From assembly GCA_963719945.1 (NCBI GenBank), contig CAVRDX010000002.1, positions 48,529-112,528 on the forward strand: 64,000 nt of DNA, in the 5' to 3' direction. This DNA is from an uncultured Thermoplasmata archaeon (GTDB lineage: Archaea; Thermoplasmatota; Thermoplasmata; UBA10834). The notes beneath the pieces were generated by a model. That model worked only from the letters and a program-made list of their open reading frames with translations. It made no database searches and was not told where the DNA came from. The position numbers and the translations under genes were made by a program. Of the stretch, positions 1 through 64,000 are shown in pieces (the first letter of the stretch is position 1; every line of letters begins with the position of its first letter).

Positions 1-1307
1 CGAACCATCCCACGAGGAAAGGAGTCATCACATTCCCGAGATCCATGGTCGAGGACGCCATTAGCAAGGTCACTCATCGCAACATGTATCCTGCTCGAGA
101 CAAGAGATGGGACATCGAGTTCGATGGCGAGCACATGTTCCCGTACGCAGGCGGAGGAGACCCGAAGATAATAGATCTGGGGACAGGCCAAGTGAGACAC
201 TCGACCTATAACGATATCGAGATGGCAGCCAAACTCGGCGACTCACTCGAGAACAACAACTTCGCATCCAGCCTGGTGATGGCGAATGATGTCCCGCCTG
301 AGCTGCTGGTCCTGAAGACCGTCGAGGCAGCTATGAAGAACACGGGAAAGGCGGTCACTGCATATGCCCCCGACAAGGAAACGGTCGATTACCTTGTGAA
401 GATGTGGGCATGCGTATCTGGAGGAACCGAGGAGCTCCGGAAGAGACCTCTGTTCAGCCTCGGCGGGTCCCCGAGCAGCCCGCTCACATACTCGGAGCAC
501 ACCTGCGATGTGTTGCTTCGAAGCGTCGAGCACGGTATCCCGTTCTCCGCCCTTCCCTGCCCTATCTGCGGGGAGACGGGACCTATGACTCTGGGCGGCG
601 CATTGGCGCAGCAGAATGCTGAACAACTAGGTGGCATCATGCTCATGCAGACGGTGACCACGAGCCTGCCCACATACTACTCCGGAAGGGTATGCGTCAT
701 GGATCCTCGTTCAGGAAGGGACCTTTGGGGGGTCCCTGAAGAAGCACTCTTGTCTGCGGCCATAGTACAAATCGCTCGCAGGTACGGGATGGTGGCAGAC
801 ACCAACGGTATGTCATCCGACATCACCAGATGGGACATGCAGATGGGGTTCGAACAGATGATGACCGGTCTGATACCGGCCCTGGCAGGTGCGGACAGCA
901 TATCCGGCCTCGGCAGCGGGTGGGCGAGTGCCAGCAGTCTCGAGATGATGGTCATAAACAACGAGGTCTTCAACGATATCGCGAGGATACTCAACGGCAT
1001 CCGTATCGACGAAGGGAGCCTTGCGATAGACCTGATAGATAAGGTTGGAACCATGGGCAGCTTCCTGGCAGAACCTCACACCATGGAGAGCATCCGCGAT
1101 GGAGAAGTACGCATCTCGTCGCTCTGGGACAAACGGAGTTCAGATAAAGTCACCAAGGAAGGCTTCAAGCCGATCCAGGAAACTGCAAGAGACGTTGTGC
1201 GGAGACGACTCGAGGACCACGAACCGGAGCCATTGGATAGGGATGTGGTGAACGGGATAGATCAAGTCATCAAAGAAGCTGCCAGAACATTTCTAGGGAG
1301 ATCGTAG
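1..1307 (+). CDS. Trimethylamine methyltransferase (MttB/PF06253) family protein, non-pyrrolysine, 5'-truncated by window edge
   Basis: Frame open from window start. Motifs SPSSPL, GETGPMTLGGALAQQNAEQL and SSDITRWDMQMGFEQ..LIPALAGAD; no in-frame TAG. Confidence 0.88.
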   Translation, partial: NHPTRKGVITFPRSMVEDAISKVTHRNMYPARDKRWDIEFDGEHMFPYAGGGDPKIIDLGTGQVRHSTYNDIEMAAKLGDSLENNNFASSLVMANDVPPELLVLKTVEAAMKNTGKAVTAYAPDKETVDYLVKMWACVSGGTEELRKRPLFSLGGSPSSPLTYSEHTCDVLLRSVEHGIPFSALPCPICGETGPMTLGGALAQQNAEQLGGIMLMQTVTTSLPTYYSGRVCVMDPRSGRDLWGVPEEALLSAAIVQIARRYGMVADTNGMSSDITRWDMQMGFEQMMTGLIPALAGADSISGLGSGWASASSLEMMVINNEVFNDIARILNGIRIDEGSLAIDLIDKVGTMGSFLAEPHTMESIRDGEVRISSLWDKRSSDKVTKEGFKPIQETARDVVRRRLEDHEPEPLDRDVVNGIDQVIKEAARTFLGRS

Positions 1308-1407
1308 ACCGTCCATTCGATTGCATTAACGAACGCCTTCCCAATCCATGAAGGATGGGCAAACCAGTATGATATTGCTCATCGTGATGCACTGGGCTTC
1401 CCTCGGC

Positions 1408-1417
1408 AAGGTTATAA
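1408..1417 (+). promoter_or_regulatory. Probable TATA box of the Zn-ribbon/DUF2207/rSAM operon
   Basis: AAGGTTATAA about 40 nt upstream of ATG 1454. Confidence 0.45.
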
Positions 1418-1453
1418 GTGGCCAAAGTGAAATCATCCTCGTCAGGGTCTGGA

Positions 1454-1822
1454 ATGAACAAGCTAGTGGGGGCTTTGGTGACATTCGCCGGGATATGCCT
1501 GGTGATCCTCGGCGCTATTTTCATCATAGCGTGGAGCGTCGAGAATGCGATCGCTGGAGGCATGATGGTACTGATAGGCGTGGGCCTCATGTACTACATG
1601 TACAGGGTCGAGAAGATCGAGGCCGCAAAACCTCAACTCGTGTCTCAGACATTCAATGTCAAGATGTCTGGTTCAGGCGAGATGGCCCCGAAGGACATGA
1701 TATGCAAATCATGTGGCGCGCCGATCACCGAGAAGAACTTGAAGGTCATCCAGGGCGGACTCATGGCCACATGCCCGTACTGTGGCGCCGTGTTCGCGCT
1801 GCAGGAAGCTCCGAAGTGGTGA
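1454..1822 (+). CDS. Two-TM membrane protein with C-terminal zinc ribbon
   Basis: Two hydrophobic helices, then CKSCG...CPYCG. ATG 1454 preferred over GTG 1418 from TATA position. Confidence 0.8.
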   Translation: MNKLVGALVTFAGICLVILGAIFIIAWSVENAIAGGMMVLIGVGLMYYMYRVEKIEAAKPQLVSQTFNVKMSGSGEMAPKDMICKSCGAPITEKNLKVIQGGLMATCPYCGAVFALQEAPKW

Positions 1823-1838
1823 TATCATCATATCTACC

Positions 1839-3506
1839 ATGATCCGTCCCGCACTGATGTCATGTTCCATCGTCATGATACTCGTCCTTGCCATAGGCAT
1901 AAGCGCTTGTCCGTTCTCCAATTCGGCCGATGCAGCGGCGACATACAGCTTCAGTGTCGAGTATGAGCGCTTGGATGTCTTCGTGCTCAAGGACGGGAGT
2001 ATCGACATAGACTACTCATTCGGAATGACGAACTTCGGATATCTTGATGGAGTCGACATAGGCCTGCCCAACAAGTACTATGACCTAGACTCGGCCGAAG
2101 CCACGATCATTGTGAACGATCAGGAGTACGCTCCCGCTCTGATACACAAATCACCTTACGTGGAAATCGGAGTGGCCGTCGAGTTCACGAGCACAGTGAT
2201 GGCGTTGATCGACACATATGGCACATCATTCCAGCTGGATTTCCATATCAACAACCCGCATATGGTGTACGAGAACGAGCTCGTGGAAGGCACTGTCGGC
2301 ATAGCAATGAGACCGACCTGGTTCGGCGACGCGTATCAGGTGGGTCCGACCGAGGAGCTCACTGCGAGGGTGTTCTTCCCCGATGGATTCGTGAACGTCA
2401 CCGATGCCGTCTACCTCGAAGGGCAACCATGGAACGAGATAGGGATCGACCCCGGGACAGGGCTATTGGTCGCCACATGGACCGCGTCGAATGCCTATCC
2501 CGCGGGCATCGCGTCTGGCGAATTCGATTTCGGCGCGGGGTTCCCTGCAGAGTTCGTGGACAGTTATGTGCGCCATACGGTCTGGAACTCGATCGCGGAC
2601 TTCTTCGCCTCACTCTTGGAACTGGTCTGCCTCTGCATACCCATCATAGCCCTTGGGGGATTCATATTCCTCATATACATGATTGACAGGGCCAGCAAGG
2701 CCGCGAAGAGGAAGGATTACTTCAATCCGGCCATGGGAGTCGTCGGCTCGGGCCCACGGAGGGACCTCACCGCAGTAGAAGCTGCAATCGTACTCGAGAG
2801 ACCTCTCGAGATGGTGGCGACCATGATACTCTTCGGATTGGTGAAGAAGGGTATGGTGAGGATAGACTCGGATCAGAGACCGATGAAGCTGACGAAACTA
2901 GGAGCCGAGGGGGAACACACCTACGAGACCGACTACCTCAGGGGGATCGGTCCCGATGGTCAGCTGGATCGCACACAGCTGGAGGTGACCCTTGTCGACC
3001 TGATAAAGAGGACCGAGACGAAGCTCGATGGCTTCAACTATAGACACACCAAGAATTACTATCAGGAGATATGCTCCGCCGCGTGGAAACAGGTCAAGGA
3101 TGCTGGAACCCCCGAGGAGTTCGCATCGGTCCTTTCCGACAAGCACGAGTGGATGATGCTCGACAATCACTACGAGACGCAGATGCGACACTATTTCTTC
3201 GCCATGCCATACGTCTACGTGCCCATGACGCACTCCGTTTACGAACACACTATGCCGACAGCACAAGTGTCTCCCCAGCAGCTTGCATCCAACTACGCTA
3301 CGAGCGTCAAGAACGCGAGCAACAACGTTGTCTCGAATTTCAAGTCTCTGGCATATGATATAGCTGGAAAGACGAACCCCGTGACGACGTCCACGGGTTC
3401 GGGTTCTGGTTCGTACCTCAAAGGTGGCGGCGGATTCGGTGGATTCGGAGGAGGATGCGCGTGTGCATGTGCATGCGCATGTGCCTGCGCTGGGGGTGGA
3501 AGATGA
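1839..3506 (+). CDS. DUF2207-like membrane protein with Gly-rich linker and C-terminal (Cys-Ala)6-GGGR tail
   Basis: Signal peptide, DUF2207-like N-terminus (ERLDVFVLKDGSIDIDYSF), one TM helix, cytoplasmic domain (LTAVEAAIVL..LVKKG), tail GGGGFGGFGGGCACACACACACAGGGR. Confidence 0.8.
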   Translation: MIRPALMSCSIVMILVLAIGISACPFSNSADAAATYSFSVEYERLDVFVLKDGSIDIDYSFGMTNFGYLDGVDIGLPNKYYDLDSAEATIIVNDQEYAPALIHKSPYVEIGVAVEFTSTVMALIDTYGTSFQLDFHINNPHMVYENELVEGTVGIAMRPTWFGDAYQVGPTEELTARVFFPDGFVNVTDAVYLEGQPWNEIGIDPGTGLLVATWTASNAYPAGIASGEFDFGAGFPAEFVDSYVRHTVWNSIADFFASLLELVCLCIPIIALGGFIFLIYMIDRASKAAKRKDYFNPAMGVVGSGPRRDLTAVEAAIVLERPLEMVATMILFGLVKKGMVRIDSDQRPMKLTKLGAEGEHTYETDYLRGIGPDGQLDRTQLEVTLVDLIKRTETKLDGFNYRHTKNYYQEICSAAWKQVKDAGTPEEFASVLSDKHEWMMLDNHYETQMRHYFFAMPYVYVPMTHSVYEHTMPTAQVSPQQLASNYATSVKNASNNVVSNFKSLAYDIAGKTNPVTTSTGSGSGSYLKGGGGFGGFGGGCACACACACACAGGGR

Positions 3507-4855
3507 TGCCATTCAGACTCCTTGCCTATTCACCTGAAGAACTAGGCCTCAAGCCCGGCACGTACAAGTACGACGGACCTGGCGACCTCGCTCGTCACCG
3601 ATTCCATATCAGGGTGGACAGTCAGACGAAGGGCGTGCTGATGGTGGACGCGTCGAAGCTGATCTTCCTGAACGGTACTGCTCTCGACTACGTGAGATGC
3701 ATACTCGAGGGGAAGGACGCGGACCGAACATATGCCTACATGAAACGTAGATACAAGGGTCTCAAGAAGGCCGCCGCCAGGGAAGACTATAGGTCCACCA
3801 GGGAGAGGCTTACTCGATTCGTCAAGGGCGAAGAGTCAGTCATGGACGTCATGGGACCCAACGCACCCGCAATCGGTGCGGATGAGATGCCATCGCCATA
3901 CAGGATGGACCTTGCGCTCACATACCGATGCCAGAACGACTGCGGACACTGCTACAACGCAACCAAGGAGAAGAAGGAGCTTTCGGTGAAGGAGTGGATC
4001 ACCATCATAGACAAGCTCTGGGACGCAGGCATACCGCACATAGTATTCACCGGGGGAGAGCCGACCCTGTACGACGGCCTAGATGAGCTGATAGCTCATT
4101 CTGAACTCCACGGACAGATCACAGGACTCATCTCGAACGGCCGGAGCCTCGGAAAGCCGGGCTACCTGAGTTCTCTCGTGTCCAAGGGGTTGGACCATGT
4201 CCAGATCACGGTGCTCTCGCACGAGCGAGAGACACACGATCGATTGGCAGGTGCCAAGGGCGCGTGGCAGGAGACGATCGCGGGATTGAAGGCTGCGATC
4301 GCCGAGGACATGTATGTCAGCACCAACACGACAATCATGAGATCCAATTACGCGCACGTCAAGGAGACCATGAGGTTCCTCGTCGGCCTCGGTGTGAAGA
4401 ATATCGCGTTCAACAGCATCATACGGTCCGGAAAGGGCGTGCAGGCAGAAGGCGTGACATATCAAGAATTATCATCGCTTCTGGAGGAACTCAGAGGTAT
4501 AGCCTCTGAGACGGGGACGAAACTGATATGGTATTCTCCCACACCGTACTGCGAACTCAATCCGGTGAACATGGGCCTGGGCATCAAGCAATGCACCGCC
4601 TGTTCACTGAACATGGCGGTCGAGCCCGACGGGACTGTGCTACCATGCCAGAGCTATTACGAACCTCTCGGGGACATGCTCAAGGATGATTGGTCCACCA
4701 TATGGGGACATCCGCAATGCGAGCGCATCAGGAAGAGGGAGTATGTCGACGAGAAGTGCGGGAAGTGCGAGATGCTTCAGCTGTGCGGAGGCGGATGCCC
4801 GCTTTCTGCGGCTCACGGAGACTATGTGTGCCAGGACAGATACTCATCTATGTGA
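3503..4855 (+). CDS. Radical SAM/SPASM-domain protein with PqqD/RRE-like N-terminal domain
   Basis: CQNDCGHC (CxxxCxxC, 3929-3952), FTGGEP, SPASM motifs CTAC..DGTVLPC and CGKCEMLQLCGGGCP..YVC. ATGA overlap with upstream stop. Confidence 0.93.
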   Translation: MMPFRLLAYSPEELGLKPGTYKYDGPGDLARHRFHIRVDSQTKGVLMVDASKLIFLNGTALDYVRCILEGKDADRTYAYMKRRYKGLKKAAAREDYRSTRERLTRFVKGEESVMDVMGPNAPAIGADEMPSPYRMDLALTYRCQNDCGHCYNATKEKKELSVKEWITIIDKLWDAGIPHIVFTGGEPTLYDGLDELIAHSELHGQITGLISNGRSLGKPGYLSSLVSKGLDHVQITVLSHERETHDRLAGAKGAWQETIAGLKAAIAEDMYVSTNTTIMRSNYAHVKETMRFLVGLGVKNIAFNSIIRSGKGVQAEGVTYQELSSLLEELRGIASETGTKLIWYSPTPYCELNPVNMGLGIKQCTACSLNMAVEPDGTVLPCQSYYEPLGDMLKDDWSTIWGHPQCERIRKREYVDEKCGKCEMLQLCGGGCPLSAAHGDYVCQDRYSSM

Positions 4856-5605
4856 GTCGGGTTTCTTGGCGAACGCATGGAACACGGGGTTGAACTGGAA
4901 CAAAGAGCCATCTTTTAGCGCGCGTTCCCAGATGGGCCGCAGCTCTGCAAGCCGTTCCTTGCCCTCAACGTTCTGAGCAGTCAGTTCCAGGTACCTCCAT
5001 TCGGCCTCTGACTCTGCCCTCAGCTTGTCGATCCCCCATACACCTGGATGTACTCCGACCTCTGCTTCGAGGTGGCACGCTTCGAAGATGGCCCTCAACT
5101 TCCGACCGATCAGAGGATCGCCTCCTTCGGCCCTTATGCCGTCTTCAGCTATCCTGCCAAGTGGGGAGAGCTCCTGAGGGAAGTCGATCCGAGCGCCAAG
5201 GTCCGGCTCCGCAAGACACACGACCCAATGCCTGGAAATGCGAACCATCTCCGACAGAACCCTCACGGGATCGTCGACCCACAGCATAACGAAAGAGCAA
5301 TAGGCCATATCGAAGGAGTCATCCTTGAAAGGCAGCGAGTGCGCATCCCCTTCTCTCACCTCTAGACCCCTGCGTCTGCCCTCGGCAACGGCTGCTGGGT
5401 CGATGTCTATTCCCTGCACATCGAACATCGGAGCTAGCAATTCCATTACGAATCCTGGCCCGCATCCGACATCCAGAGCGGTCGGTCGCCTTTGCCCATT
5501 CCAATTGCTCAGCACCCGCTGCTCAAGTAGCCAGGTCCATGAATCCCTGAGCCAGAGTGATTGCCTCGAGAGCTGTCTATCCATATCCTTCGCAGACCAG
5601 GGCAT
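4844..5605 (-). CDS. Class I SAM-dependent methyltransferase
   Basis: ALDVGCGPG, GIDID, GDAHSLPFKDDSFD motifs. Start approximate. Confidence 0.88.
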   Translation of the reverse strand: MPWSAKDMDRQLSRQSLWLRDSWTWLLEQRVLSNWNGQRRPTALDVGCGPGFVMELLAPMFDVQGIDIDPAAVAEGRRRGLEVREGDAHSLPFKDDSFDMAYCSFVMLWVDDPVRVLSEMVRISRHWVVCLAEPDLGARIDFPQELSPLGRIAEDGIRAEGGDPLIGRKLRAIFEACHLEAEVGVHPGVWGIDKLRAESEAEWRYLELTAQNVEGKERLAELRPIWERALKDGSLFQFNPVFHAFAKKPDSHR

Positions 5606-5763
5606 CGAACATGAAGAGGCGTCCATGAGAGAAATCCTTTGTGGCAATCCTGGCCTATCGAACCGGTCCATCTTATGATGGGAGACATCCATCTTGGTAG
5701 ATGCAGAAGACCTGTCCGTGACAAAATCCATAACGATGGATAGGCATGCGAAAGCTGAGAGGA

Positions 5764-5967
5764 ATGACGATGAAGTGCAATAACTGCGGCTCAGAGAACC
5801 CTGAGGACCATAAATTCTGCGGCGACTGCGGCAAAGAACTGCCGGTAGCCTCTGTGGCCGATGATGATAATTCTATGAGAAAATGTAGTTCTTGTGGCCG
5901 CACTCTGACCGAGGAGACCAATGTCTGCCCATACTGCGGACGATGGGTGAAACGGTCCATGTTCTAG
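5764..5967 (+). CDS. Small double zinc-ribbon protein
   Basis: CNNCG..FCGDCG and CSSCG..CPYCG. Confidence 0.8.
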   Translation: MTMKCNNCGSENPEDHKFCGDCGKELPVASVADDDNSMRKCSSCGRTLTEETNVCPYCGRWVKRSMF

Positions 5968-6178
5968 ATGTCACCCTGGATGAAGGTGTGGGATAGAGCC
6001 GCGTAGGGAAAATATCCTCTTTTGGACGATATCGTGAACTGTATGATCGATTCCGGCATGCAGTTAGGACAACCGGACTCGATGTCGGAATGCTTCACGA
6101 ATAACATCTATGCTTGAACTTGGACTTACGTGGTCACTTAGCCGATCAATGGCGAGGATGAGCTAGATCGACTCTTCC

Positions 6179-7300
6179 TCAGGCTGCGACCTCGATCGTG
6201 CACGATGATATCCCACCGATCAGATCCTCGTAGTCGTAGGCGGGATAGTCCTTCCAGACATCCAATGATCCCGAGACCAGGCCACTTGCAGTAATATCTA
6301 AACTGTAAGTCCCTTCATTCTTGCAGGCGCAGACTTCCCAAGTGAGCAGGACGGTATCGCCTGCGCTGAATGTCTCGAGGTCTGTCAGGTCAGGTGCCTT
6401 GCACACCTTGAGTCCGGATGATGCCTCCATGACCGCGCTGAAGCTCTCGGCAGGGAATGTCGGGAACTTATCCGATCCGAATGGTGCGAGGCACGGGTAT
6501 GTAATCTCCGCCGTCACCTTGAACTTCTCACCTGGCAGGACGATCGATGGAGCTGTGATGTCTATCTCCCATGGCGTGACGAACACTCCGCCGTACATCA
6601 TGCCCGGAACGTTCCATCTCGTCGTATCGCAAGTCCAAGTATCCAAGAAGTCCGCATATTTCCACTTGATCGGCTCGAACTCAGAGTCCCATGCATTCGG
6701 GTTCGCGCTCTGCGAGGTCGAGCCCTGATAATCGTGGTCGTTCTTGAACTCCCTCGACCAGCCGTCATTGATCAGCAGGACCCCTTCGGAGTCATCGTAG
6801 CCCACGACGACACGGTAGTGGTCCCCTGAGTACCATTCTGGAAGCCAATATACGAGCACGATCACGGGATACCCTTGGTCGAGTATCTCCTTCATCTCAT
6901 TCAGCCAGGGCTCATCGGATGCATAGTAGAATCCCGCGTATCCCATGTCCCTGGCGGTATAGCCAGTTACGACAGAGTTCGGCCATCTCGCGCCCATGGT
7001 CGGGCTCATCGAGCTGAACTGAGCCGCTCGTGCCATATCCGGAAGTGCAGTACCTCCGCTCCTAGCCGCATTGTATATCTCTCTCTGATCCACGAACTCG
7101 CCGTAGTAGTCAAACACCATCTGCAACGATACTGCGCCGCAGCCCTTCGCGTCTATCTGTTGATAGAGCGGGACACCGTCGATGAATGCGCTCCCAGACA
7201 GGGCTTGAGTTCCTGAGACGGGAAGCACCATCATAGCCACGATGCAGACACACACGCTCGAGATAAGAAATCGTATACGCCCAACCAGACTCGTCCTCAT
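6179..7300 (-). CDS. Secreted C39-like (papain-fold) cysteine peptidase with C-terminal beta-rich domain
   Basis: Signal peptide, VPLYQQ..GCGAVSLQMV..YYG (Cys), GDHYRVVVGYD (His), IND. Confidence 0.82.
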   Translation of the reverse strand: MRTSLVGRIRFLISSVCVCIVAMMVLPVSGTQALSGSAFIDGVPLYQQIDAKGCGAVSLQMVFDYYGEFVDQREIYNAARSGGTALPDMARAAQFSSMSPTMGARWPNSVVTGYTARDMGYAGFYYASDEPWLNEMKEILDQGYPVIVLVYWLPEWYSGDHYRVVVGYDDSEGVLLINDGWSREFKNDHDYQGSTSQSANPNAWDSEFEPIKWKYADFLDTWTCDTTRWNVPGMMYGGVFVTPWEIDITAPSIVLPGEKFKVTAEITYPCLAPFGSDKFPTFPAESFSAVMEASSGLKVCKAPDLTDLETFSAGDTVLLTWEVCACKNEGTYSLDITASGLVSGSLDVWKDYPAYDYEDLIGGISSCTIEVAA

Positions 7301-7544
7301 GCCTTCTCTCCCCCACTGAGCCGGACCCAAGGAATGCCGCTCAGCTTGGGGAGAATCAGACTATCGATTAATAACAGATTTGATACAGCGATAGAAATGT
7401 CGGCTTGAACGAACTGGAGACTTTTCCAGGGCCATGATTATTCGATTGATACGAACATCGAGAGAAGGCATTAAACCCTTCAAAACGATTCGTACCCAGC
7501 GGCCCTGATTCCAATCAGGGCCGATCGAGAGGAAGTGGGTCAAC

Positions 7545-8291
7545 ATGGGGAATGAGAAAAGCGTAGCGTCTATCGATATTCTGAAAAGGAGAAAGTGCAC
7601 GGCATTCGCAGGCATATGCACCCTGATGATGCTAAGCTGCACAATCGCGGCAATGGCTGCAATGACGCGAGCGGACACGGAGTTTGAGCTCGCAGAAGGA
7701 GAGAACGCAAAACAATGGAGGGCACTGGACGTGTTTGCACTGCCTCCGGCCGATTATTGGGGATGGCATGTGAGGAAACCCGTGGCCTTGGAATCGACAG
7801 GGTTCGAGATCCCGTTCAATGACGTTGCTGGCGGAGAATTCACAGTCTACCTCCGTAACACTTGGGTGGGCGACCTGTCGGGAATGATGATCACTGCTAC
7901 GATATCAATCGAGCAGGATTCGGAGGACAAACCGGTGTTCGTGACTCGCACACTGGAAAAGGAGGCATATGTGAGACTAGGGTTCCAGACGACTTCTGGA
8001 AGCTGGGACACCTTCACCTACTGGTGGTCCTATGCCTGCATCAAGCTCGATGATCTTGTAGGAAACACTCTCACCTTGAGTGTTCCGCTGAATGACGGGG
8101 CGCTCTGGCAATGCATCAATGGAGGCTGGACGGGAAACGCATACCCAGATGAGTTCGCAGCATCCTTGGCAGATGTCCAGGAGATAGGCTTCACCTTCGG
8201 ATGGCTTGGCAGCTGGGCCAGTGGTACTGCACTTGAGCAGGGAGCGGCGACTTTCATCGTGGATAGCTATAGCATCTCGCCAACCGAATAA
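7545..8291 (+). CDS. Secreted hypothetical protein (Trp-rich, beta-rich)
   Basis: 248-aa ORF with N-terminal signal peptide; family not recognised. Confidence 0.7.
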   Translation: MGNEKSVASIDILKRRKCTAFAGICTLMMLSCTIAAMAAMTRADTEFELAEGENAKQWRALDVFALPPADYWGWHVRKPVALESTGFEIPFNDVAGGEFTVYLRNTWVGDLSGMMITATISIEQDSEDKPVFVTRTLEKEAYVRLGFQTTSGSWDTFTYWWSYACIKLDDLVGNTLTLSVPLNDGALWQCINGGWTGNAYPDEFAASLADVQEIGFTFGWLGSWASGTALEQGAATFIVDSYSISPTE

Positions 8292-8472
8292 TCATCCATT
8301 TGAGAGAGCTCTTCATGAAAGAAGCGAACTGCAAGCTCGCATTCAATGGCGAGCTACGATGAGAGCGGTAGCTTTGAATGACCTCGGATAGTCCTCCCCA
8401 TGACGCAGTCAGAAACATATTGATGCGATCAATACGCCTGGAACTCGAGCTGGGACGGCACTGAATCAGCGC

Positions 8473-8964
8473 TCAAGTCGATATGATCACTTCATGCGAC
8501 CTCTTCCCGGTCATCAGGTCGATATCGATGCGGCCGATGTTGACTTTCCTGAGCGAATCATCCGTGATCTGCTCCAGGATGATCTTCTCAGGATCGCGCT
8601 CATTCTTGTGTATCATGGTCATCAGCGCATGACGCTTCTCTTCGAGGTCATCCACAAACGTCACCCTACCTCTGAACTGAGTCGTCTCGTACAGGTGGTC
8701 GCAGCTGCCATCGACGTAGCCGAGGTCCATAAGCGCCTGGCCCCAGACTCTGCCGTCGCGCCTGAGCGCATCGATCTTCCTGCCAGTCTGTGCGCAGTGG
8801 AAGAAGATGGCGTTTCTTTCCTTGTCATACCCATGAGTCAATGTTGCGAGGTATGGCCCGTCCTCATCGCACATGGCCATCGTGATGTACTTGGCCTCGA
8901 GAAGAACCCTGACCAGCTCCCCCTTGTCAGTGACCTCCTTCTCTCTGCGCCTCACGCTTCTCAA
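8473..8964 (-). CDS. Pyridoxamine 5'-phosphate oxidase / NimA-like flavin-binding protein
   Basis: RRREKEVTD..LL..KYITMAM..D..PY..HGYD..IFFHCA..GRK. TTG/GTG start estimated. Confidence 0.85.
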   Translation of the reverse strand: MRSVRRREKEVTDKGELVRVLLEAKYITMAMCDEDGPYLATLTHGYDKERNAIFFHCAQTGRKIDALRRDGRVWGQALMDLGYVDGSCDHLYETTQFRGRVTFVDDLEEKRHALMTMIHKNERDPEKIILEQITDDSLRKVNIGRIDIDLMTGKRSHEVIIST

Positions 8965-9202
8965 GGAACATATCCCCCCTTTGCCAAAGAGAATCGCATT
9001 AGGTTCTAGGTAATCCTTTCCTCGGCTCATCGAGATGGCATGAATATGCCCGCCCAATATCTGACACATGCGCGATTGCATCTGATGACAGATAGAGAAA
9101 CATTAAGGACCTTGCTCGACTTTGGGAGGAACATCAAGGCCAATCGTATTGACTGAGACACATGAACAGATCCCATTCTGTCAACTGCTGAGAGTGAATC
9201 TA

Positions 9203-9854
9203 ATGAATCTGAGAGAATTATTGTATTTCTTTGAGGAAGATGAACTGAGGGATACACTTGATGAGTTCGGTCTCCCGACAGAAGGAGAGAAAGCAGAGCT
9301 CATAGGCAGGATCCTGGATGAACCGCATATCGGAATCAGAACCTCGATGGGTCAATCTATTCGAACGTCCTGAATCGCTAGGTCGCCTGAGGTTGAAGCT
9401 TGCCTGCAGATTGGCAGGATTGCCGTCCGAAGGAACGACCAACAGCATGTTGAGTCGATTGGTGGAACACATGATAGAAGGGGATTGGAGAGCCACTGCG
9501 AGAAAGGCTTATTCGATTCAGCCATCGGTCAGGAATCCGGAAGCCTTCAGACAGTTCCTGCAATCACTCAAATTATCACAATTGCAGACGATCGCTGAAT
9601 ATTTTGACATCGATCCAGCGCTCAATAGAGGGAAACTCGAGAAAGTACTTCGCCTGAAATCGGAGAAGGCCTCTTCGATGGACGTGTATACCGTTTGGTA
9701 TCTCCTGGAGAGCATCATTGCATTGCACAAGACTTCTCTTCAGTCGATCTGCAGAGGAATGCAGATCGATAGCGAGGGGTGCATGCATGAACTCCAAGAC
9801 AGAATTCTTGACGAGATATGGGAGATACGGCATCAGGATTCGGACATCGGTTGA
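9203..9854 (+). pseudogene. Split (frameshifted) protein with SAP-like helical repeats
   Basis: Overlapping ORFs 9203-9373 and 9318-9854 share L..(x)..GL.(T/S)EG..(E/M)L..R(I/L) repeats in different frames. Confidence 0.5.
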
Positions 9855-10053
9855 TTCTCCGAAGAGCAGCTCACATACACCCAGTCTTGAATCTATTTGA
9901 TCATGAGGGCAGTGAATTGCAGCATTGAAAAAGAATCAAATAGATGCGACTTTATCCAATGTATAGCAAACACATTCGGTGGACCTGGAGGAACAATGGA
10001 GAAGCCGAATACATAGATATGAGATATTCCAGGTGATGACTTTGGGTAATAGT

Positions 10054-10770
10054 ATGATAAAGAATTCGATGCAGGACGAAGGGTCTCGTCCACTTGCATT
10101 CCTAGTTGATGGCGATAACTCCTCATTCAAACTCATAGGGGAGATGTTGGACGAGGCATCCAAGCATGGTTCTGTCAGAGTCAGGCGAGTATACGGGGAT
10201 TGGACCTCAAAATACATGGAGAACTGGAAGAAATCTCTGCATGAACATGCGCTCAGCCCGATCCAGCAATTCCCGAACATCCGCGGCAAGAATGCCACGG
10301 ACAGCGCTCTGATAATAGATGCGATGGATCTTCTGCACGCAGGGATCGTCCAGGGGTTCTGCATAGTCTCAAGTGACAGCGATTATACAAGACTGGCCAC
10401 CAGGATCAGAGAAGACGGGTTGTTCGTGATGGCGATAGGTGAGAAGAAGACGCCGGACGCGCTGATGAAAGCATGCGATGTCTTCGTTCTGACAGATAAC
10501 CTGGAGCCAAGAAAGGGATTGAAGGGAAAGGCAGGAGTTCCAAGAGAGCTCATCCTGAAAGCCTTCGATAATGTCGAGGATGAAGACGGATATGCGGCCA
10601 TGGCATCGCTTGGCCAAGCCCTATTGAAGATCGACCCCAGTTTCGATCCCAGGACTTACGGCAAGAGCAAGCTCGTCTCACTGATCGAGAGCCTATCGGG
10701 GGATTTCAAGATCGAGAGAAGGGGAAATCCAGTGACGGGTGCGGTCTTCTTGAGAAGGACGAATAGATAA
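10054..10770 (+). CDS. NYN (LabA/DUF88) domain protein with OST-HTH domain
   Basis: FLVDGDN, RRVYGDW, GKNATDSALIIDAMDLL, IVSSDSDY, FDPRTYG..KL..L. Start approximate. Confidence 0.92.
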   Translation: MIKNSMQDEGSRPLAFLVDGDNSSFKLIGEMLDEASKHGSVRVRRVYGDWTSKYMENWKKSLHEHALSPIQQFPNIRGKNATDSALIIDAMDLLHAGIVQGFCIVSSDSDYTRLATRIREDGLFVMAIGEKKTPDALMKACDVFVLTDNLEPRKGLKGKAGVPRELILKAFDNVEDEDGYAAMASLGQALLKIDPSFDPRTYGKSKLVSLIESLSGDFKIERRGNPVTGAVFLRRTNR

Positions 10771-10853
10771 GCATTCCATCATGTGTAAATTGGCCCCACG
10801 ACACCTCATTGACATGATTGTCTAGTGAAAACCAGAATCATCTCAGGTGATGT

Positions 10854-11417
10854 CTATGGTTCTGATGGCTTCGTGGAGGGATCTCTTGGCACTGGCTTCG
10901 ATAGACGCTCCCTCACGGCAAAGTACAGCAGCAAGTTATGGATCGAGAAGATCGCGCTCATCAGCACTGCGAAGCCGAGCATCAATCTCGCAAACGTCCC
11001 TGACACCCAATCGAGCATGAACTCCAACGACCCTGGCAACGGTTCGGCAAAGTGCGCGAAATTGAACGGGAACACCACAAGCAGATAGAACTCCGCAACG
11101 AAGCAGAAGGCTAACCCACATGCTTCGAACAGCCTGGCAGGGTTCTTCCGACCCGTGAAGAATCTGATTATCGCGGGCGGTATACCTACTATAAGCATCC
11201 CGTAGAGCAGAATAGCAGCGACGGTCCCGAAATCATCTGTCAAGAAACCCGTTGGATTCGTCTCATGGATTGCGATGAATGCGATGAGGAATAGGAACCC
11301 GACGATTGCGAATGGCTGTCCCATCCGTTCTGGGAATGATAGCACATCCGTCTTCGCCTCCTTCTCCGCCCTGTCCCAGACCCATGGAAACTCGGATGGG
11401 TCTTTCCTGACATCCAT
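10854..11417 (-). CDS. Integral membrane hypothetical protein (4 TM)
   Basis: Four hydrophobic segments. Confidence 0.7.
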   Translation of the reverse strand: MDVRKDPSEFPWVWDRAEKEAKTDVLSFPERMGQPFAIVGFLFLIAFIAIHETNPTGFLTDDFGTVAAILLYGMLIVGIPPAIIRFFTGRKNPARLFEACGLAFCFVAEFYLLVVFPFNFAHFAEPLPGSLEFMLDWVSGTFARLMLGFAVLMSAIFSIHNLLLYFAVRERLSKPVPRDPSTKPSEP

Positions 11418-11616
11418 GACGATTCTCCGAATAAGAATGGACGACATTCCTAATCAAACCGACAGCTAAGGGCAGGAAGGTATTGATCAACCACTCATTT
11501 GATAAGAAACAGCGTCTCGATCTTGCCAGTTTCAACAATGTACCAGAAACGACTTATCTGCTCCACCCATTCAGCGTCCTGGTCCGTATTGGTGCGGAAA
11601 TCGGAGGTCGGAGAAG

Positions 11617-12009
11617 ATGAGACTTGGGGCAATGGAACTTGTAATGATGAGCGTCGTCGCCGTCATGATGATTGGAGCGCAGAGCGCCTTGGCTGGACCG
11701 GTCCAGTCGCTGACGGCTACCCTGAAGGCCGAGCCTGGAGTGCCGCTGGGAACCGCTGTTTATTCATGGTGGGACGATGACACGAGAAGGCTGGAGATCG
11801 AGGTCGCAGACGCTGATGAAGGGAAATACTGCGTCTTCATTGACAAGGTGAAACTGGGTGTCACGCTCACAGTGGACGACTTGGGAGTCGGTTCGTTGAG
11901 GCTGGACACCAGATGGGGAGACGTCGTCCCCGTCATAGAGTCGGGATCGATCATATCCATGAAGAACTGTGCTGAGACGACCATCGTGATCTGTGGCATG
12001 TTCAAGTAG
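11617..12009 (+). CDS. Secreted hypothetical protein
   Basis: GGAGG upstream; signal peptide ending ALA; beta-rich. Confidence 0.7.
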   Translation: MRLGAMELVMMSVVAVMMIGAQSALAGPVQSLTATLKAEPGVPLGTAVYSWWDDDTRRLEIEVADADEGKYCVFIDKVKLGVTLTVDDLGVGSLRLDTRWGDVVPVIESGSIISMKNCAETTIVICGMFK

Positions 12010-12187
12010 GATCGGTCCGGGTAACCAAACCATCAAACTCCTTACCGTTATTCTAACTCGACATCTCTGGAAACATGACTCGCTCCAGGCAGGGATTTGC
12101 GCAATGGATTTCGGCGATGCATCCCGTCCCGGACCATGCGCGAAGTCATTAAGACCCGCATAGTGAATCACCGTCGCGGATGGAATC

Positions 12188-12874
12188 ATGCCGAATTGTC
12201 CTTCTTGTGGAACATCGATAGTCGAAGGTGGAACCTTCTGCAGCGGGTGTGGAACCAGGACCGATGCTCAGGCGACGAGAGCGCCGAGCGCATCATACCA
12301 GGCGATATGGTATCAGAATTTCTACAGGATACGCAAGAAGGTCCTCGCAATCGCGAACCAGTACTGGATCGAGGACGCCCAGGGATCGAAGATAGGCTAC
12401 TCGAGACAGAAGATCCTCAGGATAAAGGAGAACATCGGGGTCTTCTCCGACGACAGCATGACAACAGAGTTGTTCCGAATACAGCAGGAACAGATCGTGG
12501 ACATGTGGGGTACATTCGCCGTCTTGGATTCCACTACGAACGCCTGCGTGGGCAAGCTACGGAGGAATGCGCTGTCATCTGGATTCTACGTCGACGAATA
12601 CCTCATCCTGGACCCCCAAGGTAGGCAGATCGGAAGATTGGCCGAGCGAGGAAAGAGAGCACTCCTCCGGAAATACGTTCCCGGGGGCGCGCTTGTGCCG
12701 GAGCAACTCGTCCTCGAGTTCAACGGTCAGCAGGTGGCTGAGATCAAGCAGCAGTTCAAGATCGTGGGGGATATTTGGGAAGTCGACTGTTCCCGTCTGC
12801 CGTCGAATTTCGACAGACGCACGCTCCTTGCATGCTTGCTGCTCATGGGAATGATAGAGCGCGACAGAAAGTGA
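12188..12874 (+). CDS. Zinc-ribbon + LURP-one/scramblase (Tubby-C-like) protein
   Basis: CPSCG..FCSGCG followed by YRIRKKVL..QYWIEDAQG..IGY.RQK..RIKE repeats typical of the Tubby-C barrel. Confidence 0.75.
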   Translation: MPNCPSCGTSIVEGGTFCSGCGTRTDAQATRAPSASYQAIWYQNFYRIRKKVLAIANQYWIEDAQGSKIGYSRQKILRIKENIGVFSDDSMTTELFRIQQEQIVDMWGTFAVLDSTTNACVGKLRRNALSSGFYVDEYLILDPQGRQIGRLAERGKRALLRKYVPGGALVPEQLVLEFNGQQVAEIKQQFKIVGDIWEVDCSRLPSNFDRRTLLACLLLMGMIERDRK

Positions 12875-12950
12875 TTCGCGATATATCTCGCCCTGAATGA
12901 ATTGTGGTCAAGATCTAGCAGCAGCACGAGAGGTATGCCCATCGTGTACG

Positions 12951-13616
12951 TTACAATTTGGCGCCCTTCTTGAACCCGCACCAGGGACAAAGAAGCGACC
13001 CTTTCGGCCAAGCCGCTTTGCAGCGAGGACAGCCCTTGACGAAGCCACATCGCTCGCAAAAGAACGCCTCATGAGACAAAGGCAAGCCACAGTCAGGGCA
13101 ACTACTGAGTTCCGGGAGTCTAGGTGGTTCGCCGTACAAATGCCCCTTGCCTCCGCAGCCGGGGCAGGCCATGGATCCAGCAGGACCTGAGATTACACCG
13201 ATGCCACGACATCCGGTGCACTTCAGGTTTCCCAAGCACCTGGGACACCTTCCAGTCCCTCCACAGAATGGGCATGCACTGAATGAGGAGCCAGACCCAG
13301 TACCTTTGCAGGCCGAGCAGTATCCATCGACGCAATGCGATTCGGTCCCGTATGCCATGTACGCAGTGATATCATTGTGCCCGTGCGCGGTGGATGCGAC
13401 TGCCCATGTGCACCGGCCAGATCCGTGGCATGCAACGCAGATGTCAATCCGACCGAAACCGTCGCAGGCCTTGCATTCGACCGCGTTCGTCTTCGCCTGG
13501 CTGATGATTATCTGCATGCCGCAGTAGAGGCAGTGAGCCCTGTCGATATCACTAGGAAGGTTCAGATTGGCCCCACAGCTGGGACAGACCGCCGGTATAA
13601 GCTTGACCTCACCCAT
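12951..13616 (-). CDS. Multi-zinc-finger protein with DnaJ-type CxxCxGxG repeats
   Basis: 28 Cys in 221 aa by my count; six CxxCxGxG repeats flanked by zinc ribbons. Confidence 0.78.
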   Translation of the reverse strand: MGEVKLIPAVCPSCGANLNLPSDIDRAHCLYCGMQIIISQAKTNAVECKACDGFGRIDICVACHGSGRCTWAVASTAHGHNDITAYMAYGTESHCVDGYCSACKGTGSGSSFSACPFCGGTGRCPRCLGNLKCTGCRGIGVISGPAGSMACPGCGGKGHLYGEPPRLPELSSCPDCGLPLSHEAFFCERCGFVKGCPRCKAAWPKGSLLCPWCGFKKGAKL

Positions 13617-13689
13617 TTCCCTCGACCCTATGCAGACATGATTGACCGACAGGGATTATATTGCTTTACAGGGGAATCCTAGGGATCGG

Positions 13690-14379
13690 CTACAGTCGGG
13701 GCATCTCACCACTGCAGTTCTGACAGAATCGTGCGCCTGCAGGATTCTTCGAACCGCATCTAGGGCAGAACATGCCCTGCGAAGGCAGGTCATCAGGCGG
13801 TGGTGGGAGGTCGTCGACCTGTTGCGAAGGGGCCATCTGGACCTGGGGTGCTGGATAGGAGCCCGTGGGCGCCAGGTCAGCCGGACCGTCCACCCATGCA
13901 GACTTCTTCAGATTGATGCCGTTCACACTCATTGCTGCCTTCAAGCTTGGGATGTAGGCCACGGTGGCTGGTCCCTCCCTCATCATCGACCTCAGCTCAG
14001 GCGTCTCTCTTAGAGAAATGGGACCGACCGTCCAGCGCGCAGGCGTCCGCATCTTGGTGGCGAATCCTTGGACCACAGTCACATCACCCGTCCTCAGAGC
14101 CTTCGCGATCTTTCCCCGAACGCTCAGAGACGCCCCTGCTACGGCAACGGATATCAGCCCGAACACCAAGGCCATCAACGAGAGCATGTCGATGTTGCCT
14201 TCCGTGGAACTCATCAATATGACACCTAATAGGATCGAGAAGAGAGAGAAGAATGCGAGCGGGTTCCTGAACTTCTTGTACAACGCCGCTGATGCAGCGG
14301 CCTCCTGCGCAGTCAGCAAGCGTTTGGAGACAGAGTAGTTCTGTGCATAGACCTGGGGATTGGTGTATGTGGATGCCAT
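13690..14379 (-). CDS. Two-TM membrane protein with Pro-rich linker and C-terminal zinc ribbon
   Basis: 2 TM, DDLPPPPDD, FCPRCG..FCQNC. TGATG coupling to upstream gene. Confidence 0.8.
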   Translation of the reverse strand: MASTYTNPQVYAQNYSVSKRLLTAQEAAASAALYKKFRNPLAFFSLFSILLGVILMSSTEGNIDMLSLMALVFGLISVAVAGASLSVRGKIAKALRTGDVTVVQGFATKMRTPARWTVGPISLRETPELRSMMREGPATVAYIPSLKAAMSVNGINLKKSAWVDGPADLAPTGSYPAPQVQMAPSQQVDDLPPPPDDLPSQGMFCPRCGSKNPAGARFCQNCSGEMPRL

Positions 14380-15284
14380 CAGACCACCTTCCTACCGCCC
14401 CAGGGGTACGCGTTGCAGCGAGGGCAGTACCAGGAGCCTGGATCATCTATCCCGCTGAAGTGAGGTGTCACATGGGTTCCAGGATGAATCGGACATTGGG
14501 GAGGCTGCTGAGACACGCTCGAGTACCATTCCTTCGGTGGCGGAGGCGAGCCCGGGCCCTTCCAGATGGTCGTGTCGGGAGTGCCGTATGTGATGCCGAT
14601 GCCACCCTGTGGCTGCGCTGGCCCTGGAAGTCCTGTCGGCGCATGTGGATTGGTCTCGCTCACGATGCTCGGAGTCGACGTGGCCTGATTGTAAGTGTAC
14701 GGTCCTTGGACCGGCTTGAAGCCGGGCTTGGGGGATGGCAGGATGAGCACGGCAAGCCCGATGATGCCCAACACACTGACACCTGCTCCGATGACAGCGC
14801 GGTATTCTTCAAGTCCGATGAAGAGTGAGCCTTTCTTGACCAAATCGAATGTGCCGTAGATGGTCACGCCGACATTCAAGTACGACCCGCTGCCGGTCAT
14901 CGAATTGCCGCTGACAGTGAGAGTGTAAGTCGGAGTGAGCATGCTCACTCCGTCCCAGCCGTAATAAGCGGTCATATAGAATGTGGTTCCATCAAAGGTT
15001 CCGTCTACGTTGTAGCTCTCAGGAACCCCGTTTTCCCAGACGGTAACGGTCCCAACGACATTGCCCCCTGACTCAGTCAGATCCAATTCGGCATCGAAGT
15101 AGTCGGTGACCATGCCACTGGGGCTCAGGTAGGTCTGGGAATACCCTTCGCCTGAAATTCGAGAGCCCCAATTCCCAGAGAGGCTTTCGGCAGAGGCGTT
15201 CACGCTCATGAGTGCGATTGCACCGAGGAATGATCCCACTGCAAGCAGGACCATCAGAACTGAATATGACCGGCTAGTGACCAT
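14379..15284 (-). CDS. Single-pass surface protein: extracellular beta domain, TM, Pro-rich tail, C-terminal Zn finger
   Basis: Signal peptide, TM, CPIHPG..WYCPRC. GGTGA upstream of ATG 15284. Confidence 0.78.
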   Translation of the reverse strand: MVTSRSYSVLMVLLAVGSFLGAIALMSVNASAESLSGNWGSRISGEGYSQTYLSPSGMVTDYFDAELDLTESGGNVVGTVTVWENGVPESYNVDGTFDGTTFYMTAYYGWDGVSMLTPTYTLTVSGNSMTGSGSYLNVGVTIYGTFDLVKKGSLFIGLEEYRAVIGAGVSVLGIIGLAVLILPSPKPGFKPVQGPYTYNQATSTPSIVSETNPHAPTGLPGPAQPQGGIGITYGTPDTTIWKGPGSPPPPKEWYSSVSQQPPQCPIHPGTHVTPHFSGIDDPGSWYCPRCNAYPWGGRKVV

Positions 15285-15833
15285 AGTATTCTCACCATTC
15301 ATCCGGACGACGATGCGCGTCTGGCGCATCGAGTCAAGGATTCTATTGTCGGCTGACTAACACATCTCCGGCCGGACTATTTAACCTTGGACACGAACAT
15401 AATCATTGATGCGAGCTGACCGAGACATGCAGAGATTGTGAAGCCTGGCCAAGCAAAAGGCGTAGGAACCGAATCTAGCATGATGCAAAACCCTCACAAT
15501 TGTGGATGAATCAGGCGTTTACGTTCAACTGCAGCTCAGAACACGGTTTGTACACAAATGTACTAAGCGAATCCCCTTGGCGACTGGCTCTAAGATTTCC
15601 ACGGACAGAATCGGCCATTGCTGCACCTTGGAATCGTTCCCGATCCCAGCCGTTTCATGATACAGAGACTTAAGCCATACTCATATGGTACCTTCTTATC
15701 GTGTAGCGACAGCACATGGTTGTAAGAAGGCGCAAATAGTATCCATAGCACTGGGTCAAGACGTGATTCTTCTCTGTCTCCAATCGAGTGGAGATCTCTT
15801 ACGTACTTGTTCTTGTGAACGGAGGAAAGTAGA

Positions 15834-16226
15834 ATGGAAAAAGAGTTTAGCGTCAAGCTGGCGAACAAGCCAGGAGAGCTCGCGAGGGTGTCTGAGGTTC
15901 TGAGGAAGGAGGGCGTGAACATACGCTCAATGGTCACAGAATCCAAAGCCGAGGTCGTGAGAATCGTCACTTCAGATCCCGAGAAGAGCAGGCAGAGCCT
16001 CAAGAAATCGGGCATGGAGTTCTCAGAGAGGAACCTGCTTGTAGCCAAGCTCGAGGACAAGCCAGGGGAGCTCACAAGGATCTCAGCAGCTCTTGCCAAG
16101 GGTGGCGTCAATATCGATGGCGCGTATATGCTCGACAAGGACTCGAAGCATGTGCATATGGCATTGGCTGTCAGCGACGAGAGCCAAGGCAAAGAACATC
16201 CTGAAGTTGTGATCTCAGGACTATGA
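15834..16226 (+). CDS. Tandem ACT-domain protein
   Basis: NKPGELARV..GVNI and DKPGELTRI..GVNI. GGAGG ribosome-binding site. Confidence 0.9.
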   Translation: MEKEFSVKLANKPGELARVSEVLRKEGVNIRSMVTESKAEVVRIVTSDPEKSRQSLKKSGMEFSERNLLVAKLEDKPGELTRISAALAKGGVNIDGAYMLDKDSKHVHMALAVSDESQGKEHPEVVISGL

Positions 16227-16601
16227 CCTTGCCTACAAAACCCCTTACGCATATCTGCGTTACTCCAGGCGTTAACGAAGCGTGATATGATCAAACGCAG
16301 TCAACGGGGTGCCGCAGGAGCCTTTGTCTGGACCAATTCGTATTTTCGGGAACATAGTTGAGCATTGCGTTCGCCCAAGAGCTCCGATATGAACCCAACG
16401 GGGCATGAGAAAAGAGCATAGGACAGTAAGTGCATCAGGAAGTGGGGGTATGGCTATCTCGCAATTGAAGTTGCCAAGAAGCAAACGCCATGGAGGCTCG
16501 GGACGTCAGAAGAATTCGGGAAAGGTCAAGAAGAAGACTTGAACCAAGAATTTGAGAGTTACATTGCCAGATAATTGAAGTCGACGCACGGAGGAACCAC
16601 G

Positions 16602-16832
16602 ATGAAATGTTCGAAATGTGGGGTAGATATTCCAGAAGACCAGAAGATATGCGGTAATTGCAGCGGCAGGATCAAGATCCCGCCCCAATCAAGATCGGGT
16701 CAGGTGAAATGTCCGAATTGCGGATTTGACAACCCAAAAGGCAGAAGATTCTGTGAAGATTGTGGAAGCATGATCCCTCGGACTCCGCGGATAATCAAAC
16801 AATCGGAGGAAAGGAAGAAGAAAGGTGCCTGA
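16602..16832 (+). CDS. Small double zinc-ribbon protein
   Basis: CSKCG..CGNC, CPNCG..FCEDCG. GGAGG upstream. Confidence 0.82.
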   Translation: MKCSKCGVDIPEDQKICGNCSGRIKIPPQSRSGQVKCPNCGFDNPKGRRFCEDCGSMIPRTPRIIKQSEERKKKGA

Positions 16833-16889
16833 ATCGCGCCTTAGAAGAATCCCGCGTGGAAATCACGAGCGATTCGACCAGAGGCAGAA

Positions 16890-17168
16890 ATGGTGGAACA
16901 CAAGTTCACTGTCGGCACAGAAGAGAAACAAAAGATCCGGATCAATCACAGCGCGACGACAGGGAAAACTGCAATCATCATCAATGGGGAGTCTATACTC
17001 GTCGTCAATGGCAGAGAACTGCGGGCCATCGGTCATGCCCTCGATTCATTGACATTCACTTTCAACATCGGGGAGAAAGAGAAGCACAAAGTCAACATCC
17101 GAATGAGAGGAGCATTCTGGAATCATTTCGAGGTCTATTCGGACAACGAGATGATATACAGGTCATGA
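16890..17168 (+). CDS. Hypothetical protein (internal repeat, beta-rich)
   Basis: 92-aa ORF with two F.(V/I)G..EK.K(I/V).I repeats. Confidence 0.65.
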   Translation: MVEHKFTVGTEEKQKIRINHSATTGKTAIIINGESILVVNGRELRAIGHALDSLTFTFNIGEKEKHKVNIRMRGAFWNHFEVYSDNEMIYRS

Positions 17169-17330
17169 GCTCGACGCGGATTATCCATATTGAGCCTGGC
17201 GCTTCTTGTGCTACCCCTGACCAACTGTTCTCTTGCTTTTAGTGTGGCATGCATCATTACTTGTAGTCAGACCTGGTAGGTTCCTCTGCGATGAGCGCTG
17301 CGAGCGCTTTCGCGAAAAGGAGATAAATCA

Positions 17331-17516
17331 ATGAGTTACGGCAATTATGGAGGCGGCAGCCGTAGATACGACTCAGGCCCCAGAGAGATGCACAAGATAA
17401 AGTGCTCTGACTGTGGATCTGAAGCCGAGGTCCCGTTCAAGCCTACGGACGGAAGACCAGTCTACTGCCAGAACTGCTTCCAGAAGCACCGGCCCCCACG
17501 AAGAGATACGTTCTGA
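17331..17516 (+). CDS. CxxC-x17-CxxC domain protein (TIGR04272-like)
   Basis: GPREMHKIKCSDCG..VPFKP..GRPVYCQNCF; spacing is exactly 17. Confidence 0.93.
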   Translation: MSYGNYGGGSRRYDSGPREMHKIKCSDCGSEAEVPFKPTDGRPVYCQNCFQKHRPPRRDTF

Positions 17517-17827
17517 GCGTCCGGTTCATTTTCATGAATTAATCGTTCAATTCGTTCGAATTCGCAAACCACTTCGAGATTCTTTTAGTCCCCCATCATC
17601 CCAGATTCAATCTTCATCGATTAGAAAGCACCTCAGAATCTATCTCTCGAGAGAAGAGAGTGGGAAGGGGTTTGATGGGATGATGGGGCTCGCAGCCTCA
17701 AAGGATGACTGACATTCGCTGAGATATAAAAGGGAAGTACAACATTTTAATATTGGAAACTCCCATCCACATAAGAGATTCCAGGGGATTTGTCAAGAAC
17801 CCTGTTTTCAAGATCGGAGTGGAAATA

Positions 17828-18067
17828 ATGACATCGCAACAACCAGGACAGGCGCCTTCGAGGAACTGCATTTCTTGTGGTCGGGGAATAGCTTGGGATG
17901 CAAATGTGTGTCCGTACTGTGGCCACGACTTCAGAGCCACGATGGCGGGACCTCAGCAGGGAACTGGAAAGAAGACATTCAAAGGCAGTCTGGCAGTTTT
18001 GATCATATTGGTAGTCCTCTGCTGGCCAGCTGGGCTCATCTACTTCTTCATGAAAAGGGATTATTGA
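17828..18067 (+). CDS. Zinc-ribbon protein with C-terminal TM helix
   Basis: RNCISCGRGIAWDANVCPYCGHDF plus hydrophobic tail. Confidence 0.82.
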   Translation: MTSQQPGQAPSRNCISCGRGIAWDANVCPYCGHDFRATMAGPQQGTGKKTFKGSLAVLIILVVLCWPAGLIYFFMKRDY

Positions 18068-18234
18068 CCGCATAGCCGGGCGTGTCGGTATTCGACACGC
18101 GAATAATCCGAAGAAGCGAAGGTGTTGCGCACAATGAATGGAGGGGGACTGAGGCGCAGTCCTCGGCCAGTCATCTTCTCAAGACGAGCTGGTGCTATCG
18201 GCATCGAGTGGGATGTCGAATGTGATCGCGCGAT

Positions 18235-18753
18235 TCATTCAGATCGGACGCTCTGAGATTCATCCATCTTAAGAACTACAGGACCACAGCAAGATGGAAA
18301 CTCTCGATACCGTTGGCAGCTCTTACATGTCGCGAATACTCTCCGACCTTTCAAGAATGAGAATGAGATCACGACTGCGAGCCCGGCGATGACTACTGCC
18401 AATTGCAGGCCCTCAGGAGCATAGATAGCAGAGAAGAGAGCAGCTCCAAGGGATATCCCAAGGCATGCGTTGAACAGTATGGAGAATCGATGGTTCTTCG
18501 TCAGAAGCCGCATCAGATTCATTGCGAAGAATGACAATGAGATCGGGAAGATGATCGAGAATGAGATAGGGCTCATAATCAATAGCAGCAGGGCGGTCAC
18601 GAGAGCGGATGGATAGACCGTCGCACAGCCTATGCAGACATATCGGCCCCTTATCTTGAAAACGTGGTCATCGAACCTCCCACAGAGTGGGTGGTGCGAT
18701 AGGATGATCGGATCACTATCGATCCTAGACACTATCCTCCTTGTCAAATTCAC
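18235..18753 (-). CDS. DUF2085-like metal-binding membrane protein
   Basis: LSHHPLC..F..H..K..G..VCIGC, 4 TM, C-terminal CKSC..CC. GTG start estimated. Confidence 0.65.
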   Translation of the reverse strand: MNLTRRIVSRIDSDPIILSHHPLCGRFDDHVFKIRGRYVCIGCATVYPSALVTALLLLIMSPISFSIIFPISLSFFAMNLMRLLTKNHRFSILFNACLGISLGAALFSAIYAPEGLQLAVVIAGLAVVISFSFLKGRRVFATCKSCQRYREFPSCCGPVVLKMDESQSVRSE

Positions 18754-18953
18754 GGGGTCTTGAACCCTATCCGGGAGTATAATTAGCTTTGCGATTATTG
18801 ATGATCCCCAATCCCACCAATATGATGAAGACGCGAAGGGAAACCTCTTCCAGCAGAAGATGCTGCTGAGAGTCGGACTCGACCTGAGCATATTCCCGAG
18901 GAACTCGAAGGCCCGCCTAATTCGCAAATGATAATACTAGGCAAAGCAGACGC

Positions 18954-19379
18954 ATGAGGGTATTCCGAGAAAAGGAAGATAAGGTATGCACAGACATCCA
19001 TGGAGAGGTGGAAGGTCTGGCAAGTAAGGTCCGCGCTCAGAAAATCATGTGTCAGAACTGCGGTGAGGATTTCGGCAGCGACATCGGATACTGCGCCCAA
19101 TGTGGGAAGAGCTCACGCGCAGGAGCATTGAACCCGACCATCGGTCCACACCTCCATGAGTATGAAGATGATGATGTGCCAATTAGGGCATCAAATTTCA
19201 TGTGGATGGATGGTCTTCTATCCACGGAATTGTGGTACATTCCAGTCTTGCTCATATTGAACGGTGTATTCGCGGTGCTTCTCTTCAGCCCAAGCATACA
19301 CATAGATAGGGTCTTGGTTCTGATTGCAGCCACCATCGCGACAGCCATAGTGCTGCTGATCGCATGGAAGAGACATTGA
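18954..19379 (+). CDS. Zinc-ribbon protein with two C-terminal TM helices
   Basis: CQNCG..YCAQCG plus 2 TM. True start may be 19008 or 19047. Confidence 0.7.
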   Translation: MRVFREKEDKVCTDIHGEVEGLASKVRAQKIMCQNCGEDFGSDIGYCAQCGKSSRAGALNPTIGPHLHEYEDDDVPIRASNFMWMDGLLSTELWYIPVLLILNGVFAVLLFSPSIHIDRVLVLIAATIATAIVLLIAWKRH

Positions 19380-19565
19380 ATGCGAGATGTCGAATCGAAT
19401 CCCAAGCAGATGCCAGATTCCAGGTCACTGAGGAAAGGCAGTCACGAAGGTGCCATAGGTCCCGTTTCATGTATTGAGCACACAGTTGCAGCTGCATGTA
19501 CACCTTGTGTTTGCCCAGCTTTCAGTTCATCATCTCAGGGAGTTTGATCAAAACCGACTTGAATC

Positions 19566-20099
19566 TCAAGCGGTGCCCTGGTCGTATACCTGCTCGAATT
19601 CGTCCTCCCAATATGACTCGTATGATACATCACCATCAGTGAACTTCCGGATTGCCATTTCGGCCAGGGTATGGGCAAGTTCGGCATCTCTATTCGTCCA
19701 GACCAGTCTCGCCCCGGGAGGAACGAACAGATATGTCGGAGATTCGTCAATGAACTTCGGCGGCAATCTTGCCAGGGCGAATATATCACACGCTCTCTCG
19801 CCCCCAGGGATGTCGTTTGAATTGAACTGCGCCAAATGCATGAATTCATGTGCTATCGTCCAATATGTTGGACATCGCCACGTGCCATCCTTCTGCTTCC
19901 TCACCTCTAGATTGAGTTTCACATGCCCGCCATTCGACTGAAAGACGAAGCCTTCGAAGAAACGAGATAAACCAATCTGGACCTGCGGTCTTAGTTCTGG
20001 AAAATATGGTTGCAGAATATTCAATCTCCGTGAGATCTCTTCCCGAACATCTTCGGGCAGCTTACGTGCCTTCCTAGTCCATGAGATCTCAAACGGCAT
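19566..20099 (-). CDS. Zincin-like (HExxH) metalloprotease-domain protein
   Basis: TIAHEFMHLAQ..GGERACD. Confidence 0.72.
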   Translation of the reverse strand: MPFEISWTRKARKLPEDVREEISRRLNILQPYFPELRPQVQIGLSRFFEGFVFQSNGGHVKLNLEVRKQKDGTWRCPTYWTIAHEFMHLAQFNSNDIPGGERACDIFALARLPPKFIDESPTYLFVPPGARLVWTNRDAELAHTLAEMAIRKFTDGDVSYESYWEDEFEQVYDQGTA

Positions 20100-20292
20100 C
20101 CGGACCCTGTAGGACTCATCCCGTTCTTATTCAATCCGATTCCAGTTCCTGAAGAAGCCTGAGGATGAGACCAACAATGTACACTAGACTCTAGAATAAG
20201 TCATGTGGGTGAGCGTGGAAAGGCGAGACGATGTTCATATAGCATCATTGCAATTCCATGTCTGCGTTTCAGTACGCAAGGGGGTTTGATGA

Positions 20293-21447
20293 ATGGTATT
20301 CAAATCTAGGGGGATAGCAGCATCCCTGACAGTATTAATCGTGATAGTTTCGGGAACGATGTTGGCGTTTTCCACATCAGCGGCTCATGGACCACCGGTC
20401 GATGAATGGACCGTGGCACTGTATATAGCGGCTGATAACAACCTGGAAATTGCATGGGACCATTATACTCTACGAGGGCTCTTGGGCATTCCTGACTCAG
20501 ATGATGTGAACATCGTCGCGATGGTCGATCGGCTGAGCACGAACGGTACTGAATTTCTGGAGTTCTCTGGGGACACATACGAAGTAGTAGCTACTTATCC
20601 TGAGATGGACACTGGCCAAGGTGAGAATTTCTCGTTCTTCCTGAGCGAGGTCTCGACCTTGTACCCAGCCGATAAGTTGTGCGTGATCGCATGGGACCAC
20701 GGCGGCTCATGGCTCGGGTTCTGCACGGACGATTCCCAGGGAGGGCTCATAGGCATGGACGATTTCAGCTCTGCTGTGAATGACGCAGGCGTCTACATCG
20801 ATGTGTTCGCCTTGGATGCGTGCATCATGTCCACCACGGAAGTGATATACGAAGCCTACACGACTGGATTAATCGGCTATTTCATATCATCTGAGATGTA
20901 CGTGCCTTTCGACGGATTCCCATACGATGATATGTTCACACCTCTGACGGAAGATCCGACGGCTACGCCTGAAGAACTCTGCTCGATCATGCTCGATGGG
21001 TGGGACGCCTATTACCACAGAGGAAGAAGCGTTAACCTCGTAGTCGTGGACGTGGACGCCTTCGGTGAGGCACTCTCAGTCTTCCAGGCTTGGAGTGGCG
21101 CGCTCCTCGAAGGGCTACCGGATCATGAGTCCGAGTACCTGACCGCAGTGGATGAATCTCTCACGAACGACTACATACCCACAACGGTCGATATTTACGA
21201 CCTCTGCGAGCAGATAATCGCCAATGTGGAGGACGAAGCCATCATGGAAGCATCCTTGGCAGTCATGTCGATAGTCGATACTACGGTCGTTGGTTTGAGC
21301 ACCTCCGGATGGGCTCAGGAGATGCACGGTCTGACGATATGGTGGGCCTCACCTGACTACTCGCTATACCTGCAACGCTACATGGAAGAGGTACAATTCG
21401 CGACCGACTCAGGCTGGGGAGAATTCCTCGAGATAGCCATCGCCTGA
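20293..21447 (+). CDS. Secreted clostripain-family (C11) cysteine peptidase
   Basis: Signal peptide, WTVALYIAADNNLE, WDHGG (His), LDACIMS (Cys), SEMYVP..GFPY. Confidence 0.92.
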   Translation: MVFKSRGIAASLTVLIVIVSGTMLAFSTSAAHGPPVDEWTVALYIAADNNLEIAWDHYTLRGLLGIPDSDDVNIVAMVDRLSTNGTEFLEFSGDTYEVVATYPEMDTGQGENFSFFLSEVSTLYPADKLCVIAWDHGGSWLGFCTDDSQGGLIGMDDFSSAVNDAGVYIDVFALDACIMSTTEVIYEAYTTGLIGYFISSEMYVPFDGFPYDDMFTPLTEDPTATPEELCSIMLDGWDAYYHRGRSVNLVVVDVDAFGEALSVFQAWSGALLEGLPDHESEYLTAVDESLTNDYIPTTVDIYDLCEQIIANVEDEAIMEASLAVMSIVDTTVVGLSTSGWAQEMHGLTIWWASPDYSLYLQRYMEEVQFATDSGWGEFLEIAIA

Positions 21448-21466
21448 TATGGCACCCAGAAACTCA

Positions 21467-21510
21467 TTCCCCGGTGTACCCACCGGGGAACCGCCATTCT
21501 TTTCTGTTTC
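21467..21510 (+). terminator. Hairpin + U-tract terminator-like element
   Basis: TTCCCCGGTG-TACC-CACCGGGGAA perfect 10-bp stem followed by TTCTTTTCTGTTTC. Confidence 0.7.
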
Positions 21511-21590
21511 TATTGAACCACAATGTGCCGGCATCAATGACCGCGATTCTCGACCAAATTGATGTACTAGCTCTGCACTAATTCAAGCAG

Positions 21591-22331
21591 ATGAACGAGC
21601 ATGGACCTGCGGATGCATCGAATGAGCAGCTTTCCGATGTCCAATTCAGAAACTACGTACCTGGAGACATACTAGCATGCGCGCGGCTCGCAAGAGATGC
21701 GTGGCCAGTCAGTCCGGCGGTTATAGCATCCGATGAGCTGGAACTGTCTGGCATGGAGAGCTACATGGAATATTCATTGGGCGTCTCCAACTGGGCGGAT
21801 ATCGCATATACGCCAGAGGGTGTTGTCGGCTTCCTTTTCGGAAGAATCGATGGATACCTGGGAAAGGCTGTCCCCAAGAGGTCGCCTTTCGGAGAACTGT
21901 CATCCATAGCGAAATCGATAGTCAACCACGAGCACAGCAGTCTCGCCAGCCTGGGATTCATCTGGAGTCTGACTATGACAGAGCTGAAGTTGAAGCTGAT
22001 GATGCCAAGGTCGGATGCCTCGATAGAGATGTTCATAGTCGGCTCGAATCACAGAGGCAGAGGGATCGGCGGCGAACTCTTCAAGAGGTACATGAAGACA
22101 GCGATAGATTCTGGCTCATCGCTCGTCACGGTATACACCGATGATCAGATGAGCAATTGGAGTTATTACGAGAAGCGCGGGTTCGAGAGGATCGGCACAT
22201 TCTATGATAACATAACCTCGCACTACTCCGGCTCTCGCGCACGAGGGATCATCTTCGCACTCGATCTGAGAAGATGGAACAAAGACGGATGCGAAGTCAT
22301 CGTCAGTGCCCCGCGTGAGGGGCAGCATTGA
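21591..22331 (+). CDS. GNAT family N-acetyltransferase
   Basis: FIVGSNHRGRGIGGEL, YYEKRGF. Confidence 0.88.
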   Translation: MNEHGPADASNEQLSDVQFRNYVPGDILACARLARDAWPVSPAVIASDELELSGMESYMEYSLGVSNWADIAYTPEGVVGFLFGRIDGYLGKAVPKRSPFGELSSIAKSIVNHEHSSLASLGFIWSLTMTELKLKLMMPRSDASIEMFIVGSNHRGRGIGGELFKRYMKTAIDSGSSLVTVYTDDQMSNWSYYEKRGFERIGTFYDNITSHYSGSRARGIIFALDLRRWNKDGCEVIVSAPREGQH

Positions 22332-22452
22332 ATCCGCCAAGAATAGATGGATGCACAATAGCCCTTGGGCTATCGCGCACCCAAGTATGGTACGATCTAA
22401 CTATCAGCATCCAATTCAGAAGAATCCACTGGATCGAATGAATCATCTACGA

Positions 22453-22797
22453 CTAGCCTTTCTTCCGCTTCTTGGTTTCTAGAACCGACCAGTCCTCTAT
22501 CTCGCGCAGTATTGTCGTATTCATCGATCCAGGCACGTAGAAATCGTTTTCCTTGACCATCAATCGATCGATCACAGGGTTGCTGTATTCCCGGGCGACA
22601 TCAATATCCTTGAATTTGTTGAACTTCCATATCCAGGTCACATCGTATGGACCTAGGTTGAATGTGGAGCCATAGACTCCCACTAGTTTCCATCCTGGTG
22701 GCCCTCGCTTCCTGTATGCATCTATATTCTTGCCTACGAAATCCTTATACTCCTTCTCACTCCCCTTCTCCAAATTGGCGCTCCATAACAATAACAC
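22453..22797 (-). CDS. Dimeric alpha+beta barrel (GYD/NIPSNAP-like) protein
   Basis: GWKLVGVY....GPYDV pattern. GTG start with strong GGAGG. Confidence 0.65.
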   Translation of the reverse strand: MLLLWSANLEKGSEKEYKDFVGKNIDAYRKRGPPGWKLVGVYGSTFNLGPYDVTWIWKFNKFKDIDVAREYSNPVIDRLMVKENDFYVPGSMNTTILREIEDWSVLETKKRKKG

Positions 22798-23023
22798 GAT
22801 TTTCCTCCCCCTCCTCGAACCACACTTCGAGGCTCCTTATCTATGCACATGAACGGCTATTTATCGTTTCTCGGGAGGCGCAACGACAAGTGACGATTTC
22901 GCGGGGTAGTGTTTCGGCGTCAACGATACAGACATCAGACTAGCCATCATCTCGATTGCAGATGATGAAAGAGATTGAAGGTTCATACCCTTGCAATCGG
23001 ACGGGGTCTGTTGTCAACATCGA

Positions 23024-23656
23024 TCACGATACAGCCCTATCAACTGAGGTGACGATGGAATTCCATCCAGAACTCAGGTTCCCATCACATTGATAATGTA
23101 CGTAATCAGCACCCACATTCCCGTACACATAGCTATGACTGAACACGATTCCGAACATGACGTCGCTGACATTGGAGTATACATTGGAATGGTGGATTGC
23201 GCCGTATGGATTCGTCATGCTGAGAAAGGAATACTGAGTGAAATTCTCCCAGGGACCAGGGAGTCCAGACTTGACATTCAGGGTCACAATCACCACTCCG
23301 CTACCGATGACTTCCAAGGCTTCCCCGTATTGATCCGTCACCTGCCGCACCTCGACGCCCCATGAACCACGCAGGTAATGCAACGATACGATGCTGATAT
23401 TGCCCTCGACATTCGCAGGGAACGGGCACAGTACCTTATACGGACCAGATGAATTGCACGCGATTGTGGCCACGTAATCGTAGCTCACATAAGGATCGAA
23501 TCCGAAGAGATCCTTTTCTTCCAAGTAGAATTCGTACAGAGAAAACATGGACAAAACAACTACGATAACCAGGGTTATCGCAATCACACGATTCTTCCTA
23601 CGGTTCGACCATCGGATAGCGCGGCCTTCGGACGATTCAGGGCTTTTGGCCTCCAT
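23024..23656 (-). CDS. Membrane-anchored hypothetical protein
   Basis: Basic N-terminus, one TM, extracellular beta domain. Confidence 0.7.
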   Translation of the reverse strand: MEAKSPESSEGRAIRWSNRRKNRVIAITLVIVVVLSMFSLYEFYLEEKDLFGFDPYVSYDYVATIACNSSGPYKVLCPFPANVEGNISIVSLHYLRGSWGVEVRQVTDQYGEALEVIGSGVVIVTLNVKSGLPGPWENFTQYSFLSMTNPYGAIHHSNVYSNVSDVMFGIVFSHSYVYGNVGADYVHYQCDGNLSSGWNSIVTSVDRAVS

Positions 23657-23743
23657 GAACGAACCTCATCGTTTGAAGCAATACAGAGCTATAGGATTCT
23701 TTCTGTCCGATGTTTGACCGCCGAGTAAGATGCTGAATCATCG

Positions 23744-24202
23744 TCAAGCGTAATAGCGCCTAACATTCCCCATGCTCAAAACCACAATGATCAACATCTG
23801 CATGATGAGCCATACATAAGTGAACGGAAATACTCCGATCAGCACGACCTCAATGGACATCCATATGATCTCGACCGCAGAGATGGCCAACGCCCCCGTC
23901 CAGGCCCAATGCCTCAGAGATATCTTCTTCATGGGTCTAGCTAGGGCCATATCGCTCTTCGTGATGAGACCCCATGCAGCTATCAGCGGGCATATGCCGA
24001 AGCCGACGAGCAAGAAGATACCGACCAAGAAGAAATCGCTGATAGGAAGACCTTCCAGGACATCAGTATTCAACCCAAGGGATGCTCCTGATGGCGCTGA
24101 CATGAGTGCGAGTCCGCTAGCCAATCCCATGAATCCGTTGAACAGCTCCAGACCTATGACCGCCTTCACGGTCCCTGGTCTACTCCCATGAATCATGCCC
24201 AT
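23744..24202 (-). CDS. Integral membrane hypothetical protein (4 TM)
   Basis: GLALM..PSG..LGL....L...P..DF...GI.L pattern. Confidence 0.72.
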   Translation of the reverse strand: MGMIHGSRPGTVKAVIGLELFNGFMGLASGLALMSAPSGASLGLNTDVLEGLPISDFFLVGIFLLVGFGICPLIAAWGLITKSDMALARPMKKISLRHWAWTGALAISAVEIIWMSIEVVLIGVFPFTYVWLIMQMLIIVVLSMGNVRRYYA

Positions 24203-24321
24203 GACGACTCATCCATGGAGATATCAATAATTCTCTTTTCCGGTCGATAAGGGAGGTTTGAGGAATGTGCGTATGAACAGCTGCTAGTTCAGAATGCACT
24301 GAAGACCGTTGAGAAAAAGGG

Positions 24322-24942
24322 TTAGTCGTCATTGTCTGTCTCTGATGGAAGGTCGATACCGACTGCGGCTTCTGGTCGGGACTGACGAGGTTTCCTGGTC
24401 TGACGGTATAGTACTGCGACAAGGACGATCATTGCTGCGCCAAGTAAGATGAACGGTGTCATCATGACCGTAGAAGCTCCCTCTTCCGCAGAGCCGCTCC
24501 GATTAGACGCGTATTCACTCGATTCATCCATGGGAAGCAGGCCAGACAGAGAGTCGTTGCCACTACTATACATGATGGCCGCGGCGATGTACAGCGCCAA
24601 TACCAAGCCTAATATCCAAAAGGCCGAGAGCAGTATCACGATCTTCGTGTTCTCGTTTGGCGATAGCAGATCCCGCGATTTCCATGTGAGCCCGTAATAG
24701 ACGAAGCCATGGTCCTCATGGCGCTTCACGAGCCCGCCCTCTTCGAGTTTCTTGAGATGCCGGTGTACCCCAGCCTTATCCATGCTCAGCTCTTCGGAGA
24801 GCTGAGATACGGTCCTGCGCATCGGCTGGAGCGATCTCAGGATCTCGAGCCTGGTATCTGAAGCGAGAGCCATTAAAGACTTCTTGTCGAGTTCCACCCG
24901 CATTCTAGACCTACCAGAATCGAGTATGGAGTCCTGCATCAT
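24322..24942 (-). CDS. ArsR-like winged-helix regulator fused to two TM helices
   Basis: ALASDTRLEILRSL..RTVSQLSEEL..KAGVHRHLKKLEEGGLV followed by 2 TM. Confidence 0.88.
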   Translation of the reverse strand: MMQDSILDSGRSRMRVELDKKSLMALASDTRLEILRSLQPMRRTVSQLSEELSMDKAGVHRHLKKLEEGGLVKRHEDHGFVYYGLTWKSRDLLSPNENTKIVILLSAFWILGLVLALYIAAAIMYSSGNDSLSGLLPMDESSEYASNRSGSAEEGASTVMMTPFILLGAAMIVLVAVLYRQTRKPRQSRPEAAVGIDLPSETDNDD

Positions 24943-24974
24943 TAATGTGGCTCTCGCGTCATCTATTTCGCTGG

Positions 24975-26834
24975 TCAGGTCCGAACACCTTCGGCATATA
25001 TCGTGTAATAGTCAGTTTCAACATAGTACAGAAGGAATGCCTCTTGGGCAAGGTCGTTCAGCGAGCTCGCCTTGATCGAATGGTATGAGATGGTGTACAG
25101 ACTATCCTCGATGTACAGTGATCGGACCACCCAATCATACGAGTAGACATCATCATTCGAGATCTTGCCCTTCAGAGAAATGCCATCGGTCAGGGAGATA
25201 GTGAAGACATATGCGCCCGTCCACGAAGAACTTCCCAACATATCGTAGATGTATACGCACATCGGAAGTACGAGCAACTCCCGTTCAAGGTCGAACAATA
25301 CCGCCTTGTGGTCGTACATCGCATTGGTCCATGAGGAAGCCTCCACGAGATAAGTGCTCTGTTCGACGGGGGTCGCGGGGTTCGAGACATTGAACATAGT
25401 GACCTTGACGGAGCCGTTCTCGGAGCCTATCCCCAGCACATGGTCTGCATCCACAGGATGCAGGTATGAAGAGAACCCTGGGACTTTGAGTTCCCCGACT
25501 ATCGCAGGCGCGGCGGGCTCGCTCAGGTCGATTATGAAGAGCGGATCGATCTGTAGGAACGTGACCAGGTACAGCGTTTCGCCGATATACCTCGCAGAAT
25601 AGATCCGCTCCGTAGGTGCGATGTGTTCGAGCGAACCGACAACATCAAGGTCCGAATCGAGGACATATATGGCGTTCTCGGGGTTGATCCACGAAGTGGT
25701 TGTCGCGACCCTGAGGTAGCCATCGTACTCGTCCATTGAGAACTGGTTGAGAAGCCATCCCGTGACCTCGCCTCCGGCAACAACGGCCATTGTGAGATCA
25801 TCGATGAATATCCTGTAGATGCTCGTCCTGGCGGTCCACTCATCCACGGGATCTATCAGGGAATCGACTGCGAAGATGGAGCCGGTCCACTTCGGTATGG
25901 TGAGATACAATGCGTCCATAGACATGTACACCGTGGATGCGTACCCAGCCATAATGGCCATGTACTCGTGCTCACCGTTCACGACGTCCACCGATAGGAG
26001 GTTGATGTACGAACTAGCATCGGGTGTGCCCGGGTCGAACAGGATGTCATCGATCGCGAACTCTTCGCTGACGCCATTCGTCCAAAGGCGAGGCAAGTAG
26101 GGGGTATCATCCATTATCCACGCGTGCATCTGCGAGACCAGGTACAGGTTCCCGTCGACCATCCTTGATGTCAGTCCGTATCCGGAGATGCCATATGAGA
26201 ACTCCATAACAGGATTGTACACATCCGACACATCGACCACGGTCACCATCGCGAATTGGTTCATTATCGTCGCATAGAGCTGGTCCGCATAATCATCATT
26301 GTAATCCAAGTAGGACTGATAATACAAGTCCCACACGACCACCAGTTTGTGATCGAACAGGTACAGTCCGGAGACATGCACCCCAAAATTATCCCATGAA
26401 TAACCAGACATCTCTATGAGGTCAATCGTGGAAGCATTGGCCATCTCGTCGGATGGATAAGCCTTCACTATGCTGATGGAGCAATAGGAAGCGACATAGA
26501 TGTACTCGCCATCGGTCTTGACCATGTCGGCCTCGTCCACGCCCGCGACCTGGACGTTAGTCTCTGAGTACGAGGATCCGGCGTCACCGTATGATTCGTC
26601 AGCAGTGATCGGCAGCCTCGTGTCCCCGGTGTAATATGCACTGCCATTGGCGATCGATTCCGAACTTTTCAGGAAGTCCTCGAGCTCCTGCTTCGATGAG
26701 AATGAGATTAGAACTCCATCGTCATATGCATGATGATCATCCGATCCAATGGAAAATGCGTATATGATGGTAGCTGAGACTAACACTGTCGCTGCGATGC
26801 ATACGGATAACGCGATCTTCAGATAATCATTCAT
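24975..26834 (-). CDS. Secreted/anchored beta-propeller domain protein (PF09826-like)
   Basis: YSETNVQVAGVDEADMVKTDGEYIY, LLNQFSMDEY.GYLRVATT, ERIYSARY, TFLQIDPLF, GELKVPGFSSYLHP. Confidence 0.92.
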   Translation of the reverse strand: MNDYLKIALSVCIAATVLVSATIIYAFSIGSDDHHAYDDGVLISFSSKQELEDFLKSSESIANGSAYYTGDTRLPITADESYGDAGSSYSETNVQVAGVDEADMVKTDGEYIYVASYCSISIVKAYPSDEMANASTIDLIEMSGYSWDNFGVHVSGLYLFDHKLVVVWDLYYQSYLDYNDDYADQLYATIMNQFAMVTVVDVSDVYNPVMEFSYGISGYGLTSRMVDGNLYLVSQMHAWIMDDTPYLPRLWTNGVSEEFAIDDILFDPGTPDASSYINLLSVDVVNGEHEYMAIMAGYASTVYMSMDALYLTIPKWTGSIFAVDSLIDPVDEWTARTSIYRIFIDDLTMAVVAGGEVTGWLLNQFSMDEYDGYLRVATTTSWINPENAIYVLDSDLDVVGSLEHIAPTERIYSARYIGETLYLVTFLQIDPLFIIDLSEPAAPAIVGELKVPGFSSYLHPVDADHVLGIGSENGSVKVTMFNVSNPATPVEQSTYLVEASSWTNAMYDHKAVLFDLERELLVLPMCVYIYDMLGSSSWTGAYVFTISLTDGISLKGKISNDDVYSYDWVVRSLYIEDSLYTISYHSIKASSLNDLAQEAFLLYYVETDYYTIYAEGVRT

Positions 26835-26968
26835 CGTGATCGATAAGACTAGTCATCTAGAGACTATATCAATGCCATTTTCGCGTTGTCTTTCGAGTCA
26901 ACAATCCTTGTCTTCCGATGACAACAGGCCAAATGGAAATATAAGGCTGCATTAACGTTAAGGATGCA

Positions 26969-27868
26969 ATGAAGACTAGGGCAGTCAAGAGCGTCCTGAG
27001 GAGCATGCCGACGATAGAAGGAGCGGGTGTCCATCTCAGAAGGGGGTTTGGCCCACATGAAGCGCACCTGGCGGATCCATTCCTGCTTCTCGATCACTTC
27101 CAATCGGAGAACCATTCGGACTACACCGCTGGATTCCCATGGCACCCTCATAGAGGGATAGAGACCGTCACATACATGGTCCGAGGGACGATCGAACATG
27201 AAGACAGTCTGGGGAATAAGGGAGTGATAGAATCCGGCGACGTCCAGTGGATGACCGCTGGGAGCGGCATCCTCCATCAGGAGATGCCAAAACCTTATGC
27301 AGGAGATCTGCTGGGATTCCAACTCTGGGTGAACCTGCCCGCGTCCAAGAAGATGAGGGAGCCTCGATACAGGGAGATCAAAGCGAACCAGATACCCGCA
27401 TATTCTGCCTCCGACGGAGTGGAGATCAGGATCATCGCGGGGAACCTGAACGGAATAAGAGGACCGGTCAGAGATCTTGTGGCAGACATCGCGTATCTCG
27501 ATGTCACTCTTGAGGGAGATCGAGAATTAGCGCAAGAGGTCGATCCTATGAATTCGTGTGTCGCATATGTCTTCGAAGGTGAGGGACTCTTCTCCGAGGA
27601 AGCAGTCCGCGTATCACATGGCAACACCGTCTTCTTCAATGAAGGCAACAGCATCAAGGCCAAATCTGACAAAACGGGTATGCGGCTCCTGCTCATTATG
27701 GGACGAGCGCTGAGGGAACCGATCGCATGGGGCGGACCGATAGTGATGAACAAGCAGGGCGAGCTGGATCAGGCGTTCGATGAACTCAGGAATGGCACTT
27801 TCATAAAATCAGAACAGCCGTCATATCCCAGCCGCCTGCATTCCTTCCACGGCCCCATGAAGGTTTGA
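26969..27868 (+). CDS. Pirin family protein
   Basis: DPFLLLDHF, GFPWHPHRGIETVTY, WMTAGSGILHQEMP, GFQLWVNLP. Confidence 0.96.
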   Translation: MKTRAVKSVLRSMPTIEGAGVHLRRGFGPHEAHLADPFLLLDHFQSENHSDYTAGFPWHPHRGIETVTYMVRGTIEHEDSLGNKGVIESGDVQWMTAGSGILHQEMPKPYAGDLLGFQLWVNLPASKKMREPRYREIKANQIPAYSASDGVEIRIIAGNLNGIRGPVRDLVADIAYLDVTLEGDRELAQEVDPMNSCVAYVFEGEGLFSEEAVRVSHGNTVFFNEGNSIKAKSDKTGMRLLLIMGRALREPIAWGGPIVMNKQGELDQAFDELRNGTFIKSEQPSYPSRLHSFHGPMKV

Positions 27869-27932
27869 CAAAGAAATGGAAAATGGTTTGAAGTTCATTG
27901 ATCGTGGTTCTGCAATCACAGAATACTGACCA

Positions 27933-28445
27933 TCACTCGAAGCCGATCCACATTGTGTAAGTGCCCACCTCCGCAACGTTGTCCAAATGTGCGCTGCCGT
28001 ATCCGACGACGTTGGCGAAGTCATCAGTCCCACCGACAAGTTCGAAGTGAATCTCGAATGATTCGAAGCTAGTGTCCCCCTTGACAATCGCCCTCATATC
28101 GATAGAGCCCTCGAGACCTTCCCAGTCATCAACATTGAGCGTACCCCACTCATCCACGGTCACCAATCCGCTATTCATATGCACGATTATCTCAATGGAG
28201 GAGATTGAATCGCCGACGATATCTCCTGACCATTCCCACGTCTTGTCGTCAACGGTATAGAATTCATTCACGCCACCATGCTCTAGTTGAACCATTTCCG
28301 GATCATTTGGGTTCTGGAACGTCCCTTCCGCCTTGGTCAGTTCTACATCTGGCAGATTGCAGTCAGAAGTGCACGAAGTCGCTGGCATGGAAAACATCAG
28401 TGCGGCAATCAGGGTGCTGACGACCGCCAAAGCTATTCTCTTCAT
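27933..28445 (-). CDS. Secreted acidic hypothetical protein
   Basis: Signal peptide; GGAGGAGGTGA upstream. Confidence 0.75.
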   Translation of the reverse strand: MKRIALAVVSTLIAALMFSMPATSCTSDCNLPDVELTKAEGTFQNPNDPEMVQLEHGGVNEFYTVDDKTWEWSGDIVGDSISSIEIIVHMNSGLVTVDEWGTLNVDDWEGLEGSIDMRAIVKGDTSFESFEIHFELVGGTDDFANVVGYGSAHLDNVAEVGTYTMWIGFE

Positions 28446-28634
28446 ATCTCACCTCCTCCTCGAACCACCCGCTGAGGTGACGTATCTATGGTCGAGTCAT
28501 CGTATTTCTTCATTTCCAAATGGATGAACGACGCATGCCGATGCGTTCGAACACGGCGCCGTTCCGAGTATCGCTGAATCGAGATCTACAGAGGATAGCT
28601 GGATTCAATAATCCTAATGAACCGATCAGACTGC

Positions 28635-28985
28635 TCAATCCGACTCCTCACCCAGCTCAGCAGTAGAATGCGAGAATAATCTGTCACCTTCGAACCAGTT
28701 GATATGAAGTCTGTGCTGAACATAGAGCAATGGCACCAGTATGAGGATGGAAATGAACAATCCTTGACGGCCCATCAGTTCTATCATGGCAATAGGTATC
28801 AGGATAGTATCAACCATCACGCATCCGACGATATATCCGGTCCTAAGGATTTCGACTCTGAGAGGTCTCGCCATGGATTGTCTGATCGATTCCCTGCGGC
28901 GCATCGAAGCACGCTTGATGATACCGTCGAACTTGGCAATGGCCGCCTGGAACCTGCCGTTCCGCACATCAGTTTCCGGATTCAT
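28635..28985 (-). CDS. Small two-TM membrane protein coupled to oppF
   Basis: ATGA overlap with oppF stop; 2 TM. Confidence 0.65.
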   Translation of the reverse strand: MNPETDVRNGRFQAAIAKFDGIIKRASMRRRESIRQSMARPLRVEILRTGYIVGCVMVDTILIPIAMIELMGRQGLFISILILVPLLYVQHRLHINWFEGDRLFSHSTAELGEESD

Positions 28986-29992
28986 TTCGAGCCCCCCGTC
29001 AGCGGGAAATGACATGCCACAAAGTGATTTGGCGCGATCTCTCTGAACAAAGGCTCCTCATCTCTGCATCTCTCGGTTGCCTCCCAGCAGCGAGGGTGGA
29101 ACCTGCATCCTGATGGGGGGTCCATCGGGCTCGGGACCTCACCGGTGAGCATCTTGCGTTCCCTCTTTGCATCCGGATCGGCTATGGGCACAGCCGAGAG
29201 CAACGCGAGCGAATATGGATGGGCGGGTGTCACGAACAGCTTCTCGGTCATAGCGAGCTCTACCAGCTTACCAGCGTACATGACGGCAACGCGGTCGCTG
29301 ATGTGGAAGATCACGTTGAGGTTGTGGGTTATGAAGATATAGGTGAGACCGAGGGATCTCTGCAGGTCCATGAGCAGGTTGAGGACCTGCGCCTGAACCG
29401 AGACATCGAGAGCGGAGGTGGGTTCGTCGAGTATCAACATAGTCGGTTTCAGCGCGAGCGCGCGCGCCACGTTGATCCGCTGCCTCTGACCGCCGCTGAA
29501 TTCGTGAGGGAACCTGTTAAGATGTTCCTTCTTCAACCCCACGATCTCCAGGAGTTCGAGGACCTTCTGCGTCAGCTCTTCACCCTTTGCAAGACCATAG
29601 ACAATCAATGGCTCCCCGATGATGTTCTTGATCGTCATGCGTGGATCGAGAGCGCTCAACGGGTCCTGGAACACCATCTGCATGTTTCGTCTGGCCTCCC
29701 TGAGCAGTTTGGGAGAGTAATGGGTCATGTCACCTCCCATGAAGACTACAGTCCCAGAGGTCGGAGGAACCAGTCGCATGACAAGCCTCGCAAGGGTCGA
29801 CTTTCCACATCCAGACTCGCCCACGATACCGAGAGTCTCTCCTCGGTCAACGAAGAATTCGACTCTATCCACCGCTCTAATCTCACCTTTGATGGTCGAG
29901 AACAATCCCCCTCTGATCGGGAAGCTCTTGCTCAGGTCTGTCGCGGAGAGGAGATGCTCTTCGGCATCGAACGATTCATCAGCTCTGGTCAT
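28982..29992 (-). CDS. oppF: Oligopeptide/dipeptide ABC transporter ATP-binding protein (OppF/DppF)
   Basis: GESGCGKS, FSGGQRQR, LDEPTSALD, C-terminal GCRFHPRC..HFVACH. Confidence 0.93.
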   Translation of the reverse strand: MTRADESFDAEEHLLSATDLSKSFPIRGGLFSTIKGEIRAVDRVEFFVDRGETLGIVGESGCGKSTLARLVMRLVPPTSGTVVFMGGDMTHYSPKLLREARRNMQMVFQDPLSALDPRMTIKNIIGEPLIVYGLAKGEELTQKVLELLEIVGLKKEHLNRFPHEFSGGQRQRINVARALALKPTMLILDEPTSALDVSVQAQVLNLLMDLQRSLGLTYIFITHNLNVIFHISDRVAVMYAGKLVELAMTEKLFVTPAHPYSLALLSAVPIADPDAKRERKMLTGEVPSPMDPPSGCRFHPRCWEATERCRDEEPLFREIAPNHFVACHFPLTGGSK

Positions 29993-31530
29993 TCGTGTCT
30001 CACCTCCTGACTGTAAGGAACCGGGTTATGACAAGCCACGAGATGTCCGGGGAGGACCTCGTTCAGCGGCGGCATCTCGCTCCTGCATTTCTCAAGCGCA
30101 CGGTCGCACCTCGGATGGAATCTGCAACCAGGTGGTGGCTTGAGAAGATTCGGGACACTGCCAGGAATTACATAGAGCGGCTTCTTCCGCTCCTGCATAT
30201 GCGATTGACCGATCTTGGGGATCGATTTGAGGAGGGCGCTGGTGTATGGATGCGTCGGGTGCGCGAATATCTCTTTCGTGGCCGATAGTTCCACGATATA
30301 GCCTGCATACATGATGGCCACCCTGTGGCATGTCTCGGCTATCACACCAAGGTCATGGGTTATCAGTAGAATGGAGGTGTTCTTCTTCTTCTGAAGCTCG
30401 CGCATGAGCGCGAGTATCTGTGCCTCCACCGTCACATCCAGTGCGGTCGTAGGCTCGTCCGCGATAAGAAGCTCAGGCTCGCATGACATCATCATAGCTA
30501 TCATTGCCCTCTGACGCATGCCGCCGCTGAGTTCGAAAGGATAACTTCGCACCACCCTCTCAGGCTCCGCGATCTTGACCTCACGCAACGCGCCCTCCGA
30601 ACGCATCGTCTTGGCCATTGCCAAACGCCTCTCGAATCTCCGGGAAACTGGATTGGAACGGACCAGGTATGACCAGGTATTGTTCTGATTCACCTTCATG
30701 GCCTTGTAGTACCTGAGAGCTATTCTGTAAAAGGCCCTGCGCATCGCCGCTGGGAGCCTCGGGGAAAGTCTGGCGCCACAGCCCACGCATGAGTGCCAAT
30801 CAGTCCTCGTAGGGGCTCCGCATAACGAGCAGGCCTCGTATTCCTTCGCCGTCTTGTCCGCAATACCAGTCACACTGCTCGATGCCGTCTTCTGCATCTT
30901 CCTCGTCGCCACCTTGCCAGCCGAGAAAGCCTCCATCTCTCGATCAAGCTGACTCAGAACATCATCCATCAACAGATCTAGCTGGTGAAGCTCGAGTGTC
31001 TCGCCAATCTGATCGCCAATGGTGTATGATGGGTTCAATGCGGTCATCGGCTCCTGGAAGACCATCGACATCCTGGCGCCACGGATCCTGTTCAGTTCGG
31101 TCTTGGATTTCAGGAGGAGATCATACGAGTGCTCGAGAGCGTCCAGGTGGTTGTTGACCTCGGTCCTCTTCGGCCTGTTCTCATCCCCTTTGAGGGAACC
31201 CAACTGCTTCTCGAGCGACTCGATCTCTTTCTTCCTGCCCTCAGCGTCGTTCTCGAATCGTAGGTCATACTCCTTACGAAGAGCGGTGGCTTTCGCAGGC
31301 TCACCTAGGAATATCCTTCCCGCCTCCACATTCCCCGGTGGACTCTGGACCAACCCCATTATGGTGAGCGCTGTGACCGACTTGCCGCATCCTGTCTCCC
31401 CTACGAGACCCATGGTCTCCCCGGTGCGGACTTCCATGTCTATGCCTTCGAGGGCCTTGACGACACCCTCGTATGTGTGGAAGTATGTCTTCAGGCCCTC
31501 GATCCTCAACAACACTTCATCATCGACCAT
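29989..31530 (-). CDS. oppD: Oligopeptide/dipeptide ABC transporter ATP-binding protein (OppD/DppD) with two large insertions
   Basis: GETGCGKS, LSGGMRQR, ADEPTTALD, GCRFHPRC. GGAGGTGA before ATG 31530. Confidence 0.9.
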   Translation of the reverse strand: MVDDEVLLRIEGLKTYFHTYEGVVKALEGIDMEVRTGETMGLVGETGCGKSVTALTIMGLVQSPPGNVEAGRIFLGEPAKATALRKEYDLRFENDAEGRKKEIESLEKQLGSLKGDENRPKRTEVNNHLDALEHSYDLLLKSKTELNRIRGARMSMVFQEPMTALNPSYTIGDQIGETLELHQLDLLMDDVLSQLDREMEAFSAGKVATRKMQKTASSSVTGIADKTAKEYEACSLCGAPTRTDWHSCVGCGARLSPRLPAAMRRAFYRIALRYYKAMKVNQNNTWSYLVRSNPVSRRFERRLAMAKTMRSEGALREVKIAEPERVVRSYPFELSGGMRQRAMIAMMMSCEPELLIADEPTTALDVTVEAQILALMRELQKKKNTSILLITHDLGVIAETCHRVAIMYAGYIVELSATKEIFAHPTHPYTSALLKSIPKIGQSHMQERKKPLYVIPGSVPNLLKPPPGCRFHPRCDRALEKCRSEMPPLNEVLPGHLVACHNPVPYSQEVRHE

Positions 31531-31537
31531 CCAGACA

Positions 31538-32503
31538 TCACCTCCTGAGTTTCGGGTCCAGGATATCTCGTATTCCATCACCGAGAAGGTTGAACCCGAG
31601 TACTGTGAACACAATCGCGAGGCCAGGGAACGTCACGGACCACCAGGCCTGGAATACATATTGCTGGTTCTCTGATATCATCCGCCCCCATTCAGCAGTC
31701 CCCAGGGGCGCACCAAGACCCAGCCAGCCGAGTGCGGCAGCTGCGAGAACGACGTACCCGAAATCGGATGTCGCCTGGACGACGACCGGAGACAGACTGT
31801 TCTTGATCACATGCCGGAACAATATCCTGACGGGACCTGCGCCGACACTCCTCGACGCCTCGACATATTGCTTCTCCCTTATCGATAGCACCTGTCCGAA
31901 GACCAGTCGAGTATACCATGGCCACCACGTGATGATCATGGCATATGTGATATGGGTTATGCTCGGCCCCAATGCGGCGACGATGGCCATGGCGAGAACC
32001 AGGCTAGGTATGCTGAGGAAGATGTCCGTGGTCCGCATGATGATCTCGCCGATCCATCTGCCGACATATCCCGCGATCCCTCCGAGCAACACACCTATGA
32101 AGGCCGCGGGCAGGACCACTAGCACGCCTATGTAGAGAGCCTTAGATGCGCCGTACAAGACCATGCTGTACAGGTCCCTTCCGAGGACATCTGTGCCAAA
32201 GTAGTGGTCGGAACTTGGCTCGAGCAACTGGTCCTCCGTGGACACTGGCCAGAACTCCTGAGTCTTTCCGTCGACGACCTGGTAGTTGGGATGATACGGT
32301 GATATGAACGGTGCGAGAAGGGCGATCACGACCACACCTAGGATGATGATGAGCCCCACCATCGACAGGGTGCTGCGACTGAACAGATAGAGGGAGTACT
32401 TGGTCTCCTTTATCCGAGATTGATGCCTCAGCTTGAAATCCTCTAATCTCTGGCCTGAACCTCTCCTTGGGCCCCGATATAGCTCTGGGTGGTCGGAAGA
32501 CAT
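31538..32503 (-). CDS. oppC: Oligopeptide ABC transporter permease (OppC/DppC)
   Basis: HYFGTDVLGRDL, YVEASRSVGA..ILFRH, GFNLLGDGIRDILDP. Confidence 0.94.
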   Translation of the reverse strand: MSSDHPELYRGPRRGSGQRLEDFKLRHQSRIKETKYSLYLFSRSTLSMVGLIIILGVVVIALLAPFISPYHPNYQVVDGKTQEFWPVSTEDQLLEPSSDHYFGTDVLGRDLYSMVLYGASKALYIGVLVVLPAAFIGVLLGGIAGYVGRWIGEIIMRTTDIFLSIPSLVLAMAIVAALGPSITHITYAMIITWWPWYTRLVFGQVLSIREKQYVEASRSVGAGPVRILFRHVIKNSLSPVVVQATSDFGYVVLAAAALGWLGLGAPLGTAEWGRMISENQQYVFQAWWSVTFPGLAIVFTVLGFNLLGDGIRDILDPKLRR

Positions 32504-32509
32504 CGATCT

Positions 32510-33529
32510 TCAGCCTCCTAGGCGCACCTGGGGGTCCAGGTACGCGTACATCACATCGACTATCAGATTGGCTATCAGGAACGCGATGGTTATCACTATG
32601 GTGAACCCTAGTATCCCGGCGAAGTCCAACTGTTCGGTTGCAGTGACTGCGAAGTTGCCTATCCCGGGCCAGCCGAATATGCGTTCGACGAACACCGTGT
32701 AGCTCAGAGCCCCGCCTATTGTCAACCCAGATATCGTCAACGTGGGGCCCATCGCATTCTTGAGCGCATGCTTGTAGATCACGCTCCTTTCAGGCACGCC
32801 CTTCGCCCTTGCCGAACGGACGAATTCGGAGGACATCACCTCCAGCATGCTGGACCTCATCATCCTCAGGATGTAGCCTATGATTGAGAAGCCGAGCGCG
32901 AAAGCGGGCAGGGCGATGTAATATGCGCTGTAGAAGAACGCTCTCATATCGAACGTCAGGACACTGTCGAGCAAGAACAGTCCGGTGATCGAATCAGGAG
33001 GAGCGATATTGTTAGGGAACCTGCCGCTGAGCGGGAACAGCTGCACCTTGGAGACGAGAACGATCTGCAAGACGAGTGCCAAGAAGAATCCGGGGACCGA
33101 AATGCCGACGAGCGCGACGAACCTGGCGACAGCATCCGCCAATGTGTTCCTCCTGGTGGCGGAGAGTATCCCCAGGTAGATGCCGGTCGGGATGGCGATG
33201 AGGGACGCGACCAGGACCAGCTCGATCGTCGCAGGCAACTGTTCGATTATGATATCGGATACGGGACGCTTATACACAAACGAATCGCCGAGGTCGCCTT
33301 GGAAGACCCCTGTGACGTAGTAATAGAACTGATCGAGCAACGGGTCGTTGAGATGATACCGCTCCTCGATCGCCGCCCTGAGTATAGGGTCGTTCGCCCT
33401 CTTCCCGAGGTATACCCCGACTGGGTCGCCAGGCACAAGATGCGATATGATGAAAGAAAAGGCGAGGACTCCGACGAGTATGGGAATCATGAACAGAATA
33501 CGCCTGACGATGTACTCCCACATCTTCAC
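32510..33529 (-). CDS. oppB: Oligopeptide ABC transporter permease (OppB/DppB)
   Basis: YIVRRI, PGDP, GDLGDS, RSARAKG..HALKNA, DVMYAYLDP. Confidence 0.94.
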   Translation of the reverse strand: MKMWEYIVRRILFMIPILVGVLAFSFIISHLVPGDPVGVYLGKRANDPILRAAIEERYHLNDPLLDQFYYYVTGVFQGDLGDSFVYKRPVSDIIIEQLPATIELVLVASLIAIPTGIYLGILSATRRNTLADAVARFVALVGISVPGFFLALVLQIVLVSKVQLFPLSGRFPNNIAPPDSITGLFLLDSVLTFDMRAFFYSAYYIALPAFALGFSIIGYILRMMRSSMLEVMSSEFVRSARAKGVPERSVIYKHALKNAMGPTLTISGLTIGGALSYTVFVERIFGWPGIGNFAVTATEQLDFAGILGFTIVITIAFLIANLIVDVMYAYLDPQVRLGG

Positions 33530-33649
33530 CGCTGCTCACCTCCGCTCGGACCACTATTGTCCGACATCGAACCCTGGCATCTCAGATGACCGTCGAATAT
33601 TATAAGAAAGATGGAAGAAAGGGTTTACTGTCGTGGTACTTCAGATTCG

Positions 33650-35314
33650 CTAGCTGAGCGAATACCAGTAGAAGTTGTACCAAGTGACTGCATTGAACAT
33701 GAAGCCATCCAGGTTGGACCTGTAGAAGCAGACATAATTCGTCTGTCCCACAAAGATCATGTTCGGCTCCTCGTTCAGGCCTTCCCACACGGTCTTGTAA
33801 AGGTCGGCTCTCAGGTCGGGATCGTTCTCCTCCTGGGCTGCCAGTGCCGCGTCATCGATCGTCGAGTTCACTATGCCCGTGAGGAAGTAGTCTCCTCCGG
33901 CATCCGCAGACACCGCAATAGGCAGAACATAGTCGTCAGGGTCGAGGTAGTCGATGACCCAACCGGTCATGTACATGTCCCAGTTGTCAGTCTTCCTGGT
34001 ATCTTCCAGCACGGAGCTGGTCACCTGTGATAACTCCACCGTTATGCCGAGCTTCTGAAGGTTGGTCTTATAGAGGCTTGCAGTCTGTATCCTCTCGGTA
34101 TCGCCTGAGTCGACATAGATCGCGAGAGCGACTCCGTCGAACCTCCTATCCTGCGAGTCGAGGGTGTAGCCCGATTCGTTCAGGAGTTCCGACGCCATGG
34201 CCAAGTCGAATGTGAATGCCTTGGATGGCTGCGCCACAGATTCGAGTGGCATGCCGTTCGGTATCGGTCCCTGCACCGGATCCATGTATCCCGCATAGTA
34301 GCTCTCTGAGGTATTCAAATAGTCGAACGCCCACGACAATGCCTGTCTGACTTTGGGCACAGTCATGAATTCGTGGCCGGACTTCTCAGAGTCAACGTTC
34401 ATCGCGATCATCTCAAGCTGGAATGTCGCCACTGGGTCCACGATGATGTCCGAGTTGTCCTCTACATCAGGCATGTTGCCGAAAGGTATCTCGGCGATGG
34501 TCGCATCTCCCGATATCAGCGCCTGCACCCTGGTCGATGCTTCCGCGATCTCCTTGATTATGACCTTATCAGCATGCTCGCCGTCCCAACCGCGCCAATA
34601 GTTATCATTCTGCACCAACACAGTCTCCACATTCGGAGTCCATTTGTCAAGCTTGTACGGACCAGTTCCCATCGGGTTCGACTTCATGAAGTCGTGTGCG
34701 TAAGGATCGGAGTCAGTGTAGTGAGCCTCCGTGTATTCCTTGTCCATGATTCCCAGAGGGAACGGCTGAGCGATCGTCGCGAGGAATCCCGCGTACGCGA
34801 AGGTCAACTCAAAGTTCACGTGGAAATCATCCACCACGGTCACACTCTCAAGCCCGACGTCCTGACTCAATATCCATGCGACACCAGTGTCAGGAGAATC
34901 CATCTCGAGGACCCTCATGACGCTGAATTCCACGTCTTCCGCTGTGAAGCTGTTGCCGTTCGAGAACAACACATCCTCTCTTAGCGTGAAGTTGTACCAA
35001 TATCCGCTTGGTGACACCGTCCAAGAAGATGCTAACACCCCCACATAACTGCTCAGACCTTCTCCCGGATAGCCAATCAGAGTGTCATAGATATTCTGTA
35101 TCGGTATGAACGACATCGTATCGTATGCATCCATAGGATCAAGAGACAGCACATTCGTGGCCGCGTAGAATGCGATTGTCTTCTCGTCGCCTCCACCCAT
35201 CGCAAAAATATAGTAGGCGAGCCCGGCGACGACCAGTATCACCGCTATGACAATCGCAATCAAAACACCTTTAGGCTTCCTTGCATCTGCTGGCTTCTTC
35301 CTCTCTTCTCCCAT
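33650..35314 (-). CDS. oppA: Oligopeptide ABC transporter substrate-binding protein (family 5), N-terminally anchored
   Basis: N-terminal TM, SLDP, YDTLI, LREDVLFSNG..FTAEDV, PMGTGPYKL, VRQALSWAFD. Confidence 0.9.
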   Translation of the reverse strand: MGEERKKPADARKPKGVLIAIVIAVILVVAGLAYYIFAMGGGDEKTIAFYAATNVLSLDPMDAYDTMSFIPIQNIYDTLIGYPGEGLSSYVGVLASSWTVSPSGYWYNFTLREDVLFSNGNSFTAEDVEFSVMRVLEMDSPDTGVAWILSQDVGLESVTVVDDFHVNFELTFAYAGFLATIAQPFPLGIMDKEYTEAHYTDSDPYAHDFMKSNPMGTGPYKLDKWTPNVETVLVQNDNYWRGWDGEHADKVIIKEIAEASTRVQALISGDATIAEIPFGNMPDVEDNSDIIVDPVATFQLEMIAMNVDSEKSGHEFMTVPKVRQALSWAFDYLNTSESYYAGYMDPVQGPIPNGMPLESVAQPSKAFTFDLAMASELLNESGYTLDSQDRRFDGVALAIYVDSGDTERIQTASLYKTNLQKLGITVELSQVTSSVLEDTRKTDNWDMYMTGWVIDYLDPDDYVLPIAVSADAGGDYFLTGIVNSTIDDAALAAQEENDPDLRADLYKTVWEGLNEEPNMIFVGQTNYVCFYRSNLDGFMFNAVTWYNFYWYSLS

Positions 35315-35408
35315 AATCTTCCCCCCAGACAAATAATGGGTCATGCCCCATGTTGTGAGGCATGCCCAAGTATCGCAGTGCCTGCACTAATAGCTGTCGC
35401 ATTGATCG

Positions 35409-35417
35409 TTTATAAAG
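35409..35417 (-). promoter_or_regulatory. TATA box of opp operon
   Basis: CTTTATAAA on minus strand about 95 nt upstream of oppA start. Confidence 0.55.
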
Positions 35418-35594
35418 CCTGAATTCCAGCAGATTCACCGCCAGTATCAGACCGTCATTGGAGACATGCGGGATAGCTGTTAAAGATAATAGGCAACGCC
35501 TGGGAAGCGGACCACACCTGACTACAATCAGATTTCGACAGCAGAACCCTTCGTGCGAGCATTTTGCTGAGCGGATGATACTGAATCTTCCTGA

Positions 35595-36527
35595 CTAGTC
35601 GCAATCTGACCCCCGCACAATATGCACCTTGTCCCGAACAAGATAGTACAGCCCCATGAACGCCAGTAATCCTAGAATCGGAAATATCGCTATGGCAGGA
35701 CCCATCGATTCGATCGATGAATCGCCGTCGGCTATCTGTACCGCGACCATCGCATTCACAGCCGCTGCCATCGTGATGAAGAAACCGAAGAACAACAGGG
35801 TCAGATGGTAGGCCTTTTTCGGCTTTGTCATCAAGAGATACAACGCCAAATAACCGACCGGGACACTTATGCCGAGGTCAAGATATCTGATCATCCAGAA
35901 CAACGTCGGTGCATCAGAATAGGATCCATCCTCAAGGTCGCCCTTGTCGCTGACCTGGACGACCTGCGCAATCCACATGATAGCGAATATCGATAGGAAC
36001 ACCGATATGAGGATGACGAATCTCCGCAGGCTCTTTCTGTTGAAGTCAGGAGCGTCCGACTCAGTGAACATTGACAGGCTCCCAATCAGAAGTATGAGAC
36101 CGCCTACTACAAGCGCGAGATACAGCCAGAAGTAATCCTCGACATTCCCCGAATATGAAGGATCGCTCCACTCCTGACCGATGCCGATCGAAAGGCCAGT
36201 GTACATCAGAGTGATCGGCGTCAGGATGAGAAAGTATTTTGAGCTGTCACGTCGGAGGAGCTGCAGTATGCCACCGATGAACAATATTGGCGCGATCAGC
36301 AGGAGATCGGCAATATCCTGCCCTTTCAGTTGCGATAAGCCAGAATCCGAAGTCCTGTACTCTATCACTCCGAGCCCGAGAGGACCTAGAACGGCAATGA
36401 GGACAAGGACGACACCGCACAACAATGCTGCGATCCCGACCACGTTGTCTGGAATCAGCGGACCAGCTTCATTTTCGGATTCTCGGTTCTCCGATGTGAC
36501 CATCGTACTGGAAACCATGACCATCAC
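35595..36527 (-). CDS. Integral membrane hypothetical protein (about 8 TM)
   Basis: Multiple hydrophobic helices, GQD and YLDLG motifs. Confidence 0.75.
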   Translation of the reverse strand: MMVMVSSTMVTSENRESENEAGPLIPDNVVGIAALLCGVVLVLIAVLGPLGLGVIEYRTSDSGLSQLKGQDIADLLLIAPILFIGGILQLLRRDSSKYFLILTPITLMYTGLSIGIGQEWSDPSYSGNVEDYFWLYLALVVGGLILLIGSLSMFTESDAPDFNRKSLRRFVILISVFLSIFAIMWIAQVVQVSDKGDLEDGSYSDAPTLFWMIRYLDLGISVPVGYLALYLLMTKPKKAYHLTLLFFGFFITMAAAVNAMVAVQIADGDSSIESMGPAIAIFPILGLLAFMGLYYLVRDKVHIVRGSDCD

Positions 36528-36728
36528 CTCTTTGTCAACGAATCAACCATTGGTTCGAATCGCGCTCCGATCCCGAACATCGTAAGGTCTGCAGATATGT
36601 TTAACCCCCCTACCCGTAGGGCTTACTCTCCGCATTTAGCGCACTCGATACGCTCTTCGTTTCGATACTTGCCAGGACCCATATGTCGGAAATATGATGA
36701 TCTGAAAGGGTTTCAACGGGTGCGTGAC

Positions 36729-37913
36729 TCATTCATTGTAGAGTTCAAGGAACTCGTCCCATTGGGTCTCCTCTGTGAACCATAGGTTATCGACGTACCA
36801 GGAGCCAAATGAATCCCATGTGCCCGCCCAGCTCCACCAGATGGATATGCCGCGAGTATCGCGCGCCACCGAACCTGTCGATATTGCCTTCACAGCATAT
36901 TCGAGAGCGTCTTTCAGTAGCAGCGTGGAATCGGCCAACGCTGTCCTCTCAGGGCTCGCGGGATATCTGCCGAGTTCCTCGTACAGGAGCTGCGCGATGT
37001 CCAAGAGATCTGCCTGACAGACTGAGCCGCTGATGGTGTAGGCGTGCTTCACGGCACGGTTGTATGCTTTGCTGAACAGATCGAACCCATTGGCGAGGTC
37101 AGATGTCCATTTGGCAAACTCGTCGAGGGCATCCCTGTACAGCCTAAGGTCAGTAGCAACGAAATTGACCCTTTGGGAGGGCCCATAATATGCTTCCCAT
37201 CCAAGCACCATGTCACCAGCAAGCTGCAGCGGAGTCCTCGATGGATCCTGAATCACTGGGCCGAACTGGAGATCGTACGGAAGACCGTTCCCGGGAACTA
37301 GCTCCTCGGAAGCGGCCATGTAGTCCACATATCCTGAGTAGCTGATCTCGTACATGCGTTCCATGCTGGACATCGAGCATGCATCGAAACCGAGCACATC
37401 TATATGGATATCCGCTTCGCGGACAGCTCTGTCAAAGTCAGGTCCGTACATTCTCGAACCATCCGTCTCGTCGACGCTGAACCCTTTCCAGGCACTACCA
37501 TGGTCCCACATGACCAGACAGTAGTTCTCGCACGGATATGTGGAATATGACCACTTTATGAAATCTCTCAGAGTATCGGAACTCCCGAAGTCCAGCTCTA
37601 TATCGGAATATTCCGTGGTCGTAGCCTCACCCGAGTATTCGACTATCTCATATCCGGTCGTGCTGAGCCGGTCCACCCAAGCCACCACGTTCACCAAAGG
37701 ATTGTCCGGCAGGTTCCACAGCATCGGCACGGAGAACGTGTCCCAACACGCCTCGAGATTGTTATCCGCGCAGATGTACAGAGCGATCGTCCATGGGTCG
37801 GGTTCATCCGGATCAGCGGCTGACAGGCCCGAGAAACCAGGGACCGCCATCGCCAAGGCAGCCAAGATCACAGCGCATTTGCTGACACACTTCATCTTCC
37901 TCGATATCGACAA
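36729..37913 (-). CDS. Secreted clostripain-family (C11) cysteine peptidase
   Basis: WTIALYICADNNLE, WDHGS, FDACSMS, ASEELVPGNG.PY. Start estimated. Confidence 0.92.
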   Translation of the reverse strand: MSISRKMKCVSKCAVILAALAMAVPGFSGLSAADPDEPDPWTIALYICADNNLEACWDTFSVPMLWNLPDNPLVNVVAWVDRLSTTGYEIVEYSGEATTTEYSDIELDFGSSDTLRDFIKWSYSTYPCENYCLVMWDHGSAWKGFSVDETDGSRMYGPDFDRAVREADIHIDVLGFDACSMSSMERMYEISYSGYVDYMAASEELVPGNGLPYDLQFGPVIQDPSRTPLQLAGDMVLGWEAYYGPSQRVNFVATDLRLYRDALDEFAKWTSDLANGFDLFSKAYNRAVKHAYTISGSVCQADLLDIAQLLYEELGRYPASPERTALADSTLLLKDALEYAVKAISTGSVARDTRGISIWWSWAGTWDSFGSWYVDNLWFTEETQWDEFLELYNE

Positions 37914-38028
37914 GTCTATTTCCCCCCACTGACCCATGAATCGACCCGACGCTATTTGAATGATTCCAAGGAAAGGGCTGGATGGGAAACTCAATTAGGG
38001 AATGATCGACATTCCAGGCTCGAAGACC

Positions 38029-39216
38029 ATGAAATATTCGACTGGAACCCCTATGATACTCATGGTCGCGATGGTCATCATACTCGCATTCCCTTCGACA
38101 GATGCATGGAGCAACGGAGGGTATTCGGCGGACCAGAACGACCCCGACTACGGAACCCATGACTGGATCGCTGATGAAGCTCTCGCGATGCAGGTCGAGG
38201 ATGTCTCCTTTCTGAAGTCAGCCTATCACTCCCAGTTCCTCCTTGGAACTGAGGCACCGGACAATCCGGAGTACATCGGGGATTCGACGAACCATCACAT
38301 ATACTTCTATTCGGACGGCGAGTTGCAGGACGATATCTGCGCCAGAAGGGCTGCGGAGTTATACGATGCTGCCCTCGAATACCTGCTCGATGGCGATTAT
38401 AGCAGCGCAGCATACGACATCGGAGTCATGGTCCACTATATTGCAGACCCAGGCGTGTTCGGTCACACCATGGGAACCTACACGGATTGGGGAGCGGAGA
38501 TACATCATTCGGATTACGAGAACGCATTTGAGTCGATGCTTGATTCGATACCTTCACCATCTGGAATTGAGCTGAAGAACATGAGCGCCTATGATGCAGC
38601 ATTGAGCCTTGGAGAGACTATCACCTTTGGTGATGGTCCAATCAAGACCAACATATGGATGGATGCCAACTATGATTGGGAGGATGATGTGTTCGCATCG
38701 AGCGCGATGAGTTCGCTCTATTGTGCGGTCGAAGCAGTTGCCGCTGCAGTGAGCCATCTCATGACAGAGGCATTCTCAATCCCACCTGTTCCCGAATCTC
38801 CAGTCATACCTGTTCCTGAATCGCCGATCCCACCTCAGCCGCCGGCATCACTCACTGCAACATTCCTCGAATCATCGGTATCGCTATCATGGACGCCGCC
38901 CGCGAATGATGGGGGATCGAGCATAATCAAGTACTCGATCTACAGATCGACCGATCCTCAGAACCCGACTTACATCGATTTCGTCGTGGGATCTGTATTG
39001 ATCTGGGCCGACGATTCTGTGCTTGATGGAGAGGTCTATTTCTATTGGGTCGTCGCGGAGAACATCGCAGGTGTGAGCGACATGACCCGCATCACATCCA
39101 TCAGCATCCCGACAGAGCAGGATGATTCTCTTGCAGCAATAGCAGTCGTTTCGGCTGTGGCGGCAATCTTCACATCAGGCGGCCTGATCCTATGGCGAAG
39201 AAGATCCCATGGTTGA
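38029..39216 (+). CDS. Zinc-dependent phospholipase C/P1-nuclease fold protein with FN3 domain and C-terminal TM anchor
   Basis: Mature N-terminus WSNGG..YGTHDWIA, LGTEAPD, HYIAD..GHT, HSDYE; FN3 LSWTPP.NDGGS.I..Y.IYR; TM plus RRR. Confidence 0.82.
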   Translation: MKYSTGTPMILMVAMVIILAFPSTDAWSNGGYSADQNDPDYGTHDWIADEALAMQVEDVSFLKSAYHSQFLLGTEAPDNPEYIGDSTNHHIYFYSDGELQDDICARRAAELYDAALEYLLDGDYSSAAYDIGVMVHYIADPGVFGHTMGTYTDWGAEIHHSDYENAFESMLDSIPSPSGIELKNMSAYDAALSLGETITFGDGPIKTNIWMDANYDWEDDVFASSAMSSLYCAVEAVAAAVSHLMTEAFSIPPVPESPVIPVPESPIPPQPPASLTATFLESSVSLSWTPPANDGGSSIIKYSIYRSTDPQNPTYIDFVVGSVLIWADDSVLDGEVYFYWVVAENIAGVSDMTRITSISIPTEQDDSLAAIAVVSAVAAIFTSGGLILWRRRSHG

Positions 39217-39275
39217 TCACCTTCATCCAGAATCATCAGGTTTGATCCGATCGTTCATGAAGGAAACTGTATTAT

Positions 39276-40310
39276 GTGAATGGAGACATTTCAGAGCTGT
39301 TGAACGAGAAAGAGGGATACGGTGACCATCGATATGGTGCCGTACTCGCAGTGGTTTTCGTATTGATCGTGGCAGTGCTCCTGTTGCTGGAGCTGAGGCA
39401 CGGTATAATTCCCATCCTGGATCTGACGGATATGGACGGGAACACCGAACGGCTCCTCATCGCGATAATCGCAATATCCGTCACATGGCTCGTGCTGCAT
39501 AACATGCGGTATCTCTTCGAGAAGATCACGATCCCAAAGGTCGGCAGCCATGCACAGGCGCGCTCGATGTGGAGACTCCTGAGCACGGCCATCTGGATAT
39601 TCGTCCTGATCACGCTCATGCTGACGCTCATAGGCGAGGTGAGCTCACTCATATTGTATGTCGGCTTGATAGGCGCAGCCCTCACATTGATTCTTCAGAA
39701 GCCTTTGCTGAACATAGGTGCATGGGCGCTCATAACCTATAGGCGTCTATACAGGATAGGCGACCGGATCGCAATCGGGGGCGTGAAGGGTTATGTCCTC
39801 GACATAACCGCGATGTACACCGAACTCAGAGAGTTCGGAGAGTGGATGAAGGGAGATACATTCACCGGAAGGATCGTCACGGTTCCGAACGGTTTGATCT
39901 TCGACCAGCCGCTGCACAACTACACCCGAGACTTCCCGTTCATCTGGGACGAGATAGTCAATCTGGTCACATATGAGAGCGACATCGATCTCGCGAAGAA
40001 GTACATGATCGACTCGGCCAAGGAGATCGTCGGCGAACTGATGGCAAAGAATTACGAACTTTACCGGAGGAAGCTCGAGATAAGGGATCTGGACCAGCTG
40101 CTCCTGAAGGAACCAGAATACAGGATGGAGTTCTCCGACTCGGGTGTGAACATATATGTACTCTACTTCTGCCCCGTCGAAACGCGCAGGAAGATAAAGA
40201 CACAGATCACCGAATTGATATGGAAGAGGTTCATGGCGGACCATAGAGTTGGAATCGCCTATCCGCATGTGCATATCATCGGAGACGTCAATCACGAACA
40301 TAAGACGTGA
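39276..40310 (+). CDS. Small-conductance mechanosensitive channel (MscS family)
   Basis: GAAL..ILQKPLLN, YRIGDRI..GG.KG.V, GRIVTVPN, NYT, GIAYP. Confidence 0.92.
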   Translation: MNGDISELLNEKEGYGDHRYGAVLAVVFVLIVAVLLLLELRHGIIPILDLTDMDGNTERLLIAIIAISVTWLVLHNMRYLFEKITIPKVGSHAQARSMWRLLSTAIWIFVLITLMLTLIGEVSSLILYVGLIGAALTLILQKPLLNIGAWALITYRRLYRIGDRIAIGGVKGYVLDITAMYTELREFGEWMKGDTFTGRIVTVPNGLIFDQPLHNYTRDFPFIWDEIVNLVTYESDIDLAKKYMIDSAKEIVGELMAKNYELYRRKLEIRDLDQLLLKEPEYRMEFSDSGVNIYVLYFCPVETRRKIKTQITELIWKRFMADHRVGIAYPHVHIIGDVNHEHKT

Positions 40311-40468
40311 TTTGGCAAACAATAATTCGAGTCCTTTGACAAAATTCGATTACGAATTTTTCTAACGAGAAGGATTCCAACATGAGATTTATATAGCATC
40401 GCGCAAATCTTTCCTGTCAGACCTCTATAGTGGAATGGTCAGTACAGCAATAGAGGAGGAAATGCGCA

Positions 40469-43400
40469 ATGCTATTCAGTTCGAGCAGGAGAATCAGGTT
40501 TAGCTGTTTTGTAGTTTTGATCGCCTTTGCCATGATGGCTCTGGCATTCACATCAACGATATCAGCCCGAGCGGAAGACGCGACATTGACATCCAATGAT
40601 GGATATGTCCATGTCGGTTGGTTGAGCGAGGTCGTCAACTGGAACCCGCTTGCCATCGAGATGGTGGAGGACTATGTTGTCTGCTATCTGATGTATAGTA
40701 CCCTCTTCACCTATGACGAGGATTGGAATGGACCTGTCCAGGATTTGGCGACAGGGTATTCCCAGACGATTGACAGCCAGACTGGCAAGATGACGACATA
40801 CATCGACATCACACATAACGCATACTTCAGAAGCTTGGTCAATCCCACGGACACATCCCGCCAATTGACCGCGGACGATGTCGCATACACATTGAATCTG
40901 ATAAAGAATAATCCATCTAGCTCATTTGACTGGTATCTATTAGAAGTTAGCAATATCACCGCTGTTAGCGACTTCACGGTCAGCATGGACACACCCTACG
41001 CCAAGGCGACCCTGTTCGATGATCTCGCAGGTATCCCCATCGTTCCGAAGTACATATGGGAGGGTCTCTCCAATCCGATCGGATCGCTGAACCCGGCAGA
41101 TCTCGTCGGCAGCGGACCATTCATGTTCGATTCATACACGAAAGGCTCGTGGTACAAGTTCAGCACGGCACCTAACTACCACGGAGCAATAGACTATGGT
41201 GCAGCCAGAACAGTGAACATTGAAGGGATACTGTACACGGTCTATACCTCGAGTGACGCACTGATTAATGGTGCAAACACTGGAGCGGAAGACTTTGTAG
41301 TCCTAACCGGGGACCTATATGGATATGTTGAGCACCTAGGGCAAGACGCAAGCGTGAATATCTTCAAGGCAGCTGTCCAGGAACCAGGCATATGTGACAT
41401 TGCAATCAATGCTATTCCGAACAGCTTCCGGGTTTCGACATATGGGAGTCACCATCCTGCATTGAATGATCCGAATGTGAGAAAGGCAATAATGATGACT
41501 CTGAACAAGGACTATATCACAAATACATCTTTGCAGGGACTGGCTACGATCGGTTCATCGGTGGTACAACCTGGATACTGGCAGGCACAGATCCAGGATC
41601 AATTGCCATATGATCCTTCCGCCGCCAAAGATTGGCTCATGAGCCACGGATGGAGCGCCGATGCAGATGGCGATGGCTACCTCGAAGCCATTCCAGGCAA
41701 TATCTACGGAGTCCCAGCTGGCACTGAGCTCAGCGGCATAAGATGCCAGGCGCCCGATACCGATCCGACCTATGGATTCATCACCCAGGCATGGAAAGGC
41801 TGGGCGGAGCTTGCAGGCATAGGATTCGACTCATCCACAGAGTCCGAGATCACAATGATCAATGTCGCCTGGTACAAGGCGGATTACGACATATGGGTCT
41901 GGCACTGGGGCTGGGGACCTGAGCCGTTGGGTGGTGCTCTGAGTGTCTGGCTGACCTCTGAGATAATAGCTGGTGGAGATAACTGCCAGATGCCGATGGG
42001 GCCGTGGTGGTATGATAAGACCAACTACACACTCGCACCATCAGAATGGGGCTTGACCGGACCGTATTCAGCTTACGATCAGAACTACAGCATTGCGATG
42101 GAGACACTGAACATCGCAGATAGGAAAGCGATTGTCGACAAACTCCAGCAATGGGTATACGATTCATACACCGAGAACCCGCCATACTACGATCTCGGCC
42201 TGTACGGATACACAGATGCTAGGTTCGATAACTGGGGAGATGTCGCTGGTCATTCCGGACTCAATGTGGCTTCGGACCTGCTGTGGATATGGTTCAACGT
42301 AAAGGAAGTGACCAACAGAGCTCCAGTCTACGATGTGGGACTCGAAGATAGTTATATCGGACATGTCGACCAGACATTCTCGTTCAACGTAACCGTTCAC
42401 GATGCTGAAGGAGATGATCTCGACGTAATATTCGATTACGGTGACGGCACAGCGCCGAGTGTCGTAACTCTCACAGGCGACACCACGGTGCCGACCGAGG
42501 CAACCGTGTATCATGAATACGGTTATGAGGGCGTGTACGATCTGACCGTCTCGATCACGGACAATTACGTGGATCCAGTCACTGGGCTCAGGGAGCCAAT
42601 AGTGAGAACATCCTTCGTCCAGGTTCTCGGAGACGTGAACCTGCCACCGGAGATAACCTTCTTCGATTTCGATACTCCGTCACCGGCGTATGTCGGCGAA
42701 GAGACCACCTGGACAGTTTCCGCATCCGATCTCGAATCGTTTGAATACGGGTTGACGGTTACCTGGGATTGGGATGATGGCACATATGACGTCTATCAGA
42801 TAGATCCATTCCCATCGAATCAGGTCGCAACCGTCGTGGCAACCCACACATGGGATTCAGCGGGCGAATACAATGTCATGGCAAGCGTCTGGGACAATTT
42901 CGACCTGCCGACCGGATACCACAATGTCTCGACCATCTTGTGGGGCTATACCATAACCATCAACCAGCCGCCGACCACACCGTACATCTATTCCATGGAC
43001 GCGGTGCCTGGTGTCCCATTGAGCTGCTATGCATACTCATCCGACCCAGATGGGGACGCTTTGAAGTTCACATGGAGCTGGGGAGACGGGACATATACTG
43101 TGGACATGAGGACACCCTCTGATCCATACTCTCGGGTCTATTCGATCGTTCAGCATACATGGGAAAATGCGGGCAACTACTCCGTCACCGTGTATGTCGA
43201 TGACGGTAACGGACATAATGTCTCCAGCAGTAGGATTGCGTTCGTGTACATGCCGATGAATCCGCCGCAGGCATATTTCTTTGTGTATCCGGGGATAGGC
43301 ACTACGGGAACGGTCTTCACTCTCGATCCATCATACAGCTATGATTACGAAGATCCGTACAGTGCGCTGGTGGGCAGATGGGACTTTGATTCTGACGGCA

Positions 43401-44128
43401 TCTGGGACACAGATTACGAAAGCCTTGAGGTGACGTATGTACAGTTCGACACGGTCGGGATCAAGAACATCTTGCTTGAGGTCATGGATACGACGGGTCT
43501 GATATCGACCTTCAACGAGACGGTTGCCGTAGACGACCTGCCGCCGGTAGCTGATGCGGGTCCGGATGCGTCGATTGCGGTTGGAACCACATTCTTCTTC
43601 GACGGGACCGGTTCGAGCGACGACCTCGGAATAACATACTACCGCTGGTCGTTTGTATACAATGGATACACACAATACCTCAGCGGAGCCATAACATCAT
43701 TCTACTTCGATGTCGAGGGAGTGTACGAAGTCACCCTGACGGTGTACGACCGCGCAGGAAGGACGGATTCTGACACGATGACCGTGGCGGTGTTCGGGTC
43801 GGTCGTCGTGGTGAAGAACCCGGGAAGCTCCAAGAACAGCGTGATGAGCTGGGCTTACACTCCGGAGGCGAACGGTGCCTGGATCGCTTGGATAGAGAAC
43901 CATGGACTCAGGTCTCTGACCATAGAGATATACGACACATCAGGAGGCCAGGAGACACTGGTCGCTGGGATGAAGATACGGTTCAACACATATGATGCGT
44001 ATCCGACGGGGATTGTGTGGACCAGCGCAGTTCCGATGGACATTGGCAGGGCGTATCAGATAGTCGTCTCTCCGCAGGGAAGCGACGGGACCTATGCGAT
44101 CCTGAACCAGGAGTTCATCGCATATTAG
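40469..44128 (+). CDS. Family-5 ABC substrate-binding protein fused to about 5 PKD/Ig-like domains
   Basis: Signal peptide, SBP motifs (LTADDVAYT, VGSGPF, VRKAI), then repeated DYGDG/WDWDDG/WSWGDG/WDFD.DG/PVADAG PKD units. Confidence 0.88.
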   Translation: MLFSSSRRIRFSCFVVLIAFAMMALAFTSTISARAEDATLTSNDGYVHVGWLSEVVNWNPLAIEMVEDYVVCYLMYSTLFTYDEDWNGPVQDLATGYSQTIDSQTGKMTTYIDITHNAYFRSLVNPTDTSRQLTADDVAYTLNLIKNNPSSSFDWYLLEVSNITAVSDFTVSMDTPYAKATLFDDLAGIPIVPKYIWEGLSNPIGSLNPADLVGSGPFMFDSYTKGSWYKFSTAPNYHGAIDYGAARTVNIEGILYTVYTSSDALINGANTGAEDFVVLTGDLYGYVEHLGQDASVNIFKAAVQEPGICDIAINAIPNSFRVSTYGSHHPALNDPNVRKAIMMTLNKDYITNTSLQGLATIGSSVVQPGYWQAQIQDQLPYDPSAAKDWLMSHGWSADADGDGYLEAIPGNIYGVPAGTELSGIRCQAPDTDPTYGFITQAWKGWAELAGIGFDSSTESEITMINVAWYKADYDIWVWHWGWGPEPLGGALSVWLTSEIIAGGDNCQMPMGPWWYDKTNYTLAPSEWGLTGPYSAYDQNYSIAMETLNIADRKAIVDKLQQWVYDSYTENPPYYDLGLYGYTDARFDNWGDVAGHSGLNVASDLLWIWFNVKEVTNRAPVYDVGLEDSYIGHVDQTFSFNVTVHDAEGDDLDVIFDYGDGTAPSVVTLTGDTTVPTEATVYHEYGYEGVYDLTVSITDNYVDPVTGLREPIVRTSFVQVLGDVNLPPEITFFDFDTPSPAYVGEETTWTVSASDLESFEYGLTVTWDWDDGTYDVYQIDPFPSNQVATVVATHTWDSAGEYNVMASVWDNFDLPTGYHNVSTILWGYTITINQPPTTPYIYSMDAVPGVPLSCYAYSSDPDGDALKFTWSWGDGTYTVDMRTPSDPYSRVYSIVQHTWENAGNYSVTVYVDDGNGHNVSSSRIAFVYMPMNPPQAYFFVYPGIGTTGTVFTLDPSYSYDYEDPYSALVGRWDFDSDGIWDTDYESLEVTYVQFDTVGIKNILLEVMDTTGLISTFNETVAVDDLPPVADAGPDASIAVGTTFFFDGTGSSDDLGITYYRWSFVYNGYTQYLSGAITSFYFDVEGVYEVTLTVYDRAGRTDSDTMTVAVFGSVVVVKNPGSSKNSVMSWAYTPEANGAWIAWIENHGLRSLTIEIYDTSGGQETLVAGMKIRFNTYDAYPTGIVWTSAVPMDIGRAYQIVVSPQGSDGTYAILNQEFIAY

Positions 44129-44202
44129 GTCAGCGCACTTTCGCAAACCCCTTACATCACTCTTTTATCTTCTAGAAACATACAGCGTCAGCCATTGATG
44201 CA

Positions 44203-44571
44203 ATGAAGGTGATGATCGTGCGAAGGTCCGATGTGAAGACGGATAAGGACATCATCGAGTATCTGAAGGATTGGCCCGAATTCGAGAGGAAGGTCTATGT
44301 CGCAGCCTTCAAGATACCGAAAGGGAAGGTTAGCACGTATCAAAGGGTTGCCAAGATGGCGGGCAACCCTAGGGCCTGCCGAGCGACAGCAAATGCACTG
44401 CACAAGAATCCGCTCTACCCGATCGTTCCTTGTCATAGAGTGGTCAGGGCCGATGGGAGCTTCGGAGGAGACGAGAAAAGGGCCGCTGGGAGAAGAAGAC
44501 ATGTCCAAGAGGAAGGTGTGCCGATCAAGAAGGGGAAGGTCGTCATGAACGACGACATCATTTTTGGATGA
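44203..44571 (+). CDS. ogt: Methylated-DNA--protein-cysteine methyltransferase (MGMT family)
   Basis: IPKGKVSTY..VA...GNP.ACRA.ANA..NP...VPCHRVV. Confidence 0.9.
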   Translation: MKVMIVRRSDVKTDKDIIEYLKDWPEFERKVYVAAFKIPKGKVSTYQRVAKMAGNPRACRATANALHKNPLYPIVPCHRVVRADGSFGGDEKRAAGRRRHVQEEGVPIKKGKVVMNDDIIFG

Positions 44572-44625
44572 CACCTTCAGAAAGAGTCATACGCCCCCTC
44601 ACGTATTAAGCAACGGTCATAATCC

Positions 44626-45438
44626 ATGAAATGCCCCTATTGCGGAACCGAGAACCTGAGTACAAGCAAGTCTTGCGCAAGGTGCGGCCGTCCGCTAGGG
44701 AGGATGGCCTCAGAGAAGAGGGAACCTGCCCGCGCAAGACCGCCCTTGCAGAGAGAATCGAGTCCGACCATGAATGACCGGCCCTTGAATCTGAACGTGA
44801 CGATTACTACAGAAGATGTCACCTCCAATTTGAAGAGGGCATATAAGAGAGGGGCGATGGATCATTCTACGAAGGTTCTAGATGGATTTCTGACGATCTT
44901 CGCATCCCTCCGGAAGAAGGATATAGACCTCAAAGGGCTGATGGAGAAGACCGCGAAGGCGATACAGCAGCAGTTCAGGATCAGATGGATATCAATCGGC
45001 CTCAAGAGCCCTGCGGACGGCAAGTTCAGGTACGAAGTCCTCGTCGGATTCAAGGAAGATGCCGCTGAAGCGAGGAAGAAGCAGGTGTTCGAACTAGCGG
45101 ACTTCTTCGAGGACAAGAAGTACAAGGGAAGGATGATCAGCGAATATACCAAGCTGTTCCTGGAAGAGGACCGACCGTATACGGAAGGCGCAGAGGTCAC
45201 GTTCAACAGGCCGATCCTGATCAATTCGAAGAGACGAGAGATAGATGATGCGCTCGAGGCGGACTATCTGGACGTGCATATCTATGGGATCAACAACGAG
45301 CTCAATGGATGGATAGAGATGTCCGGGACCATCATGGGCAAGTTGCCAGACACAGCTACCATCAGAGCGATAGAGATCATGTGCGACATAATCGGTCAGG
45401 CGATCCTGCGTTCGCAGAACAATCGTTATGGAAAATGA
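44626..45438 (+). CDS. Zinc-ribbon + GAF-like domain protein
   Basis: CPYCG..CARCG N-terminus; helix-beta-helix GAF-like pattern ending DYLDVHIYG..NELNGWIE.SG. Confidence 0.65.
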   Translation: MKCPYCGTENLSTSKSCARCGRPLGRMASEKREPARARPPLQRESSPTMNDRPLNLNVTITTEDVTSNLKRAYKRGAMDHSTKVLDGFLTIFASLRKKDIDLKGLMEKTAKAIQQQFRIRWISIGLKSPADGKFRYEVLVGFKEDAAEARKKQVFELADFFEDKKYKGRMISEYTKLFLEEDRPYTEGAEVTFNRPILINSKRREIDDALEADYLDVHIYGINNELNGWIEMSGTIMGKLPDTATIRAIEIMCDIIGQAILRSQNNRYGK

Positions 45439-45478
45439 ATTGAGATAAGAGGTTTGATCGTAGGCTCGTACTTGATAT

Positions 45479-46687
45479 TCAAGCGACGCCCCAGTATTCC
45501 TCGAGGAAGTCCCACCAGCCCATATGAGGGAATTCGAACTCCATGTACAAGTCGTACGAGGCGGCGCTCGCGACCGTGTACATCGAGTACGAAGGCGGGA
45601 ACAGTATCCCGATGCCCTGGTACCCTAGCTTTTCGCTGATTGGTGTGACTCCCATGCCCTTTATCACGTCAGAGAGCTCATCGAGCACTAGCTGGCAACC
45701 CGCATATACTGGAGAATTCTTGGGCACATGCTTCTGCAAGCTCTCGAGGAATGTCGGCAGGTCGATACGACCAGCAGATCGCGAACCCCATGGAGTCCTC
45801 GATTCGGCTTCGGCGGTGTTGATCGCGCTCTTGTACTGAGTGATATCAGTCGCGAGCATCGATGCGAGCACGTTCATCGAATTCGCAGCGTCCGCAATCT
45901 CACTGAGCTTGAAGACCGTCTGAGTCGTGAGAATCTCCGACATGAACGGCGAGACGCTGAACAACTTCGTGAACTCATCCACTATCACCAAGGACAGTTC
46001 TTCGGAATCCATATCCGGCTTTGCGGTGAGCCTCTCGAGAATCTTGTCATATGAGAACCCGCGCCAGCCGATATAGCTCTCACTCGCCACTACATAGTCA
46101 GTCTGCACGCCTCTTGCAGCATATTCATAGATGGTCTCGATCTGGCCGACGGAACACTCGTCCATGGCCATGACATCTACTTTCAATCCGTCGAGCGCTC
46201 CAATTAGCTCCTGATGGGTCAGCCAATCCCCACCTGCACTGCCGTCCTCCATCGTTTCGTCGTAGCCGACGCCGCTGACACCAGAACCGTGATCCCAGAA
46301 GAACAAACACATGTGCTCAGCGGCATAATTCTTGTTGCTGTACTCAATGAAAGACCGGAGAACAGATGGGTCACCCATGTTGAGTTCTCCATATTCTTCG
46401 AGGAGTACCAATTTACCAGGGTTCACCAGGTAGAGTTTGGTTTCTGTGTACAACCCATCGACTATGGTCAGTACGTTCACATCGTCTCCTGTCCCAACAG
46501 CCATGAGTTCATCGAGATCGGTCTGTATGTATGCATCCAGATTGTTGTCCGCCACGAGATAGACAAGGACCGACCATTTGGCAGGTGTCCGTTCACTCTC
46601 ATCCTCGGCAATGGCAAACCCAGCGAATGCCGATGCGGCGAATGCGATCGCAAGCAGTACGCAAGAAGTCCTCTTGATCACTGACAC
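45479..46687 (-). CDS. Secreted clostripain-family (C11) cysteine peptidase
   Basis: KWSVLVYLVADNNLD, ELNMGDP, WDHGSG, MDECSVG, ASE..GFSY. GTG start estimated. Confidence 0.92.
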   Translation of the reverse strand: MSVIKRTSCVLLAIAFAASAFAGFAIAEDESERTPAKWSVLVYLVADNNLDAYIQTDLDELMAVGTGDDVNVLTIVDGLYTETKLYLVNPGKLVLLEEYGELNMGDPSVLRSFIEYSNKNYAAEHMCLFFWDHGSGVSGVGYDETMEDGSAGGDWLTHQELIGALDGLKVDVMAMDECSVGQIETIYEYAARGVQTDYVVASESYIGWRGFSYDKILERLTAKPDMDSEELSLVIVDEFTKLFSVSPFMSEILTTQTVFKLSEIADAANSMNVLASMLATDITQYKSAINTAEAESRTPWGSRSAGRIDLPTFLESLQKHVPKNSPVYAGCQLVLDELSDVIKGMGVTPISEKLGYQGIGILFPPSYSMYTVASAASYDLYMEFEFPHMGWWDFLEEYWGVA

Positions 46688-47154
46688 TAGTTGTATCCCC
46701 CCTTTCCCCTTAGACTGGAACAAGTAAACGACAATCTGGGACTTAGCATCTTCGTCACTGACTATTTAAAACGGTGTGGTTCCGCCCATGCGTTCCTGAC
46801 GGCGACATATAACCAGACAGATGGTCGCAGCCGATGGACTGGAATCAGCAGATTCGGATCAGCAATCCGACTCGAGAAGGGATATCAGAGAATGAATCAG
46901 ACGGCTCCAGGAGCAAGGTTCGTTTCCAGTCATAAAGCAACTCTCGGCCCGAAGTTGCGGAATCCGTTTGGAAAGGCATATTATTCAATGATTTGGAACC
47001 TACTGGATTAGAAACATGCATTGGTCGAATAATGATGCGTCACTGATATGTATTACGATCATGATGGATGCGCAATAAACAAATCGATTGGTAGCAGTTT
47101 CATACATGACTTTACAAACATATGCAGAAGAATCATTGAATTGGGAGCCATTCT

Positions 47155-48219
47155 ATGGACGATATGCTGAAGCAGGAGATAGATAGGGCTGTCGAAGAAT
47201 CTGCCAGGAAGCTCTATCAGGTATCCATTCCACCCGTTCGAAGATGGTTGCTAGAGACTGTGATGGACAGGGATATGAATGATCCGAGTGTCCAGCACGC
47301 AATCGAAGAGAGTCGGAACTATCCATTTCTTGTAAGAATGATGGCGAAGCAGAGGAAGGACGGAACATGGCCGATCCCGAACCAGAGAAAGGCAGAGGAG
47401 GATGCTGGCCTCGGACCGCCATACGGATGGACATACATCACCATTGTCAGGAACCTCTACCTTGCCTACGAATATTGCGCGAGCGGCGATGACCCTCAAA
47501 TACAGGCTGCTATTGAACGCATACTGAGCTGGCAACATAAGGATGGATACATCAATGGGCCCGATCCCGATATGATACCGAGGCCGCATTACAACGGCAT
47601 TGTGCTCGGAACCCTGCACAAGTTTGGCTATGAGAACGACCCTCGCGCCAAGAAACTCGCTAACTGGCTATTGAAAACACAGAGGAAGGATGGAGGCTGG
47701 AACATACCTTATCTCCAGGACATGAGGTATAGACCAGAATACAGATCACTCAGGAACGATGAGTTCCTTGATTTGGTCAAGTCAGGGAAGACTCCCGAAT
47801 ACGACCCTAAGGATTACATGGACATACCGAGCTGCATATGGACCACTGCCGGTGTGAACAGGGGGCTTGCATGGCTGCGACCATTTGGCACGAACAAGGC
47901 TGCACACAGGGGAGGCGAGTTCGTCCTTGACAGGTTCTTCAAGCGCAACTACCACTCCAACTTCTATCAATCCGGCAAGAACTGGACCATGTTCAAGTTC
48001 CCAACGTATGCGGGTTCTGGAATGACCGTCCTTGATTCATTGCTCTATCTTGGCTTCGGCCCTGATGATGAGAGGATGGAGAAGCCCATCAAGTGGCTGC
48101 TGAGCGCCAGGAAGAAGGACGGGTTCTGGTACAGATCCCACCGACCGCATCCCATTGATGACCAGTGGCTCACGGTAAGCGCGCTGTTGATCATCCACCT
48201 ATACTCGTCTATGTACTAG
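47155..48219 (+). CDS. Prenyltransferase/terpene-cyclase-like alpha/alpha-barrel (QW-repeat) protein
   Basis: QRKDGTW, QHKDG, QRKDGGW, RKKDGFW repeats. Confidence 0.7.
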   Translation: MDDMLKQEIDRAVEESARKLYQVSIPPVRRWLLETVMDRDMNDPSVQHAIEESRNYPFLVRMMAKQRKDGTWPIPNQRKAEEDAGLGPPYGWTYITIVRNLYLAYEYCASGDDPQIQAAIERILSWQHKDGYINGPDPDMIPRPHYNGIVLGTLHKFGYENDPRAKKLANWLLKTQRKDGGWNIPYLQDMRYRPEYRSLRNDEFLDLVKSGKTPEYDPKDYMDIPSCIWTTAGVNRGLAWLRPFGTNKAAHRGGEFVLDRFFKRNYHSNFYQSGKNWTMFKFPTYAGSGMTVLDSLLYLGFGPDDERMEKPIKWLLSARKKDGFWYRSHRPHPIDDQWLTVSALLIIHLYSSMY

Positions 48220-48232
48220 CGTGAGGTGGAAT

Positions 48233-49303
48233 TCAGAGCTTGTACTCCTTGTACTCGCCCTCGCAGGGATTGCCCATGCACAGAAGCATCCTGAGCTTCG
48301 TCGTGTCGAATATGACTGCGAAGGTGGTCTTGGACCAATCGTGCTTGGGCTCCGTGGTGACAGGGTGCCTGCATATCGATGCCGGGCGGTTCACATGATC
48401 ACCCAGGATGCTCGCAAGCGATTCAATCGTTACATTACCTAGCTGAGAACGTATCAATCTCAGCGCCCGATGATATCTCACTATCGTGCTGGATGATTGA
48501 TACATCGTCCTCGAGCCTACCGGACCGAAGGCATTCTCATACCTGTGCATGTCCGGGGTCAAGAAGTGGTTCGCATGCACGAGATATCCGTCGACCGGAT
48601 AGAGTAATCCAAAATCAGTCGCTGAGGCTTCCACACTGTACATCTCGCCGCTCGAATGACAGATATTATGGTTGTAGCTCGATGCCCTGGCAGATGGCGT
48701 CGCATGCTCAAGTGCTTCCCCGATCCTAGTAGACCCCAGGATCTTCGGGGCCATCATCAGCTTTGGAATACCGATCCTCATATCATTCATGTATAGAGAA
48801 TTGCCAGTGAGGCTGATCCCGGCAGAGTTGATGCCGCTGATCCATTCGAGACCACCCATGGACATCACCATGAATCTGGGACCGGTCTTGGGTTTGCACT
48901 TGATCAGGACCAGCTGCTCCTCTGAACTCGGGGTCCAGTCCTCGCTATGGGCGGAATATACTGATCCGTCTGCGGTGACATCTCCATTGACAGCGATGTC
49001 AGTGCACTGACCGACCTCGTCCAGGCAGAACAAGTAGAATATCTCATCAAAAGGCACCTTTGCGGCCTCGGAATACGACCGTATGAATTCCAGGTACTCG
49101 GGATTGTAGTCCTCGACATATGGCACGTGCTTGCCCGCGTTCGCGATTACCTTCGACCAATCGAGAGAGCGCCTCTTGACACCATCCTTCGCATCGGCCA
49201 GCATCCCCTTCAGTTCCTGCTTGCAGCTCGCACCGAGCTTCTTGCCCATATTGGAATATGAACCCGATGCCTCGACAATCTTCAAGCGACGCCTATTCAC
49301 CAT
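48233..49303 (-). CDS. C45 family autoproteolytic Ntn-hydrolase/acyltransferase
   Basis: GS...MG..LG, E..QCTD (Ntn Cys), AHSEDW, GINSAG, VHANHF. Confidence 0.88.
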   Translation of the reverse strand: MVNRRRLKIVEASGSYSNMGKKLGASCKQELKGMLADAKDGVKRRSLDWSKVIANAGKHVPYVEDYNPEYLEFIRSYSEAAKVPFDEIFYLFCLDEVGQCTDIAVNGDVTADGSVYSAHSEDWTPSSEEQLVLIKCKPKTGPRFMVMSMGGLEWISGINSAGISLTGNSLYMNDMRIGIPKLMMAPKILGSTRIGEALEHATPSARASSYNHNICHSSGEMYSVEASATDFGLLYPVDGYLVHANHFLTPDMHRYENAFGPVGSRTMYQSSSTIVRYHRALRLIRSQLGNVTIESLASILGDHVNRPASICRHPVTTEPKHDWSKTTFAVIFDTTKLRMLLCMGNPCEGEYKEYKL

Positions 49304-49479
49304 GGTAACACCTTGGTATGAGCGACTAGTACACGCTCCTTCATAAAACATGCGTATGAAACGGGGTGAAAGTCATGTCAGGAAGACGATACCTATATAT
49401 GCTGGCAAGATTAACATTCGAAAAATGACGTGGCGCTCTGCGAATCGACCTGAGCAATCGTCGATAGGCAAGAACCACA

Positions 49480-50283
49480 TCATTGAAGAAACAGATTGTA
49501 TATCATCACGCAAGCTGCAAGATAGACGCCGCCAGTGAATATGGCCCTGACGACTTTGGTCCTCAACTTCTTCAGACCCCATGTCGACCCGATCAGTCCC
49601 ATGACGAACACTAGTGGAGTCAGGACGAGGACGAGGTCGTAGTTGATCGATACACCTTCTTGGAAGGCGTACGCCACGAATGCTGCGGGCGTCAGGATGG
49701 CACCCATGAACGCAGAGGTGCCGATCGCCTTCCTCGTCTCAAATCTGAACACATATATTATGAGAGGGACGCTCACGACGCCGCCACCTATGCCGAAGCT
49801 GCCGATCAGGAATCCTGTCAGGATGCTCACGCCAACTCCGGCGAGCCTGCATTTCAGGCTGAAGTCTGCAGGGCAGACGAGGTTCTCCTTCTTGGCCTTG
49901 TACAGATCATACATCATCTTCGTAGCGACTATCAAGAGCAATACCACAAAACCGAGCTTTGCGATGCGGTCCTCGACTGAAGAAGTGAACATGACGCCGG
50001 CCAGGACTCCTACCAAGCCGCCGGCCGCCAACATAGAACCCAACCTGAAATCCACCAGGCCTTTCCTGCTGTGCGTGTATGCAGCGCTCAGCATCGTGAC
50101 GAATGCAAAGCAGAGGGAGAGCGGGACTATTTCTCGCATATGCAAAGAGGTGAAGAAGACGACCATTATGGGGACGTATAGCTGGCCTCCGCCAAGTCCA
50201 AGGTTAGAGTAGAAGAAGGCGACAGCCCCGACGAGGATGGCCACGATGAAGACATATTCGACACCGATCGATTCGAAGGCCAT
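49480..50283 (-). CDS. TauE/SafE family (sulfite exporter-like) membrane protein
   Basis: GLGGGQLYVP and GIGGGVVSVP internal repeats, AIGTS. Confidence 0.9.
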   Translation of the reverse strand: MAFESIGVEYVFIVAILVGAVAFFYSNLGLGGGQLYVPIMVVFFTSLHMREIVPLSLCFAFVTMLSAAYTHSRKGLVDFRLGSMLAAGGLVGVLAGVMFTSSVEDRIAKLGFVVLLLIVATKMMYDLYKAKKENLVCPADFSLKCRLAGVGVSILTGFLIGSFGIGGGVVSVPLIIYVFRFETRKAIGTSAFMGAILTPAAFVAYAFQEGVSINYDLVLVLTPLVFVMGLIGSTWGLKKLRTKVVRAIFTGGVYLAACVMIYNLFLQ

Positions 50284-50375
50284 GAGCGGATAAAAGGTAG
50301 GCGGATATTAAACAAGTTTGATTATACTCCTGTTCGAATTACGCGTTCCTTTTGCGAAATACATGCAACAATGTG

Positions 50376-50390
50376 ATTGATATTATCAAT
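50376..50390. promoter_or_regulatory. Palindromic operator candidate between tauE-like gene and aor
   Basis: ATTGATA-T-TATCAAT, just upstream of TATA box TTTTATATATAA (about 50404-50415). Confidence 0.5.
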
Positions 50391-50447
50391 GTGTGCTCAA
50401 TCGTTTTATATATAATAGCAATTCATTCTGTGAATGTCTCAGGGGTA

Positions 50448-52250
50448 ATGAGCATGAAGATTCTGAGAGTGGACCTCAGGTCGGAGAGATTCGAGGACTA
50501 CGTCGTCCCGGAAGATGATTGTCGCAAGTACCTTGGCGGCCGAGGATTGGCAGCCAAGATACTGTATATGGAGAACAAGACCAAGATCGAACCACTTGAC
50601 CCCGAGAACCGACTGATATTCATGACGGGCCCATACACTGGGACCTTAGGATCATTCACTGGGTTCTACAATGTCACCACCAAAGGGCCGCTGACTGGAG
50701 CGATACTATCCGCGCACTCTGGCGGTCACTGGGGGCCGATGTTCAGGAAGACGGGATATGACGGCATCATCATCAAGGGCAGGGCAGCGAAACCGTCCTA
50801 TCTTCTGATCACGGACGATGGTCCCGAGTTGAGAGATGCATCGGATCTGTGGGGGAAGGACGTCTTCGAGACGATCGACCTTCTGAAACAGAGACATGAG
50901 AAGGCCAGATCAGCAGTGATAGGACCCTCCGGCGAGAACCTTGCCAAGTATGCGGCGATAATGAACGACCACCACAGAGCCGCTGGCCGTGGTGGAGTCG
51001 GCGCGGTCATGGGCTCCAAGAACCTCAAGGCGATCGTTGTCCACGGGACGAGGGATGTCCCGCAGGCAGACCCTGAGAAGCTCAGAGAATCCTTCAAGAC
51101 AGCGACACAGACCGTGAAGGAGAAATCCGCCGCATTCATGAAGTACGGTACATCCATGGTCGTCGGGATAACTGGAAAGGCAGGAACGATCCCCACGAGG
51201 AATCTGCAGACCGGCTACTTCCCCGACTACGAGAAGATAGGCGGAGACGCCCTCGTAAACAATCACAAGACGAGGGATGTCGCATGTGCCAGGTGCCCTT
51301 TGCACTGCGGGAACGAGACGAAGGCAGAGAACGACTACACAGCGAAGACCGAAGGGCCTGAGTACGAGACCCTTGCTATGTTCGGCTCGAACCTGGGCAA
51401 CTCCAACCTCGAGTCAATAATCATGGCGAACGACCTGTGCAACAAGTACGGCATGGACACGATATCCTGCGCAGACACCATCGCGTGCGCATTCGAATTG
51501 TTCGAGAAAGGCATCATCACCGAGGAGGACACCGGAGGGCTCAAGCTCGAATGGGGAGACCACCGGACGATCATAAAACTGGTCGAAATGACTGGCAGAG
51601 GAGAGGGGTTCGGGAAGCTCATAGGCGAGGGATCGAGAAGGCTGACCCAGAAGTACGGTGCAGAGGCGACAAAGTACGCGATGAATGTCAAGGGGATGGA
51701 GTTCCCTGGTTATGACCCCAGAGGCATCCAGGGCATGGCTCTGGCATTCGCCACTTCCACGAGAGGTGCATGCCACCTCAGAGCGACCATGTATGTTCCC
51801 GAATTGTTCCAGGGAGTTCTGGACAGGTTCACTGTAAAGGGAAAGGCGCAGACATTGAAGGACCTGCAGGAACTTTTCACGGTCTTTGACTCCATGATAC
51901 TCTGCAAGTTCGGCGCGAGGAACGCTTTCGCCAACTCGTGGGACAGCATGGTCATGCTGACAAACGCAGCCACAGGCAATGGATACACCGTCGATGAGCT
52001 GAAGCAGGTAGGCCAGAGAGCGTGGACCGTTGAGCGAATGTTCAACCTGAGGGAAGGGCTCGGGCGTAAGGACGATACGCTTCCGGATAGATTCTTCACG
52101 CTGCCCATACACGAAGGGCCATCAAAGGGAGCGGTTGTCAATAGGCAGGATTTCGACGCTGAGATAGGTGAGTACTATAGGTTGTGGGGCTGGAACGATA
52201 ATGGCGCCCCATCTCAGGATACTCTCGACAGACTCGACATACACATGTAG
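50448..52250 (+). CDS. aor: Aldehyde:ferredoxin oxidoreductase (tungstopterin, AOR family)
   Basis: GGRGL, GRGGVGAVMGSKNLKAI, CARCPLHC, EGPEYET, GMDTIS, RGACH, DDTLP.RF. Confidence 0.95.
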   Translation: MSMKILRVDLRSERFEDYVVPEDDCRKYLGGRGLAAKILYMENKTKIEPLDPENRLIFMTGPYTGTLGSFTGFYNVTTKGPLTGAILSAHSGGHWGPMFRKTGYDGIIIKGRAAKPSYLLITDDGPELRDASDLWGKDVFETIDLLKQRHEKARSAVIGPSGENLAKYAAIMNDHHRAAGRGGVGAVMGSKNLKAIVVHGTRDVPQADPEKLRESFKTATQTVKEKSAAFMKYGTSMVVGITGKAGTIPTRNLQTGYFPDYEKIGGDALVNNHKTRDVACARCPLHCGNETKAENDYTAKTEGPEYETLAMFGSNLGNSNLESIIMANDLCNKYGMDTISCADTIACAFELFEKGIITEEDTGGLKLEWGDHRTIIKLVEMTGRGEGFGKLIGEGSRRLTQKYGAEATKYAMNVKGMEFPGYDPRGIQGMALAFATSTRGACHLRATMYVPELFQGVLDRFTVKGKAQTLKDLQELFTVFDSMILCKFGARNAFANSWDSMVMLTNAATGNGYTVDELKQVGQRAWTVERMFNLREGLGRKDDTLPDRFFTLPIHEGPSKGAVVNRQDFDAEIGEYYRLWGWNDNGAPSQDTLDRLDIHM

Positions 52251-52378
52251 AATCAGCATCAATTGAGATCTGCAATACTGGCTATAAGAACAGGATGAGT
52301 CGAGTGCGTTATCAGATGCGAAAACGGCCATGCGCGGCTTTATAATCCGACTAACTCCTAAACAGCCTCGGTGTCTAC

Positions 52379-53293
52379 TTGATAGAAACCACCGGCCTGG
52401 TCAAGGACTATAAGACTGTGAGGGCGCTTGACGAGATAAGCCTCAAGGTAGGCAGAGGAGAGATTTTCGGATTTTTTGGGCCTAACGGTGCTGGAAAGAC
52501 CACCGCGATCAAAGTGCTATGCGGACTCACCTCTGCCACGCAGGGCGATGCCTCCGTGATGGGCATAGATGTCATCAAGAGGCCTGTGAGGGTCAGAGAC
52601 AATATCGCAATATTGAGCGAGGAGTCAAGGTTCTATGAGGAGATGACCCCACGAAGATACCTCAACATGTTCGGCAAGTTCATGCTCATGTCCAGGACGG
52701 AGAGGACGGCTGCGATAAACAGGGCTGCCGACCTTGCTGACCTCACAGGGTACATCGACAGGAGGATCGCACAATTGTCGATGGGACAAAGACAGAGAGT
52801 CTCCCTCGCAAGGGTGCTGATGTCGGACGTCCCGCTCGTGTTCCTGGATGAACCTTTCGAAGGAGTCGATATATTGCATCGACGGAAGTTGAGGGAGCAC
52901 TTCAGACAGTACGTCGAAAAGGGAAACACGGTATTCTTCACATCTCACAATCTGATCGAGGCGGAGCAGATCGTCGATCGCTTCGCGTTCATCCATAAAG
53001 GAAAGCTCATAGCAGTCGGTACTGCAGAGGAATTGAAGGAGAAGTATCTCGCGCCATCGTACCTCCTGCACGTAGCTGACCCACAGAAGGCAAAGGAACT
53101 GCTGGACAGCAACCTGAGGCTACAATCGATCCAGATATCCGAAGGCAATGTATCCATCGTACTGCAGAAGCGGAGCGACGCCCCGATGGTCGCCAAGATA
53201 CTCGTCGAAGGAGGCGTGGATCTCTACGAGATGAGGACGATCGGCACGATGGAAGAAGTGTTCGAGAGGACTTCAAGAGGTGATTACCAATGA
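52379..53293 (+). CDS. ABC-2 type transporter ATP-binding protein
   Basis: GPNGAGKTT, LSMGQRQR, FLDEP, SHNL. TTG start; TATA at about 52338-52345. Confidence 0.93.
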   Translation: MIETTGLVKDYKTVRALDEISLKVGRGEIFGFFGPNGAGKTTAIKVLCGLTSATQGDASVMGIDVIKRPVRVRDNIAILSEESRFYEEMTPRRYLNMFGKFMLMSRTERTAAINRAADLADLTGYIDRRIAQLSMGQRQRVSLARVLMSDVPLVFLDEPFEGVDILHRRKLREHFRQYVEKGNTVFFTSHNLIEAEQIVDRFAFIHKGKLIAVGTAEELKEKYLAPSYLLHVADPQKAKELLDSNLRLQSIQISEGNVSIVLQKRSDAPMVAKILVEGGVDLYEMRTIGTMEEVFERTSRGDYQ

Positions 53294-55134
53294 CGACCGT
53301 ACCGCCTCCGCCTAGTGACGATGAGTTGCCTCCACCACCAGCAGACATGGCCGAGGAGACAAACCACTATCCAGGGATCAAGATCAAGAAATCAGGCGTC
53401 TTTGCGACCCTTCGCAGAGCCGTGACGATATTCGAAAAAGACCTGAGGACGATGGCAAAGCACGGACTCATAAGTTCGGTCATCCTGCTGATCTTCCTTG
53501 GGCTGATATTCTATATCGCCAGTTACTCGATGTCATTCGCCCTGACCTTCGATTTCAATGAAGGTGGAGACGGCGGGATGTCGATACCTGGAGCGACAGA
53601 GAACGTCCCGCCGGTCGCTGACGCTGGCACATATGGCACAATAGATGCTGGAGACACCATCACACTCGATGCGTCAGGGTCCACGGACAATGCGGAGATA
53701 GTTTATTACATCTGGAACTTCGGAGATTCCGAACGAAGTATAGAACTCTACGGGGAGGCCGTCGAATACACATTCATGGCCGCAGGAACATACAACATAA
53801 ACCTGGTCGTGGTAGACAGTTCATGGAACATGGACGAGGATGAGACGACCATCACCGTCATGAGCACTGGAACAGATGCGGAAATGCCGACTTCAAGCCC
53901 ATCATTCATCGCCGATATTAACGCTGGAAGCATCGTATCATTCGATGGCTCCGGATCCTATGATAATGTTGGTGTGGTCAACTACACCTGGACTTTCTTC
54001 GATTACAGAGATGTCGTACTGTACGGCGTCTCCCCTGAATATCGATTCCAGAACGCAGGGAACTATTGGGTCACTCTGACCGTAAGGGACGCTGCGGGAA
54101 ACACTGGCCAGAATGGATTCAATATCAACGTGATGCGGGACGGGGATGATTCCAGTCAACCAGAAGCGCGCATATCCACCGACGAGTTGGTAAGTCAGGG
54201 GGACACTGTCACCCTGGACGCGACGGAATCCTGGGACGACCAGGGGATAGTCGCATACACATGGTATGTCAAGCAGAATGAGACCACAATGGTCTATGCC
54301 GGAGAGACTGCGATATTCACCGCAGATCATTGGGGACCATATGATGTCACCCTGGTAGTCCGCGATGCCGCAGGGAATGCCATGAGCACAAACACGATGA
54401 TCATCGCACTCCCGCTCGGAATCGATGTGGATGCGATACCATGGACGGCTACACCGTTCGGTCAAGATGTCTCGTTCAACCTTCTGACTTTCGCATATGG
54501 TGCCGCGCTCCTCGCATCGGTAATCTACATAGGCGGCCTGTTCGCAAAGGGGTTCGCACACGAGATACAGAAGGGGACCTTGAAGATCCTGTTCTTCGGA
54601 CCGATCTCTGTGACGACGATGATATTCTCGAAGATACTCTACCCGATCGTGGTGGGGCCGATATTCATCTTCCCGTTGGTCCTGATATCGCTATCACCAT
54701 TCGACCAGTCCGCGAACGATATTCTCATGATAACGTTGGTATCGTACATACTGGCCGTGATCACGATGGTATCGGCGGCCTATGGTTCATGTTTGATATA
54801 TTTCGGCGCCAAGAGGATGGTCCTGAAGCCGACCGTCATCTCCAGGATGTTCATGTACTTCTCACTCATGGGCACCATGACCGTCTTCGAGTGGCTCTCG
54901 TTCCTGTTCGACCAGTGGTTCAAGACGAGCTACTGGGGCGACCTCTACCTAAGCAATGGGTCGACGATCGCGACATTCTCACCGTTCCACCAGGGAGGTG
55001 TGATCCTGTCGAACATGATCATAGGCAGCGAGAGCGTTCCAGATTGGGGCGTGTTCATAATACCCGCGCTGCTCATAGTCTTCGGAGTGCTTGCGTCCCG
55101 TAAACTCTACCCCGATCTGTTCACGAGAGAATAA
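53290..55134 (+). CDS. ABC-2 type permease with three PKD domains in the extracellular loop
   Basis: IFEKDLR + TM1, three PKD units (PVADAG..DASGS.DN..Y.W), HEIQKGTLKIL..P..SKI permease motif plus further TMs. ATGA overlap. Confidence 0.85.
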   Translation: MTTVPPPPSDDELPPPPADMAEETNHYPGIKIKKSGVFATLRRAVTIFEKDLRTMAKHGLISSVILLIFLGLIFYIASYSMSFALTFDFNEGGDGGMSIPGATENVPPVADAGTYGTIDAGDTITLDASGSTDNAEIVYYIWNFGDSERSIELYGEAVEYTFMAAGTYNINLVVVDSSWNMDEDETTITVMSTGTDAEMPTSSPSFIADINAGSIVSFDGSGSYDNVGVVNYTWTFFDYRDVVLYGVSPEYRFQNAGNYWVTLTVRDAAGNTGQNGFNINVMRDGDDSSQPEARISTDELVSQGDTVTLDATESWDDQGIVAYTWYVKQNETTMVYAGETAIFTADHWGPYDVTLVVRDAAGNAMSTNTMIIALPLGIDVDAIPWTATPFGQDVSFNLLTFAYGAALLASVIYIGGLFAKGFAHEIQKGTLKILFFGPISVTTMIFSKILYPIVVGPIFIFPLVLISLSPFDQSANDILMITLVSYILAVITMVSAAYGSCLIYFGAKRMVLKPTVISRMFMYFSLMGTMTVFEWLSFLFDQWFKTSYWGDLYLSNGSTIATFSPFHQGGVILSNMIIGSESVPDWGVFIIPALLIVFGVLASRKLYPDLFTRE

Positions 55135-55145
55135 GGCTAGGGCTC

Positions 55146-55556
55146 TTGCGAAAGCATAATCCGCCGGACGACGATAGCATCCACGTGAAGGTCTGCATAC
55201 CGTGCACATATCCCGGTGGCCCGGATTCGGTTATTGCCACCAGATTCGAGAACACCGACCTTCTGGACTACTACGACATAGACGATGATGGACGCTTTGA
55301 ACATACTGCGCAGATGAGGAACTGCGGTGGAGCGACCTGCGTCGACCCGATCGATGCGATAATCGGGCGTGGAGTCGATGCTGTGATCATCACTGGGCTG
55401 ACCCCCGATTCGCTGATGAGGTTCCACCACGGCTCCGTGAAAGTCCTGATGACGGCAGACCCATCCGTAAGGGCGACCCTCGACGCGCTCGCAAGGAACG
55501 AGCTTGAAGAGATCAAAATAGACCAGTTCGCCTGTCTCGATAAGTCCAGAAAATGA
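55146..55556 (+). CDS. NifB/NifX-family (FeMo-co binding fold) protein, divergent
   Basis: KVCIP..GG.DS.I..RF, GVDAVI..G, V..TLDAL...EL. Confidence 0.7.
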   Translation: MRKHNPPDDDSIHVKVCIPCTYPGGPDSVIATRFENTDLLDYYDIDDDGRFEHTAQMRNCGGATCVDPIDAIIGRGVDAVIITGLTPDSLMRFHHGSVKVLMTADPSVRATLDALARNELEEIKIDQFACLDKSRK

Positions 55557-55589
55557 AGGGTTTTGAGTAAAAGGTTTTGTCCTGTGGAC

Positions 55590-56039
55590 TCAAAGGGCCT
55601 CGAGCTTGCTCTTGTTGGCGAGATTCTCCTTGGCCATCTTCTCCATGATCCTGGCAGCTTCCGACAGCAGGTTCTTCGCGACCTTGGACGAATCGCCGTA
55701 GAACCTCGCGGATGTGCTCTCGATCCCAGCGGCAAAACTGGCCGATGTCTTCAGGTCGGCCCCTGCGGGGATGTTTGGATCCACAATATAGTGTTCCCGT
55801 TCCAGGTCCTGGATCGGCTCGAGGATCATCTCGTTGAGCTTCTCGCGCCTGGTGTTCACCAGCAGGATCTCGCGCTTCTTGTGGTTTGCAGCGATCTCCC
55901 TGAACGTCTCCGATGCCGATGCCATCTTCGGGTCGTTGGCCAACTGTTCGTTCACAGCAGCAGCGACCTTCTCGAGTTCGAGAGCGAAGCGTATGACCGT
56001 GCCGAACGAGTTCAGCTCTGGGAAATCGCATTCAACCAT
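55590..56039 (-). CDS. Ferritin-like/rubrerythrin-fold protein
   Basis: FALELE..F..IA..H..R and FA..IE....FY..MA.E helical pattern. TGATG coupling to mmsA. Confidence 0.72.
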   Translation of the reverse strand: MVECDFPELNSFGTVIRFALELEKVAAAVNEQLANDPKMASASETFREIAANHKKREILLVNTRREKLNEMILEPIQDLEREHYIVDPNIPAGADLKTSASFAAGIESTSARFYGDSSKVAKNLLSEAARIMEKMAKENLANKSKLEAL

Positions 56040-57520
56040 CAATACCACCTGGTGATGACGACCTTCTTGTCCGTGAAGAAGCTCACTGCGTCCTTGCCCT
56101 GACCGTGTAGGTCACCGAAGAACGAATCATTGTACCCGGCGAATGGGAAGTATGCCATTGCAGCGGCGACGCCGACGTTTATGCCGATGTTGCCGCACTG
56201 GACCCTATACCTGAAGTCCCTGGCCCACTTGCCATTTTGAGTGTATATCGACGCCGCGTTCCCGAACGGACTCTTGTGTATGAACTCGATCGCATCGTTC
56301 AGGGAATCCATAGCCATGAAGCTCACGACCGGCCCGAATATCTCCTCCTTGGCGATCGTCATATCAGGGGTGACATCCTTGAACACTGTCGGGCCGATGA
56401 AGTATCCCTTCTCGTAGCCATGGACCTTGATGTTCCTTCCATCGAGCAGCAGCTTTGCGCCTTCCTCGACACCTTTGTCTATGTATCCGAGGACCCTCTT
56501 CTTCGCGGCCTCGGATATCACAGGCCCCATGTTGGACGACTCGTCCAGACCGTAGCCTACTTTGATCTTCTGCGAGGCGTCGAGCAGCTTCTTGAGCAGG
56601 GGTTCAGCGATATCCCCGACTCCGATCAGGTTGGATCCTGCAAGACATCTCTGCCCGGCACAGCCGTAGAAGGATGCTAACATGTTGTTGACGCTCTTGT
56701 CCAAGACCGCATCGGGCATCACAACGAGCGAGTTCTTCGCGCCACCCTGGGCCTGGACGCGCTTTCCATGCTGCCCTGCCATCTTGTATATCCACTTGGC
56801 CACCGGAGTCGAACCGACGAACGAGACACCCTTCACTGCAGGGTGTTCGAACAACGGGTTGACCGCATCCTCCCTGCCGTTCACGAGGTTCACGACGCCT
56901 GGAGGGAAGCCAGCCTCGTCTATCAGCTTGAACATGTACTGAGTGGTCATGGGGACCTGCTCAGACGGCTTGATGATGTACGTGTTTCCTGTTGCCACGG
57001 CATAGGGCCAGAACCAGAACGGCACCATGCCAGGGAAGTTGAACGGGCACACTGCTGCGAACACTCCCAAGGGAGATATGATTGCCTCCTCGTCGATATC
57101 GGCGGCGGCTCCATCCTCAAGGTTGTACCCCATCTGGAGCGATGTTATACCAGAAGCGACCTCGACGTTCTCGATGCATCTGCGGGTCTCACCACGAGCG
57201 TCGTCGATCGTCTTACCCTGCTCCTGTGAGATTATCCTCGCGATGTTCTCGAACTCCCGCTCCATGATGGCCTTCAGATTGAACATCAGCCTAGCACGAG
57301 AGACCGGTGAGGTCTCTCTCCATGCCCACCACGCATCATTGGCCGCCTCTATCGCGGCATTGGTCTCATCACGCGTCGAGAGCGGGACCTGGCCAATCAC
57401 ATCCGTCGTCGCTGGATTCTTCATATCGAGGAGTTTGGATGATTTCGAATCCACCCATTCCCCGTTCACGTAGTTTTTCAGCTTCCCGTAGTTCTTTTTG
57501 ACTTCAGACAATACAGCCAT
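56039..57520 (-). CDS. mmsA: CoA-acylating methylmalonate/malonate-semialdehyde dehydrogenase
   Basis: PFNFPGMVP, KPSEQ, SFVGST, KRVQAQGGAKN, GCAGQRCLA, EEIFGP, FFGDLHGQG. Confidence 0.95.
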   Translation of the reverse strand: MAVLSEVKKNYGKLKNYVNGEWVDSKSSKLLDMKNPATTDVIGQVPLSTRDETNAAIEAANDAWWAWRETSPVSRARLMFNLKAIMEREFENIARIISQEQGKTIDDARGETRRCIENVEVASGITSLQMGYNLEDGAAADIDEEAIISPLGVFAAVCPFNFPGMVPFWFWPYAVATGNTYIIKPSEQVPMTTQYMFKLIDEAGFPPGVVNLVNGREDAVNPLFEHPAVKGVSFVGSTPVAKWIYKMAGQHGKRVQAQGGAKNSLVVMPDAVLDKSVNNMLASFYGCAGQRCLAGSNLIGVGDIAEPLLKKLLDASQKIKVGYGLDESSNMGPVISEAAKKRVLGYIDKGVEEGAKLLLDGRNIKVHGYEKGYFIGPTVFKDVTPDMTIAKEEIFGPVVSFMAMDSLNDAIEFIHKSPFGNAASIYTQNGKWARDFRYRVQCGNIGINVGVAAAMAYFPFAGYNDSFFGDLHGQGKDAVSFFTDKKVVITRWY

Positions 57521-57564
57521 TCTATCGATTCCTCATGGTCTGCGCGACCAAATTCAAGGCAATT

Positions 57565-57680
57565 GAGTTGAACCCGCATAGCAGGCGATTGGAGAACGAC
57601 AAACACCTTATTACAGGTTCGCCTGCGACATATGCCACTGTCAACATTTTATCGTTCCGTTCGTAATACGTTCAACTCGC
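57565..57680 (-). ncRNA. Putative structured 5' leader RNA of mmsA
   Basis: Nested inverted repeats: 9 bp (57565-73/57670-78), 5 bp (57576-80/57631-35), 8 bp (57581-88/57619-26), 4 bp inner stem. Confidence 0.35.
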
Positions 57681-57866
57681 AGGGCGTATTCCGCACTTAT
57701 GTTCTATATATTCGCCCTGGTTTTGCCCGAATGTTGTCCCTCGGTATATATATTGCGGCACAGGCCAGACCTCCGTCTATGAACTGGAATTCGTCGTATG
57801 TAGTGATAGATGAAAAGGATGGAAAAGCGAGGGAAGAGGTTTGACCGATATTTTCTGCCATACTCA

Positions 57867-59228
57867 TCAGAGGCCTGCTTTCTTGCTCTCCTCGGCAATA
57901 GCGGATTCGAGTATGTCCAGACCTTTCTCCAGCAGACCCTGCTGGATCACCAGAGGCGGGTGCAGCCTTATGACATTGCCATAAGTCCCGGCAGTCAGGA
58001 TGTACAGCCCCTTCTTGTGGCAGTTCAGCTGTATGTTCCTTGTGACCTCAGGTATCGGATCCTTGCTGGCCTTCGACTTAACCAGCTCGATCCCCATCAT
58101 TGCGCCCAGGCCGCGGACATCACCGACGATCTCGAATTCCTTCTTCCACTCGTTCAACCGCTTCTTCTCGACCTTGTGGATCATCTTCGTGTTCGGAAGC
58201 GCCTTCTTGGTGAGCTTGATCGATTCGAGCGCACCAGCGCAGCACACAGGGTTGCCGCCGAAGGTACCGCCAAGGCTGGCAGGTCCCGGAGACGACATGA
58301 TCTCCTCTTTGCCCGTGACGCCGCCAAGCGGCATGCCCAGCGATAGGCCTTTGCCGGAGACGAGCAGGTCAGGTACGACCTTCCAGTTCTGGATGCCGAA
58401 CATCTTGCCAGTCCGCCCGAAACCGGTCTGAACCTCATCATCAATGAAGACAATGCCGTTGTCGTCGCATATCTTGCTGACCTTCTCCCAGTATCCCGGG
58501 GGTGCGGGAATGAAGCCGCCCTCACCCTGCACGGGTTCGCCGACGAGGGCGCAGACATCGCCCGCGAGAGGTGATGTCTCTATGACGGTCCTGATGGATT
58601 CCACGCACGCCAGACCACAGGATGGGTGCTCGAGGCTGAGCGGGCATCTATAACAGTATGCGAAATCGACATGCTGCACATACGGCACCAGCGGGTGGAA
58701 GCCTTCTCTGTATGGCTTCTCCTTGCCAGTCAACGAGATGTCCATGAAGGTCCTGCCGTGGAATGATGAACGGTAGCTCACGATCCACTTCTTCTTCGTG
58801 TACGACCTCGCGATTTTCAGCGCGTTCTCGATCGCCTCGGAACCACTGTTCAGGAAGATGCTCTTCGTGAGCTTCCCTGGACAGATGCGAGTCATCTCCT
58901 CCGCTAACTTGACGTACGATTCGTAGGGAGAGACCATGAAGCAGATGTGGATGAACTTGTCCAGCTGGTCCTTGCAGGCCTTTACCATCTCAGCCGGCCT
59001 GTGACCGCAGTTGTGCACACCGATACCGACCGTGAAATCGAGATAGACGTTCCCGTCCACATCCCTCATGAACGGCCCCTCGGCATATTCCAGCGCGGCC
59101 GGAAGACCGATCTTGATGCCGTCGGTCACGCATTTCTCCTTCCTCTTCAACATCGCTCTTGTCTTGGGTCCCGGAGGTTCGATCACGATCTTCGGACCCT
59201 TCAACTTCACAGATTTCTTGCTTGCCAT
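57867..59228 (-). CDS. gabT: Class III PLP aminotransferase, 4-aminobutyrate aminotransferase-like
   Basis: DVDGN.YLDF, NSGSEAIENA.KIAR, FHGRT, EPVQGEGG, DEVQTGFGRTG, SGKGL, GGTFGGNP. Confidence 0.85.
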   Translation of the reverse strand: MASKKSVKLKGPKIVIEPPGPKTRAMLKRKEKCVTDGIKIGLPAALEYAEGPFMRDVDGNVYLDFTVGIGVHNCGHRPAEMVKACKDQLDKFIHICFMVSPYESYVKLAEEMTRICPGKLTKSIFLNSGSEAIENALKIARSYTKKKWIVSYRSSFHGRTFMDISLTGKEKPYREGFHPLVPYVQHVDFAYCYRCPLSLEHPSCGLACVESIRTVIETSPLAGDVCALVGEPVQGEGGFIPAPPGYWEKVSKICDDNGIVFIDDEVQTGFGRTGKMFGIQNWKVVPDLLVSGKGLSLGMPLGGVTGKEEIMSSPGPASLGGTFGGNPVCCAGALESIKLTKKALPNTKMIHKVEKKRLNEWKKEFEIVGDVRGLGAMMGIELVKSKASKDPIPEVTRNIQLNCHKKGLYILTAGTYGNVIRLHPPLVIQQGLLEKGLDILESAIAEESKKAGL

Positions 59229-59305
59229 GTCATCATGCTCCTTTTGATATCATAAAAGTCGAGCGTAAAGAGTTTGATGGGGAGTTGCCGATTGCAGTCG
59301 GCAAC

Positions 59306-60664
59306 TCACTTCCCTTTCTCCACCTCCTTGATGGATTCCTCGAGCGCGTCGATTCCGAAATCGACCTGCTCACGGGAGATCACCAGAGGCGGAGCAATCC
59401 TGAAGCAGTTCTCTCCTGCACCTATGGCCACCACGCCCTTCCTCCAGGCATTGTGGATGATGTCGTGGGCGCCTGCGCCGTGCTTCGCCTTCGTCTTCTT
59501 GTCCTTGACGATCTCTATGCCGATCATCAGACCCTTGCCTCGGACATCGCCTATGATCTCCGAGCGCTCCTGGATCTCCCTCATGCGCTTCATGATGTAA
59601 TCGCCTTGCTTCGTGGCGTTCTCCATCAACTTCTCGTTCTCTATCACGCGGATGGTCGCTAGAGAGGCTTCACAAGCCACTGGAGTGCCGCCGAGTGTAG
59701 TGCAGTGGGAACCTGCATCCCAGTCGAATACATCGGCGCGTCCTATCGTGGCGCCGAGAGATATCCCTCCGCCGAGTGCCTTCGAGCTGCATATGACATC
59801 TGGGACGATATCGAAGTGCTCGACCGCCCACCATTTTCCGGTCCTGCCCATGCCGCACTGGACCTCGTCCACGCCGAACAGGATGCCGTACTTGTCGAAG
59901 AGCTTCTTCAGACGCTTGAGGTAGTCCTTCGGGGGAACGACATATCCGCCCTCACCCTGGATCGGCTCAATCAGGGATGCGGCCACCTCCTGCGGCGGCA
60001 CATACTTCTTCAGGACATAATCATCGATGAAGTCGACGCACCAATAGTCGCAGTCTGGGAAGTTCATCTTGTACGGGCAGCGGTAGCAGTACGCATATGG
60101 CACATGGTACACTCCAGGCATCGTCGGGAAGTACCGTGCCTTCTGGATGATGCTGCTGGCCGTGAAGCTCAGGGCACCCATGCTCCTCCCGTGGAAAGCT
60201 CCCGTGAACGCAAGGAACAGAGGCCGTTTCGAATGCCATCGGGTCACCTTCGCAAAAGCTTCGATGCTCTCGGCACCGCTCCCGCTGAAAAATACCTTCT
60301 TGGCGAAATCACCGGGAGTTATCTCATTGAGCTTCTCCGCGAGCTCGACGGCGTACCGGTAGTAGAAATCCGTGTACGAATAGTGAAGCAGGCGTTTCGC
60401 CTGGTTCTCTATCGCCTTCACCACTTCAGGGTGGCAATGGCCCACGTTCATGGCACCGAGGCCCGCATTGAAGTCGAGGAACTCGTTCCCATCGATATCC
60501 TCAATGATGCAGCCGCTCCCCTTCTCGACCACGAACGGATAGTAGAAGGGTCGGTTATACGGCGAAAGGACTGCCTTGTCCCTAGCCACGACTGCCTTGG
60601 CCTTCGGTCCTGGAGGGTCTACAACTCTTTTCAAAGAAACCTTCTTGTTTTGTTCAGTATTCAA
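59306..60664 (-). CDS. Class III PLP aminotransferase (acetylornithine/GABA aminotransferase family)
   Basis: DIDGNEFLDF, SGAESIEA, FHGRSMG, EPIQGEGG, DEVQCGMGRTG, SSKALGGG. TTG start after GAGGGG. Confidence 0.92.
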   Translation of the reverse strand: MNTEQNKKVSLKRVVDPPGPKAKAVVARDKAVLSPYNRPFYYPFVVEKGSGCIIEDIDGNEFLDFNAGLGAMNVGHCHPEVVKAIENQAKRLLHYSYTDFYYRYAVELAEKLNEITPGDFAKKVFFSGSGAESIEAFAKVTRWHSKRPLFLAFTGAFHGRSMGALSFTASSIIQKARYFPTMPGVYHVPYAYCYRCPYKMNFPDCDYWCVDFIDDYVLKKYVPPQEVAASLIEPIQGEGGYVVPPKDYLKRLKKLFDKYGILFGVDEVQCGMGRTGKWWAVEHFDIVPDVICSSKALGGGISLGATIGRADVFDWDAGSHCTTLGGTPVACEASLATIRVIENEKLMENATKQGDYIMKRMREIQERSEIIGDVRGKGLMIGIEIVKDKKTKAKHGAGAHDIIHNAWRKGVVAIGAGENCFRIAPPLVISREQVDFGIDALEESIKEVEKGK

Positions 60665-60767
60665 TTTACCCCTCTTCGGGCTCTGAACATGTGAACGCAG
60701 AACCACTAATTTAGATTTTCCTTCTAGAATTGGTCTCCGGATGAAAGCTTTATTCGAGGACAGTTGC

Positions 60768-61637
60768 ATGGCCGTCATGATGCCAACGTTGCTGGTAAGG
60801 TACGGAGAACTCGGTCTCAAGAGCGACAGTGTCAGGAGCAGGTTCGAGCAGGCCTTGGTCCAGGACATAAGGAGAAAACACGCATTGGCAGGTGTCCCGT
60901 GCGTGATCACATCGCCTCGCGGCAGAGTATTCGTCGACTCCGATGATTGGCACAAGAGCTGCGAGATACTGTCACGCACTTTCGGTGTGGTGTCGTTCAG
61001 CCCGGTCACCAGGGTGTCCAGCGATTTCGAGACCTTGAAACAGGAGATAAGAGCGTTCGCAGAGCCACTGGTGTTCGAAAGCGCCACATTCGCCATAAGG
61101 GCCAGGAGGACCGGGAACCATCCCTACACCAGCCAATCACTCGGCAGGGACCTGGGTTCGGCCGTGTTCACATCATTCATAGACAAGAACCTGAAGGTCG
61201 ACCTCGGGGAGCCAGATGTCGAGATATTCGTCGAGGTGAGGGAACGCGAGGCGTATTTGCACAGCTCGAAGCTGCCTGGACCAGGAGGAATGCCCAAGGG
61301 GACTCAGGGCAAGGTACTCTCGATTGTGGAGTCGGAACGGGGCCTCGCGTCCTCCTGGCTCCTCATGAAGCGCGGGTGCAACGTGCAGATAGCCACCAAG
61401 AACCACGAACTTGCTGCACCTCTGACAGCATGGAACCCGGACCTAAAGGTCATGGATCCCGAGGACAACCTCTTCTCACTCGCATGGAGGAAGGAATGCT
61501 CTGGGCTTGCGTTCGAGTGGGGCATTGCCGACCTCGACAAGAGGCCAGCACCTAAGGGAGACCTTCCGGTATTCTATCCATTGGTTGGCATGACCTCGGA
61601 AGAGGTGCACGCGCTCATCAAGCGGGTGAATGCCTAG
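60768..61637 (+). CDS. ThiI-like THUMP-domain protein with degenerate PP-loop and short C-terminus
   Basis: VRYGELGLKS..VR..FE, FGVVSFSP, TFAIRARR.G.H, VDL..PD, GPGGMP.GTQGKV; SGGxDS replaced by ESERG. Confidence 0.85.
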   Translation: MAVMMPTLLVRYGELGLKSDSVRSRFEQALVQDIRRKHALAGVPCVITSPRGRVFVDSDDWHKSCEILSRTFGVVSFSPVTRVSSDFETLKQEIRAFAEPLVFESATFAIRARRTGNHPYTSQSLGRDLGSAVFTSFIDKNLKVDLGEPDVEIFVEVREREAYLHSSKLPGPGGMPKGTQGKVLSIVESERGLASSWLLMKRGCNVQIATKNHELAAPLTAWNPDLKVMDPEDNLFSLAWRKECSGLAFEWGIADLDKRPAPKGDLPVFYPLVGMTSEEVHALIKRVNA

Positions 61638-62329
61638 GTACCCTTTCTGTTGTGAGCGCCGAGCGAGGGTCTGACCTTCTCAGAACCTCTGCCTCTCGAC
61701 CTGACTAGGCCACGACCCTTCTTTCCAGCCGGGGTAAGTCCCCTGAAGGCCCTGGTCGAGTTCTTCGGACGGCATATCCAGTTGATCTTCGGATCGGACT
61801 TGATGACCGGGTGATTCGGGTCGACCATGATGACTTCGAACCACTTGTGCTTGCCATCCTCTCCAACCCAGTAAGACGCAAGAGCCTCCAGGTTCGGGTA
61901 CTTCTTGGACACCCTCTCCTCTGCGACCCTCTGGATGTTCTTCCTCATTGTGATCTTAAGAATTCCCTTCCTCTTGGGCTTGCGACCCTTTCGGATCCTG
62001 TGCTTTCTCAGGCCACCCTTCCTGACCTTGGCCCTGACGATGATGTAACCCTGCTTGGCCTTGTACCCAAGGGCGCGTGCCTTGTCGATTCTTGTTGGCT
62101 TGTCAACACGAACGAAGGTCCCTTCCTTCCTCCAATCGACATATCGCTGCCACATGACATCGTACATGTCGTCCGTGGACAGGTCCTTCCAGGCCTCTCC
62201 GACATAATGATACATGTTCTTTCCGCTGCGGCCCTTCTTCGATTCCGCTGCAGGCTTTGCTGCGGGTGCCTCAGCTGCCTTCGTCTTCTGCTCCTTCTTC
62301 TTTGGAGCTGCCTTTCCCTCTTCCGCCAT
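61634..62329 (-). CDS. rpl15e: 50S ribosomal protein L15e (eL15) with N-terminal extension
   Basis: PTRIDKARALGYKAKQG, R.RKGG, AEERV..KYPNLE.L.SYWVGEDG.HKWFEVIMVDP.HP.I, RGLT.AGKK.RGL. Confidence 0.98.
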   Translation of the reverse strand: MAEEGKAAPKKKEQKTKAAEAPAAKPAAESKKGRSGKNMYHYVGEAWKDLSTDDMYDVMWQRYVDWRKEGTFVRVDKPTRIDKARALGYKAKQGYIIVRAKVRKGGLRKHRIRKGRKPKRKGILKITMRKNIQRVAEERVSKKYPNLEALASYWVGEDGKHKWFEVIMVDPNHPVIKSDPKINWICRPKNSTRAFRGLTPAGKKGRGLVRSRGRGSEKVRPSLGAHNRKGT

Positions 62330-62334
62330 TGAAA

Positions 62335-62412
62335 TCACATCCAGCCGTTCACGGGTTCACGCCAAAGCGCACATTCCCATGCGAGACCGAGGGGGTCTCA
62401 CCGCTGTGGAAC
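62335..62412 (-). ncRNA. Probable eL15 ribosomal leader (eL15-Euryarchaeota-like r-leader)
   Basis: About 80-nt leader between TATA (TTTATATAA, 62430-62438) and rpl15e, with GAGACC/GGTCTC hairpin and GGAATGTG..TGAACC segment. Confidence 0.55.
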
Positions 62413-62462
62413 GACACAAAAGTGTTGCGTTATATAAACCTATTGGGGCCAGAGCGCACCCA

Positions 62463-63299
62463 TCAACCCTTTTCAGCGGATATCATCGCACAACAGGATT
62501 CGGACTCCTCCAACGGTTCACCCAGATACATCCGTATGGCAGCGGATGATGGTTCGAGTCCGTTCGACTCCGCGAACCTGAGCGCGCGAGGATTGTTCCC
62601 CGCGATGCAGAATCGATATCGGTTTGTCCCAGCCCTCGTCTCAGAACGGAGCAGTCGCGTTGCCACGTCCTCTCGGCCAGGAGCGCATATGCATGGACCC
62701 ACATGGACGATGGCATCTCCGGTCCTACCCATGATATAGCCCAATACCTCACCGTCCTCGTTTATCATGAAGCTCCGATCAGGGGTGTCATAATGTATCT
62801 CTCGAAGGACCCTTCCTCGATCGATACCAGTCTGGGCAAGGTCGAACGAGCAAATATCATCGAGGTCGTCAGATTCGATACGGGTCGCCCCACCATCGGA
62901 TGCGCTTTCCTTCCCGACGAATCTCATGGAGTCGAACTCTCGGATGAAACCGAATTTGCCATAGAACCTCTCGACCCCTTGGACACTATCCAGCTTGATC
63001 GTCCGTATCCCGGATGAACGGATGATATCAAGGCAACTCTGCATAAGAAGTCTGGCGACCCCCATTCCGCGGAATCCTTCCATCACAATCAGCGAATGGA
63101 TCCAAGCGACGTTCTCATACCTCAACACGCCCACGACGCCGGCGTCCCGTCCGTCGTGCACGGCTTTGAAGACCGCTTCAGGGTCCAGACGAACCAACCT
63201 CTGCCAGTCCGTGACGGATCTGTTCCATCCCTCTTTGTCGGTCAGTATCTTGCCGAACGGGATGTCATGGATATGGAATCGCACTATCTCGGGCTTCAC
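62463..63299 (-). CDS. GNAT family N-acetyltransferase (two-domain, YitH-like)
   Basis: EGWN....DW, LIV..GFRGMGVARLL, FYGKFGF, D....GIDR..VL. Confidence 0.88.
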   Translation of the reverse strand: MKPEIVRFHIHDIPFGKILTDKEGWNRSVTDWQRLVRLDPEAVFKAVHDGRDAGVVGVLRYENVAWIHSLIVMEGFRGMGVARLLMQSCLDIIRSSGIRTIKLDSVQGVERFYGKFGFIREFDSMRFVGKESASDGGATRIESDDLDDICSFDLAQTGIDRGRVLREIHYDTPDRSFMINEDGEVLGYIMGRTGDAIVHVGPCICAPGREDVATRLLRSETRAGTNRYRFCIAGNNPRALRFAESNGLEPSSAAIRMYLGEPLEESESCCAMISAEKG

Positions 63300-63346
63300 A
63301 GGGTTCGAAACGACCTAATCGCTATTCCATGTTTGCGGTCCCTAGA

Positions 63347-64000
63347 TCACATGAAATCGTCCAGGTTCAGCTTCTTGTCGGTCTTCTTCACAGTGTTGTT
63401 CGGTCTTGCGGCGGTCTTCTTGCTCCCGAAATCGTTGTCGAACAAGGTGACCTGCTGGGATCCGCTCACGAGGGACTTGCCGTCCCATCCGAACGAATCG
63501 GTCACACGGGATATGGTCGATGCTAGGCGTGTGGCGTAGTATTTGTAATCAGGTTTAGCCGTGAATTCCCTGCCCTCGACCCATGGTTCGACGTCGTTCG
63601 GGGACTTCCTGCCATCTATGACGACCCACGAGACCTTCATGCCGGGCTGGAACTCGTAGCCCATCTCCTGCAATTTCTTGGCGGCGCGGACGTTGACCAT
63701 TCGGTCGCTCGATTTGTAAGAGTCAAAGTCACGGACGGTCCTCGAAATGACCAGCCGGGAAGGGTCCACATTCCCTGCGATGAGGTCGTCTATGACCTTG
63801 CGTGTGTATTCCACCGCGCCCTCGTTGTCGCCGTCGAGCACCTTCTCCAGCACCGTCTGGAGAGCCTCGCTCTGAAGGTCGAACGAATCGGACCGTCGCA
63901 TCTCATACCCGCGAACGACCAGTTCCTTCCTGGGCCATACCATCCTGCCGACATACCTCTTCTTCACACCATGCGAGAAGAACGGCTCCATGATCTTCTC
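63347..64000 (-). CDS. polB: Family B DNA polymerase, C-terminal part (5' end beyond window)
   Basis: KKRYVG, VRGYEMRRSD, LVISRTV, G.KVSWV, DYKYY. Confidence 0.92.
   Translation of the reverse strand, partial: EKIMEPFFSHGVKKRYVGRMVWPRKELVVRGYEMRRSDSFDLQSEALQTVLEKVLDGDNEGAVEYTRKVIDDLIAGNVDPSRLVISRTVRDFDSYKSSDRMVNVRAAKKLQEMGYEFQPGMKVSWVVIDGRKSPNDVEPWVEGREFTAKPDYKYYATRLASTISRVTDSFGWDGKSLVSGSQQVTLFDNDFGSKKTAARPNNTVKKTDKKLNLDDFM

Follow-up and report, generated by a model that had tools for sequence, protein, structure and literature searches.

A candidate radical SAM/SPASM system for modification of a (Cys-Ala)6-GGGR tail on a membrane protein of archaea and bacteria

The locus described here raises the question of what a radical SAM/SPASM enzyme acts on when the gene directly upstream encodes a full-size membrane protein. 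To our knowledge, radical SAM/SPASM maturases have almost only small natural-product peptides as known substrates, and we know of very few examples of enzymatic thioethers on real proteins (QhpC and, in 2026, CrpA). The genes were found in a window of 64,000 nucleotides, which is the whole stretch of archaeal DNA that was analyzed. The original prediction had named the Cys-Ala tail of the membrane protein as the substrate, and this is supported by adjacency, phyletic pattern, fold, and co-variation in comparative analyses. Judged from the sequence, the probability that the enzyme modifies the cysteines of this cytoplasmic tail, most likely as thioether crosslinks, is put at about 0.6.

Gene order and protein architecture

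Three tightly packed genes on the forward strand, 16 nt apart or overlapping, make up the core of the cassette. They encode a Zn-ribbon membrane protein (P0001, 1454-1822; 122 aa from the ATG at 1454, or 134 aa from an alternative GTG at 1418), the tail protein (1839-3506; 555 aa from the ATG, with an alternative GTG at 1782), and the radical SAM/SPASM enzyme (P0003, 3503-4855; 450 aa). The ATG of the enzyme gene (3503-3505) overlaps the TGA of the tail gene (3504-3506) as ATGA. The sequence TTATAA at 1412-1417 of the same strand, 37 nt upstream of the ATG at 1454, reads as a plausible archaeal TATA box. A class I SAM methyltransferase gene on the reverse strand (4844-5731; Pfam Methyltransf_11, 71 bits) is convergent with the enzyme gene and overlaps its 3' end by 12 nt. 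Because all of these genes overlap or lie 16 nt apart, there is no space for a small precursor gene, and a hidden precursor ORF within the cassette was ruled out. The co-orientation of the three genes, the TATA-like box, the ATGA overlap, and the absence of a nearby precursor ORF were all found where the original prediction had placed them.

The layout of the tail protein (all features on the forward strand) was derived from the sequence and an AF2 model (m067fa0a71fec, pLDDT 78) and comprises a signal or transmembrane segment (1845-1907), a beta-sandwich ectodomain (1950-2546), and a transmembrane region (2580-2711). The model and the alignment of orthologues then place a cytoplasmic winged-helix plus helical domain at 2772-3194 and two conserved helices at 3273-3374, followed by a disordered C-terminus. 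The protein ends GGGGFGGFGGG-CACACACACACA-GGGR, directly before the stop codon. The Gly-rich linker GGGGFGGFGGG (3423-3455), delimited in the alignment of orthologues, differs among them in composition and length. The last 16 residues, (Cys-Ala)6-GGGR (3456-3503), are the proposed substrate core on the basis of conservation: they are invariant in 31 of 31 archaeal orthologues, and the 94 residues before them share one invariant Pro. In the bacterial form, the motif is followed by 20-40 further conserved residues. Among 131 tails from other genomes, 128 nucleotide versions of the 36-nt (CA)6 coding stretch were counted, so that the peptide stays constant over freely varying synonymous sites, and a microsatellite or assembly artefact was thereby ruled out as the origin of the repeat. 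Placement of the disordered tail in the cytoplasm, as the topology had been read earlier, is supported by the positive-inside rule and the AF2 model, and a tail so predicted would be within reach of an Fe-S enzyme.

The family assignment of the tail protein proved less certain than the label 'DUF2207-like' had implied. No Pfam family, DUF2207 (PF09972) included, matched at E<=0.01, and the label is left with a sub-threshold match to TIGR04222 (17.9 bits, cutoff 43) and weak Atlas shape matches to DUF2207 clusters (TM only 0.37-0.40). Fold searches gave weak or partial matches, with the beta-sandwich domains of ribophorin-I and M1-aminopeptidase at TMq 0.22-0.28 and Atlas TM values of at most 0.46. 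The DUF2207/TIGR04222 proteins do share the layout, consisting of a signal or transmembrane segment, a beta-rich ectodomain, a transmembrane segment, a cytoplasmic winged-helix-like segment, and a low-complexity Gly-rich end, but the family descriptions contain neither the invariant Cys-Ala core nor the dedicated enzyme of the present system. The system also falls outside the definition of a RiPP by a small leader-core precursor and a released product, since what is proposed as the substrate forms the C-terminus of a conserved membrane protein of 555 aa.

The enzyme was assigned to Radical_SAM PF04055 at 78.2 bits (cutoff 29.5) and to the SPASM subfamily (PF13186/TIGR04085) at 35.1 bits in Pfam (cutoff 21.5). 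Its CX3CX2C cluster motif (C143, C147, C150; 3929-3952, forward strand) is invariant in an alignment of 32 orthologues, and the SPASM domain (C350...C443; 4550-4831, forward strand), identified by Pfam and the Cys motif, has a complete Cys set (C367-x9-G377-x4-C382, C419-x2-C422-x5-C428-x3-C432, and C443). In the AF2 model (me9a8ad0c78ac, pLDDT 83.6), residues 19-107 (3557-3823, forward strand) form an N-terminal RRE-like domain of four strands followed by three helices, with pLDDT 73-94 in the blocks across it. Comparison with solved radical SAM enzymes using VIA gave Z scores of 24-28, and the matches to SuiB (Z 28.1) and SkfB (Z 27.5), both of which bear an RRE, covered nearly the full length, beginning at model residues 21 and 32, respectively. 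The fold class is that of the RRE-radical SAM-SPASM enzymes SuiB, SkfB, and CteB. The earlier designation as an RRE-radical SAM/SPASM enzyme stands for the radical SAM and SPASM parts by Pfam and for an RRE-like domain by fold, and not for an RRE by any HMM, as no PqqD or RRE model in Pfam matched at E<=0.01. An RRE in the strict sense is a PqqD-like winged helix of three strands and three helices that binds the leader of the substrate.

The best PDB profile match was the sactisynthase SkfB (E 2.6e-30). No curated maturase family reached its NCBIfam cutoff with the window enzyme (scores/cutoffs: SkfB TIGR04403, 87.9/300; StsB NF045574, 74.3/625; PqqE TIGR02109, 118.2/381), and the best scores were to PqqE and NirJ2, neither a thioether synthase, with AhbD also among the best ones. 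PapB (NF047865) and AlbA (NF012164) were not among the best 25 of 62 families; a Heimdall orthologue scored 72.4/340 and 80.6/850 against them. The CrpC family TIGR04463 likewise lay outside the best 25 of 62 matching families and so scored below 55.9 bits, which does not place the enzyme in that family. When the enzyme was co-folded with a 110-residue C-terminal fragment of the tail protein in the presence of SAM and three 4Fe-4S clusters, the median score was 0.02 (mark 0.32), which speaks neither for nor against binding.

Distribution of the cassette and co-variation of enzyme and tail

Of 41 related genomes, the same 12 have the enzyme, tail, and Zn-ribbon genes, in every case next to one another, and none of the three was found in the other 29. 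All 11 enzyme orthologues that were retrieved by enzyme homology alone follow a gene ending in (CA)6GGGR. In the reverse direction, the enzyme gene adjoins (CA)6GGG tails in other species genomes in 46 of 46 archaeal and 64 of 65 judgeable bacterial cases. The total of 110 of 111 refers to judgeable loci only, and relatives among them are not independent samples. Start-stop overlap of the tail and enzyme genes is widespread among the loci. The question posed with the original prediction, whether such tails rarely neighbor the enzyme, is therefore answered in the negative by these 110 loci. No enzyme orthologue was found beside a small precursor, the other outcome that would have told against the prediction; more distant active homologues lie beside other Cys-repeat C-termini, mostly on large membrane proteins. 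Exceptions are three Asgard loci with the enzyme and methyltransferase genes but no tail gene nearby, in whose genomes a search for the tail protein found nothing, and a 35%-identical active homologue that follows only a Zn-ribbon gene on a contig of 4.8 kb. On the sequence comparisons, the link between enzyme and tail is not due to chance.

The type of tail varies with the enzyme subfamily. Tier-1 enzymes of Asgard archaea accompany (CA)6, (CA)5, or CACACA-G-CACACA-GGGR tails in 27 of 30 loci, and a sister Asgard clade of active enzymes accompanies related proteins of 712-755 aa ending (CHSA)n...GG[FG]R in all eight loci examined. Each of three homologues without CX3CX2C follows a Cys-less membrane protein; a dead paralogue used as query retrieved no relatives, and its alignment was too divergent to seed a scan. 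On the enzyme tree, the tail classes cluster with 12 changes over the labelled rows, or 23 when unlabelled rows are treated as one group, compared with a mean of 129 after shuffling. Repeated Cys residues with small spacers are common to the tail classes and are lost with the dead enzyme, which fits Cys as the reactive group.

Proposed modification and alternative readings

The proposed mechanism is as follows. The tail protein would be inserted with its beta-sandwich domain outside and its folded domain and disordered C-terminus in the cytoplasm, and the enzyme would be translated from the overlapping start codon. Its RRE-like domain probably binds the conserved region that directly precedes the tail, and the enzyme, by 5'-deoxyadenosyl radical chemistry with two auxiliary clusters, would act on the (Cys-Ala)6-GGGR core. 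The likeliest product would carry up to six Cys-derived thioethers to carbons of adjacent Ala or Gly, of the sactionine or ranthionine type, and such crosslinks would tie the C-terminus into a rigid knot. The methyltransferase probably adds one more methyl group, and the Zn-ribbon membrane protein probably accompanies the tail protein in the membrane.

Modification of the tail by radical chemistry other than thioether formation, followed by methylation, is unlikely but deserves weighing; candidates are an oxidation that turns Cys into formylglycine or a thioaldehyde (anSME-like), epimerization of Ala or Cys to D-residues (PoyD/YydG/EpeE-like), and C-C or C-methyl chemistry. The fold also matches anSME, PqqE, and ChlB (Z 25 each) and, less well, the epimerase EpeE (Z 18.5), the top NCBIfam scores are those noted above, and the associated methyltransferase suggests a multi-step product. 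However, full-length matches that include the N-terminal domain are to RRE-bearing maturases only, the best sequence match is a sactisynthase, the tail lacks the anSME motif C/S-x-P/A-x-R, and the shared repeated Cys, lost with the dead enzyme, is in keeping with Cys as the group that reacts.

A somewhat less probable reading is that the tail is an unmodified metal or Fe-S site for which the enzyme builds or inserts the held cluster or cofactor, or that it serves the enzyme for docking or regulation. Repeats of Cys-X-Cys commonly bind metals through their thiolates, and their invariance could reflect metal or cluster geometry. Zn-ribbon modules accompany the tail protein or are fused to it, and Cys/Gly-rich tails presumably occur also on related membrane proteins without the enzyme, with which the sub-threshold TIGR04222 match is consistent. 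It would nevertheless be unusual for a simple metal site to keep its spacer Ala, its number of repeats, and its GGGR terminus exactly the same in archaea and in bacteria. The architecture of the enzyme is the one by which peptide maturases recognize their substrates, and loss of the radical SAM motif goes with loss of the Cys tail.

It is very improbable that the tail protein is a giant precursor whose modified 16-residue core is freed as a small RiPP by cleavage after the Gly run. A Gly-Gly run does stand directly before the core, and a C39-like peptidase gene lies 1.3 kb from the cassette in the window. This gene was rejected as a cassette member, as it is kept without the cassette in a same-genus genome (G006) and is absent from all other cassette loci searched. 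The peptidase seems to be exported, either secreted or anchored to the outer face of the membrane, and the tail lies in the cytoplasm. In addition, no conserved protease or transporter was found in the cassette loci, the bacterial motif has conserved residues after it, and the 540-aa part upstream of the core is conserved in the alignment and folded in the AF2 model. Mere co-location in a conserved operon, with the enzyme acting on a small molecule or an unlinked protein, could draw on the three Asgard loci without a tail gene and on the scores to the cofactor enzymes PqqE, NirJ2, and AhbD, but is equally improbable because it gives no reason why tail class should follow enzyme clade, why dead enzymes should pair with Cys-less proteins, or why there should be translational coupling and an RRE-like domain.

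Relation to known systems and accessory genes

A direct precedent for RiPP-like chemistry on a protein, as proposed for the tail, is provided by CrpC and CrpA of Methanococcus voltae. CrpC is an archaeal RRE-radical SAM-SPASM enzyme that targets Cys in the repetitive C-terminal region of the full-size, Cys-rich neighbor protein CrpA and forms ranthionine-type thioethers, as determined by MS (PMC13692751, 2026). CrpA has ten 17-residue repeats with C-x-x-Q/D motifs where the tail protein has (CA)6-GGGR, it is not called a membrane protein (PMC13692751), and the partners found here, the Zn-ribbon protein and the methyltransferase, differ. The text of PMC13692751 makes no mention of the (CA)6-GGGR motif, of membranes, or of Methanomassiliicoccales, and literature searches for the motif with 'radical SAM' found no paper. 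In StsB/StsA and BlaB/BlaA, the donor core is CxCxC, and the radical SAM/SPASM enzyme produces a hairpin in which each Cys is joined to the alpha-carbon of a Gly (PMC10288494). The StsA core is the nearest known core sequence to the Gly-flanked Cys-Ala repeats, but StsA is a small peptide with three Cys (six in the tail) and is served by a separate RRE protein.

SkfB (PDB 6EFN), SuiB (5V1Q), and CteB (5WHY) share a common fold with the enzyme, including the N-terminal RRE-like domain, at 14-22% identity. Both SkfB and CteB catalyze the formation of Cys thioethers, and SCIFF, the substrate of CteB, likewise contains six Cys; the substrates of all three are, however, small leader-core peptides, and in SkfB a twitch domain takes the place of the full SPASM domain. 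In QhpC, Cys thioethers within the protein are formed by QhpD. QhpD and anSME resemble what is proposed for the present enzyme in that these SPASM enzymes have folded or full-length proteins as substrates and not free peptides, but they have no RRE, their substrates are soluble enzymes or subunits, and their motifs and products differ (a cofactor-bearing subunit and formylglycine, respectively).

The protein whose cytoplasmic tail is the likely substrate is a conserved, receptor-like integral membrane protein, and the motif of this tail is an unusually invariant short stretch common to archaea, Asgard lineages included, and gut/rumen Firmicutes. If confirmed, the modification would add a new PTM of proteins and extend the enzyme superfamily to a new class of substrates, and it would give a handle on the function of a large group of uncharacterized DUF2207-like membrane proteins. 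Natural controls for experiments would be available in the (CHSA)n sister system and in the pairs of a dead enzyme and a Cys-less protein. We hold it an even bet that anaerobic archaea (Thermoplasmatota, Asgard) and bacteria (Bacillota, Mycoplasmatota) share a new class of PTM of integral membrane proteins. In this class, a dedicated RRE-radical SAM-SPASM enzyme would install a Cys-derived covalent structure, either a polythioether knot or a new protein-derived cofactor, on the cytoplasmic tail of widespread receptor-like membrane proteins. It would include (CHSA)n...GGFR sister systems, pairs of pseudo-enzymes and Cys-less proteins that keep only the binding relation, and optional methyltransferase and Zn-ribbon partners.

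The Zn-ribbon protein has two hydrophobic helices, read from the sequence as a transmembrane hairpin (about 1460-1603), followed by a CxxC-x19-CxxC ribbon (about 1700-1795), both on the forward strand; its Pfam zinc-ribbon matches were weak and below cutoff. Within Thermoplasmatota, its proposed role as a partner is supported by a phyletic pattern identical to that of the tail gene, its orthologues occurring in the same 12 of 41 relatives, each as the gene immediately before the tail gene. Of 68 bacterial tail proteins, 30 carry an analogous Zn ribbon as a fused domain, and the Heimdall loci with an available upstream flank yielded no homologue of P0001.

The conserved class I methyltransferase had not been mentioned in the original prediction and is a probable accessory of the cassette. 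Its true start is probably M36 or M43, as the conserved part begins near residue 47. In-frame TGA codons in its orthologues were dismissed, as they appeared only in alignments running past the true stop. No methyltransferase homologue is conserved beside the bacterial form of the cassette. A homologue directly follows the enzyme gene in 32 archaeal loci, 25 of them convergent (Thermoplasmatota) and seven co-directional (Heimdall), and one same-genus genome keeps the methyltransferase without the other three genes.

Genes of the locus and predicted structures

The cassette consists of three genes on the forward strand. Gene 1 (1454-1822, +; alternative start GTG 1418) encodes a small Zn-ribbon membrane protein, P0001, with two hydrophobic helices followed by a C-terminal CxxC-x19-CxxC ribbon that matched Pfam zinc-ribbon models weakly and under cutoff. 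Gene 2 (1839-3506, +) encodes the 555-aa tail protein, which ends with a Gly-rich run, CACACACACACA, GGGR, and the stop codon. Gene 3 (3503-4855, +) encodes the 450-aa rSAM/SPASM enzyme, and its ATG overlaps the gene 2 stop (ATGA). A TTATAA element was read in the sequence at 1412-1417, 37 nt upstream of ATG 1454. The original prediction named these three genes, all of which are present, and omitted a convergent class I SAM methyltransferase gene (4844-5731, -) that overlaps the 3' end of the rSAM gene by 12 nt. The methyltransferase scored 71 bits against Pfam Methyltransf_11 and matched no specific NCBIfam family. The genes overlap or sit 16 nt apart, so a small precursor gene has no space, in line with the earlier observation that no such ORF is nearby.

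An MttB-family (trimethylamine methyltransferase superfamily) gene upstream of the cassette (3-1307, +) is truncated by the window start; 434 residues are present, with no in-frame stop. On the other side, divergent from the methyltransferase, lies a gene for a 73-aa double zinc-ribbon protein (5746-5967, +; Pfam DZR, 50 bits), and beyond it a gene (6179-7330, -) whose 383-aa product has a hydrophobic segment at its N-terminus and a domain matching Peptidase_C39_2 at 60 bits. No linkage of this C39-like gene to the cassette was found in other genomes.

The gene 3 enzyme exceeded the Pfam cutoffs for both Radical_SAM and SPASM, its CX3CX2C motif is C143/147/150, and its set of SPASM cysteines is complete; the nearest sequences were from Thermoplasmatota and Methanomassiliicoccaceae archaea. 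These relatives and the upstream MttB-family gene together suggest a Methanomassiliicoccales-type archaeon as the source. In the enzyme model (pLDDT 83.6), residues 19-107 fold into four strands plus three helices at the N-terminus, and the rSAM core and the SPASM domain follow in that order. The top Foldseek matches were the RRE-bearing peptide maturases SuiB, SkfB, and CteB, whose fold the window enzyme shares by this measure. In the VIA comparisons, SuiB covered model residues 21-444 (Z 28.1, rmsd 4.2, 378 aligned) and SkfB residues 32-437 (Z 27.5, rmsd 4.2, 347 aligned); SkfB was also the best solved-structure match to a 32-orthologue enzyme profile (E 2.6e-30). The RRE HMMs did not match the window enzyme, and support for the RRE-like domain assigned to it in the original prediction therefore comes from the fold, as seen in the SuiB and SkfB alignments.

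The tail-protein model (pLDDT 78) begins with an N-terminal helix and an acidic beta-sandwich ectodomain (35 D+E vs 7 K+R) that is predicted with confidence. A single TM region, a Lys/Arg cluster, and a winged-helix plus helical domain placed in the cytoplasm follow, and the C-terminal part comprises two conserved helices and 39 final disordered residues. By the positive-inside rule, the Lys/Arg cluster after the TM would place the tail in the cytoplasm, in agreement with the topology proposed earlier.

Linkage of the enzyme to the Cys-Ala tail

The rSAM enzyme, the tail protein, and the Zn-ribbon protein, each searched separately, were present in an identical 12 of 41 related genomes, and none of them was found in the remaining 29. 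The distribution is patchy even inside the genus, and in all 12 carriers the genes were adjacent and in unchanged order. Eleven orthologous enzymes (55-88% identical) were retrieved without using the tail as a criterion, and the gene preceding the enzyme had the exact (CA)6GGGR end in 11/11. At one locus (L007, G019:C4:16939-18649), the reading frame of the tail-protein orthologue breaks at about residue 220, through either a frameshift or an assembly error, leaving two frames; both the (CA)6GGGR end and the rSAM gene are intact.

A (CA)6GGG pattern scan covering one genome per prokaryotic species and at least 120 stretches separated the matches listed into two architectures. The archaeal form, in Methanomassiliicoccales, other Thermoplasmatota, and Heimdall/Asgard genomes, is a protein of approximately 540-570 aa that terminates at GGGR, and start and stop codons typically overlap by 1 or 4 nt; among the matches listed, the rSAM gene was directly downstream in 44 of 46 cases, the other two being bacterial genes that run off the locus end and have the rSAM gene upstream. 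The bacterial form, in Lachnospiraceae, Oscillospiraceae, other Bacillota, and Acholeplasmatales/Anaeroplasma, has 300-470 aa and the same layout of N-terminal TM, ectodomain, and second TM as the archaeal form. Its tail reads (CA)6GGGR-[AV]GC plus 20-40 further residues, and the rSAM gene is usually directly upstream, adjoining the tail gene in 64 of 65 judgeable loci among the matches listed. One carrier of the system is a cultured Clostridium isolate (L048). For the rSAM gene, the adjacency check proposed with the original prediction held at 46/46 loci counted as archaeal and at all but one of the judgeable bacterial loci.

The 36-nt stretch coding for the tail occurred in 128 distinct nucleotide versions among 131 tails, and when the C-terminal 110 residues of 31 archaeal proteins were aligned, invariance was confined to one Pro and the 16 tail residues, which argues for selection on the peptide.

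Co-variation of tail and enzyme, and candidate chemistry

The strongest new evidence in the analysis, drawn from sequence comparison, is that the tail class appears to co-vary with the enzyme. An exhaustive HMMER search (E<=1e-30) yielded 207 cluster representatives of the enzyme family, and among the best 150 of these the CX3CX2C motif was absent in 23 of 78 full-length representatives. Gene contexts were examined for a sample of homologues. At three loci (L135:1672-4754, L136:86-3108, and L140:2245-4883), homologues without the motif have a start/stop coupled with that of a preceding gene for a 419-572-aa membrane protein, and the C-terminus of this partner is cysteine-free in 3/3. Among homologues retaining the motif, one that is 32% identical (L139) is flanked on one side by a membrane Zn-ribbon protein and on the other by a protein of 924 aa whose C-terminus has CHSA repeats plus GGWG, and another, 27% identical (L137), is preceded by a C-terminus of HSDCVS repeats, the contig ending inside that partner gene.

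An enzyme homologue was present in 88 of 201 Asgard genomes. All enzymes at the best 30 Asgard loci were active by motif, and at 27 of these loci the enzyme was preceded by a tail of the type (CA)6GGGR, (CA)5GGGR, CACACA-G-CACACA-GGGR, or CACACACA-G-CACACA-GGGR. Second-tier Asgard enzymes (E ~1e-70 to the window enzyme), also active and with SPASM present, formed a separate clade and are encoded next to, and divergently from, tail-protein relatives of 712-755 aa. The C-termini of these partners are nearly identical, each with 11 Cys in CHSA and CVSHDA units and with GG[FG]R as the last residues (8/8 ends examined; sister-system loci L191-L198 in genomes G181, G134, G211, G196, G208, G184, G128, and G087). 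When tail classes were used as labels on a FastTree phylogeny of 215 enzymes, 12 changes were counted among labelled classes, or 23 with unlabelled rows as a group, against a shuffled mean of 129. The tree shows clustering of tail classes, which is not independent proof because relatives share labels.

Exceptions were found at three Asgard loci (L168, L169, and L170 in G132, G120, and G052), where an active rSAM gene and a co-directional methyltransferase gene have no tail gene nearby; a search of these genomes with a Heimdall query found no tail-protein homologue. At L138:2106-3982, a 35%-identical active rSAM also has no tail protein on its 4.8-kb contig.

Modification of the tail cysteines by the enzyme is the best-supported reading, and would be preferred over an unmodified, metal-binding tail and over a core released in peptide form, both of which were given lower weight. 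Thioether crosslinks are the favoured product because of the analogy with SkfB, StsB, which joins CxCxC donors to Gly alpha-carbons (PMC10288494), and CrpC, which installs ranthionines in a large protein rich in Cys (PMC13692751). By this analogy the enzyme would link the tail cysteines to Ala or to the invariant Gly residues as acceptors; other cysteine chemistry on the tail was likewise weighted lower than thioether formation.

The tail protein is not named by any NCBIfam or Pfam model. Scores for specific rSAM families stayed below cutoff for the window enzyme, one Heimdall example, and two bacterial examples, and full-text literature searches found the motif in no paper. For rSAM chemistry of the RiPP kind on a protein, QhpD is a precedent. 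CrpC (2026) is another (PMC13692751), and the idea itself is no longer new. The new features are the proposed integral membrane substrate, the new invariant core and its spread over both domains, the new partners, and the sister and pseudo-enzyme systems.

Lineage-specific partner genes

In Thermoplasmatota, the Zn-ribbon gene followed the phyletic pattern of the cassette and was always upstream, in keeping with the Zn-ribbon partner proposed in the original prediction; no P0001 homologue was found in the Heimdall loci that had an upstream flank available. A close gene 1 homologue with the same ...EAPKW end directly precedes the 35%-identical enzyme of L138. In 30 of 68 bacterial tail proteins, a fused CxxC-x10-CxxC ribbon follows the second TM and precedes the repeat; it has no detectable homology to gene 1 and is analogous. 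These fused proteins (L016, L019, L025, L028, and 26 other loci) are of the Lachnospiraceae type, in which SPNTY-V-H-V is a conserved segment and one additional unit, SSCAHSS, stands ahead of (CA)6.

A methyltransferase homologue was located directly 3' of the rSAM gene in 32 archaeal loci (25 convergent, in Thermoplasmatota; 7 co-directional, in Heimdall). No such neighbour was detected for the bacterial form, in which conservation is limited to the enzyme and tail genes. As judged from gene content, the enzyme and its tail protein therefore make up the minimal conserved unit, with the Zn ribbon and the methyltransferase as probable lineage-specific accessories.

Genome G006 (same genus, 94% complete) retains the methyltransferase, double-Zn-ribbon, and C39-like genes in synteny and lacks the three cassette genes. 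Comparison of its locus (L133, G006:C1:44000-56000) with window positions 1-7400 revealed that the MttB gene is also absent from G006, and the difference between the two genomes is an indel polymorphism with its breakpoint at the 3' end of the methyltransferase gene.

Follow-up and report, generated by a model that had tools for sequence, protein, structure and literature searches.

To our knowledge, radical SAM/SPASM enzymes mainly make small modified peptides, and few cases involve a whole protein, namely QhpD, anSME and, from 2026, CrpC. QhpC, the protein that QhpD modifies, is a small soluble and later periplasmic subunit whose links join Cys to Asp or Glu. QhpD is a radical SAM enzyme that installs three intra-protein crosslinks in QhpC, the gamma subunit of quinohemoprotein amine dehydrogenase; the substrate remains a working protein and the crosslinks help to build a protein-derived cofactor (PMC7876137). 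In Methanococcus voltae, the radical SAM-SPASM enzyme CrpC introduces thioether crosslinks into the Cys-rich protein CrpA (PMC13692751, 2026). StsB of Streptomyces sparsogenes crosslinks a C-x-C-x-C core using Gly alpha-carbons as acceptors, and catalytic-site-proximity profiling of sactionine versus ranthionine formation makes use of six landmark positions (both PMC10288494). TIGR04222 membrane proteins with Gly/Ser/Cys-rich C-terminal tails have been proposed as substrates of MNIO enzymes (PMC12452194).

The window analyzed here, a 64,000-nucleotide stretch of DNA from an uncultured Thermoplasmata archaeon, holds a cassette (Table 1) in which the gene for an integral membrane protein ending in (Cys-Ala)6-GGGR, hereafter the carrier, is followed by a gene for a radical SAM/SPASM enzyme. 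No Pfam or NCBIfam model covers this carrier-tail/enzyme system, and a literature search found no published description of a CACACAGGGR tail or of the carrier-enzyme pair. The tail of this whole protein probably undergoes a chemical modification that has not been described before. In the reading that we favor, and consider rather likely, the cytoplasmic tail is an in-cis substrate of the radical SAM enzyme, probably through thioether chemistry on Cys.

CrpC/CrpA is similar in that an archaeal RRE-radical SAM-SPASM enzyme is encoded beside a protein substrate with repeated C-terminal Cys motifs (PMC13692751). CrpA, however, is soluble and carries a 17-residue motif ten times with C-X-X-Q/D sites, whereas the carrier is an integral membrane protein that ends in one short Cys-Ala run devoid of an acidic or amide acceptor. 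QhpC, unlike the carrier, has neither a Cys-Ala repeat nor a membrane carrier. The carrier tail shares with the StsA core the Cys-x-Cys spacing, and has Gly runs on both flanks, but StsA is a short peptide served by a discrete RRE protein, StsC. TIGR04222 proteins are also membrane proteins in which an unstructured, Cys-containing C-terminal tail is the proposed target of a neighboring enzyme (PMC12452194); the partner there is an MNIO instead of a radical SAM enzyme, and those tails are irregular, variable and predicted to be periplasmic whereas that of the carrier is invariant and predicted to be cytoplasmic.

Table 1. Cassette features, in window positions.
Feature	Position	Strand	Basis
TTATAA, TATA-like box, candidate promoter of the cassette	1412..1417	+	Sequence only; ~37 nt before ATG 1454
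Gene 1, small membrane protein	1454..1822	+	Two hydrophobic helices, C-terminal CxxC...CxxC zinc ribbon
Gene 2, carrier membrane protein	1839..3506	+	ORF, alignment, hydropathy, AlphaFold2 model
Extracytoplasmic beta-sandwich domain, residues 57-255	1950..2546	+	pLDDT mostly >90
Long transmembrane helix, residues 267-314	2580..2723	+	Hydropathy, flank charges, model helix
Cytoplasmic domain, residues 320-535	2739..3386	+	Winged-helix-like unit then helical bundle (AlphaFold2)
Gly/Ser-rich linker	3384..3455	+	Sequence and length differ among homolog tails; pLDDT <50
(Cys-Ala)6 core	3456..3491	+	Sequence; (CA)6 kept in 11/11 relatives of the same family
GGGR and stop TGA	3492..3506	+	GGG GGT GGA AGA = 3492-3503; TGA = 3504-3506
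Gene 3, radical SAM/SPASM enzyme with N-terminal RRE-like domain	3503..4855	+	Pfam, AlphaFold2, Foldseek
Gene 3 RRE, residues 19-107	3557-3823	+	AlphaFold2, Foldseek
Gene 3 CxxxCxxC, C143/C147/C150	3929-3952	+	Invariant, 40 homologs
Gene 3 SPASM cysteines, residues 350-443	4550-4831	+	Pfam SPASM, alignment
Gene 4, class I SAM-dependent methyltransferase	4844..5731	-	Pfam Methyltransf_11 1e-19

The open reading frame of the carrier (1782-3506, plus strand) opens at a GTG at 1782, and its likely start is an invariant aligned Met at 1839; the protein is ~555 aa long with the tail as its C-terminus. It begins with a signal/anchor helix and an outer beta-sandwich, passes through one TM helix, and continues with a cytoplasmic domain and a linker to the Cys-Ala tail; in the AlphaFold2 model (mean pLDDT 81.5) residues 538-574 are predicted to be disordered. 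The topology is based on hydropathy, flank charges and this model. RASKAAKRKD, directly after the TM helix, has a net charge of +4, and the C-terminal half is therefore predicted to be cytoplasmic, an arrangement that places the tail in the same compartment as the radical SAM enzyme. A conserved TNP motif (3372-3380) closes the cytoplasmic domain; R327, L329, T330, E333, A334 and T531 are invariant, P533 is near-invariant, and the terminal G572, G573 and R574 are invariant in the homolog alignment.

Naming the carrier by family failed. No Pfam family, DUF2207 (PF09972) included, matches it at an E-value of 0.01 or lower, and the only NCBIfam match, TIGR04222 over residues 313-416, reaches 17.9 bits (E 0.0018) against a cut-off of 43 bits; a bacterial homolog gave no TIGR04222 match in the NCBIfam search. 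Its fold provided no functional lead either, as Foldseek related the beta domain at low TM-scores to M1 aminopeptidase N-terminal beta domains and ribophorin I, and the PDB yielded generic beta-sandwich matches only (TM ~0.25). DUF2207 proteins (PF09972 / PF20990) share the layout of outer beta domain, TM segment and cytoplasmic part, and DUF2207-bearing clusters are among the nearest named neighbors of the carrier in a protein-language-model search (Atlas feature similarity, scores 0.94-0.97); we regard this connection as a lead and not as family membership.

The product of gene 3 matches Pfam Radical_SAM (1e-21) and SPASM (1.7e-8). CxxxCxxC, for the SAM-binding 4Fe-4S cluster, and GGE are invariant in the homolog alignment, and the SPASM region has the cysteines expected for two auxiliary clusters, CX2CX5CX3C among them (C364, C382, C419, C422, C428 and C432 invariant and C350 near-invariant in 40 homologs). 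In its AlphaFold2 model (pLDDT 87.3, pTM 0.87), the N-terminus forms the beta3-alpha3 unit of an RRE, with strands in residues 19-57 and three helices in 58-107; a Pfam PqqD match, on a bacterial ortholog, is weak. The best matches in sequence and fold, over the whole chain including the RRE, are SkfB, CteB (SCIFF maturase) and SuiB (Foldseek full-length E 1e-17, TM 0.60-0.69); among solved structures searched by sequence, SkfB matches at E 1.4e-18 from residue 41. These enzymes differ from gene 3 in that identity is 13-21% and their substrates are small leader-bearing peptides. Since SuiB makes a Lys-Trp bond, similarity in fold does not dictate the chemistry of gene 3.

Nor can the reaction be read from homology, because scores lie far under the curated maturase cut-offs. 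Among the best 25 of 62 matched NCBIfam families, the top score was for PqqE (118 bits against a cut-off of 381), with SkfB at 88 against 300, StsB at 74 against 625 and the ACGX system at 64 against 400; SbtM, MftC and the other curated maturase families in this set were likewise under cut-off, and gene 3 was not named from any of them. TIGR04463, to which CrpC belongs, is absent from those best 25 of 62, and CrpC was compared through its family and description. The bacterial loci have a second, paralogous enzyme; none was found in the host genome, in which gene 3 is the sole match.

Several observations link the enzyme to the carrier. The carrier stop TGA overlaps the gene 3 ATG as ATGA (3503-3506), and an ATGA or TGATG overlap is retained in most close relatives; judging from this overlap, gene 3 is translationally coupled to the carrier gene. 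Of 118 loci, 79 have a radical SAM gene immediately after the carrier gene and on its strand, 7 have it upstream and 4 at another place in the locus; 10 loci are uninformative and ~18 show no radical SAM gene within the available stretch. Five genomes in which none is in view at the locus each have one strong ortholog (528-672 bits), and at one metagenomic locus hypE, hypD and hypF adjoin the tail-protein gene downstream in place of the radical SAM gene. The carrier occurs in 12 of the 41 relatives examined; orthologs of the enzyme are present in 11 of these 12, with a contig-end fragment in the twelfth, and in none of the 29 carrier-less genomes. Modelling the enzyme together with carrier residues 495-574 weakly backs binding, with a score of 0.40 compared to 0.02 for the best of three controls (contact agreement between runs at least 33% and partner pLDDT at least 33). 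Of 80 solved complexes, 58 attain the pass mark, as do 2 of 110 mismatched pairs; passes at 0.60 or lower comprise only 7 of those 80 together with both passing mismatches.

The cassette is compact: genes 1 and 2 are 16 nt apart, genes 2 and 3 overlap, and so do genes 3 and 4. We therefore excluded a separate small precursor gene, for which there is no room. Gene 1, with an alternative start at GTG 1418, has helices assigned from hydropathy and zinc-ribbon Pfam matches that are sub-threshold; it is directly upstream of the carrier in archaeal relatives (40-96% identity) and in most bacterial loci (~30% identity). Gene 4, whose true start may sit further in, is convergent with the radical SAM gene and overlaps its 3' end by 12 nt, and its NCBIfam matches all fall far under cut-off. 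A methyltransferase gene adjoins the radical SAM gene in all eight archaeal loci with enough flank, and in many bacterial loci it is co-directional.

Conservation is concentrated at the very end of the carrier. With a query from which the tail had been omitted, a Cys-Ala/Val repeat, in almost every case of the form ...CACACAGGGR, closes 203 of the 204 homologs that are 505 aa or longer; Thermoplasmatota, Asgard archaea, Chloroflexota and Planctomycetota are among the phyla they come from. An exhaustive HMMER search, also with the tail removed, found CACACAGGGR at the end of 101 of the best 150 representatives and other Cys-Ala/Val repeats at the end of 13, the remainder being mostly short fragments or frameshifted gene calls. 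Scanning for the CACACAGGGR-stop pattern matched at least 118 species genomes, and the carrier ORFs at these sites are homologous to the carrier wherever the locus holds enough ORF for comparison. The first-pass annotation had reasoned that a functional tail should not be absent or highly variable in close homologs, and it clearly is not. Of the two tail features it had singled out for alignment, the terminal GGGR is indeed near-invariant, but the number of Cys per tail is not constant, ranging from 3 to 10 across the family with only ...CACACAGGGR near-invariant. Its view of the Gly-rich stretch as a spacer agrees with a linker that varies in sequence and length before the fixed core.

The analysis establishes anatomy, conservation, linkage and co-occurrence; that the enzyme acts on the tail, by what chemistry, and what the mature tail does are inferred. 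The (Cys-Ala)6-GGGR tail would serve a full-size membrane protein as a "core peptide" of its own, presented in the cytoplasm by the flexible Gly-rich linker. The RRE-radical SAM-SPASM enzyme, with its two predicted auxiliary Fe-S clusters, would bind the C-terminal region of the carrier and modify the tail cysteines, probably through thioether crosslinks as its nearest characterized relatives do; an additional modification may come from the neighboring methyltransferase, and the small membrane protein with the zinc ribbon may act as a partner. Among the functions suggested at first for the alternating cysteines, processive crosslinking appears to fit the context best because a translationally coupled RRE-radical SAM-SPASM enzyme, which that suggestion had left unused, follows the carrier gene; metal or Fe-S binding and redox sensing, also named there, are candidate roles. 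Several points count against the favored reading. The tail lacks an Asp, Glu, Asn or Thr acceptor of the sort that known ranthipeptide enzymes use; its core is invariant, opposite to RiPP cores, which are usually variable while leaders are conserved; and, as noted above, the complex prediction passes weakly, some loci lack a visible radical SAM gene, and the NCBIfam scores of the enzyme are far under cut-off. Given its invariance, the tail seems likelier to be a fixed site with metal or redox activity than a variable antibiotic.

The tail could also work unmodified, because Cys-X-Cys repeats are classic metal-thiolate sites, as in metallothioneins. We think it unlikely, though well short of negligible, that it is a metallothionein-like metal- or Fe-S-binding array on the cytoplasmic membrane face and that its linkage to the radical SAM enzyme has some other cause, such as delivery of iron, sulfur or electrons from tail to enzyme, or an enzyme whose substrate is a different molecule. 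Cys alternating with small residues would suit clustered thiolate ligation, an invariant core is unlike typical RiPP cores, the zinc ribbon and the SPASM domain give two cassette neighbors metal motifs built on Cys, and the hyp genes at the metagenomic locus serve metal-centre maturation. Yet such a site leaves unexplained why Ala, and not any small residue, is strictly conserved together with the terminal GGGR, and it sits poorly with an enzyme that has an RRE-type peptide-recognition domain and full-length likeness to peptide maturases, and with the strictness of carrier/enzyme co-occurrence by genome and gene order.

It is quite improbable that the carrier is a true RiPP precursor, from which a cut after the Gly-rich stretch would free the modified tail as a small peptide for release or export. 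The succession of conserved region, Gly-rich stretch and Cys-rich C-terminal core does resemble a leader/core layout, C39 peptidases are known to cut leaders at GG, and a C39-like protein (Peptidase_C39_2; 6182-7330, minus strand) is encoded 2.7 kb away. However, this is the only such gene in the window, in cassette-bearing relatives its homologs sit on other contigs or were not found, and its product is likely extracellular, because it has an N-terminal hydrophobic segment, whereas the tail is predicted to be cytoplasmic. No peptidase or transporter was found in the cassette in the archaeal or bacterial loci examined. We therefore rejected cleavage by the C39-like peptidase, and the proposal that the GG before the tail could be a cleavage site loses its footing. 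RiPP precursors are short, with a leader that is removed and a protease or exporter in the cluster; gene 2 does not conform to this pattern, and a 550-aa two-domain membrane protein conserved over its full length is implausible as a disposable leader.

The coding sequence of the tail indicates that selection acts on the protein. The (Cys-Ala)6 codons are TGC GCG TGT GCA TGT GCA TGC GCA TGT GCC TGC GCT, preceded directly by GGGGFGGFGGG (encoded at 3423-3455), and they use both Cys codons and all four Ala codons, exactly as the first-pass annotation had them. Eleven related archaeal genomes have 11 distinct DNA versions of the 16 tail codons, with synonymous variation at 16 of 16 codons and no amino-acid change; identity is 0.46 at third positions and 0.994 at first and second positions. 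By this pattern the tail is selected at the protein level, as that annotation had claimed. The CACACA coding pattern occurs once in the 1.78-Mb genome, in the tail, with no match in the reversed control, and the Cys-Ala tail is thus beyond chance in this genome. Tandem Repeats Finder scores the tail at 39-45 against a default threshold of 50, which makes it an imperfect hexamer and no clean microsatellite. A DNA-level (TGYGCN)n microsatellite with no function of its own can be dismissed with near certainty: lineage-specific Cys numbers and the weak hexamer periodicity would suit it, but third positions vary from unit to unit, relatives differ only synonymously, the motif is unique and below the repeat threshold, and proteins that are only 25-30% identical elsewhere share the tail across two domains of life.

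A more far-reaching version of the favored reading is possible, if doubtful: the enzyme, helped by the methyltransferase, would convert the tail into a cofactor, crosslinked or metal-binding and tethered to the protein, at the cytoplasmic side of a receptor-like membrane protein. Such a protein-derived prosthetic group, formed in cis, would be of a new kind and conserved as a unit in anaerobes from Chloroflexota/Planctomycetota to Thermoplasmatota/Asgard archaea, possibly with Cys/Ala/Gly chemistry unlike sactionine or ranthionine links. Action of the enzyme on the tail is directly testable because the tail is short, tryptic and traceable by MS, and the cassette is present in at least one cultured bacterium, Ornatilinea apprima. 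What sets the carrier apart is that a full-size integral membrane protein has its own "core peptide", letter-perfect over two domains of life. In many uncultured anaerobes, Asgard archaea and methanogen relatives among them, the conservation of the tail points to a modified site of housekeeping type, whether its role is in metal binding, redox or structure.

The tail at the C-terminus of the carrier, the membrane protein of the cassette, is constant as (CA)6GGGR in 11 related genomes of the same family, across which the carrier itself retains 37–84% identity, and 11 different DNA sequences encode it there. Each of the 16 tail codons has two to four synonymous variants, and mean identity is 0.46 at third positions versus 0.994 at first and second positions. 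The combination of a fixed peptide with synonymous codon variation indicates that the tail peptide is under purifying selection and refutes its reading as a slipping microsatellite. Re-reading the twelve Cys and Ala codons at 3456–3491 returned exactly those of the first-pass annotation, with both Cys and all four Ala codons in use, and its view that the tail is functionally selected stands on the codon analysis and the conservation of the tail. The tail stretch scores 39–45 in Tandem Repeats Finder, under the default threshold of 50, and the CACACA coding pattern occurs at a single site in the 1.78-Mb genome, the tail itself (reversed control, 0).

More than 100 carrier homologues were recovered in a word-seeded search and almost all have the tail; this search could be biased by tail words, and we therefore repeated it with a tail-free query (carrier residues 1–535) in an exhaustive HMMER search of 1.84 billion representatives. 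Among the best 150 of the 509 matches obtained, 101 end in CACACAGGGR and 13 in other Cys-Ala/Val repeats, the remaining 36 being mostly short fragments or frameshifted gene calls. With both searches pooled, the repeat is present in 203 of 204 homologues of at least 505 aa, bearing out the retention among homologues that the first-pass annotation had proposed to check. Tails contain 3 to 10 cysteines, the main forms being (CA)5GGGR, (CA)4-G-(CA)3-GGGR and (CA)2-3-G-(CA)4-GGGR. A few database homologues (metagenome gene calls, P0214 and P0220) have Leu/Arg/Cys-rich ends such as CLCLCRLRLCL, probably the Cys-Ala region in a shifted frame owing to sequencing or calling errors in a GC-rich repeat.

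A DNA pattern scan for CACACAGGGR-stop, with one genome per species, yielded at least 118 loci; the matches listed include Chloroflexota (Anaerolineae and others, with the cultured Ornatilinea apprima), archaea (Methanomassiliicoccales and other Thermoplasmatota, Heimdall- and Hodarchaeota), Planctomycetota, Acidobacteriota, Aminicenantes, Sabulitectum, Hydrogenedentes and others. Every locus with enough ORF to compare encodes a homologue of the carrier, and no unrelated carrier of the tail was found among the comparable matches listed. In 79 of the 118 loci listed, the next gene downstream, in the same orientation, encodes the radical SAM enzyme; the enzyme gene lies upstream in 7 and elsewhere within the locus in 4, while 10 have too little flank and 18 have no such gene in the sequence covered. 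Whole-genome searches in five of the 18 each found exactly one strong orthologue (528–672 bits).

In archaeal relatives the order of zinc-ribbon protein, carrier, radical SAM enzyme and convergent methyltransferase is constant wherever the contig allows, and bacterial loci have the same first three genes, many adding a Cys-less enzyme paralogue and a co-directional methyltransferase. The carrier is found in 12 of 41 relatives of the Thermoplasmata genome. Eleven of these also have the enzyme's orthologue and the twelfth has a contig-end fragment of it; it was found in none of the 29 lacking the carrier. These counts describe a pattern among genomes of shared ancestry and are not a statistical test.

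Several variant loci were also observed. Those with the (CA)2-3-G-(CA)4-GGGR tail (L040, L072, L078, L083, L087, L118 and L126, from Planctomycetota, Hydrogenedentes and others) are ordered zinc-ribbon protein, radical SAM enzyme, carrier, methyltransferase. In two bacterial cassettes (L015:9096-10262 and L016:9907-11310) the second enzyme paralogue has an RRE-like N-terminus and looks like a pseudo-enzyme, because the CxxxCxxC cysteines are absent (LTYQLREQAQPNQ instead) and there is no SPASM match; no such paralogue was found in this archaeal genome. In one metagenomic lineage (L017 and L018, 7650–12659), convergent hypE, hypD and hypF, genes of hydrogenase metal-centre maturation, follow the tail gene in place of the radical SAM gene, an arrangement that may be fortuitous or may point to a connection with metals.

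The carrier matches no Pfam family, and its sole NCBIfam match is sub-threshold, to TIGR04222 (residues 313–416). Its AlphaFold2 model (mean pLDDT 81.5) gave generic beta-sandwich matches in Foldseek and nothing more specific; a language-model search placed DUF2207 clusters among its nearest named neighbours, a lead only. From the net charge of +4 in the segment that follows the membrane helix, the C-terminal half and the tail are predicted to be cytoplasmic. A TNP motif about 25 residues ahead of the first Cys is conserved, with T531 invariant and P533 near-invariant, and is a candidate recognition element. The Met at residue 20 does not vary across 41 aligned homologues, which makes ATG 1839, 16 nt past the preceding gene's stop, the probable start of the gene. 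The hydrophobic segment at 1848–1913 (residues 23–44) ends in GISAC, a lipobox-like fit, and removal of the signal might leave the carrier anchored by a lipid.

Features of the carrier and of other genes in the window
Feature	Position	Strand	Detail
Carrier ORF	1782-3506	+	C-terminus KGGGGFGGFGGG-(CA)6-GGGR-stop
N-terminal hydrophobic helix	carrier residues 23-42		AlphaFold2
Beta-sandwich, confident	carrier residues 57-255		AlphaFold2
Single long membrane helix	carrier residues 267-314		AlphaFold2
Winged-helix-like unit	carrier residues 331-372		AlphaFold2
Helical bundle	carrier residues 380-531		AlphaFold2
Disordered end	carrier residues 538-574		AlphaFold2
MttB-family methyltransferase homologue	3-1307	+	Pfam MTTB 9.5e-60
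Double zinc-ribbon protein, 73 aa	5746-5967	+	Pfam DZR 3.8e-13
Peptidase_C39_2-like protein	6182-7330	-	N-terminal hydrophobic segment

Of the neighbouring genes, the MttB homologue, which the closest relative (L002) likewise carries ahead of the cassette, looks like a non-Pyl member of its superfamily, as its 434 residues contain no in-frame stop and its score of 329 bits falls short of the cut-off for the pyrrolysine trimethylamine enzyme (525). Just 14 nt separate the start of the double zinc-ribbon gene from the one annotated for the divergent methyltransferase ORF, so an internal Met is the probable start of the methyltransferase.

The carrier's stop codon (TGA) and the start codon (ATG) of the 450-aa radical SAM protein overlap as ATGA at 3503–3506. 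The latter protein has Radical_SAM and SPASM domains, and across 40 homologues its CxxxCxxC, GGE and SPASM cysteines do not vary. In its predicted fold, N-terminal residues 19–107 form strands and three helices. Among solved structures, SkfB is nearest by sequence (1.4e-18, the alignment beginning at residue 41) and PqqE comes next; the best full-length fold matches are SkfB, SuiB and CteB, all RRE-bearing peptide maturases. The protein's scores fall far short of the cut-offs of all curated NCBIfam families. When the enzyme was modeled with carrier residues 495–574, three 4Fe-4S clusters and SAM, the complex scored 0.40 versus 0.02 for the best of three controls, passing a mark attained in 58 of 80 solved complexes and in 2 of 110 mismatched pairs, though at 0.60 or under in just 7 of the 80 and in both mismatches. 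Contact agreement between runs was at least 33% and partner pLDDT at least 33. This prediction weakly supports an enzyme-carrier interaction, raising its odds slightly.

The tail is a flexible, invariant Cys-Ala sequence, cytoplasmic by prediction, and the RRE-radical SAM-SPASM enzyme is coupled to the carrier and co-inherited with it; the cassette has no separate precursor gene, no peptidase and no exporter. We propose that the enzyme would dock on the C-terminal region of the carrier and modify the tail cysteines. By analogy, thioether formation would be the most likely chemistry, because the nearest characterised enzymes form thioethers, StsB crosslinks a CxCxC core to Gly (PMC10288494), and CrpC/CrpA (PMC13692751) and QhpC (PMC7876137) provide precedent for proteins as substrates. 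That the tail is instead an unmodified metallothionein-like metal site is unlikely: this accounts for the Cys-X-Cys spacing but leaves the invariant Ala, the GGGR ending and the RRE enzyme unexplained. Its release as a small peptide is very improbable, and cleavage at the GG is the part of the first-pass interpretation that falls, as the cassette has no conserved peptidase and homologues of the C39-like gene are unlinked to it, or not found, in relatives (that of one relative, G016, is broken by in-frame TGA codons). Because the core does not vary, a product with one set function, for instance a metal or redox site or a rigid structure, is more likely than an antibiotic that diversifies.

The tail is unmentioned in the literature searched. 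The closest described idea is the proposal that Cys-bearing tails of TIGR04222 membrane proteins are modified by MNIO enzymes (PMC12452194), from which the carrier differs in partner enzyme, tail regularity and predicted membrane side. The tail is one part of an undescribed and widespread radical SAM system with a putative chemistry.
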